From: Mobula hypostoma
Taxonomy: Eukaryota
Length of the DNA stretch: 64,000 bases
Reading direction: 5' to 3'
Assembly: GCF_963921235.1 (NCBI RefSeq)
Contig: NC_086097.1
Location: forward strand, 115,198,001 to 115,262,000
Shown: in pieces, positions 1-64,000 of the stretch
Position numbering within the stretch: the stretch's first letter is position 1
Layout: the number at the start of each line of letters is the position of its first letter
Translations under genes and position numbers: made by a program
The notes under the pieces: generated by a model
The model's database searches: none
What the model was told of the DNA's origin: nothing
What the model saw: only the letters and a program-made list of their open reading frames with translations

Positions 1-862
1 TTGTTTAGTGAACTTTCTAAAACAAGGAGCGGTCAACAAATTGTTTACTTGAGTAGTTTTCTGGAAGTTTTGCTCTGGCTTTAAATAGAACTTTCTATAG
101 TCTCATCTATTTTGTTTCAAATAAGTGTCAAACTGATGACCTAGAATTAATGAAATTTCTTTTTTGACAAAAAAGGATACAATATACGCAGCATCTTGAG
201 TGTAAGCATCCTCATAAGGTTGGGCCCTGTGTTTGCAATATTGAGTTTGGAGGGGTTTTGAACATTGGATATAGGCTGCAGCATTCCCATTGTAGTTCTG
301 GGTGGTTCTTGTCCACTGTATAAAACATTGGAAGAAGACCACTGGTGATTTGGCTGCAGCTGCCTTATGAAAACACCCAGTCTAAAAGAATTAAGGGAAA
401 CTGTGCAGGTTCCATGATGGGTGTTTGGCGACCTAGTCCATCAGATCAATAGTTATACAGTAAAGTAGGCATTGTTCACTGTGTTCTCTAACCAATGTAT
501 TTAAATGTTTCCTTAAAAGTATGAATAATGCAATCTTTTTCTTTGGTGACTACTCTTCTATTATAGTGTAACCTAGTGCCTTTTGATCACCCTAGTCTCT
601 ATAAGCTATGGATGTGGTTACAATACCATTAACGCAGAACCTCATTTAGACTTAACACAGATGACCCTTAATGCTTGCTATAGTAGATATTTATTCACAT
701 AAGATTCCAAAATTGTGTCCAATTATGAATAAGTTTTTGACATGAGTTCATTGTTACTAAGGATTGGATTGATATTAACTAATGCCATCTTGGCTTACAG
801 GGAGGAGATTTCCCCCTACATTGGTAAGGAAGGTCTTTGGGAAGCAGATCTGCATTCTTTAG

Positions 863-1813
863 GGCTCCACAGGGGACTGTCTTGTCTCCCTTTCTCTTCA
901 CCATTCACACCTCGGACTTCAACTACTGCACAGAGTCTTGTCATCTTCAGAAGTTTTCTGATGATTCTGCCATAGTTGGATGCATCAGCAAGGGAGACGA
1001 GGCTGAGTACAGGGCTACGGTAGGAAACTTTGTCACATGGTTTGAGCAGAATTATCTGCAACTTAATGTGAAAAAGACTAAGGAGTTGGTGGTAGACCTG
1101 AGGAGAGCTAAGGTACGGTTGACACCTATTTACCATCCAGGGGGTCAATGTGGACACGGTGGAGGATTACAAATACCTGGGGATATGAATTGACAATAAA
1201 CTGGACTGGTCAAAGAACACTGAGGCTGTCTACAAGAAGGGTCAGAGCTGTCTCTATTTCCTGAGGAGACTGAGGTCCTTTAACATCTGCCGGACGATGC
1301 TGAGGATGTTCTACGAGTCTGTGGTGGCCAGTGCTATCATGTTTGCTGTTGTGTGCTGGGGCAGCAGGCTGAGGGTGGCAGACACCAACAGAATCAACAA
1401 ACTCATTCATAAGGCCAGTGATGTTGTGGGGATGGAACTGGACTCTCTGACGGTGGTGTCTGAAAAGAGGATGCTGTCCAAGTTGCATGCCATCTTGGAC
1501 AATGTCTCCCATCCACTACATAGTGTACTGGATGGGCACAGGAGTACATTCAGCCAGAGACTCATTCCACCAAGGTGCAACACAGAGCGTGATAGGAAGT
1601 CATTCCTGCCTGTGGCCATCAAACTTTACAACTCCTCCCTTGGAGGGTCAGACATCCTGAGCCAATAGGCTGGTCCTGGACTTATTTCCTGGCATAATTT
1701 ACATATTACTATTTAACTATTTATGGTTTTATTACTATTTATTATTTATGGTGCAAATCTAACGAAAACCAATTTCTTCCGGGATCAATGAAGTATGACT
1801 ATGTCTATGACTA
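863..1813 (+). mobile_element. Rex1/Babar-clade LINE, 5'-truncated RT/C-terminal fragment
   Basis: ORFs 837-1193 (APQGTVLSPFLF...KFSDDSAIVG) and 1297-1668 joined by a frameshift; (GACTAT)n-like tail; TTTAG repeated at 858-862 and 1814-1818; very similar minus copy at 27508-28405. Confidence 0.88.
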
Positions 1814-1817
1814 TTTA

Positions 1818-2049
1818 GCACAAACACGAGAAGATCTGCAGATGCTAGAAATTCAAAGCAACACACACAGAATGCTGGAGGAACTCAGCAGGCCAGGCAG
1901 CATCTATGGAAAAGAGTAAACAGTCAATGTTTCAGGCAGGACTGGGGAAGGGTCTTGATGAAGGTATTGGCCCGAAACGTCGACTGTTTACCCTTTTCTA
2001 TAGATGCTGCCTGGCCTGCTGAGTTCCTCCAGTAATTTGTATGCATTGC
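1818..2049. repeat. Palindromic pair of Penelope-like terminal repeats with degenerate hammerhead motif
   Basis: Arms are reverse complements (gctggaggaactcagcaggccaggcagcatctat / atagatgctgcctggcctgctgagttcctccag); TTGATGA..CCCGAAACGTCGACTG at 1955-1986; 13-bp direct repeat tctgcattcttta at 849-861 and 2050-2062. Confidence 0.8.
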
Positions 2050-3246
2050 TCTGCATTCTTTAAAATTAATTAACATTTTTTCATCTGCATTGGATCTGGT
2101 AGGCTTGCATGGGCACATACCATACTGATAAAGAAGTTAGGCCAAGATATATTGAAACTCATGCTGTTTTTGGAAATCCTTTACTCATTCCTACAACTCA
2201 CTTGATTTCCTTCCTATTGAGTTGTCCCTTACTGTTTATTAATTCATCAGTAGAATTTTAGTTAAAGCAATAAAAACCTCAATTGTGTAGCCTATGGTGT
2301 GGTCTAAAAAATCAAAACTATTCTAGTTTGACCCAATCGTAGTCTAGCAGTGAGAAACCAGTTCTTTGACCCAGCATTCACCCACCATTGCAAGTAATTT
2401 CACTTTTGCAATATTTCACTTACCACTTTAATGACTGCTTCATTCTTGGCACTGATTCCATGCATTACATCAGTGCTATACCTTTCCATGGAAAATCCAT
2501 AGAAATTCCTCAGATTCACCAGTCTCCGGCTAAAGAAATAAAGTGGAATTAAGTGGGCCTTTTCTGGTTGATTGCCAGTGACTGATGATGTTCCACAGAG
2601 GTATGTGTTGGGACCGATTCTTTTTACATCACATGTCAATGAGTTGGATGATGAAATTGACAGTGTTGTTGCAAAGTTTGCAGATGACATGAAGATAGGT
2701 GGAGGGGCTGGTAGTTTTGAGGAAGTAGAGAGGCCACAGAAGGACTTTGTTAGATTAGGAGAATGGGCAAAGACATGGCAGATGGAATATAGTCTCAGGA
2801 AGTGTATGGTCATGCACTTTGGTAGAAGACGTGAAATGGTTGACAATTTTCTAAATAGAAAGAAAATACAAAAAACCTGAGGCATAAAGGGACTTGAAAG
2901 TCCTTGTGCAGGATTCCCTAAAACTTAATTTTCAGGTAGACTCTGTGGTAAGGAAGGCAAATGTGATGTTAGCATTCATTCCAGAGGACTAGAATATAAA
3001 AACAAGGATGTAATGCTGACATTTTATAAAGCAATGGTGAGGCCTCACTTGCAACATTGTGAGCAGTCTTACGTCCCTTATCTTAGAAAGGATGTGCTGA
3101 AACAGGAGAGGGTTTAAAGTAGATTCATGAAAATGGTTCCAGGATTGAATGGCTTGTCATATGAAGATTGTTTGATGGTTCTGGGCCAGTATTCACTAGA
3201 ATTCAGAAGAATGAGGGGTGACCTCATTGAAACATATCAAATGATG

Positions 3247-3437
3247 CTTTGTTGATGCTTTGCTGCTGCTTATGCATAGGAGGGGGAGTTGGGGGGCTTT
3301 GGGTTCTAACATTTAACTATCATTCATTCTTTGAGGCACTCCTCTGTTTTTGTGGATGTTTGTGAAGAGAAAGAATTTCAGGATGTATATTGTATATGTA
3401 TATTTCTCTGACATTAAATGTACCTATTGAAACCTAT
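3247..3437 (+). mobile_element. Short LINE/SINE 3'-end insertion inside CR1
   Basis: Breaks the CR1 frame; ends ATTAAA + (ACCTATTGA)2; tgatg at 3242-3246 and 3438-3442. Confidence 0.6.
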
Positions 3438-3661
3438 TGATGAAATGCCTTGATAGAGTAAATGTGGAGAGGATGTTTCCTATGGTGGGAGGCTCTATGA
3501 CTAGAGGATACAGCCTCAGAATAGAGGGGCATCCTTTTGGAAAAGAGATGAGGAAGGATTTTTTCAGTCAGAGAGTGGTGAATCTGTGAAATTGTTTGCC
3601 GTGGGCATCTGTGGAGACCAAGTCTTTATGTATATTTATGCAGAGGTTGATATATTCTTGA

Positions 3662-5160
3662 ACTGGAAGGAGACCAATCCTCCTACTACATTCCAATGGT
3701 TTTCCCAAACTAGATTATGTTTAAATTTAGAAAAAAATTAGAAGTGATATTTTTGATCCTTCAGTTAAATTTGAAGAGACTTGGAAACCATTTATTCAAT
3801 ATTTTCATATGATATAACTTGACCTTTCCGAATCCTTCTTATTAACTTAAAATATATGAATAGAGGAGCAGAGTTGACGACATTACCGAACGTATTTGAT
3901 TTAAGATATTGGTCTAGCCTTGTTTTGTTCCGTTTGCTTTTTTGGGTTTAGTACAGTATTTAGTTCTTTATTTTTGTTTTTTTCTGGGGGGGGGCGGTTT
4001 CTTTGCATTTTTTTTCTTTTTATTTCTTTTTTCTCTATGATTAGTTACATCATGAGTTTGGAAGTCTATTATACCTGTGTTATCTGAAATCTTTTCTGTA
4101 TATGTTTATTGTTACATACCCCGTAACTGGGTTGCCCCAGCAGAAGTGGATCACTCAGTTGGAGTCTGGATTACTAGAACTAAGAAAGTTTTATTAAAGA
4201 AACAAGCAACACAGTAATCGAAAGGATAATAAATGCAACAGTTCAGCAATGATAAACACACATGTGCACAGAATTAAGATAACAGCATCAATCAAGCTCT
4301 ATCGTTGTCTAGGGGTAAATGACCAATTTCAAAGTGACACAAAGTTCAGTCCAATTTAGTTCAGTTCGCAGTAATCGTTGCCATGGCGATGGACAACGTG
4401 GGGGGAAGGAGAGAGAGAACGGGAACGACTGATCATTCAGAACGGCTTCCACTCACAGACCGGCGATATTGCTCACAAGCAGCTTTCGGGCGGGTCCTAT
4501 GTGCTGTCACCTGAGGTCATCGACTGTGACCCCTCCTCCAGATGTGGTCGATCCTCTGCAGTGAACCCGGCACCCAAGCGAGGGTGGACACACACCGGGT
4601 TCCTGTTGATTGTACCTTTCCACCTTGTGCATTTATGGCCCGGTACTTTCCACCGAATTGTGAGAGGCGCACCGCTTCCAGGGTCTCGTTACCTCAGGTG
4701 TCGTGTGTGTCCTGCCTTAGCGAACCGGTCCCTTTTTATCCCCCTGCTGGGGTATCGCCTGTCCATCACTTCAAACAGTTCAGGGTTCAAAGGGGGAGCC
4801 ACTCTAGACAGCTCTCTCTCCCGTCCCTTCATTACACATCTTCAGATCGCCTGTCCATCACTTCAAACAGTTCAGGGTTCAAAGGGAGAGCCGCTCTAGA
4901 CAATACCCAGACTGATGGCTCCTTCATTAACATGTCCAAATGCTGCTTCATTGTGTTCCTTATCTCTCCCTCCCCTGAGGACAGGTGGCAGACCAACTGC
5001 TGATGCCACTGGTGCTATCCCAGGCCAGCAAACATCTTAATTTATGTGTATTCTCGTCACATTATTAACAATAAGATTATTCCAATCTCTTTGTATCAAC
5101 ATTGTTATTTTGTTTATAACTTTGGAAAAATTAATAAAAAGATTTAAAAAGAAAGAAAAG
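3662..5160 (+). mobile_element. L1/Tx1-like LINE 3' end (ORF2 C-terminus, 3'UTR, A-rich tail), split by an LTR
   Basis: Translates NWKETNPPTTFQWFSQTRLCLNLEK / IRSDIFDPSVKFEETWKPFIQYFHMI* (W..P...W...LE...F...W.PF pattern of fish L1-type ORF2 ends); AATAAA and A-rich tail 5133-5160; TSD attcttga 3654-3661 / 5161-5168. Confidence 0.72.
4110..5061 (-). mobile_element. Solo LTR, family A (copy 1)
   Basis: TG...CA termini (TGTTAC / GTCACA), 4-bp TSD TTAT (4106-4109, 5062-5065), minus-strand AATAAA near 4190 and GATAAAAAGG near 4735; second copy at 23794-24634. Confidence 0.9.
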
Positions 5161-6502
5161 ATTCTTGATTGGTCAGGACATGAAGGGATAGGGGAAGAAG
5201 GCAGGATATTAGAGCTGAGTGGAAAATTGGATGAGCCATGATGAAATGGCAGAGCAGACTCAAAGGCCCAACTGGTCTAATTTTGCTCTTATATCTTATG
5301 GTCTTATCTTACGGTCTGAATCTCACAATACGAGCTACCATTTTTCTGGGTTTTTTCTTAAAGGGGCCAGTTGAGGGCCTATTCAACTTCATTAGATATC
5401 CAGTTTCTCGTATTCTGAAGTGAAGCCTGAAAATATCTAAATCAGTTTCATAGTGAGTGGAATCTTCTACAGTTAGTCCATGGGACAGTAGTTAAAAATT
5501 ACCATGGTAGGTATTCACATTCTGTTTGTTATTTTAGCAAAAAAAATATTATATTATTGATACTTCCAGTAATATTGCAGTCAGGAAATTTCATCAGGCA
5601 GGTTGCGCATATTTTCTGCAGCCAGTGACATAAATAATTGCAAAGGGGGAGAAATCAGGTTTAGAATTCACAGTTCGAAAATTCAGTTTGACAGATATCT
5701 GAGAAGGATAATGGCAAGTTAGTATTTACAATGCCACTTTTCATTACCTAAGGAACACACACAAATATCCTTCTGGATCCGCTCTGTTAAGAGGAATTCA
5801 TAGTTTTTATTCTACTTGTCCACCATCTACAGTGTTAATTTGTTTCTCCAGGAATCAGGGACAATGTAAGGCAGACACCAGGGCAGACAGGTGGCCAAAC
5901 AAGGGCATTGAGCCCTTTTCAGCTTCAGCGAAAACAAAACAAAAAGAAAATAAATAGAATAAAATATTCTTTACTTCGGATAACCTTTTGCTTAGCTGGG
6001 AATGCTAAACCCAAGCAGCTTAGAATGTTTTTCAGATAATTAAATAGACATTCATGACAGATGCTTTGAGCACACTTTTTCCAAAACATAAAAGGTTATT
6101 ATTTGGCAGAGTTCCCATTGCTTGCTGCATGGTGGACCAGGCATTTATTACCAAGAAGATTAATTGTTTGAAGAGTGGCAAGGGCATCACCAAGGAGACT
6201 GAATCTAGTGAAGATGGGTTTGTCAATTTTTGAAAGAGACATTGCAAAACCAGATTTATTCTTATAGATATTAGTTGAAAGATGACAATTTGTGCAGTCA
6301 TTAAGTTCTTCTGATTAATAATATTGAGCTGCTTTGTGCAATCGGTCTGTGTTTTTGAACTGGAAACAATGAAAACTTTGCTTTCAATTTAGGATTGTTT
6401 AAGCAATAAATGCATATCACACTGAATGAAATATCCTAAAGATTTTTGAGTAGATTCTATTAAATGTACTGAATTGTTTAGCCATTCAAATATGATTTAA
6501 AT

Positions 6503-6740
6503 AACACACACAAAATACTGGAGGAAATCAGCTGGTCAGGCAGCATGCATGGAGGGGAGTAAAGAGTCAACGTTTTGAGCTGAGGGCTGCCATCAGGATG
6601 ACTCCTGACAAATAGTCTCAGTATGAAACGTTAACCATTTATTTCTCTTCCATAAATGCTGCCTGAACTGCTGAGTTCCTCTAGCAATTTGTGCGTGTTA
6701 CACTGTATCTCCAGAATCTGAGATACTTCTTGTGTTTATG
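6503..6740. repeat. Older palindromic Penelope-like terminal repeat pair
   Basis: Same inverted-arm structure as 1818-2049 with two decayed hammerhead motifs back to back (catcagga / tcctgaca). Confidence 0.75.
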
Positions 6741-6904
6741 ATTTAAACAACATTTTTCTTTGTAGTGTCACAGTATCAATATTTGCCACATCATTTTTAT
6801 CTACTGAAGATACAATTACTTTTAGATTTTAAAAAAATCCTTAAGTTACAACTTAGATGTTAACATCTATGTGTTTCACTATACACATAAAACAGACGTA
6901 CATA

Positions 6905-7150
6905 TATGTGGTTAGTGTGACACGTTTACAGTTCAGGACATCAAAGTTCAGAGTTCATTTCCGGTGCAGTCAGTAAGGAGTTTGTACATTCTCTCCGTGA
7001 CTGTCTGGGTTTCCTCCGGGTGCTCTGGTTTCCTCCTACAGTCCAAAGATGTTAGCAGGCTAATTAGTCATTGCAGATTGCCCTGTGATTAGGCTAGGGT
7101 TAAATAGATGGGTTGCTGGGCAGTGTGATCCATTAGCTGGAAAGGTCTGT
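6905..7150 (+). mobile_element. V-SINE (HE1-like)
   Basis: Central domain ggagtttgtacattctctccgtgactgtctgggtttcctccgggtgctctggtttcctcctacagtccaaaga; further copies at about 16110-16410, 32260-32665, 40680-40950 (+) and 37870-38010, 52770-52910 (-). Confidence 0.8.
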
Positions 7151-7759
7151 TCTGAGCTGTATCTCTGAAAAAATGCTCAGAAAATTAAATTGTACATTTG
7201 TTAGATTTTGATGAGTCATTCAGAAGACTGATCATGCTCTGTGCTCTAACAGTGCCATTTTTGAAGCAGCATGCATTCTGCGATCCTCTTCATTATTTAC
7301 TTAATAGTCTCTTTACCTGCATAGGTTTAGCAAATTCAAACCATCAGTAACCAACATTGCAGGGAGAGAATGAAGCTGTCTAACTGATGCTGATAAATTT
7401 GTTATATTAAAGCAACAGTTCGTGTGATATGAAATAGTAATAGGACACCCGATTCTGATTCTGAATTCAACTGCCAAAGTTAAACTAAAAGATGCAGGAT
7501 CGGTCCTGTTTGATTGCCATACGAAGAGGTAGGGAAAAAGAGGCTGCTGGATGTAAATTGTTTCTTGAATGGATGCTGGTGACTAGTAGTTGCCACAGGG
7601 GTCGGTGTTTGGAACCTTGTTATTTGTTATTTATATACACTCAGTCGCCACTTTATTAAGTACCTCCTCTGTCTAATACAGTGTCCACTGAGTGTACGTT
7701 CATGGTCTTCTGCTGCTGTAGCCCATCCACTTCAGGTGCAGCATGCTGTATGTCGTATG

Positions 7760-8110
7760 GCTCCCCTTTACGCTTTTCCTTCTCCTCCATTTAGTGCCCC
7801 AGCTCCTTCCCTTTCTTCCACGGTACACTCTCCTCTATTGGATTCCTTCTTCTGTACTTTACCTCTTCCACTTATCACCTCCTAGCTTCTGATACTTCAC
7901 CTGGCCTTCATACACCCCACCTGGTTTCACCTATCACCTGCCAGCTTGTACTCCTTCCCCCTATCCCTATCTTCTTAGACTGGCTTCTCCCCTTTCCTTT
8001 CAAGTCCTGATGAAGGGTCTCGGCCTGAAACACTGACTGCTTAATCCTCTCCATAGATGCTGCCTGATTTGCTGAGATCCTTCAGCATTTAGTGTTTGTA
8101 GCCCAGATTC
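7760..8110 (+). mobile_element. Penelope-like 3' fragment with terminal repeat and hammerhead motif
   Basis: Pyrimidine-rich PLE 3' region then AAGTC-CTGATGA-AGGGTCTCGGCCT-GAAAC-ACT-GACTG at 8002-8039; adjacent to a Tc1 MITE fragment (7638-7750). Confidence 0.75.
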
Positions 8111-8149
8111 AGATGTCTTCATTAGGAACTGATTTCAGATGAATCTCAG

Positions 8150-8545
8150 GAGCTTGTGATTATAATGATAGCATATTCAGGATTGCGACAGATGGGAGCA
8201 CTATGGTCTATCGTGCCATGGGAGAGGTCCATTGTTATTGTAGTGTCTGCCATTGCTGACACATTCTGCCACACACCTTCTCCATCCTTCCTAGCGTGTT
8301 GCACCAGACAGTCAGCCATTCTTGTCTGGCGCATGGTGTCAGGATTAGTCTCCTTTCGGATTAACTGAGTCACAATATGAACGTTCCTGACTCGACTCTT
8401 GTTTTTTATTTTATGAGGCCGAGTGGCTAGCTCACCGCTCAACCCGGCACGGATGGAAAGTGTGCCTGGAGGGTGGCCTGACTTGGATTTGAACTCGGGA
8501 GCCTTCGCTCCGAAGTCCAGCACTGATGCCACTACGCCACCAGCC
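8150..8545 (-). mobile_element. tRNA-derived SINE
   Basis: Minus strand GGCTGGTGGCGTAGTGG (A box) ...GACTTCGGAG... GAGTTCAAATCC (B box); short ATC/ATT-rich tail. Confidence 0.75.
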
Positions 8546-9569
8546 TTCTCCATGAAAAAATCTTTCCGTGGACTTTGAATCAGCTTGACTGCCATTGTCT
8601 AACACCTGGTTCACTTAATGATGAATGGTACGCAGAGATGATCCTTACAAGATGTAAAGGTGAAGAGAGAAGCAGATACAGGACATGATCACCAGCTTGT
8701 TTTCATCACAAGTGATGAAACTCCAGTTGAGAAGCACTGGGACAAGAACACATACAAAGAAGTTTTGATGTTGAAAAGCTCAAAGACAACAGTGTGAGAT
8801 TTTGCCTTCACCATTCAGCTTAAGAATAGATTCCAGGCTTTACAAGACCTTGACAAGGATGTGTTAGTAGACAGGATTGACACAATGTGGAAAAAGATTG
8901 TCTCTGTCTCAAAGCAAGCAGCAAGGCTTGTCTAGGACACAGAGCAGGAAAGAAGAATGGATACAGCAAGAAACATGGGCAACCATAGAAAAAAGATGGA
9001 AATTTAAGAAGAAAGTTTCAGATGCAAAGTCAATACAACTTAAGAAGAGACTTCAACTAGCATATGCCGAAGCAAACAAGAAAGTGAAGAGACTCGTAAG
9101 AAAGGATAAGAGAGGCTACATGGAAAACCTTGCAGACGAGGCCGAAGAAGCAGCTAATTGAGGTGACCAGGGAAATATATACAAGATTTCAAGATTGGTT
9201 TCTGGAAAGTTCCAGGCCAGATCCTGTGGTCCCATGATAGATAAGAACAGTCTCCTTTTGACAACTGAGAAAGAGCAAGAAGCACAATGAAAGGAGTATT
9301 TCAGAGGATTACTGAATAGGCCTCCACCAAATTAAGAACCTGTCATACAATAGGCACCTGAGGACCTTGACGTCAACACAAATCCACCCAAGAAAGAAGA
9401 GATTGTTGTTGCAATTAAATCATTCAAGAACAGCAAATCTCCAGCACATGACAAGTTGAATGCCATACTGTTCAAAACTGGATCAAAAGTTGCTACAGAC
9501 ATGCTGCAACCACTGGGAAGGAGGACAAGGACCCAAAAACTGGACAAAGGGATTTATTGTTAGGATCCT

Positions 9570-10430
9570 GCAGAAAGTGCATCCAGCTGCAGCTCCTATC
9601 AGAGCGAGTTAGGGAATTGGAGCTGGAGCTGGATGAACAATGGATCATTCAGGAGGCAGAGACAGAGATAGATAAGAGTTATCGGGAGGTAGTCACACCG
9701 AAAAGACGGGAGGTAGGCAACAGAGTGACTGTCAGGAGATGGAGCGGGAGCAGGCAGAGAGAGCAGAGCACCCCTGTGGCCATTCTCATCAACAATAAGT
9801 ATACCGTTTTGGATACTGTTGGTGGGGATGACCTACCAGGAACAAGTTGCAGTGTTCCTGTCTCTGGCACTGAGGTTGGACCTTTGACACAGAAGGGGAG
9901 GAGGGAAGAGAGGACAGTGGTAGTGATAGGGGATTCTATAGTCAGGGGGGTAGATAGGAGATTTTGCGGGGGAGATTGGGAGTCTCGGATGGTATGTTGC
10001 CTCCCTGGTGCCGGGGTCCGGGACATCTCAGGTGCAGGTTATTCTCGAGAGGGAGGGCAAGAATCCAGATGTTGTGGTCCATGTAGGGACCAACAACGTG
10101 GGTAGGAAGAGTGAGGGGATCCTGCGTAGTGAGTTCAGGGAGTTAGGTGCGAAGCTGAAGGGCAGGACCTCCAGGGTAACAATCTCAGGATTGCTACCTG
10201 CGCCACGTGCGAGTGAGGCGAGGAACAGAAGGATTATACAGTTCAATACATGGCTGAGAGGATGGTGCAGGAGGGAGGGCTTCAGGTTTTTAGATAATTG
10301 GGCTTTGTTCCAGGGAAGGTGGGATCTGTTCCGACGGGACGGTTTACACCTGAACTGGAGGGGTACTAACATTCTTGCAGGAAAGTTTGCTAGTGCTGCT
10401 TTGGGCGGTGGGGGGGGGGGTTTAAACTAA
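9570..10430 (+). pseudogene. CR1 ORF1p: CxxC remnant, coiled coil, SGNH/GDSL esterase (frameshifted)
   Basis: CRKCIQLQLLSERVRELELELD; VVVIGDSIVRG, VCCLPGA, VVHVGTNN, DGLHLN blocks; frameshift near 10030. Confidence 0.88.
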
Positions 10431-10734
10431 ATTTGCAGGTGGCAGGGATCCAGAATGTGAGAGAGGATAGCAAGATGAAGTATAAAGGACAGGTGGGGAT
10501 TACACGGTTCCGGAATATTAAGTGTGAAGTAGAGAAAGGTGAGGCGGAACAAGTGATGAGGAGGAAACATGTGCAGAGGGATGGTCTGACAGAGCATGGA
10601 GTTAAATGTGTGGAAAGAGTAAGTAAATTTAAGAAGAACAACAAAATTCAAGGGGCTTATAGCCCGGTGAGAGTTCGGGGAGCCTGGGTTATGCACAATA
10701 GGCAGCGATTTAAACAGAGAGAGGAGAAATGGGT

Positions 10735-13500
10735 TAAAAATTCTATATCTGAATGCACGAAGTGTCAGAAATAAGGCGGATGAGCTTGAAGCTCAGGTGC
10801 GAATGGGTAACTATGGTGTTGTTGGGATAACGGAGACATGGCTACAAGGGGATCAGACCTGGGAATTGAATGTACAAGGGTATACGTGCTATCGAAAGGA
10901 CAGAAAGATGGGCAGAGGGGGTGTGGTGGCCCTGTTGGTGAGGAATGAGATTCAGTCCCTTGCAAGGGGGGACATAGAAGCAGGAGAATTAGAGTCAGTG
11001 TGGATAGAACTGAGGAACAGCAAGGGCAAAAAGACCCTAACAGGTGTTATCTACAGGCCCCCAAACAGTGGCATGGATATTGGGTGCAAGTTGAAAAGGG
11101 AGTTAACAATGGCATGTGGCAAAGGAAATGTCGCAGTAGTTACGGGGAATTCAACATGCAGGTGAACTGGGAAAATCAGGTTGGTACTGGACCCCAGGAT
11201 AAGGAGTTTATAGAGTGCCTACGGGATGCATTTTTGGAGCAGCTTATACAAGAGCCGACCAGGGATAAGGCTATTCTGGATTTAGTGTTGTGCAATGAAC
11301 AGGATTTGATAAGTGATCTTGAAGTAAAGGAGCCATTAGGAGGTAGCGACCATAATATGATAAGTTTTTATCTGTAAGTTGAGAGGGATAAGGGCAGATC
11401 AGAAGTGTCAGTATTGCAGTTGAACAAAGGAGACTATGGAGCCATAAGGGAGGAGCTGGCCAAAGTTGACTGGTCGGATATCCTAGCAGAAAAGACAGTG
11501 GAACAGCAATGGCAGGTATTCTTGGGAATAATGCACAAGGTGCAAAATCAGTTCATCCCCCAGAGAAGGAAGGATTCAAAGGGGGGAAAGTGGCCACAGT
11601 GGTTGACAAAGGAGGTCAGAGATAGCATAGCATTAAAAAAGAAGTATAACAGAGCTAAGGTGAGTGGGAAGACGGATGATTGGGAAATTTTTAAGGAGCA
11701 GCAGAACTTAACTAAAAAGGTAATACGGGGAGAAAAAATGAGGTATGAACGCAAGCTAGCTAGAAATATAAAGGAGGATAGCAAAACTTTTTTTAAGTAT
11801 GTGAAGAGAAGGAAGATAATTAAGAACAATGTTGGGCCCTTGAAGAATGAATTGGGAGAAATTGTTATGGGAAATAGCGAAATGGTAGACGAATTTAACA
11901 AGTACTTTGGATCTGTCTTCATTATGGAAGACACAAGCAATCTCCCAGATGTATGGGTGGGCCAAGGACATAGGGTAACAGAGGAACTGAAACACGTTGA
12001 CATTAGGAAGGAAATGATGATGAGTAGACTGATGGGACTGAAGACTAACAAATCCCCAGGTCCAGACGGTCTGCATCCTAGGGTACTAAAGGAGGTGGCT
12101 CTGGAAATTGTGGATGCATTGGTGATCATTTTCCAATGTTCATTAGATTCAGGATCAGTTCCTGAGGATTGGCGAATGGCTAATGTTATCCCACTTTTTA
12201 AGAAAGGAGGGAGGGAGAAAACAGAGAACTTTCGCCCTGTTAGCCTAACATCAGTGGTGGGGAAGATGCTAGAGTCTATTAGTAAAGATGAAATAGCGGC
12301 ATATCTTGTTAGCAGTGCTAAGATTGGGCCGAGCCAGCATGGATTTACCAAGGGCAAATCATGCTTGACTAATCTATTGGAGTTTTTCGAGGATGTAACC
12401 AGGAAGATATTCGCGGGAGATCCAGTGGATGTGGTGTACCTTGACTTTCAGAAGGCATTTGATAAGGTACCACATAGGAGATTGGTGGGTAAAATCAGAG
12501 CTCACGGCATTGGGGGGAGGATATTGACATGGATAGAAAACTGGTTGGCAGAAAGCAAACGGTAGCAGTGAATGGGTGTTTCTCGGAATGGCAGGTGGTG
12601 ACTAGTGGGGTGCCACAGGGCTTGGTATTGGGACCACAGCTGTTTATGATTTACGTCAATGATTTAGAGGAAGGCATTGTGAATAACATCCGCAAGTTTG
12701 CTGATGATACTAGGCCGGGTGGCAGTGTGACATGTGATGAGGATGTAAGGAGAATTCCAGGTGACTTGGATAGGCTGGGTGAGTGGGAGAAACTTGGCAG
12801 ATGGCGTTTAATGTGAATAATTGTGAGGTTATTCACTTTGGGTGCAAGAACAAGAAGGCAGATTATTATCTGAACAGTGTGGAGTTAGGTAAGGGTGAAA
12901 TACAGAGAGATCTAGGAGTACTTGTTCATCAGTCTCTGAAGGTGAATGAGCAAGTGCAGCAGGCAGTGAAGAAGGCTAATGGAATGTTGGCCTTTATTAC
13001 AAAGGGAATTGAGTACAAGAGCAAGGAAATCCTTTTTCATTTGTACAGGGCCCTGGTGAGACCACACCTGGAATATTGTGTGCAGTTTTGGTCTCCAGGG
13101 TTAAGGAAGGACATCCTGGCTGTGGAGGAGGAGCAGCGTAGGTTCACTAGGTTAATGCCTGGGATGTCCGGACTGTCTTACGCAGAGAAGTTAGAGAGAC
13201 TGGGCTTGTACACGCTGGAATTAAGGAGATTGAGGGGGGATCTGATTGAGACATATAAGATTATTAAGGGATTGGACAAGATAGAGGCAGGAAATATGTT
13301 CCAGATGCTGGGAGAGTCCAGTACCAGAGGGCATGGTTTAAGAATAAGGGGTAGGTCATTTAGGACAGAGTTGAGGAGGAACTTCTTCTCCCAGAGAGTT
13401 GTGGAGGTGTGGAACGCGCTGCCTCAGAAGGAAGTGGAGGCCAATTCTCTGGATGCTTTCAAAAGGAGCTAGATAGGTATCTTATGGATAGGGGAATCAA
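10735..13500 (+). pseudogene. CR1 ORF2p APE endonuclease + reverse transcriptase, several frameshifts/stops
   Basis: GITETW, GVIYRPP, LDLVL, SDH; KSPGPDGLHP, FRPVSLTS, DFQKAFDKVPH, GVPQG, FADD, RPHLEYCVQFWSP in ORFs 10797-13472. Confidence 0.92.
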
Positions 13501-15124
13501 GGGTTATGGGGACAAGGCAGGAACCGGGTATTGATAGTAGATGATCAGCCATGATCTCAGAATGGTGGTGCAGGCTCGAAGGGCCGAATGGTCTACTTCT
13601 GCACCTATTGTCTATTGTCTATTGTCTAAGAGAGCACCAAATGATTGCAACAACTGGCATGGCATCACACTTTTGTCAGTGTCCAGCAAGATTCTCACCA
13701 AAGTCATTGTCCAATGGATTACAGATGCTGTTGATATGTGCTTGAGGAATGAGCAAGCTGTCTTCAGGAGAAATAAAGGTTGTGTCAATCAGATCTTCAC
13801 GCTGCGTAACATCATAGAACAGTGCAGAGTGCTAGAGACAACTGTATGTGAATTTTGTAGACTTTGCAAAGGCTTTTGATAGCATCCACGGGGGACCCTC
13901 TGACGAATTCTCAGATCATATGGGATCCCTTCCAAAGTGTCCATCTTATCCAAAGTTTCTGTGGTAACTTCACCTGCACAGTTGTGGACTGCAGTTTGAA
14001 CTTTGAAGTCAAGACTTGAGTTAGGCAAGGCTGTGTGATGTTGGTGATACTATTTAGCCTGGTGATTGACTGGATTATGAGGCAAACTACTGAAGATAAG
14101 CAGAGAGACATTAGGTGGACTCTATTCTCTATTTTAGAATTCCTTGACTTTGTGGGTGACCTCACATTACTAACACATAGACACCAGCACATGCAAGAGA
14201 AAACTCAGCACCTGTGTGTCATTTGTGGACAGGTGGGACTCAGACTCAGCCAGAGAAAGAATGAGACCATGACCCTTAATGTAGGATCTCCTCCCCCCAT
14301 CAAGGACTTATCCGTACTAGCAGATTCACCTACCTGGGCAGCATCATTTGGCACGATGGTGGGACCATCTAATGCAGACCCAGCAAAGCTAGAAACATCT
14401 TCAGATCAATAAGCAATATATGGGGATCAACTAAGTAGAGCAATCACACCAAGTTGAAGCTGTACCAGAGCTCTGCTCTGTCCACATTCTTGTACAGGTC
14501 AGAATGCTGGTGCATGGCAGAGAATGACCTTCCCACCTGTCATCATTCCGCATCATGGCCCTCTGGAAGATCTTCCATATTTTCTGGCCAAGAAAGATCT
14601 CCAACAACATCCTGATCTTTCATTGTCACCAAGAGGACATGGTCACAATTGTCACGAGGAAACTTTGGAGATGGATTGGGCACATGATGAGAAAAGAGGC
14701 CAACTCCACCATCAAGACAGCACTTCATAGGACACCTGAAGGTTGGAGGAAACATAGGAAACCAAAGACAACTTGGTGCCATACAGTGGAGACAGAGATG
14801 AGGACTCTGAACCATACCTGGGCACAATAGAGAAAATGGCTAAGGACAGACAGATTGAGGACCTTCATTGCTGTCTTAAATACCAGCAGTGTAACAGACA
14901 TTATATGATGATAATGTCTAAAATCAGCCGATGAAGTGTCAGAACTCATTGTGAATGCTTACGTCAAACCATCTGCAGACCCTGCAAAAGAAAGGCCAAG
15001 CTCCTAGCAGCTTGGCCACAGCCAATGCCTCAGTACTGTGTTGCAGCTGCTGCTTTTCCCAAACCTACCTGGAAGACAATGACCAAAGTTAGCACTTGAC
15101 TATTTGAATGTCAATAATGCATCT

Positions 15125-15812
15125 GAGTGGCCATATAAACACTTCGTGTCCGCTTTATTTGGTACACCTGTGTACCTGCTTCTTAATGTAAATATTTATT
15201 CAGACAATCATGTGGCAGCAACTCAATGCATAAGAGCATGACGACATGTTTGTGATATTTATTGCGTATTTATTTATTATTATTATTTATTTCTTCTTAT
15301 ACTTGCAGAGTTTGTTGTCTTTTGCACACTGGTTGATCACTTTCACGGATTCCATTGTGGCTCTTATTCTATTATGCATTTATTGAGTATGCCAGCAAGA
15401 AAATGAATCTCAGGGTTGTGTATGGTGACATATCTGAACTTTTATAATAAGTTCACTTTGAATTCTAAACATAGTCAAGTGGTGCAGTTGTTGTTCAGAC
15501 CAAACATGGGAATGAGAAAGAAATGTGATCTAAGTGACTTTGACCATAGAATGATTGTTGGTGCCAGACAGGGTGATATAAGTTTCTTCGCTGATCTCCT
15601 GGGATTTTTACACACAGCATTCTCTAGTCTAGAGTTTATAGAGAATGGTGTGAAAATCAAATTTTAAAAAAATCACCCAGTGAGTAGCAGTTCTGTGGGT
15701 AAAACCACATGATACAGCAGTGGTGTGCAGAAAAGCATCTCTGAATGCACAACATGTCGAAACATTAAGTGGTGGGCTACAGCAGCAGAAGACCATGAAC
15801 ATATACTCAGTG
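15125..15812 (+). mobile_element. Tc1-derived non-autonomous element (with a LINE-tail insertion ~15250-15470)
   Basis: KKCDLSDFDHRMIVGAR..ADLLGF (Tc1 paired HTH); degenerate TIR of the CACTCAGTGGCCACTTTATTAGGTAC type. Confidence 0.75.
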
Positions 15813-17644
15813 TATATCATATTTCTTTAATATCCATTATGTTAAATTAGCTTGTACTCTTTGCTGTACTGTATCAAGAAGGTGAATGTGGTGTCCAATA
15901 TAAATACAAACCAACTAGAGCATTGTACAATAAAATCCCAGAAGATTTTATTCTCCAGTCACTTAGATACTTTGTCTCAAGGAATGATTTTTAACTTTTG
16001 AGAGATACTTGTACCCAACTAAAACTCAGGAGCTAGTTGACTCCCATGTGAAAGTAATGGCCGACATCGTGCACTAAAAACGTTTGCAAGTACATAATTT
16101 TGCCACAGGTGCCATGGTAGTGTAGCATTTAGAGTGATTCCATTACAGCTCTGGGTGTTCTGGAGTTGGGAGTTCAGTTCCATCACCATTCTGTAAGGAG
16201 TCTCTGTACATCTTTCCCCATGCAATGTCAGGGTTTTCTCCAAGTTATCCAGCTTCCTTACCCAATCTGAAGATGTACCAGGTAGATTAAACGGTCATTG
16301 TGAATTGTCCCGTGATTTGGTTGGGGTGAATCAGGTTTGTCAGGGGTTCTGCAGCAATGTGGCTTGAAGGGCCGGAAGGGCCTACTCCACACTGTATCGC
16401 TAAATAAAGTAAATATGAATACATTTCATTAGAACTAAGTCAGCAAGCCATAATTACTTACTTGTTTCATGAATGCACGTGTGTTTCTGTCTTTTTATGT
16501 GTGAGTGTATGCTTTAGTGCAATACTTCCAACATTTTTGAACAAAATTCCCCCTTTTTCCCAAGGCAAAAGGCATCTAAAGCTTAAAGATTAGCTGTATT
16601 TGTCACACATACCTCCAAACATTGAAGCATACAGCGAAGTGTGTTGCTTTTACCAACAAACAATACAGTCCACGGGTGTGTGCGTGTCACTATGCTTCCA
16701 CCGTCAACATATTTACCAACTCTAACCCTATCGTTACCTAATAATGTAATGGGACTCATTCCATTTAACAGGATGGGATTATTTGGGAACTGTTTGCAGC
16801 TGAGTAGATTTGAACTTATTTTTACTATTTTTATAAACTTTCCAATTGAATTAGCTCAGTGTACTTAAAGCCTAACAGAACCTTGTAATCTGTAATTTAA
16901 AAAAATGTTCAACCCTCTCTGAATTGGTTTGAATATTTGAGAATGTGGAAGATGCTCACATTACAATGAAATATAGTGATAGCTTTAGTTGTTTGGGCAA
17001 ACTAGAAGCAGAACCTCACAAACTGCCAAAGGCATTCTGTGAGAACAGATCATTATTTGACCCTGCTATAAGAGACATTGTGCTGGGCAGTGTCTATAAG
17101 AAAAGAGTGGCCTCCTAATTATATATAGACTGTCATTAGGATCACACGGGATCAAAAAAGTGACTTGTGTGTTAGAGGACTTGTCCATTATTCCTAGAGT
17201 CTGCTGAACTGGGGAAGCAACAGCTAGTCACTCATTCACAATATGTTGCTCTGAGGAACATTGTGTCACGTAATGGTTTATACCACTCTCATCACTTCTC
17301 TGTGGATCATGCAAGATGTCTTATCTAACTGTCATGCGTAAGTGTCATGTTGTCATGGTTGCCCAGTGACAGGGTTTACTACTTTTTAGATAAGAGTGCG
17401 GATTTATCCAGAGCTTATATAGCCACTGGAGCAACACCAACCTTTAGTGTGAGGATTTTAATCAAACAAATTTTTTGGTGCTCCAGGATAAATGATAATG
17501 ATACCTAAAGGAAATAGAAGAGAAAGTGAAAGGTTAAAGCTGACCTGAATTTTTCCAGCAATTTTGTGTGTGTTGTGAGATTTAAAGAACTCTGATGCAC
17601 TTTCAAGCTTTTATTTCACTGCAGCTTTAACCATTTTGAAACTC

Positions 17645-18108
17645 TGTACCTAGTAAAGTGGCCACTGAGTGTATATTTATGGTCTTCTGGTGCTACTGCC
17701 TATCCACTACAAGGTTTGCATTCAGAGATGCTCTTCTATTGTACCACATGGCTGTTCAAGTTACTGCTGCCTTCCTGTCAGCTTAAACCAGTCTGGCCAT
17801 TGTCCTCTGACCTCTCTCATTAACAGGTGTTTTTGCCTACAGAACTGCTGTTTTTGGTTTCTCGCACTATTCTCTGTAATTTCCAGAGACTGTTGTGCAT
17901 GAAAAACCCAGCAGGGATCAGCAGTTTCTGAGATACTCAAAAACTCCTTTTGGCATCAACAATCATCCCACAATCAGAGTCACTTAGATCACATTTCTTC
18001 CCCATTATGATGTCTGGTCTAAACCCCTTGAACATATCTGCATGCTTTTATGCATTGAGTTGCAGCCACATGTTAGCAAGTGCACCCAATGAAGTGGCCA
18101 GTGAGTGT
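17645..18108 (-). mobile_element. Tc1-derived non-autonomous element
   Basis: Reverse complement of the 35681/61672 copies; aagtggccactgagtgta-type ends. Confidence 0.78.
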
Positions 18109-18124
18109 ATGCTTTAATGCGCAA

Positions 18125-18545
18125 ATTAAGATAGGTTGAATGAGCTAGGGCTTTTCTCTTTGCAATGAAGGAGGATGAGAGGTGACTTGATAGAGGAGTA
18201 CAAGATGATAAGAGGCATAGATTGAGTGGATAGCTAGAGACTTTTTCCCAAAGTGGAAATGGTTAATACGAGAAGCATAATTTTAAGGTAATTGTAGGAA
18301 AGTATAGGGAGGGGGGATGTCAGTAGTAAGTTTTTTACACAGATAGTGGTGGGTTGGTGAAATGGCCCGCCAAGGTGGATACATTAGGGGCATTTAAGAA
18401 ACTGCTAGATAGGCACATGGATGATTGAAAAATGGAGGATTATGTAGCAGGGAAGCATTAGATTGATATTAGAGTTGGATAACATGTTGACACAACATCA
18501 TGAGCCTAAGGGTCTGCATTATGCTGTAATGTTTTATGTTCTAAA
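18125..18545 (+). mobile_element. CR1 3' fragment
   Basis: gaggatgagaggtgacttgatagag (RMRGDLIE) motif and CR1-type 3'UTR/tail. Confidence 0.75.
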
Positions 18546-19149
18546 GCTAATCTAATCTACAGTGTATTTGTGATACCACTTCATGCAATGGCTAAAGCAC
18601 GGGGAAACTTGTTCTCCTCCTGTCCTTGCACTGGCTCAGCTGGAGTACAGTAGCTTTGAGAAACACATTGAGTGTGTCCAGTAATAACAATGTTACAGTC
18701 CAAAGGGGAATCGATTTTCCAGGGATACATGCTTGATGGGAATTTCATTTGATTAGTGGGAAAGTGTAATCATTTTTGAGACTGTTATTTAAACCAGATC
18801 AATTGTCAGCCATTATGCTTTCAGCTGCCTCTACTGGGGTGATTATTTGAGTGTATCTCATGAGTTGCTTTTTAATGGAAGACTTGTGATGATCCTCTAT
18901 AACAAGATAGGAGTCATACTGTGAGAGAACTGCCTTCACTGATTAGACAGCTGTATTGAGAGAATAGGTTAAGATCGCAAGATGGAAACACCTTATCCCA
19001 ATAAAGTAATGAACTTTCCTAGATATGAAGAGCATGTCAACACCATTGCTGTGAGCCTATTGTACGATGATTTGTCCTTCATATAACTTACTTTTGATAA
19101 TATTTTCAGGCAAGGTGTTCAATATATTGATCCTCTTTTGATGTTACAG

Positions 19150-22100
19150 TTCAAAATTCAAAGTAAAATTATTATCAAGGTATGTATACGTCACTATATA
19201 CTACTCTGAGATTCATTTTCTCAGGGATATTCACAGTAAATACGAAGATGCAGTCAGTGTAAATACAAAAATAGAAAAAACAAAATAACAATGATAAATA
19301 AGCAATAAATATTGAGAACATGATATGAAGCATAATGTCAGTTGGTTGAGGGAACAATTCAGTAATGGGATGAGTGAAGTTATCCCCTCTGATTCAAAAG
19401 CCTGATGATTGAAGGATATTAACTGTGTCCGAAGCAGGATGTGTTGATCTTGAGTCTTCTGTACCTACTTCCTGAAGGCAGCAATGAGAAGAGAGCATGG
19501 CCTAAATGATGGATGCTGCTTTTCTGTGACAGCGCTCCTTGTAGATGTGCTCAATATTTAAACTAGAGAGTTTAACGTAGAATTGTTGGGGGGTGGGAAC
19601 CAAACTGAAGAGACTGGGGAAGAGGCGGTTGGCTCACAAATAGAGAAAGCTTGGAGACAGTGCGAGAGGGAGGATAGGCAGGTGATAGAGAAGGAACACG
19701 CTCAGACCGACGGTTTGAAATGTGTCTATTTTAACGCAAGGAGTGTTGATTGTGAACAAAGCCGTTGAGCTAAGAGCATGGATCAGTACTTGGAGCTATG
19801 ATGTGGAAGCCATTACAGAGACTTGGATGGCTAAGGGACAGGAATGGTTACTTCAAGTGCCAGGTTTTAGGTGTTTCAGAAAGGACAGGGAGGGAGGCAA
19901 AAGAGGTGAGGGTGTGGGCACTGTTGATCAGAGATAGTGTCACGGCTGCGGAAAAGGTAGACGTTATGGAGGAATTGCCTACGGAGTCTCTGTGGGTGGA
20001 GGTTACGAACAGGGAGGGGTCAATAACTCTACTGGGTGTTTCTTATAGACCACCCAATAGGAACAAGGATATCAAGGAGCAGATAGGAAAACAGATCCTG
20101 GAAGAGTGTAATAATAACAGCGTTGTAGTGATGGGAGATTTTTATTTTCCAAATATCGATTGGCATCTCCCTAGAGCAAGGGGTTTAGATGGGGTGGAGT
20201 TTGTTTGGTGTATTCAGAAAGGTTTCTTGACACAATATGTAGATAAGCCTACAAGAGGAGAGACTGTACTTGATCTGGTATTGGGAAATGAACCTGGTCA
20301 GGTGTCAGATCTCTCAGTGGGAGAGTATTTTGGAGATAGTGATCATAATTCTATCTCCTTTACAATAGCATTGGAGAGAGATAGGAACAGACAAGTTAGA
20401 AAAGCATTTAATTGGAGTAAAGGGAATCATGAGGCTATCAGGCAGGAAATTGGAAGCTTAAATTGGGAACAGATGTTCTCAGGGAAAAGTACAGAAGAAA
20501 TGCGTCAAATGTTCAGGGGATATTTGTGTGGAGTTCGGCATAGGTACGTTCCAATGAGACAGGGAAGTTATGGTAGGCTACAAGACCGTGGTGTACAAAG
20601 ACTGTTGTAAATGTAGTCAAGAAGAAAAGAAAAGCTTACAAAAGGTTCAGAGAGCTAGGTAATGTTAGAGATCTAGAAGATTATAAGGCTAACAGGAAGA
20701 AGGTTAAGAAGGAAATTAGGAGAGCCAGAAGGGGCCATGAGAAGGCCTTGGTGGAAAGGATTAAGGCGAACCCCAAGGCATTCTACAAGTATGTGAAGAG
20801 CAAGAGGATAAGACGTGAAAGAATAGGACTTATCAAGTGTGACAGTGGGAAAGTGTATGGAACAAGGGAAATAGCAGAGGTACTTAATGAATACTTTACT
20901 TCAGTATTCACTATGGAAAAGGATCTTGGGAATTGCAGGGATGACTTACAGTGGACTGAAAAGCTTCAGCATGTAGATATTAAGAAAGACGATATGCTGG
21001 AGCTTTTGGAAAGCATCAAGTTGGATAGGTCATCAGGACCAGAAGAGATGTACCCCAGACTACTGTGGGAGGCGAGGGAGGAGATTGCTGAGCATCTATC
21101 AATAATCCTTGAATCATCAATGGGGATGGGAGAGGTTCTGGAGGATTGGAAGATTGTGGATGTTGTTCCTTTATTCAAGAAAAGGAGTAGAGATAGGCCG
21201 AGAAATTATAGACCAGTGAGTCTTACTTCAGTGGTTGGTAAGTTGATGGAGAAGATCCTGAGAGGCAGGATTTATGAACATTTGGAGAGGTATAAGATAA
21301 TTAGGAATAGGCAGCATGGCTTTGTCAAGGGCAGGTCCTACCTTATGAGCCTGATTGAATTTTTTGAGGATGTGACTAAACATGTTGATGAAGGAAGAGT
21401 AGTAGATGTAGTATATCTGGATTTCAGCAAGGCATTTGCTAAGGTACCCCATGCAAGGCTTATTGAGAAAGTAAGGAGGCATGGGATCCAAGGGGACATT
21501 GCTTTGTGGATCCAGAACTATCTTGCTCACAGAAGGCAAAGAGTGGTTGTAGATGGGTCATATTCTGCATGGAAGATGGTGACCAGTGGTGTGCCTCAGG
21601 GATCTGTTCTGCGACCCTTACTCTTCGTTATTTTTATAAATGACCTGGAAGAAGAAGTGGAGGGATGGGTTAGTAAGTTTGCTGATGACACAAAGGTTGG
21701 AGGTGTTGTGGATAGTTTGGAGGGCTGTCAGTGGTTACAGTGGGATCTTGATAGGATGCAAAACTGGGCTGAAAAGTTGCACATGGAGTTCAACACAGAT
21801 TAGTGTGAAGTGGTTCATTTTAGTAGGTCAAATATTATGGCAGAATATAGTATTAATAGTAAGACTCTTGGCAGTGTGGAGGATCAGAGGGATCTTGAGG
21901 TCCAATTCCATAGGATACTCAAAGCAGCTGCACAGGTTGGCTCTGTGGTTAAGAAGGCATACACTGTAATGGCCTTCATTAATCATGGAATTGAATTTAC
22001 GAGCTGAGAGGTAATGTTGCAGCTATATAGGAGCCTGGTCAGACCCCATTTGGAGAACCGTTCTCAGTTCTGGTCGCCTCACTACAGGAAGGATGTGGTA

Positions 22101-23670
22101 GCCATAGAAAGGATGCAAAGGAGATTTACAAGGATGTTGCCTGAATTGGGAGCATGCCTTATGAAAACAGGTTGAGTGAACTCGGCCTTTTCTCCTTGGA
22201 GTGACGGAGGATGAGAGGTGACCTGATAGAGGTGTATAAGATGATCATCTGGATAATAAGAGGCTTTTTCCCGGGGCTGAAATGGTTGCCACAAGAGGAC
22301 ACAGGTCTAAGGTGCTGGGGAGTAGGTACAGAGGAGATGTCAGGGTAAGTTTTTTACTCAAATAGTGGTGAGTGCATGGAATGGGCTGCCGGCAACGGTG
22401 GTGGAGGTGGATACGATAGAGTCTTTTAAGAGACTTTTGGAATGGTACATGGAGCTTAGAAAAATAGAGAGCTATGGGTAAGCCTAGTAATTTCTAAGGT
22501 AGAGACATGTTCAGCACAACTTTGTGGGCCGAAAGTCCTGTATTGTGCTGTAGGTTTTCTATGTTTCTATGTTTCTATTGGGGAGGGCTTTAACTGTGTT
22601 GGACAGGGCTGTACACAATACTTTTTTTTCGCTTATCTGTTTAAAGGTATTGGTGTTTCCATGCTATGATGCAACCAGTCATTATGCTCTCAACCATGTA
22701 TCTATAAAAGTTTGAAAAAGTTTTAGATGCCATGCCAAATCTTTGCAAACTTCTAATAAATTGGAAGGACTGCTGTGCCTTCTTTTTAATGGCACTTATG
22801 TGCTGGACCCAGGATAAATCCTCTGAAGTGATAACACCGAGGAAATTAAATTTTCTGACCCTTTATACCTCTGATCCCCTGATGAGGACTGGCTCATGGA
22901 CCTCCAGTTTCCTCCTCTTGTAGTCAATAATCAGCTCCTTGGTATTGTTAAAATTGAGTGAGAGGAATGTTTTGTTGTATCACTCAGCCAGATTTTCATC
23001 CTTCCTCCTACATGCTGATTCGTCACCACCTTTAATTTGGCCAACTGCAGGAGTGTCATCAGCAAACTTAAATATGGCACTGGAGCAAGCGAGTAGAGCA
23101 AGGGATTGATGGTGGTTGTGGAGGAGATGTTGTTGCCAATCGAAACTGAAGGTTTGCAGGTAAGGACATCGAAGATCCAGTTGCACCAGGAGGTATTGAT
23201 GGCAAGACCTTGAAGCTTATTGATCAGATTTGAGGGGATGATAATATTGAATGCAGAGCTATAGTCGATGAAGAACATCCTGATGTATGCATCTTCTCAG
23301 TCTAGATGTTCCAGGGTTGGGAGAAAAGCCGATGAAATGACATCTGCTGTGGACCTGTTATGACAGCAGGCAAATTGCAGCAGATCCAATTGATATGTTT
23401 CGTCACCAGCTTCTCAAAGCACTTCATCACAGTGGATGCAAATGCTACTGGACAATAGTCACTGAGGCAAGATACCACCTTCTTTATGGGTACTGCTATA
23501 AATAAAGCCTACTTGAAACAGATGGGTGCCTCAGACTACTGAAGCGAACGTTTAAAGATATCAGTGATCACTCCTGCCAGTTTATCAGCACAGATCCTCA
23601 GTACTTGGCTAGATACACCATCTGGATGAGATGCTTTCTAGGGGTTCACATTCCTGAGAGAAGCTCTCGC
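19150..23670 (-). mobile_element. Rex1/Babar-like LINE (19150-19555 and 22578-23670) split by a CR1
   Basis: Minus-strand [15 protein letters not shown] motifs (ORFs 22931-23278, 22980-23186); 3' tail at ~19150-19220. Confidence 0.75.
19560..22577 (+). mobile_element. CR1 LINE family 2, ORF2 region (APE+RT), disrupted
   Basis: ITETW, YRPP, SDHN, YRPVSLTS, DFSKAF, GVPQGSVL, FADD in ORFs 19722-21803; (TTTCTATG)n tail 22554-22577; closely similar to 54600-57895. Confidence 0.92.
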
Positions 23671-23694
23671 GTTATCCCAATGTGCTAAACAAAC

Positions 23695-24676
23695 ACCAGT
23701 TCCTGATGAAGGGTCTCAGCCCAAAACGTCGACTGTACGTCTTCCTATAGATGCTGCCTGGCCTGCTGCGTTCACCAGCATTTTTTTGTGTGTTGTTACG
23801 TACCCCGTAACTGGGTTGCCAAACCAGCAGAAATGGATCACTCAGTTGGAGTCTGGAGTACTAGAACTAAGAAAGTTTTATTAAAGAAACAAGCAAAACA
23901 GTAATCGAAAGGTTAATAAATGCAACAGTTCAACAATGATAACCACACATGTGCACAGAATTAAGATAACAGCATCAATCAAGCTCTATCGTTGTCTAGG
24001 GGTAAATGACCAAATTTCAAAATGACTCAAAGTTCAGTCCAGTTAGTAGTTCAGTTCAGTAATCGTTGCCATGGCGATAGACAACGTTGGGGGAAGAGAG
24101 AGATAGAACAGGAACAACTGATCATTCAGAACGGCTTCACTCACAGACCGGCGATTTTTGGGCGGGTCCTTGGTGATGTCACCTGAGGTCACCGACTGTG
24201 ACCCCTCCTCCAGATGCGGTTGATCCTCTGCAGTGAACCCGGCACCCAGGCAAGGGCGGACACACACCGGGTTCCCGCTGATCGTACCTTTCCACCCCGG
24301 GCGTTGTCTGATACTTCTCACCCACTCGTGAGAGGCGCACCGCTTCCAGGGTCTCGTTATCTCGGGTGGCGTGTGTCCTGCCTTAGCGAACCGGTCCCTT
24401 TTTATCCCCCTGCTGGGGTATCGCCTGTCCATCACTTCAAACAGTTCAGGGTTCAAAGGGGGAGCCGCTCCAGACAGCTCTCTCTCCCCCGTCCCTTCAT
24501 TACACATCTCCAGACGCTGCTCCATTGTTCCTTATCTCTCCTTCCCCTGAGGGCAGGTGGCAGACCACTTGCTGATGTCACTGATGCTAGCCCAGGCCAG
24601 CAAACATCTTAATTTTATGTGTATTCTCGTCACAGTGTTGCTTGAACTTCCAGCATCTGCAGATTTCCTCATGTGT
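23695..24676 (+). repeat. Penelope-like terminal repeat with hammerhead motif, split by LTR A
   Basis: CTGATGA-AGGGTCTCAGCCC-AAAAC-GTC-GACTG at 23703-23735; repeat continues tgcttgaacttccagcatctgcagatttcctc after 24638. Confidence 0.8.
23794..24634 (-). mobile_element. Solo LTR, family A (copy 2)
   Basis: TGTTAC...GTCACA, 4-bp TSD GTGT (23790-23793, 24635-24638); colinear with 4110-5061. Confidence 0.9.
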
Positions 24677-24829
24677 ACCAGTTACTAATTTAGCTTTGGG
24701 TACATGAATACATAATGCTTCACTGAGATATTGTTGCAAATCTTACAAAGCATTTTATGAATTACTAATCACATCAAATATCAGAAATACGATGATTTGA
24801 AATGGCAAGAACCTGTGCTGAAAACGTTA

Positions 24830-25280
24830 TAGTTTGAGGGTTGTTTGATGGCTCTTGACCTTTACTTGGAGTTTAGAAGAACAATGAGGGATCTCATTGA
24901 AATTTATCACATATTGATAGGGCCAGATAGAGTGGGCATGGAAAGGATGTTTCCTAACACAGGAGAGTCTAAGATAAGAGGGCAAAGCATCAAAATTGAA
25001 GGACATCCCTTTATAACAGAGAAAAGGAAGAATTTATTTAGCTAGAAGGTGGTGAATCTGTTGAATTCATTGCCACAGGAGACTGTGGAGGATGAGTCAT
25101 TTGGTATATTTGAAGTGGAGATATATCCGTCCTTGATTAGTAAGAGCACCAGACGCTAGTGGGATAAGGCAGGGGAATGGGGATGAGAGGGATAATAAAT
25201 CAACCTTGTTGGAATGGCAGAACAGAGTTGATAGGCTGAAGAGCCCAAGCCTCCTCTTGTATCTAATGGGCTTATGGTCT
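24830..25280 (+). mobile_element. Old CR1 3' fragment
   Basis: LEFRRTMRDLIE..ERMFP motif, CR1 3'UTR and ttatggtc tail. Confidence 0.75.
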
Positions 25281-25662
25281 TAACTTAAAGACCACATGGA
25301 CTACGCCCTGATATCGCTTCACCTTTGTTTAGCTGTCCATTGTGAAAATCTGCTGCTCCTTTGACTTCTTCTCATTCACATTTTCAGTCTCACATCCTCA
25401 TGTGGTTTCTCAGGTTAAGACTGAGCTCTCCTATTTGCAACGTTATCCAGGATTCCAGAGAGCACGGTAAAGTATGTGGCGTGTCTTGCAATGTGCTTTT
25501 GAGATCAGTGGTCTGGAACAGAATCTTATTTTCAGGAAGCTGATTCTTTTCTCTGATAGATTCCTGACAGAGCTGCAATTTTTCACTGCACTGGTGCTTC
25601 CCAGGTGTTGAGGGATACTATAGGTGCTAGAATCAGAAATACAATGGGGTACTCCATATTAT

Positions 25663-26077
25663 AAAAGATGCTGGTGAACGCAGCAGGCCAGGCAGCATCT
25701 CTAGTAGGAGGTACAGTCGACGTTTTGGGCCGAGACCCTTCATTAGGACTAACTGAAAGAAGAGCTAGTAAGAGATACGAAAGTGGGAGTGGGAGGAGGA
25801 GATCCAAAATGATAGGAGAAGACAGGAGGGGGAGGGATGGAGCCAAGAGCTGGACAGGTGATTGGCAAAAGGGATATGAGAGGATCATGGGCCAGGAGGC
25901 CCAGGGAGAAAGACAAGGGGGAGGGGGAATCCCAGAGAATGGGCAAGGGGTATAGGGAGAGGGACAGAGGGAGAAAAAGGAAGTGTGTATATAAATAACG
26001 GATGGGGTACGAGGGGGAGGTGGGGCATTAGCGGAAATTTGAAAAGTCAATGTTCATGCAGATTTCCTCGTGTTTGC
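25663..26077 (-). mobile_element. 5'-truncated Penelope-like element
   Basis: Minus strand MNIDFSNFR* (PLE GIY-YIG C-terminus), 3'UTR, hammerhead motif 25714-25750; short inverted terminal piece 26057-26077; 14-bp TSD gtactccatattat 25649-25662 / 26078-26091. Confidence 0.88.
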
Positions 26078-26098
26078 GTACTCCATATTATGAAGGGT

Positions 26099-26359
26099 TT
26101 ATTTCTGAAGGGAGTACTGGTTGTTAAAGAGCATTGTCAAAAATGAGCTCCCTAAGAATGGAGGAGTTTGGTACATATTTGTTCTTGTGCATGAGAATTC
26201 TTCACACGGTCCACCATAGATTGCAGGCTGAGCAAATGAAAGCCCTCCTGCTTCACGAAGAATCTCAGTTTTTATAAGGAACTTGATTTCGTCCATGATG
26301 CAGTTGATCAGGGCCTGACGTTTGGGAAAGGTGGCAGTGCAAGCAAATCCACAAGCATA
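26099..26359 (-). CDS. Candidate terminal coding exon of an unidentified gene (86 aa + stop)
   Basis: Acceptor ctctaattttctttcag then phase-0 open frame YACGFACTATFPKRQALINCIMDEIKFLIK...NNQYSLQK*; non-repetitive sequence; no family recognised. Confidence 0.3.
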   Translation of the reverse strand, partial: YACGFACTATFPKRQALINCIMDEIKFLIKTEILREAGGLSFAQPAIYGGPCEEFSCTRTNMYQTPPFLGSSFLTMLFNNQYSLQK

Positions 26360-26669
26360 CTGAAAGAAAATTAGAGGAAATTACTTCTCCAAGAGCACTT
26401 CATAACTCTTGAAAGCTACACTAAGCCACAAACTAATCTCAGATCAGTGAAGGAGACCTTCTACTTTGGTGTTCCTAACTTTGAGTAAAGTGGGTGCTCA
26501 GGTGCGAGTAGTGACTGGTGTTGCCCAGTTATATTTCTGGAGTGGCATGACACAACCCAGAAAAAAATTACAATCCTATTCCACACTGTGTGGAACTATA
26601 AAAACCAACATTTGTCAAATTAATTCTAGATGCAGGTTCAGATTTGTTTATCACATGTACTGTACATTG

Positions 26670-27046
26670 TGGGTGGGGGGTGGAGATACATCACTACCAA
26701 AGGAGGTGTGAGGTGTTCTTTCCATCTGTTAGTCTGCAATTCACCCTTAGGCAGGGTTTGGCATCTGCTTAGCCCCCGATCAGGGTCATATGAAGCCATG
26801 GGAGCAGGTGGTGGATGGTCACATGAGCAGCTGGTGCTTATCACAAGTCCTAGATGTACGACCACTGACACCCGGGGGACAATCTGAAGAGTATTGATAA
26901 TACTGGGGTCACCCATCTTGTAAAGATACTGTGCAGAAGAAGGCAATGGCAAACCACTTCTGTAGAAAAATTTACAAAGAACAATCGTGGTCATGGGACC
27001 ATGACTGGCTATGTCATTGACACAGCACATAATGATGATGATGATG
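26670..27046 (+). mobile_element. Non-autonomous retroposon with RTE/BovB-type 3' tail
   Basis: gaaggcaatggcaaaccact motif, (ATG)n tail, 11-bp TSD actgtaCattg 26659-26669 / actgtaTattg 27047-27057. Confidence 0.75.
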
Positions 27047-27507
27047 ACTGTATATTGAAACATACAGTGAAATGTGTTATTTGCATTAACTGCTAACACA
27101 TCCAAGGATGTGCTGGGGGCAGCTGGCAAGTGTCACCACACATTCTGGCACCAAAATAGCATGCCCACAATGTTCAACAGAACAACACAGAACTGAAGTG
27201 ACAAAATAACAAAGCCTTGTTTGTCCATCCCACCCACCCATGCACACATAGTCCTCCAAACCCAGGACATGCCGTCTTCAACATCCAGCCCTCCTTCCAC
27301 CCCATGGATTTGGACCTGCTGATGTTGGGCCTTTGACTTCCCCAGCAAATTTGCAGAGATTCGCTGACTCAGAGCTCTGGCCAGTTAAGTAAGTTAAAAG
27401 AAAAAAAAACAATTGCTGGAGTATAGAGGATCTCAGATGCTTGGAGAAGGAAACCAAAAGCTTAAACCTATTTTCACAATCAGCCTCTTTTGTATGAAAT
27501 TTCTACC

Positions 27508-28405
27508 ATAGTCATAGTCATAGTTATACTTTATTGATCCCGGGGGAAATTGGTTTTCATTACAGTTCCTGTAAATAATAAATAGTAATAAAACCATAAA
27601 TAGTTAAATAGTAATATGTAAATTATGCCAGGAAATAAGTCCAGGACCAGCCTATTGGCTCAGGGTGTCTGACCCTCCAAGGGAGGAGTTGTGAAGTTTG
27701 ATGGCCACAGGCAGGAATGACTTGCTATGACGCTCAGTGTTGCATCTTGGTGGAATGAGTCTCTGGCTGAATGTACTCCTGTGCCCACCCAGTACATTAT
27801 GTAGTGGATGGGAGACCTTGTCCAAGATGACATGCAACTTGGACAGCATCCTCTTTTCAGACACCAGAGAGTCCAGTTCCATCCCCACAACATCACTGGC
27901 CTTACGAATGAGTTTGTTGATTCTGTTGGTGTCTGCTACCCTCAGCCTGCTGCCCCAGCACACAACAGCAAACATGATAGCACTGGCCACCACAGACTCG
28001 TAGAACATCCTCAGCATCCTCCGGCAGATGTTAAAGGACCTTAGTCTCCTCAGAAAATAGAGACGGCTCTGACCCTTCTTGTAGACAGCCTCAGTGTTCT
28101 TTGACCAGTCCAGTTTATTGTCAATTTGTAATCCTCCACCATGTCCACACTGACCACCTGGATGGAAACAGGGGTCACCGGTACCTTAGCTCTCCTGAGG
28201 TCTACCACCAGCTCCTTAGACTTTTTCACATTAAGCTGCAGATATTTCTGCTCACACCATGTGACAAAGTTTCCTACCGTAGCCGGAGCAGCTCCAGAAC
28301 AAGTCTCTCCAGGGTCTTCATGATGTGGGAGGTCAATGCCACCGGCCTGTAGTCACTGAGGCTGCTGGGGCGCGGCGTCTTTGGCACAGGGACGAGACAG
28401 GACTT
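27508..28405 (-). mobile_element. Rex1/Babar LINE copy with internal deletions
   Basis: ORF 27652-28017 nearly identical to 1297-1668; KSCLVPVPK..DYRPVALTSHIMKTLERL at 28281-28405; (GACTAT)n tail. Confidence 0.88.
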
Positions 28406-28639
28406 AAGCCACTTAAGCCAGGGCTGTAATTACACAGCTCCATTTGGCTGTGAGTAGGGGAAACATATTTCCTGCTTCTGCCTCAGTACATATGGTAACA
28501 TTAAGGTCAGTATACTGAATAAGGTTGGCAATGTTCCTGACAGAATAATAACCAAGTATCCCACTGTGGCCTGATAAATGTATTATACAAGTGTAAGTAA
28601 AAAGGAGCATATTTCAAATACATTAGCACCAGTGATATT

Positions 28640-28890
28640 GTACAAGCTGGAGATCTTGAACAACACACACAAAATGCCGAAGGAACTCCACGAGTAAGGT
28701 TGTAACAATGAGAGATATTAAACAGTCAACATTTCAAGCTGAGACCTTCATCAAGATTGTTAATAAATCTGATAAATGCTGTCAGCCTGGTGTGTATCAA
28801 TGAAGGATCTTGGCTGGAAATGTCGACTGTTTATTCCCTTCCATAGATGCTGCCTGGTTTGCTGAGTTTCTCCAGAATTTTGTGCGCTCT
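28640..28890. repeat. Decayed palindromic Penelope-like terminal repeat pair
   Basis: caacacacacacaaaatgc... left arm and ...gatgctgcctggtttgctgagtttctccag right arm with decayed hammerhead motifs. Confidence 0.7.
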
Positions 28891-29579
28891 GCTTTACATG
28901 CAATATTTCCTTCTTCCCTACCATCTTCCAATGAGGAATTTGATGTGAAGGAAAGTGAATCCAGTCTCTGATACCATGTCCACAGGTCTGTTCAGTTGGA
29001 ATAGAGGACAACAACAGAAATCCATGAGAGTACACAATGGTCTTGGTGTTGCCATGCTGAGGTAGTGACTAGGGTTGTGCAGGTTTGTTCAGGAATTGGT
29101 TGGCTAAAGGGAAGTAGTGGTGTTGGACTTCAGGCTTCTGTACCTCCTTCTAAATAGTGGGGATCTTTGATGATTCATGTTACCTTTTTGAGGTAACATC
29201 TCATGGTGTTCCTACCGATGGTGGGGAGAGATGTGATGGTAATGTATAGGGTACATTATCTGGGAGTCGGAAACAGAAATGCAAACAAATCTTTTGCATG
29301 CACCTAAAAGTTCTTAGAATCTCTTTTCAAATTCCTTATCCATTTTAAACTCACATCCTATTTTTTTCCCATTCTTGATTATTATATGCAGTCTTGAGCT
29401 TTTTTCATTCTCTTTTAGCAGCTCGAATTATTTATTTTACCCTAATTAGCATCTCCATTTATCCACTAGAGTACTGTATTTGTTGTCCAGCTGAGTTTTT
29501 AATATCTTAGGTAATCTGTTGTAACTACCTTTGGATTACCTTGATATATTGGCAAAACAGACTAACAAGACATACTGCT

Positions 29580-30650
29580 TGTTCACCATTATGTCTCTTA
29601 GTGGATTTCAGGATTGCTTAATGTCATTTCCAATACACAAGTATAAAGGAGGACAAAATAATTGTTACTGCAGATCTAATGCAGCACAAAATACATAATA
29701 AGATAGAGGATGCAATAATAAGAAAACAATAAATATAAATACATAAGATAGCTTAGATAGATACATCGATAGCTACTTTATTGATCCCAAAGGAAATTAC
29801 AGTGTCACAGTAGTATTACAAGTGCACAGATATACAAATATACAGATATTAGAAGAGTAGAAAGATTAACAAATAAGTTACTTCAAACAGTCGAAGAAGA
29901 GGCAGTCATCACTTCGCTGGCTCTAGGTTGACTCATTACCGAGCCTGATATCCGAAGGTAAGAATGACCTCATATAGTGCTCTTAGGAGCAACACAGTTG
30001 TCTTAGTCTATTAGTAAAAGTGCTGTTCAGCCAAAATGGCATGCAGATGGTGAAAACCATTGTCCAGAATTACCAGAATTTTCCACAGGGTCCTTGATTC
30101 TATCACAGTCTCCTGTGTGTTCAGTTTGACTCCTATAACAGAGCCAGACTTTCTAATCAGTTTATTGAGCCTGTTGGCATCACCTGTGTTGAAGCCATTG
30201 CCCCAGCACACCACCACACCACCACATAGAAGATTGCATTGGCAACAACAGACTGGTAGAACAAGTGAAAGAGAGGCCAGGGTTCTCCAAAGGACTTCAG
30301 TCTCCTCAGGAAGTAGAGCTTGTAACATAGATTGATTGTATGTCCATAAAGAGATGCTTGGTATAAGGTGACTGACAGGAAATGATAAAGCAGTGTTGGT
30401 TGGGGTGTAGAAGGGTGGGTGGAGGTATTGATCATTCTTAATGCTTGAGGAAAATAACTGTTTTTGAGTCTGCTGGTCCTGGTATGGATGCTACGTAGCC
30501 TCCTCCCTGATGGGAGTGGGACAAACAGTCCTTGACCAAGGAGGGTAGGAACCTCCATGAGTTTACTGGCCATTTTCCAGCACCTTTCTGTATATACTGT
30601 ATGTTCTTGACAGCGGGTGGGCTGGCATTGATGATGCATTGGGCAGTGCT
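29580..30650 (-). mobile_element. Two nested Rex1/Babar-like LINE 3' fragments
   Basis: LPSGRRLRSI..RLKNSYFPQA (30330-30650) and YFLRRLKSF..FYQSVVA..DANRLNKLIRK (29766-30325). Confidence 0.72.
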
Positions 30651-31242
30651 GAATCGTTATTTCCATCACAGGACAGTTTACGCACCATGCTGATCGACAT
30701 CAGTTAAATTTGGTGTAGTTTATATTTAGACATAGTTTCATATTGCACTGTGTTGTTGCTGATTAACTGGACTGTGAAAACTCACACTCATTCCTCAATC
30801 ACACTTTATTTACTTGTGTACAATGAGAATAGCCTGGCCCCTGGCACCACCCTGTACTGCAGTTTGAACAGAGAAATGCCACTTTTATATGCCAAATATC
30901 TCCAGATCCCTGCTGTGAGATCTGTCTTGCCTGGGCTGTCTGCATGCTATCTGAACTATATCCTTGCCTGGACACTACGTTAACCCTAGCCTTGCCACAA
31001 TTTCCACAATTTCAACACATTCATTATGACAGAAATACACAATAACACCATTCTTCTCTGGAATATTTTACCATAATACTGTTTATAACACTGGATTCAG
31101 CTAAATTGTTTCCTAGTTTGTTCTTTGAGATACCTTTCAACAAAAATATCATTACTACATTTCATCAAATCGGCCAATTTAGTTTGTCTATTTCATATGA
31201 GGATTTGCTTTTTTCATGTATATGATGAACTTTTAATTAAAC

Positions 31243-31322
31243 CAGGGGTTCCCAACCTTTTTTATGCCATGGAACAATACCATTAAGCAAGCAATCCATG
31301 GACCTCAGGTTGGGAGTCCCTG
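31243..31322. mobile_element. 80-bp hAT (Charlie-type) MITE
   Basis: TIR CAGGGGTTCCCAAC / GTTGGGAGTCCCTG; 8-bp TSD AATTAAAC / AATTAAAT. Confidence 0.82.
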
Positions 31323-32303
31323 AATTAAATGCATCACAATGCAGCAATATTTTCAGAGAGCTTTTACGTGTTCTTTTTGCACTCTTGTTGGAGAAATGAA
31401 ATCCTGAGACACTCTGCTATTATTTCAGTGCCTAGCAGCATAAATTATATCTTTACTTATCCATAATATTTATCTGATTTGTAGCTTTCTGCTTTTTGTA
31501 TTGTTCATCAACTAGTATTATGATAGCCTAGACATGTATGAGAGGGGATTTCTTGCTATCACTTTGGAGGGTAATAATTAAGTTGAAAAGTAAGAAAGGA
31601 GAACAGAGTGGGGATCTATTGAACTCATCCTCCCGTCCTCTTGATTTTGTTATGCCCATCCATTCGTATAATTAAATTTGTGCAAATTAGAATGCTGAAT
31701 ACCTTTAGCTTCTGGTCTCTTGCCATAACTTTGGTAAAGAATCTACGAAACTCCAGAGAAATATAGACTGATAGACTACGTACTCTGCAATCTGTCTTTG
31801 TGCCATTAGCTAAAAGGCTGCAATTACCCAGTCCTGCTGTTCAGACTAGACACAATTGACTTCCAATTGGGAATTTATTTATAAGTCAGCTTCCTGCAAG
31901 ACGATAAGGAACAAAAAGTACTACTTAATATGCAGTTGTTGAATTCTCTGCATTATCAGGGGCTGATGTGACTACCACATGTATGCTGTTGATGGCGGAC
32001 TGCCTTGATGGGAAGTTAACCAGAGACTGAGGACCAAGAATCCAGCTATTCTGACTGACCTCCATGCAGGAAAAATAAACTGATATAATTACCAGCCCTT
32101 GCAATTAAACCAATTGCATCAATTACAATATTTTGTGGGTGCCTGGTGGAGTCAGGAAAGGATCTTGAGACAAAGAAGTTGACATTATGGTTACTTTCAC
32201 CATATCTGGCGAAGTGTGGCAGGTCCAGCAGTGAGCTGAGTTTGTTCCAGCTGGTTGGTGACTGCTATGTCTAGTGGTTGGCACACTGTTTTACAGTACA
32301 AGT

Positions 32304-32437
32304 AAAAAACACGAGGAAATCTGCAGATGCTGGAATTTCAAGCAACACACACAAAAAATGCTGGTGAATGCAGCAGGCCAGGCAGCAACTACAGGAAGAG
32401 GCACAGTCGACATTTCGAGCCGAGACCCTTCGTCAGG
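32304..32437 (-). repeat. Isolated Penelope-like terminal repeat inserted in a V-SINE
   Basis: 11-bp TSD acagtacaagt 32293-32303 / 32438-32448. Confidence 0.85.
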
Positions 32438-32441
32438 ACAG
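32404..32441 (-). ncRNA. Minimal type I hammerhead ribozyme motif (best-preserved core in the window)
   Basis: Minus strand CTGTC-CTGACGA-A-GGGT(CTCG)GCTC-GAAA-T-GTC-GACTG: CUGANGA and GAAA boxes, GUC triplet, stems I and II. Confidence 0.7.
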
Positions 32442-33344
32442 TACAAGTGACCTGGTTTAATTCCCGTTGTTGTCTGTAAGGAGGTTGTGTGTTCTCCCCA
32501 TGACCACGTGGATTTCCTCCCACAGTCCAAAGACGTACTGTTTGGTAGGCCAATTGGTCATTGTAAATTGTGCTGTGATTAGGCTAGGGTTAAATCCGGG
32601 ATTGCTGGGCAGCGTGGCTCGAAGGGCTGGAACAGCCTATTTCATGCTGTATCTCAATAAATGAATAGTAGACAGGAACCGATGCATTCAGACATGTTAA
32701 GGAAAGTAATCCTGGACATTCAGTGTGATCTCTTGCATTCAGCACCATTCTGCTGTATCCCCTTCCTCCTGCTTGTGATTTGCTAATGTTTAAATCCTCT
32801 AGTTCTACACCACACTTTGAAATTAATTATGTAAACACAGTACATTTTAAATGTGTTTGTGATATATTTATGAGGCACTTCAAATGAAAGGATGCAAATA
32901 TAACTGACATTGCAAGTTGTATGTGGAAGCATACATTGACTATCTGTTAACAGCAGTTGATTAAAGTGCCTGAGCTATCAGAAGAGATTGGATAGCTTGT
33001 AGTGAAGGAGGCAGAGAGGTGACATGATAGATGTATATAAAATTATGTGAGGCACAGATAGGCTGGCTATAGCCAATGGTCTGTTTTCCATGGTTTTCAA
33101 TACTAGAGGACTAGAATATAAAAGCGAAGATATAATATTTATAAGAAATTAGTCAGACTGCATGGAGTATTGTGAACATTTTTGGGCCCCTTATCTAAGA
33201 AAGGATGTGTTGAATTGATTGTATGATAACTGTTTGATGTCTCTGTGCCTGTACTCGTCAGAGTTTAGAAGAATGAGGGGAGGAGCTCATTGAAACCTAT
33301 CGAATACTGAAAGGCCTAGATAAAGTAACAACAAATATAATAAT

Positions 33345-34205
33345 AACAAATTATCATTACAGAAGGAAAATTTAATCAATCTCTATGGAAGACATCCCCA
33401 TGATCTGTGCAGACTAGATGTTGACAGAAAGTGTCAAATGCCTGGCTCAGAGCTAGAGACCTCTTTGAAGAAACTGAGGGGTTCCTTGTGGCAATACAGG
33501 ATCAGGTGGTTAACACAACAAAGTATCAAAAATACATAATAAAAGACAACAAATTCAAGATGAGAAATGCAGAAAATGCCAAGAGAAGCTAGAAACAATC
33601 CGAATATTACAGGATCCTGCAGAAATTTAACTCAATTTGATTATTTACACAGAGGACAATCAAATGGCAAATTTTACTCACCAAAATCTTGCTTGAAAAT
33701 ACAAACTCATAAAAGAAAACATACCTTTCTATCAATACAAACCAGATCCAGTTTTAGAATCAGAGACCTACAAATATTATTACAGCTGATCCATTATTAT
33801 AGCTACGACAATCTGTAATAATCATTCGGATGCAATACTATAGAATAAACAAGCAAGAACAACTTACTTACTAGAATTAGCCATTCCAAATGCACATAGC
33901 TTATTGAAATTAATTTTTGAAAAACACTCGGAAATTGCTGAATTAAAAGAAGAAATTGAAAGACTATGGAACATGAACAGGATATACATTATCCCAACAG
34001 TAATATCTACAACTGGTATCATCCAAGGTCACGACACAATAACATCAAACAATTAGGCCTACACAGCAATATTATGTAAATCTTCAGAAAGCCAAAATGA
34101 TAATCATAAACTATGAACAGTCCACAACTTCCTAGCAATTGAGAAATGAGTATGCTTGGCTATGCCCGTACCTGAGGTTTTACCAGCTTGAGCTGAGAAA
34201 AAATA
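33345..34205 (+). mobile_element. R4/Dong-like (RLE-type) non-LTR retrotransposon 3' fragment
   Basis: AWL..RDLFEETEGFLVAIQDQVVNT, CRKC..ETI..ITGSC knuckle, DYLHR, YLLELAIP, ELKEEIERLWNM..IIPTVISTTG; many frameshifts. Confidence 0.78.
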
Positions 34206-34221
34206 AAAATGTAATCATGAT

Positions 34222-34650
34222 AACTTATTTATAGAGCACTTTTCATACAGACAATATAGTTCAAAGTGCTTTACAATGTGATAAAGTGCAAAAATAAAAA
34301 TAAAAGACAAAAAGATGTTACTTAAAAGCAATGTCAAGTAAATAGGGTTTGAGCTGGCATTTAAAAGTGTGAACTGAGTCTGCATCCCTTATAGTTTTAA
34401 GTATTGAGTTCCATAGTTTAGGAGTAAAGTTCAAGTAAACTGACTTGCCTATTATCTTTTGAGGGAGATTGGTTATATTTAAGAGACTAGTGAAGGAAGA
34501 CCTTATAGCTCAAGCAGGATTATAAACAGAAGTGATTTTATAATGTGCTTGAGTCACAGACACTGAGAGCTTTAAAATCATTTCTAAAAGATACAGGAAG
34601 CCAATGCAGAGTAGTTAGGATGGGAGCGATATGCCCCCTCATCCTGGTTT
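34222..34650 (-). mobile_element. L2-like LINE 3' end
   Basis: Minus strand HIAPILTTLHWLPVSFRNDFK; tgtaaagcactttga...gtgctctataaataa 3' end. Confidence 0.75.
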
Positions 34651-34659
34651 TATTTAAAA

Positions 34660-35000
34660 ATGAACATGGTGAGGATGTTTCCTACAATGGGGGACTCTAG
34701 GACCAGAGGGCACAGCCTCAGAATAGAAAGGCAACCCTTTAGAACAGAAATGAAGAGGAATTTCTTTAGCCAGAGGGTGGCAAATCTGTGGAATTCATTG
34801 CCATAGACAATCTTGGAGGCTAAATTGTTGGGTATATTTAAAGCAGAAGTTGATAGGGGCTTGATTAGTATGGGTGTCAAAGGTTGCAGAGAGAAGGCAA
34901 GAGTGGGATAATAATTCAGCCATGATGGAATGGCAGAACAGACTCGATAGGCTGAATGGCCTAATTCTGCTCTTATGTCTTATGGTCATATGATCTTATT
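34660..35000 (+). mobile_element. CR1 3' fragment
   Basis: RMFP..SRTRGHSLRI motif, CR1 3'UTR, tcttatgg tail. Confidence 0.78.
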
Positions 35001-35680
35001 GACATAGGTTCACGGTGAGAGTAAGGAGATTTAAAGTGGATTTGAAGTAACTTTCATCAATGCACATACAAGAGAAAATCTGCAGATGCTGGAAGTCTGA
35101 GCAACACACACAAAATGCTGGAGGAACTCAGCAGACCAGGCAGCATCTATGGAAAAAAAACACAATCAATGGTTTGGGCAGAAACTTACTTCAGTGAGTG
35201 GCTGGTATCTGGAATAAGCTGCCAGAGGAAGTAGTAGATGTAGAAGCAAAAACAACACAAGAGGTACAGTGTATGGACAGGTACTTGAATGAGCAGCACA
35301 TAAGGAATTAATGCAGGTGAGGGGTTAATATTGCTAGCCATGATGTTTGGCAGAGATACAGTGGGTTGAAAGGACTTTTCTTATATTTTACATTTCCATG
35401 ACTCAAGAAGCTATGCTAGAACTTTGCAAATCCACATTAAGGATTCTCGGACAGAGCAGCTTAACAAACACAGGTGATGAGCTCCATTTGACTGACGCAA
35501 CTGGTTTTGATATACCTTCTCCTGTCAGTAGGTACGAGGAACTTATCCCCATAACACTCCCCCCACCTAGGCTATGACAAATTTAAAGAACCAGAGCAGA
35601 TGAATTCTCCTGAATTCACAGTCAGATCCTGAATTGTCCTGACTTCTAGAGTCAGATCTTGCAGGAGTGAACACTTCGAG

Positions 35681-36203
35681 TCTCAGTAGCCAGTTTATTA
35701 GGTACACCTGTATACTTGCTTGTTAATGCAAATATCTAATCAGCCAATCATGTGGCAGCAACTCAATGCATAAGAGCATGCAGATATGGTCAAGAAGTTC
35801 AGACCAAACATCAGAATGGGAAATAATTGTGACCTAAGTGACTTTGACCATGGAATGATTGTTGATGCCAGACAGGGTGGTTTGAGTAATCTCAGAAACT
35901 GCTGACCTCCTAAGATTTTCATACACAACAGTCTCTAGAGTTCACAGAGAATGGCATGAAAAACAAAACAAAAAAAAAATCCAGTGACAGTTCTGTGAGC
36001 AAAATGCATTGTTAATGAGAGAGGTCAGAAGAAAATAGACAGGCTGGTTCAAGCTGACAGGAAAGTGACAGTAACTCAAGTAACCACACGTTACAACAGT
36101 AGGATGCAGAAGAGCATCTCTGAATGCACAACATGTCGAACCTTGAAGTGGATGGGCTACAGCAGCAGAAGACTATGAAAATTCTCTCAGTGGTCACTGA
36201 GAG
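35681..36203 (+). mobile_element. Tc1-derived non-autonomous element
   Basis: MGNNCDLSDFDHGMIVDARQGGLS N-terminal transposase remnant; TIR-like ends. Confidence 0.78.
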
Positions 36204-36299
36204 TATATGCAAAGGATAGAAAAATTTGAGAAATATTTGAGAAAGTGGTAAATGTGAAGTTGCATCACGGATCAGTAATGATGTCACTAAGTCTTGGGA

Positions 36300-36870
36300 A
36301 GCTAAGTGGTCATGGATATTGTGTCCTCCTAGCAAGCCAGTATGCAGTCCAGGGCAGTATGACCTGGAAAGCAAGCTGTTACCTATGCAGAAGGCTGACC
36401 CACTCCATTAGCTGATGAATCCAAAGGAATGGCAAAGACCGATAGAGTTTGGTACCAGTGACATCATTGCCGGAGTTGCTAGTCAGTGTTGAACTCAACG
36501 TAGGACTGCCTTAGGGACTACAGCTCCCGATCCTTCTTTGGAATTTACGCTGAAAGCCTTCCCCATTAATGGGTATAAATGCAAGGGAGCGTAGATTTGA
36601 GATCGGAGTTTTACATCTCCTAGATGAGCTGCCAACCATGGCTGATGAGCCCCATCTGTCAAAAGAGACTGGTTTTAAGGTGTGAGCAACCCGTCATTGC
36701 CCCTTCTCATGTCAGTAGAGGTGGTTCTGCTGAATTTCACCACACGTGAAAGCCAGGAGCTGGACTTAGTTGTCAGAGGCTATTTGAGATGCACGCCATT
36801 GGAAGCATTTAATAGGTAGTGAGAGTTTATCTCCACTACCTCTCCCCTCCCCCTTGGCTATTAACGGAAC
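36300..36870 (-). mobile_element. Non-coding retroposon family H (degenerate copy)
   Basis: Colinear with 42423-42999 and the reverse complement of 51515-51942. Confidence 0.78.
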
Positions 36871-38149
36871 ATTTAATGTTGCTATGTTTCCAAGAGTAAC
36901 AGTACATATGGATTTAATACTAACATTAAAAAAAATTAAAACCACATACTGATTTTATATACCAGATTATAAATTGAGTTTACGTGCATTCAACATCATA
37001 GTAACAATTTATACAGTTTTAGGCCATTTATGATCTGCAAAAGCCAAAGTTTTTTCCATCACAACAAAAAAGGTCTTGCTTGTACTTTTTGAAATTGGTT
37101 TTATATACAGCCTTTTGGAGAAGAGTTGAGCTCAAAGCGTTTGGATTTAGTGGTAGGTAGATGAAAGCAGAAAATCAGAAATACAAGGTTATCAACCTGG
37201 ATCTATTTCTCCTCTATCAAGAGTAGGGCTGGGCCTGGACACTTGTGATTGCTTTGCCATTTAAAATAGGGCTGCTGTTCTATTCTTCTTGAAATTCAAT
37301 GAGTAAATACACGATGGTGAACCTGAATCTTATCGACCCTCGAGTTTGAAAAATTAACTGTCCCTTAATAACTAAGTTAGCTAATCCCAGGCAACACATC
37401 ACTGAGATGTTGCAGTTGACAAGTGCCCTTGAACCGGAGAGATGTAGACAAAGATCTCTGATACTACAGCAGCTTAATGGATAGCCCAGCTGACTGCAAG
37501 ACAGGAAACAGTGAGCAGGGGTAAAAGCCAACCTTTCAGAATGACAGAAAGTGAAAAGTCTTTCCACAAAGGTCAGCTGGTGTTCATTATTTTTAATAAG
37601 CTGTCTCGGCTTTGGAATCAAAAGCACAATTTCTCAATTTATGTGACAAGATATTAGGAGGGGTATTTAATACAGAGCAGGACAGCAACAATTAATTAAC
37701 TTACAAAACGCTCTTCTGATTGGCAAATGGATTTCAATACAGGTTAATGTAGGATGTTACATTTTCGTTCAGTGCAGGTTAAGAAAGGATTCTAAAGAGG
37801 ATGGATGAGTAAAAGGACCAAAGAGTTCAAATATACAACCATCACCACAAGGTGCAGGGATAAAAAACCCATAAGTACGCATGAGGGACAATTTACAGTG
37901 GTTAATTAACCCACAAATCCATATGCCCTTGTGTGTGGGAGGAAACAGGGGTACGTGAAGGAAATCACATGGTCAAAGGGAGATCAAACAAACCCCATAC
38001 AAACAGCACTTGATATTAGTATTGGCCTCCCTCTCGTTCTCCTCCTCCATCCCTTTCTTCTGTGATCCACTGTCCTCTCCTATCACATTTCTCCTTCTTC
38101 AGCCCTTTACTTCTTCCACCTATCACCTCACACTTCCCTACTTCACCCG

Positions 38150-39670
38150 TGGGAGATCGAACATAGAAAATCTGCATTGTTTGTGGAGCCCAAAAGGCGA
38201 TGCCTCGCCCTCATCTCAGATACTCTCTGCATACAGACCACCTGTTAAACGAGTTAGGGCAGTTCACAGGGAGATCAGGACTTGGCCAGAAGGTACCACC
38301 TTAGCATTGTAGGACTGTTTCAGAAGCATGAGCTGGAGCATATTCAGGGAGGTGCCTCCCTATGGCCATTCTGTCATCATTGATGAACATGTGGGATCGG
38401 TGACAGGTTACTTAGGAAAATGCATTGAGGATGTTACCGTGATTAAACATTACACTGCCAGGGCAAACCAGAAACCATGGCTGACTGCAGAGGTTCGTGT
38501 ACTGCTTAGTGATCGGGACGTTGCCGTCAGATTGGGGGACAGGATGACTCTAAGGTCAGTAAGAGGGGCTCTTTCCCTGCCATCAGGAAGGCAAAGTGTG
38601 AATACACACAGAAAATCCACAGACACCTTTGTGATACCAGGGACATGTGGCGTATGTGGCAAGGTATACAAATCATAACCAATTATAAGTCCACCCTGCA
38701 CATCAACAACAATGAAGCCTCCCTTCCTGATAGGCCGAATGATTTCTATGTACGACCTGACCAACTGAAGGATGTAACATTGAGGAAAGCCCCCTTGTCT
38801 TCCAGAGGAACAGGCACCCTGTTTGCCCACAGCCGAGGTGAGGAGGGAAAACTCACACAAAGCTGCAGGTCTGGACATCATGCCTCCTCAGGTGCAGAAG
38901 GACTGTGCAACCCAGCTAACAAAGGTCTTAACGGGCCTCCTTAATATCTCTCTGAAACAGACCATTATCCCAGCTGGCTTCAAGGCAGCCACCAACACTC
39001 TGGTGCCCAACAAAGTAACGGTAACTGGCTTAAAAGATTACCGCCCAGAGCCGATGACTTCAACAATCATGAAGTGCTTGGAGTGGCTGGTAATGGATCG
39101 TAAAATATCCCATCTGCCAGCGACATTGGACTCTTTCCAGTCTGTCTACCACTCAAACCTGTCCACTGATGATACCATAGCCACGGCCCTCCTGTCCCAC
39201 TTGGAAAATGATGCCTTGTATGCCAGGATGTTGTTCATCAATTTCAGCTCGGTGTTTAGCATAATCATCACTCAGAGGCTGGTGGGTAACCATTCGTGAG
39301 GGACTGAATCTTGGACTTCTTGATGGAAAGACCCCAGTCAGTCTGAGTCGGCAGCATCTCCATCATGCTGAACACTAGTGCCCCCCAGGACTGTGTGCTC
39401 TGCCCACTGCTGTTCACACTGCTGACTCACGACTGCCCTGCCAGATCCAGCTCAAACTGCATCATCAAGTTTGCTGATGATACAACAGTGGCTGGTCTCG
39501 TCAGCAAAAATGATGAGTCAGAATACAGAGAGGCTTGTCAAATGGTGTGAGAGCAATAACCTGACTCTCAACATGAACAAGACAAAAGGAAGCTACAGGC
39601 TGACCTCTCTCCATTGCACCTCAATGGCTCTGCCTTGGAGAGAGTGGAGAGCATAAAGTTCCTTGGTGTG
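38150..39670 (+). mobile_element. Rex1/Babar-like LINE fragment
   Basis: NQKPW, KAAGLD, DYRP..TSTIMKCLE, APQDCVLCPLLF, KFADDTTV. Confidence 0.82.
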
Positions 39671-39751
39671 CTGAAGGGTCTCCAAAACGTTGACTGTACC
39701 TCTTCCTATAGATGCTGCCTGGCCTGCTGCGTTCACCAGCAATTTTTGTGT

Positions 39752-40300
39752 GTACTGTGAGCAGTTTTGGGCCCCTTATCTGAGAAAGGATGTCCTGGCA
39801 TTGGAGGTGGTCCAGAGGAGGTTCATAAGAATGATCCCAGGAAAGAAAGGATTATTGAATGGGGAGCATTGGTGGCTCTGGCCTTGTACTTATTGGAGTT
39901 TACAATAATGAGGGAGATCTCTACTAAATATTGAAATGTCTAGATAGAGTGGATGTGGAGAGCATGTTTCCTGCAGTGGGGTAGTCTAGCACCACAGGGT
40001 ACAGATTCAGAATAGAAGCGTGTCCCTTTAGAACAGAGATGAGGTGGAATTTCTTTAAGCAGGAGATGGTGAATATGTGGAATTCTTTGCCAAAGACAGC
40101 TGTGGAGGCGAAATCATTGGGTATACTGTATTTAAAGGGGACGTTGATAGCTTCCTAATTAATGAGGGCATCAAAAGTTACAGGGAGAAGGCAGAACAAT
40201 GGGATTGAGAGGGATAATAAACAGGCCTGAAGGAATGGCAGAGCAGACTTGATGGGCTGAATGGTCTAATTCTGTTCCTATCTCTTATGGTTTATGGCCT
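39752..40300 (+). mobile_element. CR1 3' fragment (preceded by a PLE repeat piece 39670-39752)
   Basis: YCEQFWAPYLRKDVLALE.VQRRF motif and CR1 tail. Confidence 0.8.
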
Positions 40301-41090
40301 TAATGGGAAACTAGATAAGAATCAGGGTGGGAAGGCAACTGAGATCTACTGGGAAAAGGACATAAAATGACAGATGGGGAATTTCCAGAGAGGCATAACC
40401 ACTAATATATTACATTGGAATTGTACTAATTAACCCTACTTTGCCCAAAGAGATTCATCATTGACCCATCTTGGTATCATCACAACCCCAACAATTCTCA
40501 GTGAGCAGTGGCAATTTGTATTGATCCTCTATGCCGTTGGTAGAAGAAAAACAAAAAAAACAGAAAAAAATGCTGGAAAACTGGACTAAAACAGGAAATG
40601 CTCAAAACCACACACTTAGAGTATTGTGTATGGTTTTGGTCACCCCGCTATCGGAAAGACATCTCTAAGATGGAGGGCAGCATGGCAGCACAGTAGCTAG
40701 CTTGACATCATTACAGCTGGGGTGTCCAGCAGTTAAGAGTTTAATTCCAACACTGTTCTGTAAGGAGTCTCTGAAGGTCCTCTCTGTAGAATGTGTGGGT
40801 TTTCTCTGGGTGCTCCAGTTTCCTTCCACAGTCTAATGACACACCAGGTTATCCAGTGATTAGATTGGAGTTCATCAGGTTTGTCGGGGTTGCTGAGGCG
40901 AAGTGGTTTGAAGGACCTGAAGGGCTTGCTCCGCACTGTGTGCTAAATAAAAAAATTACATAAACACAGTCAGGCAGACAACATCTGTGGAGCTGTCAAA
41001 AATTCTTCAACTTGAGACTTCAACTCTTTTTCATTTTTCACAGTTAGGTGTCACCACACATTTCCATAAGACCATAAGACATAGGAGTAG

Positions 41091-43857
41091 ACCTCACTTT
41101 GGGAAGTCTGACCACCTGGCTGCACTTCTACTCCCTGAGTATAGGCAGAGACTGAAGACTGCAGCACCGGCAGTGAGGACCAAGAAGATATGGACAAGGG
41201 AAGCATAGGAGTGCCTATAGGACTGCTTTGAATCGATGGACTGGACTGTATTCAGGGATTCATCTTTGAATCTGGATGAGTATGCTGCAGTTACCAACTT
41301 CACTAAAATCTGTGTGGATGAGTGTGTGCCCACAAAGACTTACTGTACATTCCTAAACCAAAAGCCGTGGATGAAGCAAAGAGGTACTTCGTCTACTGAA
41401 GGCTAGATTTGTGGCATTCAAGTCTGGCAACCCAGGCCTTACCAGAAAACCAGGTATGATTTGTGGAGGGCTATTTCAAGGGCGAAGAGACAATGTCAAA
41501 CGAGGTGGAGATGATATCAGATGTATGGCAACTCTGGCAGGGACTACAAGACATTACTTCCTACAAAGTGCAACCCAATAGTATGAATGGCAGCAATACT
41601 TCACTACCAGATGAACTCAATGCCTTCTAAACATGCTTTGAAAGGTAAAACACAACTACAGCTGTGAAGATCCCTACTGCACCTGATGACCCTGTGATCT
41701 CTGTCTCAGAAGCTGATGTTAGGCTGTCTTTAAGGAGAGTGAACCCACGCAAGGTAGAAGGTCCCGATGGAGTACCTGGTAAGGCTCTGAAAAGCTGTGC
41801 CAACAAACTAGCGGGAGTATTCAAGGACATTTTCAACCTCTCACTGCTATGGGCAGAAGTTCCCACTCGCTTCAAAAAGGCAACAATCATACCAGTGCCT
41901 AAGAAGAATAACATGGGCCGCTCTAATGACTATTGCCTGGTAGCACTCACATCAACAGTGATGAAATGCTTGAGGGGTTGGTTATGACTAGACTGAACTC
42001 CTGCCTCAGCAAAGACCTGGACCCATTGCAATTTTCCTACGTCACAATAGGTCAATAGTCGACGCAATCTCAATGGCTCTCCACATGGCCTGAGACCACC
42101 TGGACAACACAAACACTGACATCAGGATGCTGCTCATCAACTATAGCTCGGTATTTAGTACCATCATTCCCACAATCCTGTCTGAGATGTTGCAGAACCT
42201 GGGCCTCTGTACCTCCCTCTTCAATTGGATCCTCGACTTCCTAACCGGAAAACCACAGTCTGTGCAGATTGGTGATAACATATCCTCCTTGCTGATGATC
42301 AACACTGGCACATCTCAGGGGTGTGTACTTAGCCCATGCTATATACACATGACTGTGTGGCTAGGCATAGCTCAAATGATGATACAGCTAGGAAGAATCT
42401 CAGGTGGTGACAAGAGGGTGTAAATGGCATTCGTTAGTCTTGCAAAACCATGGATCTGTGCCTGGAAAGTCTTGCATCAGTCTCTCAAGGCGCAGGCCTA
42501 GGCAAGGTTGTATGGAGGACCGGCAGTTGCCCAAACAGCAAGTGTCCCCTCTCCACGCCACCGATGTTGTCCAAGGGAAGGGCAAGGGCCGATACAGCTT
42601 GGCACCAGTGTCAGCTCAGGGGTTGCCAGAGCGAGGTTGAAAACAACTTCCGACTGCCTTTGGGACTCCAGCTCCAGATTTGTCTTCAGGGTTTACTCCC
42701 GAAGCCTTTCCCATAAGTGGGTATGGCCACAAGGCAGCAAAGTTTGAAATCAGAGCTTTACCTCTGTTAGATGGACCGCCTTCCCAGGCTGACGAGCTCC
42801 ATCTACCCAAAGCACTGGTTTTAAGGCGCCGGGACCCACCTTCGCCCTTTCTCCTGTCAGTAGAAATAGTTCCGCCGGGCTTAGAGGCTAAGCCACACAA
42901 GAAGGCCAGGAGTTGGACATGGTTGTCAGAGGCTATTTGAGGCGCATGCCATGAGGAGCACTTTTAGGTAGTGGGAGCTTGTCCCCACTACCACCCCTCA
43001 GGGTGTACAGGAGTGAGATATGCCAACTAGTAGAATGGTGCTACAGCAACAACCTGGCACTCAACGTCAGTAAGATGAAAGAGCTGATTGTGGACTTCAG
43101 GAAGGGTAAGACGAAGGAACACATATCAATCCTCATAGAGGGATCAGAAGTGGAGAGAGTGAGCAGCTTCAAGTTCCTGGGTGTCAAGATCTCTGATGAT
43201 CTAACCTGGTCTGAACATATCGATGTAGTCATAAAGAAGGCAAGACAGCGGCTATACTTTATTAGGAGCTTGAAGAGATTTAGCATGTCAACAAATACAC
43301 TCAAAAAATTCTATAGCTGTACCGTGGAGAGCATTCTGACAGGCTGCATCACTGTCTGGTATGGAGAGGCTACTGCACAGGACCAAAAGAAGCTACAGAA
43401 GGTTGTAAATCTAGTCAGTTCCATTCTGGGCACTAGTCTGCAAAGTACCCAGGACATCTTTAGGGAGCGGTGTCTCAGAAAGGCAGCGTCCATTATTAAA
43501 GACCTCCAGCACCCAGGGCATGTCCTTTTCTCACTGTTACCATCAGGTAGGAGATACAGAAGCTTGAAGGCACACACTCAGTGATTCAGAAACAGCTTCT
43601 TCCTCTCTGCCATCTGATTCCCAAATGGACATTGAAGGTTTGGACACTACCTCACTTTTTTTTTAATATACAGTATTTCTGTTTTTACATGTTTTTTTTC
43701 AATCTATCCAATATACGCAATTGATTTACTTGTTAATTTATTATTATGATGTTTTATTTAATTTATTTTTTTTCTCTCTCTGCTAGATTATGTATTGCAT
43801 TGAACTGCTGCTGCTAAGTTAACAAATCACATGCCAGTGTTAATAAAACTGATTCTG
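41091..43857 (+). mobile_element. Rex1/Babar-like LINE inserted in a minus-strand CR1 and interrupted by family H
   Basis: PHFGKSDH, GPDGVPG, ATIIPVPKK, ORF 42979-43584 (FKFLGV..KKARQRLYF..LPSGRRYRS); AATAAA + ctgatt tail; CR1 tail at 41063-41090 resumes at 43858. Confidence 0.86.
42423..42999 (-). mobile_element. Non-coding retroposon family H (577 bp) with candidate HDV-like ribozyme
   Basis: 8-bp TSD agggtgta 42415-42422 / 43000-43007 restoring the host Rex1 frame GDKRVYRSEI; pseudoknot core at 42851-42912. Confidence 0.85.
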
Positions 43858-44845
43858 AATTAGGCCATTTGGCCCATCAAATATGCTCCACCATTCAATC
43901 ATGGCTGATCCTTTATTTCCCTCCTCAGGCCCACTGCCTGGCCTTCTACCCGTAACCTCTAATGCCATATCCAATCAAGAACCTATCAATCTCAGTCTTA
44001 AATCACCCAACAACCTGGCCTCCACAGCTATCTGTGGTAATAAATTCCACAAATTCACCACCCTCTGGCTAAAGAAATTTCTTCGCATTCCTGTTTTGAA
44101 TGGACGCCTCTCAATCCCGAGGTAGTGCCCTCAAGTCTTAGACTCCCCCACCATGGGAAACATCCTACTCTGTCTAGGTCTTTTAACATTCGAAAGGTTT
44201 CAATGAGATCCCCCATCATCCTTCTAAATTCCAGTGAGTACAGGCCAAGAGCTATCAAACATTCCTTGTATCATAACGCTTTCATTCCTGGAGCCATCCT
44301 TGTGGACCTCCCTTGAACCTTCTCCAATGCCAGCAAGTGTTTTCTTAGATGGGGAGCCCAAAACTGTTCACAATACCCAAGGTGAGGCCGCACCAGTGCC
44401 TGATAAAACCTCAGAATCATATCCCTGCTCCTGTATTATAGATTTCTTGAAATGAATGCTAACATTGCATTTGCCTTTCTCACCACCAACTCTATCTGCA
44501 AGTTAACCTTTAGATTGTTCTGCACAAGGACTCCCAAGTCCCATTGTACCTTCAATTTTTTTGAATTTTCTCCCTGTTTAGAAAGCAGTCTGCACATTTA
44601 TTTCTAATACCAAAGTGCATGACCATGCATTTTCCGACATTGTAATTAATTTGCCACTTTCTCCCCCATTCTCCTAATTGGCCTAAGTCCTTCTGCAGCC
44701 TACCTGTTTCCTCAACACTACCTGCCTCTCTAACAATCTTCATATCATCTGCAAACTTGGTAATAAAGCCATCTATTCCATCATCTCAATCATTGATATA
44801 CAGCATAAAAAGAAGCGGTCCCAACACCGACCTCTTTGGAACTCC
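43858..44845 (-). mobile_element. CR1 3' portion
   Basis: Minus strand LGLYSLEFRRMMGDLIE, RLQKDL, KFADD region. Confidence 0.82.
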
Positions 44846-45654
44846 AGTGCCCACATAGCATGCCCATAATATTCAGCATGACATAGAACATAACAAAGCG
44901 GAAGCCAACGAGCAACAAAAAAACCTAATGAAACGAGCCCTCCTCCTCCCGTCCACCTTCCCACCAACTCTCACACAGACAGGATTCCAGGCCTCCAGGC
45001 TCATGTGGATGTGCAGACTCACAGAAAAATTGCCTCTGCCTTCCCCAGTGGATTCTCAGACTCACAGGCCCAGGGCTTCTGCCACAGGGCTTCGATCTCC
45101 AACCAACCTTCAGTCTTCGATCTTCTCTATTGACCCCTCAGGGACTAGCCTGAGACGAAAGCTTGATTCAGCCAGGACCGCTTTGGTTTTAAATTGCTTG
45201 CTTACTTGTGGCCTCCCACTGTTCCTCTAAACCCCACCCCGGCTCATAATCTCCCAGTAAATTCCCTGGCCCAGATGGGCACTTAACCATAAGGCTCCAG
45301 ACTCCAGACTTCTCTATTTATCTCTCCTCTGCTCCAAATATTCTGAACATGTCCCTGGATCCTGTCTGTATTTTTATTAATTACGCTCTGCAGCCCTTAG
45401 GTCGACATTATTTATTTTCAGATATCTTCAAATCAACTAACGTGAATGAATGATTAGTGGGAGTATTTTGATTCCAAATGCCCAGATGAAACTTATCGAT
45501 AGCATTGTGTCATGTCATCTAGACATAAGCAAAAAAATGAAATCACATTGATATGTTAGTTTTCAGTGCCAAACAACTCAGCATTTATTTTACCTGGATT
45601 AAAGCGCATTTTCTGGTGATCTTACACTGAAGGTGAAACTTAATCAAAATCAGA

Positions 45655-45965
45655 ATCAAACTGTTCCTGAATCATTGAGTGTGTGCCTTCGGGCTCCTGT
45701 ACCTCCTCCATGATGGGAGCAATGAGAAGAGGGTACATCTTGGGTGACGGGTGTTCTTAATGATGTATGTGGCCTTTTTGAGGCATCATTCCTTGTACAC
45801 ATCCTGAATGCTGGGGAGCTAGTGCCCATGATGGAGCTTTTTGCGATCCCGTGCAGAAGCCCCCTGCCCCCACCATACCAGATGGTGATGCAGTCTGTCA
45901 GAATGCTCTCCATGGTACATCTGTAGAAATTTGCGATTGTATTTGATGACATACCAAATCTCTTT
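45655..45965 (-). mobile_element. Rex1/Babar-like 3' fragment
   Basis: NFYRCTMESILTDCITIWYG. Confidence 0.75.
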
Positions 45966-46763
45966 AAAATATGGGCTTTTAGAATTAGGCCTTTCTTGTC
46001 ATGTTCTATGTTAGCACACTAACGTTTTCCCTTCATAAGACATACTGTATATTCTAAACTGCAGCAACATGAATTGGAACTCTACAAGTTGGAATTTCTA
46101 ATCTGTCAAGGTCATTGGTAAATGATTTATTCTTTACTTCCTATTTGATATTTCCTTATTACCTCAGAGGAGGTAATTTGGTCCATCAAATCTCTGACAA
46201 CTCTAGGAGCAGTTCCAAAGGTCACAGGCAAAGCCCTTCCACCACTGAGCACATTTACAAGAAGCACTGACACACGAAAGCAGCATCCATCGTCAAGGAC
46301 TCCCATCATCTAGGTCATGCAGTTATTACCTTACAACCACCAGATTCTGGAATTGGCGTGGAGAACTTCACTCACCTCAACTCTGAACTGATTCTACAAC
46401 CTATGGACTCACTTTCAAGACTCTACAACTCATGTTCTCAACATTATTTATTTATTTTTATTTACACAATTTTTCTTCTTTTGCACATTGGTTGTTGTCA
46501 GTCTATGTAGATTTTCAGAAACTCTAACATATTTCTTTATTTTCTTCTAAATTCCTGCAAGAAAATAAATCTCAAGGTGGTATATGGTGACATATATGTA
46601 CTTTGATAATACAGTTACTTTGACTTTGTAATCCTTTTTTTTTTGCTTATTTCTCTTTCTCCTTCACATGCCGTCAAGACAGACACCAACACCAGTGACA
46701 TTAATCTAGTTGTGGGAGAAAACATATGCAGTTACTTGGAGAATCTATCATTTTCACATAGAC

Positions 46764-46868
46764 CAGTAGTTCCCAATCCTGGGATCCACGGAGCCCTTGT
46801 TTAATAGTCCATAGTATATATGGTCCATAGTACATGGTCTATAGTATAAAACCAGTCGAGAAATCCTG
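46764..46868. mobile_element. Degenerate hAT MITE related to 31243-31322
   Basis: CAGTAGTTCCCAA...AAATCCTG ends, imperfect TSD acatagac/acagtgac, internal triplication of gtccatagta. Confidence 0.55.
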
Positions 46869-47424
46869 ACAGTGACAGAACCAGAGGTCAGAATCAAATG
46901 CAATCAATTGTACTATCTGTCATCCCACTGTTCTGTAATTTAAAAGTGGCACTGCTATCTTCAGTATAGCTCAGAGGGCAATAACAGAATAAGAGAGTGC
47001 TCAAGCAGTGTCCCAAAGTTCACAGAGAGAGCTTAAATCATCAGGTATTTTGGTTGCTGAGCAACCTGTTCAATGAGTGCATCTGTATTAATACTAATGG
47101 CATTAAGTATTATTGGAGGCTCCAGGAGAGAGAGTCGAGAACCACAGAGCACACAGCACAGAAATGTCCATCTATGGAGTCTGTCTGCACAGAATATTTC
47201 CAGGTAACGGATCACATCTTGTTCTCCCTGATAAATTCCCTACCTTGGGCCTTCTAAGGCTGTCCCATTCTGTGGTGTGACCTTTTACCATATTCTTAGG
47301 CCTGAACTTTTCCCTGTGAAACTCTCAGCTTTGTGGGTTTGAACTGTAATAAATAGCTGCTTCTGATCCCCGTCAAATATCTCTGTTTGTTTCTCACCAC
47401 TGCATTGGAGAGGTCACCACAATA

Positions 47425-47775
47425 CCATAAGTCATAATTAGGCCATTCAGTCCATTGAGTCTGCTCTGCCATTCCACCATGGCTGATTTACTATCCCTCT
47501 CAACCTCATTCTCCTGCCTTCTTCCTGGAACCTTTGACATACTCATGAACCTATCAACCTCAGTTTTAAATATACCCAATGACTTTGCCTCTACAGACAT
47601 CTGTGGCAATGAATTCCACAGATTTACCACTCTCTGGTTAAAGAAATTTCTCCTCATTTCTATTCAGAAGGGACATTGTTGTATTCTAAGGCTGTGCCCT
47701 CTGGTCCTAAAGTTCCTCACTATAGGGAACATCCTCTCCACATGCACTCTATCTGGGCCCTTCATTGTTCAATAG
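47425..47775 (-). mobile_element. CR1 3' fragment
   Basis: MRRNFFNQRVVNLWNSLP (ORF 47394-47657). Confidence 0.8.
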
Positions 47776-48200
47776 AAGCTTTGAGTTCACAAAGGAAGGA
47801 TTTAGAGTCATACTCTATAATTCGTCGGCTCATAGAGTTCTGAGCACAGAAGAAGGTCCTTTAGGCTACCTATTTGTGTTGAACTATTTTTCTGGCTAGA
47901 CCCACCTGATTCCATTCAGGAGAACCTGGCATATATGGACTTCGGGCATTGTTAGCATTTCTAATTTTACCAGTTATAGGAACCCATTGTTTATATTTCC
48001 AATCCATCATGACTAAGGAATTGATTGTGGACTTCAGGAAGGGAAAGATGGGAGTCCTCATCGAGGTTTTAGCAGAGGAACAGATGAATAAGTTCAAGTG
48101 CCTGGGTGTAAACATCTTCCTCAGGTCAGCATATTGATGCAATTACGAAGAAGGTACCCATCAGGTATATGTTGTGGTGTTGTTACTGGACCATGTAAGG

Positions 48201-49430
48201 CAAGGGTCCCCAACTTTTTTTGTGCTGCAGACCGGTTTAATATTGACAATGTTCTTGCGGACCGGCCGACCGGGGTGGGGGGGCGGGTAGGGTTGCCAAC
48301 AGACAAGAGTAGCAGTCAAATACGTTGTGTTTACTCCAAGAAAGACTACCATGACCATGAAGCCTTGTGCGGGCACCAGTGCACATGTGTGGCTTGCGCA
48401 CGCGTGTATGTGCCGATGTTTTTCTACAAATCATTTTTGGCGATTCTGTTTTGGCGGGGGGTAGGGTGTTAATCACGACCGGAATACAGGTGATAAGTGG
48501 CTAATACACTCAATTTCGTTTCTAGAAGGGTTTATCTAACGAATTTAATATTAAACACACAGCGCATATTTTCCTTGCATGAACATAGTGATAAGTCAAT
48601 TATCAGGGGAGGACAGGGGAGCTTGAAGTAAGTGTTGAATGAACTTCCAGTGGAAATGGTAGAGGCAGGTTCGATATTATCATTTAAAGAAAAATTGGAT
48701 AGGATATGGACAGGAAAGGAATGGAGGGTTATGGGCTGAGTGCAGGTCGGTGGGACTAGGCGAGAGTAAGAGTTCGGCATGGACTAGAAGGGCAGAGATG
48801 GCCTGTTTCCACGCTGTAATTGTTATATGGTTATATAAGTCACTTATAAGTCAATAGCATCATAACATTTTAAGTAACGTTTGGATATTAAACACACAGC
48901 GCATATTTTCCCGTATGAACATATAAAATCATTGCAACACACCAGTATCGCTGAATCAGTGGGAGCCCCGGGCTTGATTCCCTGCAACAAGACGGTCCTA
49001 TCGAGGGGTGATGGGAGACAGCGATACTCGAAGGGGGTTCCTTATGTCCAGTCTATTCTGCAATTTAGTTTTTGTTGCATTCATTGCAGAGACATGTTGG
49101 AAATGGAAGCAACATTTTCAGTGCTTTCATGGCTATCTCAGGATATTTAGCCTTGACTTTGATCCAGAATGCCGGCAGAGATGTTATGTCAAACATACTT
49201 TTCAGCCCGCCATCATTTGCAAGCACGAGGAGTTGATCTCCTTCCCGCGCTGACATGGATGACGCGCAGGTAATGACCTCGCATGCGTTCAAGTTCAACA
49301 GTATGCGTGACAGGGAATGAGGAAAGGTGCAGCTGACTCATATCACCAAATCGTATCGTTTCCTCGCGGCCCGACAGCACATGCTTTGCGGGCCGGTACA
49401 GGTCCGCGGCCTGGTGGTTGGGGACCGCTG
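48201..49430 (-). mobile_element. hAT (Charlie/Buster group) deletion derivative
   Basis: TIRs CAAGGGTCCCCAAC / GTTGGGGACCGCTG; TSD ATGTAAGG 48193-48200 / ATGTAAAG 49431-49438; transposase C-terminus FWIKVKAKYPEIAMKALKMLLPFPT..TKLQNRLDI..QARGSH* at ~48955-49260. Confidence 0.9.
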
Positions 49431-50799
49431 ATGTAAAGGAATTTATGGCTCATCTCTACTCATTTACCTACTTTTAGATATAGTTTGTACTCATAACAAA
49501 TGAGATGTGGAGGGGACTGTTTGGTTTGCATAGGATTTATGGCTGCATGACAATGATCACTCTGTTTCTCTGAACATAACTGTCCTTATCTATTCAGTGG
49601 GAAGTACAAGCTTCTGCTGTTGGCAGGAACACCCCAGAGAACCTTACCTACCGGTCCTCCTGCTGCCGCTTGTGTTTCCTGACCAGATCCCCAAGTTGTT
49701 TTCCTCTGGTTGGATGCAGGACTCTACAATGATGTCTCTCTGCTTGTTCAGTGTGTTCTATGGACTGACAGTCAGAGCAGTTGTATAGCATTGTTTTTTC
49801 ACATTCATCTTGGTTTGGAAGTAGACGTTAGCCTTCCCTTCCAGCACACAGAATCCATTCCTTAGGCCAATATCAAAAGCTGAAAATATTGGAAAAAAAT
49901 TCTGCAAGTAAATTTTCTCACCTTCCCATAATGCACAACACCCCCTATGTAAAGGAAGCAAAGAACTTTTCCACTTAAAAAGGATCTGGTTATTCTAAGG
50001 AGCTGTCAAGGGATTGTGAATACAGTCAACGGCTATTGCACTCTGAGGGAAGACAGCAACGTTGGCAATTCCCAATGTCAGGAATGCAGCTTCCTCAATG
50101 CAATGAGACAGATATACTCCTCAGTAATTTTAGAAAATGGGAGACATCTGCAAAGCTGTGGTCAGCAGCAAAGTAGGCAGTATGGCAAGCAGCAGCCATC
50201 GATAATTGTGTAAAGGCCGGGAAACTTCTGCTCTGTGGGCCCTGAAACTCTGAGTCATTTTACAAAGCTTTTATTAATGATGTCAGAACAGAAGTGTTTC
50301 TATTGATGTATCCATTGAGTACACAGCTGAAAAACTGATTGCTGTACCCACGGTTTGAGAATTTCTCTATGGTTTTACGAGCACTCAACATTGTCCTGAA
50401 GTCAGCAGCATCCCCCTTAAATCACAAAACAAATCCAGATAACCTGGAGTATACTTCTTGATCTCTGTGACTGTTCCTGTCAATTGTTGTCTGCAGTTTT
50501 GAGTTCCAGCTTGTCAGAATGGGATGAATTGCGTGCATCACAATGACCATAAACATGAGGTATAACACCGCGAAAAGTCCATCCATTTCTATTTGTCGTT
50601 CAGTGTAACCTATGATCAGAACAGTTCATTTAATCACTGAAATGGACAGTTTCATGTCTTCACTGGAAACACTTTCCCACATAAAATTCCATTTTTAAAT
50701 GCACATTGCTGCTATTAAATTTTTTTACCTCAAAAGAAATACCCTTGCAAATTAAAAACATGACTGCCTAAATTATGTGCCAATCCACTGGCACAAAAA

Positions 50800-51137
50800 C
50801 TTATACTTTCTGCCTGTCATTTAGGGCAGCAATGAAGGTCCTCCATCTCAGGTGGTGTTCAGGGCTTCCTTCATCGTGTCAGTAGCTTCCCCTCGGTTTT
50901 CACAGCTCCCGTAACAAATTTGCTTTACCAGTCAGGGTTGTTAGCCGTGAGCTTAATCCCCGAACCTGGAGGACAGGTGGACCACTCTTAGTCTGGCCTC
51001 TGTCCTTTGACCTGTTTGGCATGGCTGACCCTATCAAGAGCCAAAGCATAAAGCCCTGGCTCCAGCCAATATGGTTCTCTGGGTCATTGAGGCACGCAAG
51101 CCTCCAAACCACGACAAGGTTGTAGTCTTCTTGGAGG
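50800..51137 (-). mobile_element. Bipartite non-autonomous RTE derivative (5' leader fused to 3' end)
   Basis: Starts CCTCCAAG..ACCTTGTCGTGGTTTGGAGGCTTGCGTGCCTCAATGACCC (RTE-type leader); ends gaggaccttcattgctgccctaaat, matching the RTE end at 14857-14881. Confidence 0.75.
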
Positions 51138-51269
51138 TTTTATCAATCAATCCCTCCTTTATACCTTCTCACCAGCACCTTTGCTCGTCAACCTACTCAT
51201 TATACAGGATTTCAATGATTCCTGACAGCTGAAGCAGCAATTCGCTTGTTTTTCTTTCTATTTTGTACA

Positions 51270-51478
51270 GTGGACACAATATATATTGGGGAAATCGAAC
51301 ATAGAATATTTAACAATGTTGGAGCTCAGCTCCATTCAATCTGCAAGGGAGGACTTGAGGTCCCAGATGCCGTTACACCGACTCTGATTTCTGTATATTT
51401 GTCATCTGACAATGTTTCAGTGAAGCTGAACATATGCTTCAAGTAAAACACCTCTTCTTTCAATTAGTCACAGTATAG
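51270..51478 (+). pseudogene. Ancient Penelope GIY-YIG endonuclease fragment
   Basis: IYIGEIEHRI..QLHSIC then CFSEAEHMLQVKHLFFQL, aligning with CHDEATLRLEEQHLMFRL at 60490-60590. Confidence 0.6.
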
Positions 51479-51514
51479 AATAGAATCAAGTTTATTATCA
51501 CTGACATATGTCAT

Positions 51515-51942
51515 TGTTCCTTAGGGTTATAGCTGGTGGTGGTGTGGAGACAAGCTCCCACTACCTTTTAAATGTTCCCAATGCCGTGCGCCTCAAATAG
51601 CTTCTGGCAGTCATGTCAAGCTCCTGGCCTTCACGTGTGGCTTAGCTACTAAGGCTGGCTGACCTGTTTCTACCGACAGGAGAAGGGGCAAAGGTGGGTT
51701 ACCCGAGCCTTGAAACCAGTGGCTTTGGGCAGATGGGGCTCATCAGCCGTGGTTGGCAGCTCAACTAGGAGAAGGAAAACTCTGATCTCAAACCTCCGCT
51801 GCCTTGTAGCTATACCCACTCACGGGGAAGTTTTCAAGAGTAAACCCTGAGGGAAAAATCCAGAGCTAGAGTCCCAAAAGCAGTCCTACATTGAGTTCAA
51901 TGCTGACTGGCAACTCCCTCCATGCTGCTGGTACTAAACCGT
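51515..51942 (+). mobile_element. Non-coding retroposon family H (5' portion)
   Basis: Colinear with the reverse complement of ~42590-42999. Confidence 0.8.
51532..51682 (+). ncRNA. Candidate HDV/CPEB3-like ribozyme fold
   Basis: P2 CTCCTG 51621-26 / CAGGAG 51677-82; P3 GCC/GGC; L3 TTCACGT; J4/2 CCGA; P1 degenerate in this copy. Confidence 0.5.
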
Positions 51943-53454
51943 AGGGTGAGTGTGGTGTGGGAATCAGGGTTGCAGATGTCTCAGGTTTACAACAAAACAG
52001 TCCGAATTCCAGATTCTTCTATCCCACTTTAACCTAAGTATTGAGATACCAAACGTCCAGTTATGTCACACTTAGACTGAACTATCAAAAACCAAATCTT
52101 CTGAAGGCTTCTGAGACATTAGAAAATGAAGATTTAGAAGATAAGGATTAGCTTTATTTATCACACGTACATCGATACATACACGGAAGTGTGTTGTTTT
52201 GCATCAATGTCTGAGGATTGTGCTGGTGACATGCTCCAAGTGTCGCCATGCTACTCTGGAGAATACAGGTATGGTACAGTAACCTTTGCTGGAGCAGACT
52301 TCGGGCCGAATCGAAGCTGTGGGGTTTGGGCCTGAGAGTGAAAGACAAACTGATGTTCAGCTGATTGAAGCATCAAAGCAGATTAAAAAGATTAAGGCAT
52401 CAAGGCTGAGGGTGAAGGATGAGCCAGTATTCAGTTCTCTACTCCAGGAGGTTTTACAAGACTCGGCTCGGCTTTGTGGCTGTGGAGTCACTTTCGGGGA
52501 CTCCGAGTTTCATGTCCTGTGCATTACGTTTACTTTTTCAATTGTTTGCATGGTTTGTTCTTTTCTCACACATTGGATGTTTGACATCCTTTGCTGTCTG
52601 GGGTTTGTCGTGGATTCTATTGCACTTCTTTGTTTCATAACTGCAAGAAAATGAACCTCAAGGTTGTATATAGTATACGTAATTTGATAATAAATGTACT
52701 TTGAACTTTGAAAACTTCCAGTGTCAACACAGCATGCTCATAACTCAGTAACCCAAATTTTAGGTCTTTTGGGACATGTGAAGAAACCAAAGCACCCGAG
52801 GTCATTGGGAGATTGTGCAAACTCCTTATAGACGGTGACAGGAATCAAACCTCGGCTGGTAATTGCAGATGCTCTAAAGGGATTGCTCTAACTGTTACGT
52901 TACTGTGCCATCTACAAAGATCAACAACCAAAAATGAATTAAAAGATAGTGATAGATATGTAGATAGATAGACAGATAACGTAAGAACTTTCTGCCATTT
53001 GAAAATATTCACAGTAGTGAAAAGGTGTTTCAGATTGGACATAAGATTTGGCCTTGTTGAATTGCACAGCAGTGTCTGAGCTGGAATGGCCCATTTATGC
53101 TCCAACTTCTTATTTTGTAGCGGTCAAAGCAAGATCTGAGTGTTTTGGAAGAATGGTAGAACCTTCCTGGGCAAGACAAGGCCGTTCATTTGTGTCACCA
53201 CTCTGCAAGAACACTGAGGCTAGCTGCACTCCCCTATTCCTTCACCTTAACCCTGTATGTCTTCTGTCAAACACTTCAAAACTGTGTTCACTTACTATAG
53301 AGTCATAGAGCAAGACAACACAGAAACAAGACCTTTGACCCATCTAATCCATGACAAACTGTTATTTCGCCCAGTGCCATCAACCCGTACTTGGACCATA
53401 ACTCCACATACCTCTTCCATCATGTACCGCACTTACACAAATTTCTCTTAAATT

Positions 53455-56400
53455 CTTCAGCGGTTTGATCGGGACACAACTGCGCAAGCACGTGGACATC
53501 AGTCAGTGAAAACAGCGAGAACAGTTTAAAAGGAGACAGCTTTATAGAATGGACGCAACAGGAATAGGAATGGGCAACAGAGTAGGGGGAGACAAAGTAA
53601 GAGGGCTTTGGCTCAACGGGGCTTCGGCATTAATTGGTCGAGGCGAGGTAGGTCACCTGTGTAGAATACGGACCGGAAGTATATGTGTGAGGCAGGTGTT
53701 CTGTGCTCGGTGTCAGATGTGGGAGGTCTGGGAGACTCCAAGCCTCCCGAATGGCCACATCTGCGCCAGGTGCGTCGAGCTGCAGCTCCTTAGGTACCAG
53801 GATATGTAAATGGAGATGCAGCTCGATGATCTTCTTCTGGTCAGGGAGAGTGAGGAGGTGATTTAGAGGAGCTATAGGCAGGTAGTCACACTGGGTTCCG
53901 AGGAGACAGATAAGTGGGTACAGTAACAGGCAGGAGAGGGAAGGGCAAGAGTCAGAAGTTAGAGAGTACCCCTGTGGCAGTCCCCCTAAACAATAAGTAC
54001 TCCAGTTTGAGGACTGTTGGGGTGAGACGGCCTACCTGGGGGAAGCAACAGTGGCTGCGCCTCTGGTACAAAGTCCAGCCTGTGGCTTAGAAGGGTAGGG
54101 AAAGGAAGAGGATGGCAGCAGTGATAGGGGACTCTATAGTTAGGGGGTCAGACAGGCAATTCTGTGGACACAGGAAAGAAGCACGGATGGTAGGTTGTCT
54201 CCCAGGTGCCAGGGTCTGGAAAGTTTCTGATCATGTCCACGATATCCTGAAATGGGAAGAACAGCCAGAGGTCGTGGTACATATTGGTACCAATGACATA
54301 GGCAGGAAAAGAGAGGAGGTCCTGAAAGCAGGCTACAGGAAGTTAGGAAGGAAGTTGAGAAGCAGGACCACAAAGGTGGTAATCTCAGGATTACTGCCTG
54401 TGACATGTCAGTGAGCATAAGAATAAAGTGAGGTGGAGGATAAATGCGTGGCTGAGGGGTTAGAGCAAGGGGGAGAGATTCAGATTTCTGGATCATTGGG
54501 ACCTCTTTGGGGGCAGGATTGACTTGTATAAAAAGGACAGATTGCACTTGAATCCCCAGGGGAAAAATATCCTGGCGGGAAGGTTTGCTAAGGCTATTGG
54601 GGAGAGTTTAAACTAGAATTGCTGAGGGGTGGGAATCGAACTGAAGTGACGGAGGAAGGGGTGGTAGGCTTACAAATAGAGAAAGCTTGGAGACAGTGCG
54701 AGAGGAAGGATAGGCAGGTGATAGGGAAGGGACATGCTCAGACCAATGGTTTGAGGTGTGTCTATTTTAATGCAAGGTGTATTGTGAACAAAGCAGATGA
54801 GCTTAGAGCGTGGATCAGTACTTGGAGCTATGATGTTGTGGCCATTACAGAGACTTGGATGGCTCGGGCAGGAATGGTTACTTCGAGTACCAGGCTTTAG
54901 AGGTTTCAGAAAGGACAGGGAGGGAGGCAAAAGCGGTGGGGACGTGGCACTGTTGATCAGAGATAGTGTCACGGCTGCAGAAAAAGAGGAAGCCATGGAG
55001 GGATTGTCTACAGATTCTCTGTGAGTGGAAGGTAGGAACAGGAAGGGGTCAATAACTCTACTGGGTGTTCTTTATAGACCAACCAATAGAAACAGGGACA
55101 TCGAGGAGAAGATATGGAGACAGATTCTGGAAAGGTGTGTAGGATTTCTCTGTAATGTTAACTGCTAAGGCTAATTTAATGGCTTCTCTGTAATGTTAAC
55201 TGATGGGGTAATGGTTTCTCTGCAGCTGTAATGTTTGGGTTATAACTATAGATAACGGGTGACTATCCAATGGGAGAAATGTTATTCTTTCTTGTATGTC
55301 TGGGAGCCAGGGTTTTTGGCTGAAGAGAGTGAGAGGAAGGCTGGGAGACCACTGGACAGCGTATCCTGGAATCCGAGGATCCGAGGGTCGGTGAAGTTTC
55401 GGTAGAGGTCATTTGTGGAGGAATACCTGCTGAGTGAGCGCCAACGCATATTGAGACTTTAACTTTGGGCCCTTTTACTTTTGTTTATTTTCCTACTAAT
55501 CTTATATTCAGAATAAGATTCATAGAGTTTATCATTTGATTGTATATGGTGTACTGTCTGATATTTTGCATTGTGGGTTTGTGAACGGGAGTATATTACA
55601 CCACATCCACCCAAACTTGAAAATCCTGTTTGGCGGGGCTGAAAGCTGATTCACCTGGACAAACTTGACCGGAAAGCCTGGTGGGTTACAGGTGTAATCA
55701 TAACAGAGTTGTTGTGGTGGGAGATTTCAATTTCCCAAATATCGATTCTCATGTCCCTAGAGTGAGGGGTTTAGATGGTGTAGAGTTTGTTAGGTGTATT
55801 CAAGAAGGTTTCTTGACACAATATGTAGATAAGCCTACAAGAGGAAAAGCTGTACTTGATCTGGTATTGGGAAATGAACCTGGTCAGGTGTCAGATCTCT
55901 CAGTGGGAGAGCATTTTGGAGATAGTGATCACAATTCTATCTCCTTTACCATAGCATTGGAGAGGGATAAGAACAGACAAAGTTAGGAAAGCATTTTATT
56001 GGAGTAAGGGAAATTGTATGGAAGAAATGTGGCAAATGTTCAGGGGATATTTGTGTGGCGTTCTGCATTGGCACGTTCGAATGAGACAGGGTAGGGTACA
56101 GGAACCATGGTGTACAGAGGCTGTTGTAAATATCGTCAAAAAGAGAAGAACTTACGAAAGGTTCAAAAAACTAGGTAAAAATAGAGATCTAGAAGATTAT
56201 AAGGCTAGCAGGAAAGAACTTAAGAAAGCTATTTTGAGAGCCAGAAGGGGCCATGAGAAGGCCTTGGCAGACAGGGTTAAGGAAAACCCCAAGGCATTCT
56301 ACAAGTATGTGAAGAGTAAGAGGATAAGATTTGAGAGAATGGGACCAATCAAGTGTGACAGTGGAAAAGTATGTATGGAACCGGAAGAGTTAGCAGAAGT

Positions 56401-57895
56401 ACTTAGTGAGTACTTTGCTTCAGTATTCACTACGGAAGAGGATCTTGGCAATTGTAGGGATAACTTACAGCGGACTGAAAAGCTTGAGCATGTAGATATT
56501 AAGAAAGAGGATGTGCTGGAGCTTTTGAAAATCACCAAGTTAGATAACTCACTGGGACCAGATGAGATGTACCCCAGGCTGCTGTGAGAGGCGAGGGAGG
56601 AGATTGCTGAGCCTCTGGTGATGATCTTTGCATCATCAATGGGGACGGGAGAGGTTCTGGAGGATTGGAGGGTTGTGGATGTTATTCCATTATTCAAGAA
56701 AAGGAGTTGAGATAGCAGAGGAAATTATAGACCAGTGAGTCTTACTACAGTGGTTGATGGAGAATTTGTTGGAGAAGATCCCGAGAGGCAGGATTTATGA
56801 ATATTTGGAAAGGAATAATATGATTAGGAATAGTCGACATGGCTTTGTGAAGCAGGTTGTGCCTTATGAGCCTGATTGAATTTTTTGAGGATGTGACTAA
56901 ACACATTGATGAAGGTAGAGCAGTAGATGTAGTGTATATGGATTTTAGCAAGGCATTTAACATCATACCCCATGCATGGGTTATTGAGGTAGTAAGGAGG
57001 CATGGGGTCCAAGGTGACATTGCTTTGTGGATCCAGAACTGGCTCGCCCACAGAAAGCAAAGATTGGTTGTAGATGGGTCATATTCTGCATGAAGATTGG
57101 TCACCAGTGGTGTGCCTGAGGGATCTGTTCTGGGACCCCTACTCTTCTTTTATTAATGACCTGGATGAGGAAGTAGAGGGAGAATTTAGTAAATTTGCTG
57201 ATGACACAAAGGTTGGAGGTGTTGTGGATAGTATGGAGGGCTGTCAGAGGTTACAGCGGGACATTGATAGAATGCAAAACTGGGCTGAGAAGTAGCATAT
57301 GGAGTTCAACCCAGATAAGTGTGAGGTGGTTCATTTTGGTAGTTTAAATATGATGGTAGGGTATAGCATTAATGGCAAGACTCTTGGCAATTTGGAGGAT
57401 CAGAGGGATCTTGGGGTCCGAGTTCATAGGACAGTCAAAGCTGCTACGCAGGTTGATTCTGTGGCTAAGAAGGCATATGGTGCATTGGCCTTCATCAACC
57501 GTGGGATTGAGCTTAGGAGCCGAGAGGTAATGTTGCAGCTATGATGAGAGGCATTGATCGTGTGGATAGTCAGAGGCTTTTTCCTAGGGCTGTAATGACT
57601 AGCATGAGAGGGGACAGTTTTAAGTTGCTTGGAAGTAGGTACAGAGGAGATGTCAGGGGTAAGTTTTTTACGCAGAGCGTGGTGAGGGCACTGAATGGTC
57701 CGCCGGCGACGGTGGTGGAGTTGGAAACGATAGGGTCTTTTAAGAGACTCCTGGACAGGTACATGGAACTCAGAAAAATAGAGGGCTATGTGTAACCCTA
57801 GGTAATTTCTAAAGGTAAGGACATGTTCGGCTCAGCATTGTAGGCCAAAGGGCCTGTATTGTGCTGTAGGTTTTCCATGTTTCAATGTTTCTATG
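53455..57895 (+). mobile_element. Near full-length CR1 family 2 (5'UTR, ORF1, ORF2), with LTR insertion and internal deletions
   Basis: ORF1 CARCQMW..HICARCVELQLL and IGDSIVRG/HIGTND esterase; ORF2 APE/RT; tttctatg-like tail; itself splits an older minus-strand CR1 piece (53300-53450, 57897-58090). Confidence 0.9.
55138..55690. mobile_element. Solo LTR, family B
   Basis: TGTA...TACA termini, 4-bp TSD GGTG (55134-55137 / 55691-55694); interrupts the CR1 APE frame QILERC|NHNRVVV. Confidence 0.87.
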
Positions 57896-59884
57896 TTGAA
57901 GTCAAACTCACATCCACCACTTCCACTGGCAGCTTGTACCACACTCTCACCACCCTCTGAGTGAAGAAGTTCCCCCAAGTTTCCTCTTAAATATTTCACC
58001 TTTCATCTAAGACCCCTCGTTCTAGTCTCACCCAATCTCAATGGAAAAATCTGCTTGTGTTTATATTACCTATACTCCTCATAACATCCCATATATCTTG
58101 ATATCTTGTTATTTCTACACAAGGGAATAATTACCCTCTGCTGAAATAATTCTATTTTTAAAATGTTTTATATTTTTTCACATATGTTATCAATATTCTC
58201 TAATCTAAACAGAAAAAACCCTGCATCTCTAGCTTTTCCTCTCGAATAATCATCCTTGGGACCATCTCAAAAATGAGCAGAGCTATGGTGACATATCATT
58301 TAAAGTTACTCGCAGCTAAGCTCTGGATGATTGTTCCAGAGAGATGAGTTCCAGATTCATTTGTCACTTTGTACATTGGAACATACAGTGCAAACGTCAT
58401 TTGTGTTAACAACCAACAGATTCAACGACCCGCTTGGGGCAGCCCACAAGTGTTGCCACACATTCCGGTGCCAACAAAGCAATCCGGTTCAGTTCAGGCC
58501 ATCTCTGGGAGAGTGTGTCTGGATTCTCAAGCCTCGAACTTCAGATTTCACCTCAGAATACTGATCATGGAACTTTTGCACCTTAACCTCCAATCCCAGT
58601 GACCCAGACCCTCGCGATTTCTTCGGATCCTCATGACTCCTTCTGGTCGCCAACTTCGGTCTTTGACCTACAGGCTTTGACCTTTGACTTTACCCTCAAA
58701 ACTTTGCCAGGTCTCTATGTACAGACTTGCATGGATGGACCTTATTTGACCTTCAGGTCTTGACTTCTAGATTTCCACCCACCTCTAACTCCAACTCCAG
58801 TGACTTTTGGAGCCAGCATTTATTGCCCATCACAAATTTTCTTTGGGAAAATGGTGGTGAGCCACTGCCTGGAACCAACTGTCCTTCAGGTTACCGTACT
58901 CCTACGGAGCCACTCAGTAAGGAGCTTGAAGATTTAGATGATTAGTGACCAAATTCGGATGGTATATAATTTAAAAAGGAACCTGCAGATGGTGGTAATC
59001 TCTATGACTGCTATCTTTCTAACTGATACACATTTGAAGATAATATTGTTGGCTTATGGAAAATTTAAGAAGCTTTATAGGATATTTGTTTTTATTGGCC
59101 AGAGTTTAGAATACTCAATACGTGTGAGAATTTCCTCCTCCTGTCACGTCATATCTCAAATAATTCTTATTATCTCAGGAAGAATATAGTAGCTCCAAAA
59201 AAGGTACAGAGGAGATTTAAAAGACATCATTGGAGCAGGAGTATTTCAATTTTAAGGAGAGATTGGCTAAGCTGTTAGGAAGACAGGAGGTGGAGGAGGG
59301 ATTTAATCAAGTATGTAATATTATAGAAGGGTTAAGGAAGCTGAATGCAAAGGACTTGTTTTCCTCAGAATTCAATACTAGGGATCATAGATTTAAGGTA
59401 AATGACAAAAGGATTTAAGGGAAGTTGAGAAAGATGAGGTTGCTTTTGGAGAATGCTGAGGGTCCAGTGCATTGACTGAATTGTCTAAACAATCTTTTAA
59501 TGGTATGGATTGAGCAGCAGAATGCCTTCTAAAATAACTTTCTCAGATTCTGATTGTATAATTCTTGTAATTGATTGTATGAAGATGTCCCTAGCTAAGT
59601 GCATCATACCATTTTCTGCATGAGTTATTCTGTGGTGCTTCTGAATGAGTTTTCTAATAATGACCTCATTAAGGGCAATCTTCAACTGTTTACATTTGGA
59701 AATGGGTGGTTGGTGATTGGTGAGTGGCCTGGTCACAGTAGGCCATAGGACTGTTTATGTGCTACATCTCTCTGTGACTCCAAGTACTCAAGATTTCCTG
59801 GTATAAAAAGGCACCTGCAGTTAAAATAAACCATTCTCTTCCTTGGTGTGTTTGAACCCAGATACTGACTGAAGTTCTTATGCC

Positions 59885-61045
59885 ATTGGATGCTGCCTGG
59901 TTTAGAGAGCTTGTGCTCTCATGATAGGCTGGACAAACATGGGTTGTTTTCTTTGGAATGGAGATCTGATAGAGGTTTATAAGATTATAAGAGGCACAAG
60001 TAGAGTAGACAGGGAGTATCTTTTTCCCAGGGGAAAAATGTCTAACACCAGAGACCATGCATTGAAGGTGAGGGGGTAGGGTCCAAGCAGACGTGAGGGG
60101 TAAGTTTTTCACTCAGAGAGTGGTGGATGCCCAGAATGCGGTGTCTGGTGCGGTGGTAAAGGTAAATACATGAGAGGCTTTTAAGAAAGTACAGTCGATG
60201 TCTCGGGCTGAGACCCTTCAGCAGGACCGGAGAAAAAAAAAGACGAGGAGTAGATTTAGAAGGTGAGGGAGGGGAGAGAGAAACACAAGTTGATAGGTGA
60301 AACTGGGAGGGGGGGATGAAGTAAAGAGCTGGGAAGTTGATTGGTGAAAGAGATACTGACTGGAGAAGGGGGAGTTTGATAGGTGGGGACAGAAGGCCAT
60401 GGAGGAAAGAAAAGGGAAAGGAGCACTAGAGTGAGGCGATGGTGAGAGAAGGAAAAGGAGATGGGGAATGGTGAAGGGGGCCATTACCATAAGTTTGAGA
60501 AATCGATGTTCATGCCATCAGGTCGGAGGATACCCAGACGGAACATAAGGTGTTGTTCCTCCAACCTGAGTGTGGCTTCATCGTGACACATGGATTGACA
60601 TATTGGAATGAGAATGGGAAGTGGAATTAAAATGGTGGCCACTGGGAGATCCCACTTTTTCTCTCCTATGTTTATCTCTCTCCTCCCCCACCTTTTAAAT
60701 CTACTCATCTTTTTTGTCTCTAGTCCTACCAAAGGGTCTCAGCCAGAAACATGGACTGTACTTTTTTCCAGAGATGCTGCCTGGCCATAGATGCTGGAGT
60801 TCCTCCAGCATTTTGTGTGTGTTGCTTAGATTTCCAGCATCTGCAGACGCTCTCTTGTTAGAGGCTTTTAAGAGAAGTTTAGATAAGCACATGAATGTGA
60901 GGAAGATGGAGGGATGAGGACATTGTGTAGATAGGAGGGATTAGTGTTGGGGGGTTTTTGATTTACTGTTTAGCTGCTTTGGGACAACACTGTGGGGTAA
61001 AGTGCCTGTTCCTGTACTATGCTGTTCTATGCTCTGCGTTCCATG
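59885..61045 (+). mobile_element. CR1 3' fragment split by a PLE
   Basis: DLIEVYKII motif, FFTQRVV, CR1 3'UTR/tail after 60873. Confidence 0.78.
60187..60859 (-). mobile_element. Penelope-like element with inverted terminal repeat
   Basis: Minus strand CHDEATLRLEEQHLMFRLGILRPDGMNIDFSNLW*; hammerhead motifs at 60192-60229 (-) and 60721-60758 (+); 14-bp TSD agaggcttttaaga 60173-60186 / 60860-60873. Confidence 0.88.
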
Positions 61046-61671
61046 TTATGCAAACTGCTGACAAAGTAAAATGCATAAAATATACATTGAACTAGATTCA
61101 AGATTGAAGTTTATTTACCATGTGTATGTCAAAACATACAGTAAATGCAGAATTTGCTTTAACAATGGACACATCAACAAAGAAAGAAACTTGCGCATTG
61201 CAAACACGGTTCAGCCTGTTAACTCTCTACAATGATCTGAATTAAGTTGTATCAAGGAGTGTATTTATTATGAGTGTGCTGTGTGAGTAAGGTTTCTGTA
61301 CCTTCTGGTTTGTGAGTGTGTGACAGTTGCATTACTAACATTTGATCTATTCCCCTCTTCCACATGGAGTGAGGTCGTCATCCGAGCAAGCACAGTTCAG
61401 TAGTGCATAGACTCCATCTGTTGTGGGCTGCGATACTTCCAGCAGTAAAGGGAACAGCAGCCATGATTGCAGAGCCAGCTGGAACTTACTTAGGCCGATG
61501 ATGGATCAGCGGAGGCAGGCTCTCCTTGCAGCTTGCCAGGCAGATTGAGCCTTAAACAGCTGGCTCATCAATCCAGCTGCAAGAAAGTATCGGGAGGAAT
61601 CCACGGTCAACGGCTTCAGGTCAGGGAGTGACAAACCTTTCAGCGGGGAAGATCATTGCTCAGAGTACATG

Positions 61672-62232
61672 CACTCAGTGGCCACTTTATTAGGTACACC
61701 TTTACATCTGCTCGTTCATGCAAATATCCGATCAGACAATAGTGTGGCAGCAACTCGATGCATGATAGCATGCAGACACGGTAAAGGGGTTCAGCTGTTG
61801 TTCAGGCCTAACATCAGGACGCGGTAGAAATGGGAGCTAAGTGACTTTGACCGTGGAATGATTGTTGGTGCCAGACGGAGTAGTTTCAGTATCTCAGAAA
61901 GATCTCCTGGGATTTTCATGCACAACAATCTCTAGAGCTTTCAAGAGAATGGTGCAAATGAAAACAAAAAAGCAGTGAACAGCAGTTCTTGTCTGCCTTG
62001 TTAATGAGAGAGGTCAGAGGACAGGGGACAGACAGGTTCAAGCTCATAGGAAGGTGACAGTAACTCAAATAACCATGCCAGCCAACAGAGATGTGCAGAA
62101 GAGCATCTCTGAATGCACAACATGTCAAACCTTGAAGCGGATGGACGACAGCAGCAGAAGACCATGAACAAACACTCAGTGACCGCTTTATTAGGTACAG
62201 TACAGCAGAATCCTAATAGAGTGACCACAGAG
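61672..62232 (+). mobile_element. Tc1-derived non-autonomous element
   Basis: CACTCAGTGGCCACTTTATTAGGTAC left TIR; LSDFDRGMIVGARR remnant; inner direct copy of the TIR motif at ~62173. Confidence 0.8.
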
Positions 62233-62576
62233 CTTTAATGTAATTGCTTAGACATTGATTTGATTCTTTGTTGGGAGCCAACTAACTGGGACCTTTTACA
62301 AAAGATCTTCATTTTACCTCCTCATAAATGCACAGAAGTGGTGTTTATGTTGCCAGTTTCTTTATCTTTGAATGCAGGTCCTGATAGCTATTCAGTTGTT
62401 TTCATTCATCAGCTGCCAGTTTGCCACCTACAACAGTATGGTTTCAGTCCATAAATACAGACTCTCTACGACTGGGAGATGATGGTTGCCATGGAGCTCT
62501 GTGAGGGCGCAGTGGCTAAAGAAACTCCCACAGATCCTGGTCAATGAGATTAATACTAGAAGAATTGTATTTGAAA

Positions 62577-62860
62577 ACACACACAAAATGCTGGAGGAGT
62601 TCAGCAGGCCAGGCTGCATCAATGGAGGGGAATAAAGAGTTGACATTTTGGGCCAAGATCTTTCATGATGTTTGGGAAGGATGGGGGAAGAACCAGGATA
62701 ATAAAGGGGAAGGGGAAGGAGTACAAGCTGGCAGAAAAGAGATTAAACCAGGTGAGGGAGAATGTGGATGGGTGGGGGAGAGGGTAAAGTAAAAAGCTGA
62801 GAGGCGATAGGTGGAAGAGGCAAAGGGCTGAAGAAGAAAAAGTCTGATAGGATGCAGCAA
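62577..62860 (-). mobile_element. Penelope-like 3' fragment
   Basis: acacacacaaaatgctggaggagttcagcaggccagg repeat followed by purine-rich PLE 3' region. Confidence 0.75.
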
Positions 62861-63034
62861 TGCATCTGATCTCCAGTTTATTACTAATCTTTAGGGAATC
62901 ACCAGTTCACCATCAGCATGATTCAACACTATTTTCAAAACAAATTTTTATCATCTATAGTGGTGATGTTGCTTGACATTCTTTTAAACTTTAATATTGA
63001 AGGTAGGAACTTCAATCCATTTAAATTCAGATAC

Positions 63035-63596
63035 TAGTGGGTCATAAGGGTTTTGGTCACATATATAGAGTTAGGGTACCTAAGACTTCTGCATAGTACT
63101 GTATTTGTCAAGTTGGAGCAGATAGCGAGTTTGTAAATCTAGCAAGAGCAAAGGATGTTGGGAATGGCAAGGGTGGAACACCATGGGAGAGATGTGGAAC
63201 AGGTGGCAGAGAAGGAGAGCCAGAAGTGGGGGGGGGGGGGGTGGTGGTTGTGGCAGAGGTACAGACATACACAGCCCCTGAGACACCAGGCAAGGAAATT
63301 TGATTCCAAACAATTTGTTTATTGATCATTGCAAAATGTCTCTCTGGTGCTTCCTGATCCCTTCCCTCTCCCTTCCCCTTTTCCCAACCATGATTTCCCT
63401 CTCTCTGCCCCCCTCCCACTCTGTCCACAATAGAGACCGATCTCAGAATCGGGTTTATCATTACTCACAATTGCATGGAAGTTGTTTTTTTTGTGGCAAC
63501 AGTACAGTGCAATGCATAAAATTACTACAATGCTGTGCAAAAGTCTTAGACACCCTAACTATATATATGTGCCTAGGACTTTTGCACAGTTCTGTA
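63035..63596. mobile_element. Putative Tc1/mariner-like composite with ~70-bp palindromic inverted ends
   Basis: cacatatatagagttagggtacctaagacttctgcatagtactgta versus tacaatgctgtgcaaaagtcttagacaccctaactatatatatgtg. Confidence 0.5.
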
Positions 63597-64000
63597 AGTG
63601 GCTACCAATGGGTTTATCATTCATGGAGAGAATAGAAGGTCAGGTAAATTGGTAAGTATGCAGTTGACAGTTTGATAATTAGTTAGAAACATCTACTCTC
63701 ATAATAAGGACATCAATCTGCAGATGTGAGTACTTCAAACTGTGACTATGATTCATCATATGCAACCATGAAAGGTATCCACATTTAGTATCTCAGTGAA
63801 GACAATGATTAACAGGCCTGTATTATTGCAAGGAAACTCTGGCAAAAGCTTGTATTGAATTCTGACTCTTACACCATGGTAGTTGTTGTGGTTGAAAAAA
63901 CTACCCGGAGACCAATACTGTCAATGTTACAAATCTTTATTCAATCAATCTCAAGAATTCTTGCGGAGCAGATCAGGTGAAAGAGTCTCCTCAAGAATTA

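Follow-up and report, generated by a model that had tools for sequence, protein, structure and literature searches.

A bipartite LINE derivative in Mobula hypostoma with a predicted HDV-like ribozyme at its 5' end

The window, by which we mean the whole 64-kb stretch of Mobula hypostoma DNA analysed here, is full of repeats. Many short interspersed and inverted repeats lie across it, and its long repeat pairs (19566-22578 / 54602-57894 and 1013-1814 / 27508-28284) are 83-92% identical. Three copies of one retroposon family lie in the window, a single copy of subfamily A with its flanking TSDs and two copies of subfamily B:

42423..42999, minus strand: copy of subfamily A, a bipartite non-autonomous LINE, with 20 nt missing from the start of the family sequence
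43000..43007, minus strand: 5' TSD of this copy, 8 bp
42415..42422, minus strand: 3' TSD of this copy, 8 bp
51515..51940, plus strand: copy of subfamily B, 5' end nearly complete, 3'-truncated, P1' strand decayed
36300..36871, minus strand: an old, decayed copy of subfamily B, with part of its L3 hairpin deleted and a mutated P2'

As the initial annotation had it, the three copies are homologous (72-80% mutual identity) and the 8-bp TSD TACACCCT exactly bounds 42423-42999. This copy also has no credible ORF, its longest stop-free frame being 115 aa. Each window copy has 8,024-8,653 first-look candidates in the 3.48-Gb genome, 40 of which were scored per search. Subfamily A is a discrete family of ~595 nt: the 42423-42999 copy is nearly fully covered by its 39 best relatives, at 89-92% identity. 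Subfamily B is older and its tail differs from that of A. Both remaining window copies belong to it: 51515..51940, which ends near 51940, matches the B copy L037 with 84% identity over 428 nt, and 36300..36871 matches the same copy with 77% identity. The family has retrotransposition features of its own (many copies with a common junction, TSDs and a short repeat tail) and is present in contigs of four sequencing runs (contigs cannot show RNA ends).

Both parts of the subfamily A copy can be traced to a LINE in the same genome:

42482..42999, minus strand: part from the LINE 5' UTR (family positions ~21-540), by comparison with LINE copies
42423..42483, minus strand: ~59 nt from the 3' end of the LINE, overlapping the 5' part by 2-3 nt (AGA)
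42712..42778, minus strand, approximate limits: conserved RTE 5'-UTR domain (the RTE half of the Ceph-domain), matched by eye

An exact 33-nt motif from the tail has 422 matches in the genome, against 0 for the control. Among 30 loci fetched by the tail alone, 21 have only the last 40-60 nt in common with the short element, and 7 of these 21 have 700-1,500 nt of upstream sequence in common. Four of 24 longer stretches (L161, L162, L170 and L173) start with the 5' 540 nt of the short element and then run into an ORF; in three of the four, the tail is found ~4.0-4.3 kb downstream. The 42423-42999 copy aligns to L162 and L173 with 89% identity over query positions 2-519 and 86% over positions 518-576, and subfamily A as a whole matches L161, L162, L170 and L173 at positions 1-540 and again over their final 59 nt. 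Since the 5' 540 nt and the tail are both found in the LINE copies, and the junction falls at the AGA overlap, subfamily A is a bipartite non-autonomous LINE from which the ORF is absent and whose two ends were joined by internal deletion. The SINE-like element that had been proposed is thus not of separate origin but the two ends of one LINE, and the putative ribozyme would have been inherited from the 5' UTR of that autonomous element. For subfamily B, the 30 loci retrieved with a query across the junction included no autonomous partner.

A Pol III SINE with a tRNA, 5S or 7SL head was considered and rejected: the 5' end is LINE UTR, there is no A/B box pair in it, and an Rfam scan of the window gave no tRNA or 5S match. 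The earlier statement that the family lacks Pol III boxes holds for 42423-42999; the 36300 and 51515 copies carry B-box-like words ~385 nt in, too internal for a Pol III head.

Other elements use the same tail. L140 is a different internal-deletion derivative, in which the 5' 529 nt are followed by ~437 more nt and then the same tail. In L139, L142, L146 and L152 what is shared is limited to the final ~42 nt of the tail, and three of them continue into similar downstream sequence; these loci possibly represent another element that uses this 3' end.

The ORF of the LINE copies encodes an endonuclease and an RVT_1 domain. Most of its relatives are proteins of ~1,045 aa from contigs of ~4 kb, and the best named match is a protein of Pristis pectinata (86%). 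We take the protein to be RTE-like in appearance. The LINE has a single APE and RT ORF, a short 3' UTR with a short-repeat tail and the RTE 5'-UTR domain, all of them RTE features. By eye, the domain matches the rows for RTE-8_HRo, RTE-4_NV and RTE-3_BF in the supplement of Kojima 2018 (PMC5786205); among the rows compared it occurs beyond RTE as well, in Ingi-3_AC and R4-1_ADi. Judged from sequence, the parent is likely a ~4-kb APE-RT LINE of the RTE clade in the same genome, in keeping with the link to RTE-type elements that had been suggested.

The start of the LINE ORF is unusual. In all four copies the first in-frame ATG lies downstream of the endonuclease motif W-N-I-R-T, the same in-frame stops precede the ORF (element positions ~770-880, 4/4 copies), and in three of the four an open frame of more than 100 codons lies ahead of these stops in the same frame. 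The W-N-I-R-T motif is missing from the first 200 aa in 77 of 120 homolog predictions. This arrangement suggests that initiation may be non-AUG or recoded. In L173, a segment of ~72 nt directly upstream of the ORF is tandemly repeated.

A search with DUF6451 returned two LINE families that were rejected as parent because they are other families. A second, unrelated APE-RT LINE family (L111, L118, L127 and L128) has DUF6451, a 1,018-aa open frame in L111 and a GAA-repeat tail. Its 5' end is sharp, with a complementary strand ~60 nt downstream, and it possibly carries another 5' ribozyme.

Subfamilies A and B and the LINE all start with GGTTCC, and this boundary is sharp. Among 29 A copies, 20 come within 3 nt of the first G (G1), as do 37 of the 53 B copies, and no column upstream of it is conserved above 53% (copies in the window itself, two anchorless loci and three duplicates are not counted). 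G1 and G2 are each retained in only ~55% of copies. When B loci were selected by their tail, the 5' block survived in 21 of 29, and each of positions 3-8 is conserved in 15-21 of these 21. T is enriched at position -1 of the B copies (28/53, and 12/21 in the tail-selected set). TSDs were found for 22 of 36 copies, compared with 3.4% of 1,260 mismatched pairs; 11 of the 22 end no more than 1 nt from G1, 5 end 6-13 nt upstream of it and 6 end inside the element.

The TSD of the 42423-42999 copy ends at family position +20. This copy is therefore 5'-truncated, and its truncation accounts for the placement of G1 in the initial annotation, 17-20 nt downstream of GGTTCC (at position 18 in A and 21 in B). 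The ~15 nt that two copies were said to share upstream of that G1 are real: they are the true 5' end.

Downstream of the boundary, the following parts of a predicted HDV-like fold can be placed in the subfamily A copy:

42921..42999, minus strand: remnant of the J1/2 (P1.2) domain, comprising the closing helix's 3' strand (42921-42928) and an inner 9-bp hairpin (42967-42992)
42907..42912, minus strand: predicted P2 5' strand
42897..42906, minus strand: P3 5' strand (42904-42906) and 7-nt L3 core (42897-42903), with one C-to-T change in this copy
42877..42896, minus strand: 20-nt insertion predicted in L3, with a 7-bp hairpin at 42878-42894
42866..42876, minus strand: P3' (42874-42876), P1' (42868-42873) and P1.1 partner (42866-42867; AT here, GT in the family)
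42851..42860, minus strand: J4/2 (CTGA), whose C at 42860 is predicted to be catalytic, and P2' (42851-42856)

The motifs for P2, P3, L3, J4/2 and P2' lie where they had been reported, and an HDV/CPEB3-type core at the 5' end of this non-coding retroposon is supported as a predicted fold. What changes is how the core is closed. P1 consists of 6 bp between GGTTCC and GGAACY, and GGAACY directly follows the second GGC, so that P1' comes directly after P3' and P2 crosses P1. We compared 41 rows (21 A/LINE and 20 B), picked for at most one mismatch to GGTTCC, a choice that favours the counts for the P1 5' strand. The six P1 pairs are present in 18-21 of the 21 A/LINE rows, and one P1 difference is fixed between the subfamilies, G1-U in A and G1-C in B. 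The GT after P1' gives one C-G pair and a U-U, as in CPEB3; the GG that had been named as P1.1 was not confirmed. The C-G pair is present in 20/21 A rows and 9/20 B rows. The weak positions in B, the sixth P1 pair and the P1.1 G, are CpG sites with CA/TG decay, which explains their low counts. A pattern search of the same genome for P1' variants gave 5 scattered matches and no variant subfamily.

P2 (6 bp) is paired in 95.5% of cells and P3 in 84.3%, and J4/2 is CTGA in 38 of 41 rows (21/21 A and 17/20 B), with CTAA at this place in the relative L249. Only 5 nt occupy the place of P4, so the predicted fold has no P4. J1/2 is ~105 nt long and closed by an 8-bp helix; linkers of 2-4 and 8 nt flank P1.2.

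L3 is the most divergent part. Positions U20, C22 and G25 are present, but the loop is 27 nt long, compared with 7-8 nt in HDV and CPEB3, owing to a hairpin insert. This 7-bp hairpin is paired in 96% of cells and ties up the first GGC, which puts the 20-nt insert on the 3' side of L3 instead of between P3 and P1, where the initial annotation had it. The position of P3' is anchored by relatives that have no insert. P3 is nonetheless able to pair with the first GGC in 21/21 A rows, and this GGC could act as P3' whenever the L3 hairpin does not form. The 42423-42999 copy itself is not an active ribozyme: its P1 5' strand was lost by truncation on insertion, and it cannot cleave.

Parts of the core recur in distant LINEs. 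A metagenome scan yielded 80 related LINE loci, and we examined the 25 in which the match starts near the protein N-terminus. A relaxed P3-L3 motif, defined after viewing the same 25 loci, is present on the sense strand in 9 of them and on the antisense strand in 2; shuffled sequences gave a mean of 0.72 and a maximum of 4, and 0/100 shuffles reached 9. The motif lies 425-863 nt upstream of the ORF match, and an HMM of the UTR found the core region in L249 and L225. L3 is a plain 7-nt loop in six of the nine relatives, and carries a hairpin insert of 19-20 nt in L197, L225 and L249, that of L197 being a hairpin of unrelated sequence. L185 and L197 each have a perfect 7-bp G-first P1, with different sequences and with the 3' strand directly after P3'. 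These two helices anchor the register, which is not the same as a formal covariation test, and a perfect G-first P1 partner was not found in the other 7 of the 9 motif-bearing relatives. A strict descriptor gave 3 sense matches in the 25 distant loci, of which L204 looks like chance, and the core pattern had 0 matches in viral contigs and 0 in genome contigs.

Taken as a whole, the element is an internally deleted APE-RT LINE, likely of the RTE clade, and its first ~170 nt are predicted to form an HDV-like ribozyme cutting before the first G, a reading that we consider probable. A longer Pol II transcript would fold into the double pseudoknot, with P1 formed by GGUUCC and GGAACY, a CPEB3-like P1.1 of one pair and no P4, and the hairpin inserted in L3 would stick out on the 3' side of that loop. 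The C of J4/2 would serve as the catalytic base, and self-cleavage would yield the defined 5' end. Next, the LINE protein would bind the 3' end that the element has kept and, through target-primed reverse transcription, integrate the RNA. A broader proposal, for which we see the balance as even, is that an active HDV-like subtype with an L3 hairpin and no P4, invisible to standard HDV models, heads a widespread RTE branch and its short derivatives and has defined the 5' start of thousands of copies in one vertebrate genome.

The alternative that survives best, though we think it unlikely, is that a Pol II promoter inside the LINE 5' UTR sets the 5' end, the fold being a weak or vestigial ribozyme or serving RNA stability or translation initiation. 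A promoter would likewise give a sharp 5' end, L3 is unusual for a ribozyme, and the five TSDs that end 6-13 nt upstream of G1 fit such a start. Moreover, Kojima 2018 (PMC5786205) holds that Pol II very probably transcribes bipartite LINEs and that their 5' regions drive transcription. However, P1 begins at the boundary itself, where by simple arithmetic a G-first 6-nt complement would occur by chance in under 1% of cases even with G-U pairs and a 1-nt shift allowed, and LINEs with as little as 41-46% protein identity still carry the catalytic-core motif.

The fold first proposed for this DNA, with G1 at GCCGRG, CCCGGC as P1', GG as P1.1, the first GGC as P3' and an insertion between P3 and P1, is very improbable. 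It draws on the pairing of P3 with the first GGC noted above, and its six P1 pairs are present in 15-18 of the 20 B rows. Its P1 is complementary in B only: in subfamily A, to which the flagged copy belongs, position 5 is an A-C mismatch in 21/21 A/LINE rows, and the consensus lacks a GCCGGG/CCCGGC P1. Nor does its cleavage site match the boundary, since 28/29 A and 49/53 B copies extend upstream of it. The strand it assigns to P1 pairs inside the long hairpin of J1/2, where one A-U pair in one subfamily is G-C in the other. Constrained folding prefers the GGTTCC P1 in 21/21 A and 18/20 B rows (39/41), with mean energies of -51 versus -33 kcal/mol in A and -37 versus -29 kcal/mol in B. In known ribozymes, P1' comes immediately after P3/L3 (PMC3774820).

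Chance pairing in a GC-rich structured UTR is the least probable reading of all: it is in line with an Rfam scan of the window (E<=10) that gave 8 weak matches, none HDV-like and none to HDV or CPEB3, and with covariation that is not significant, but 16 of 87 copies match the strict descriptor for the core, against just 6 of 500 shuffled loci, all helices are in HDV order, and in distant relatives the spacing between core and ORF is similar. The covariation values across the genomic (dead) copies were reached by 15-37 of 500 shuffles, as expected of copies that decay neutrally. Two folding results also count against the predicted structure: RNAalifold returned another nested fold, with a covariation term of -0.63, and did not recover the predicted one; free MFE folds are 9-12 kcal/mol lower than the constrained nested part, from which P2 is omitted. 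In 5 copies, the strict descriptor has the P1 partner coincide with the first base of the element.

Ruminski and colleagues reportedly described HDV-like ribozymes in RTE and further non-LTR elements in 2011. The predicted ribozyme resembles this kind: drz-Agam-2-1 (PMC4908430) and other ribozymes of RTE and non-LTR elements are likewise at the LINE 5' terminus, with a large structured J1/2 (P1.2) and a P1 of 6-7 bp. The family described here differs in its 20-nt L3 hairpin insert, missing P4 and short P2. In the Agam-2-1 constructs reported there, long linkers around P1.2 and a short P2 slow cleavage, and this geometry counts against activity here, given linkers of 2-4 and 8 nt and a 6-bp P2. 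A 6-bp P1 and an absent P4 both occur among R2 ribozymes (PMC3774820). Likeness to the CPEB3 ribozyme, in which P1.1 is a G-C and a U-U pair according to a preprint (bioRxiv 2022.09.22.508989), is limited to the core, with no Rfam match in the window: L3 is UUCACGU (in B), the G-U after P1' gives a one-pair P1.1 with U-U, and J4/2 starts with C. CPEB3 is a single-copy intronic RNA with a short J1/2, a P4 and a 7-nt L3.

The overall arrangement is therefore already known, and the 6-bp P1, the missing P4 and the long J1/2 each have precedent; the L3 hairpin is the unusual part of the family. Our literature search, which did not extend to Ruminski 2011 and its supplements, returned nothing on such a hairpin or on this family. 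If the ribozyme is active, L3 of HDV-like ribozymes tolerates a whole hairpin, and descriptor and Rfam searches would undercount the class, particularly in vertebrate RTE elements. RTE UTRs are being engineered for gene writing (PMC13708176).

Bipartite elements of this type have been described. According to a review, RTEs and some SINEs are freed from co-transcripts by HDV-like ribozymes. Kojima 2018 (PMC5786205) reports bipartite RTE elements, including RTE-N2_Lch (214 + 70 bp), RTESINE2, WALLSI3 and Bov-A, and links the retained 5' ends of such elements to ribozymes; the accessible part of that paper gives no fold for them. Like subfamily A, these elements combine an RTE-type 5' UTR, including the conserved RTE 5'-UTR domain, with a short 3' end and have no RNA-derived head, but the 5' part is longer here (540 nt). 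Why headless non-autonomous elements arise in the RTE, Ingi/Vingi and R2 clades is left open there, and a LINE and a short derivative with matching 5' ends offer a direct test of the role of ribozymes in them. The nearest precedent for the whole is found in Drosophila, where R2 SIDEs and R2/R1 SIDEs are ribozyme-headed internally deleted LINEs (Eickbush and Eickbush 2012, PMC3414825). As described there, R2 SIDEs are likewise non-autonomous products of internal deletion that retain the 3' end of the LINE together with an HDV-like ribozyme at the 5' end. In Mobula hypostoma the ribozyme is a prediction, and the parent is an APE-type, dispersed LINE instead of the rDNA-specific R2, with thousands of copies of the family in the genome.
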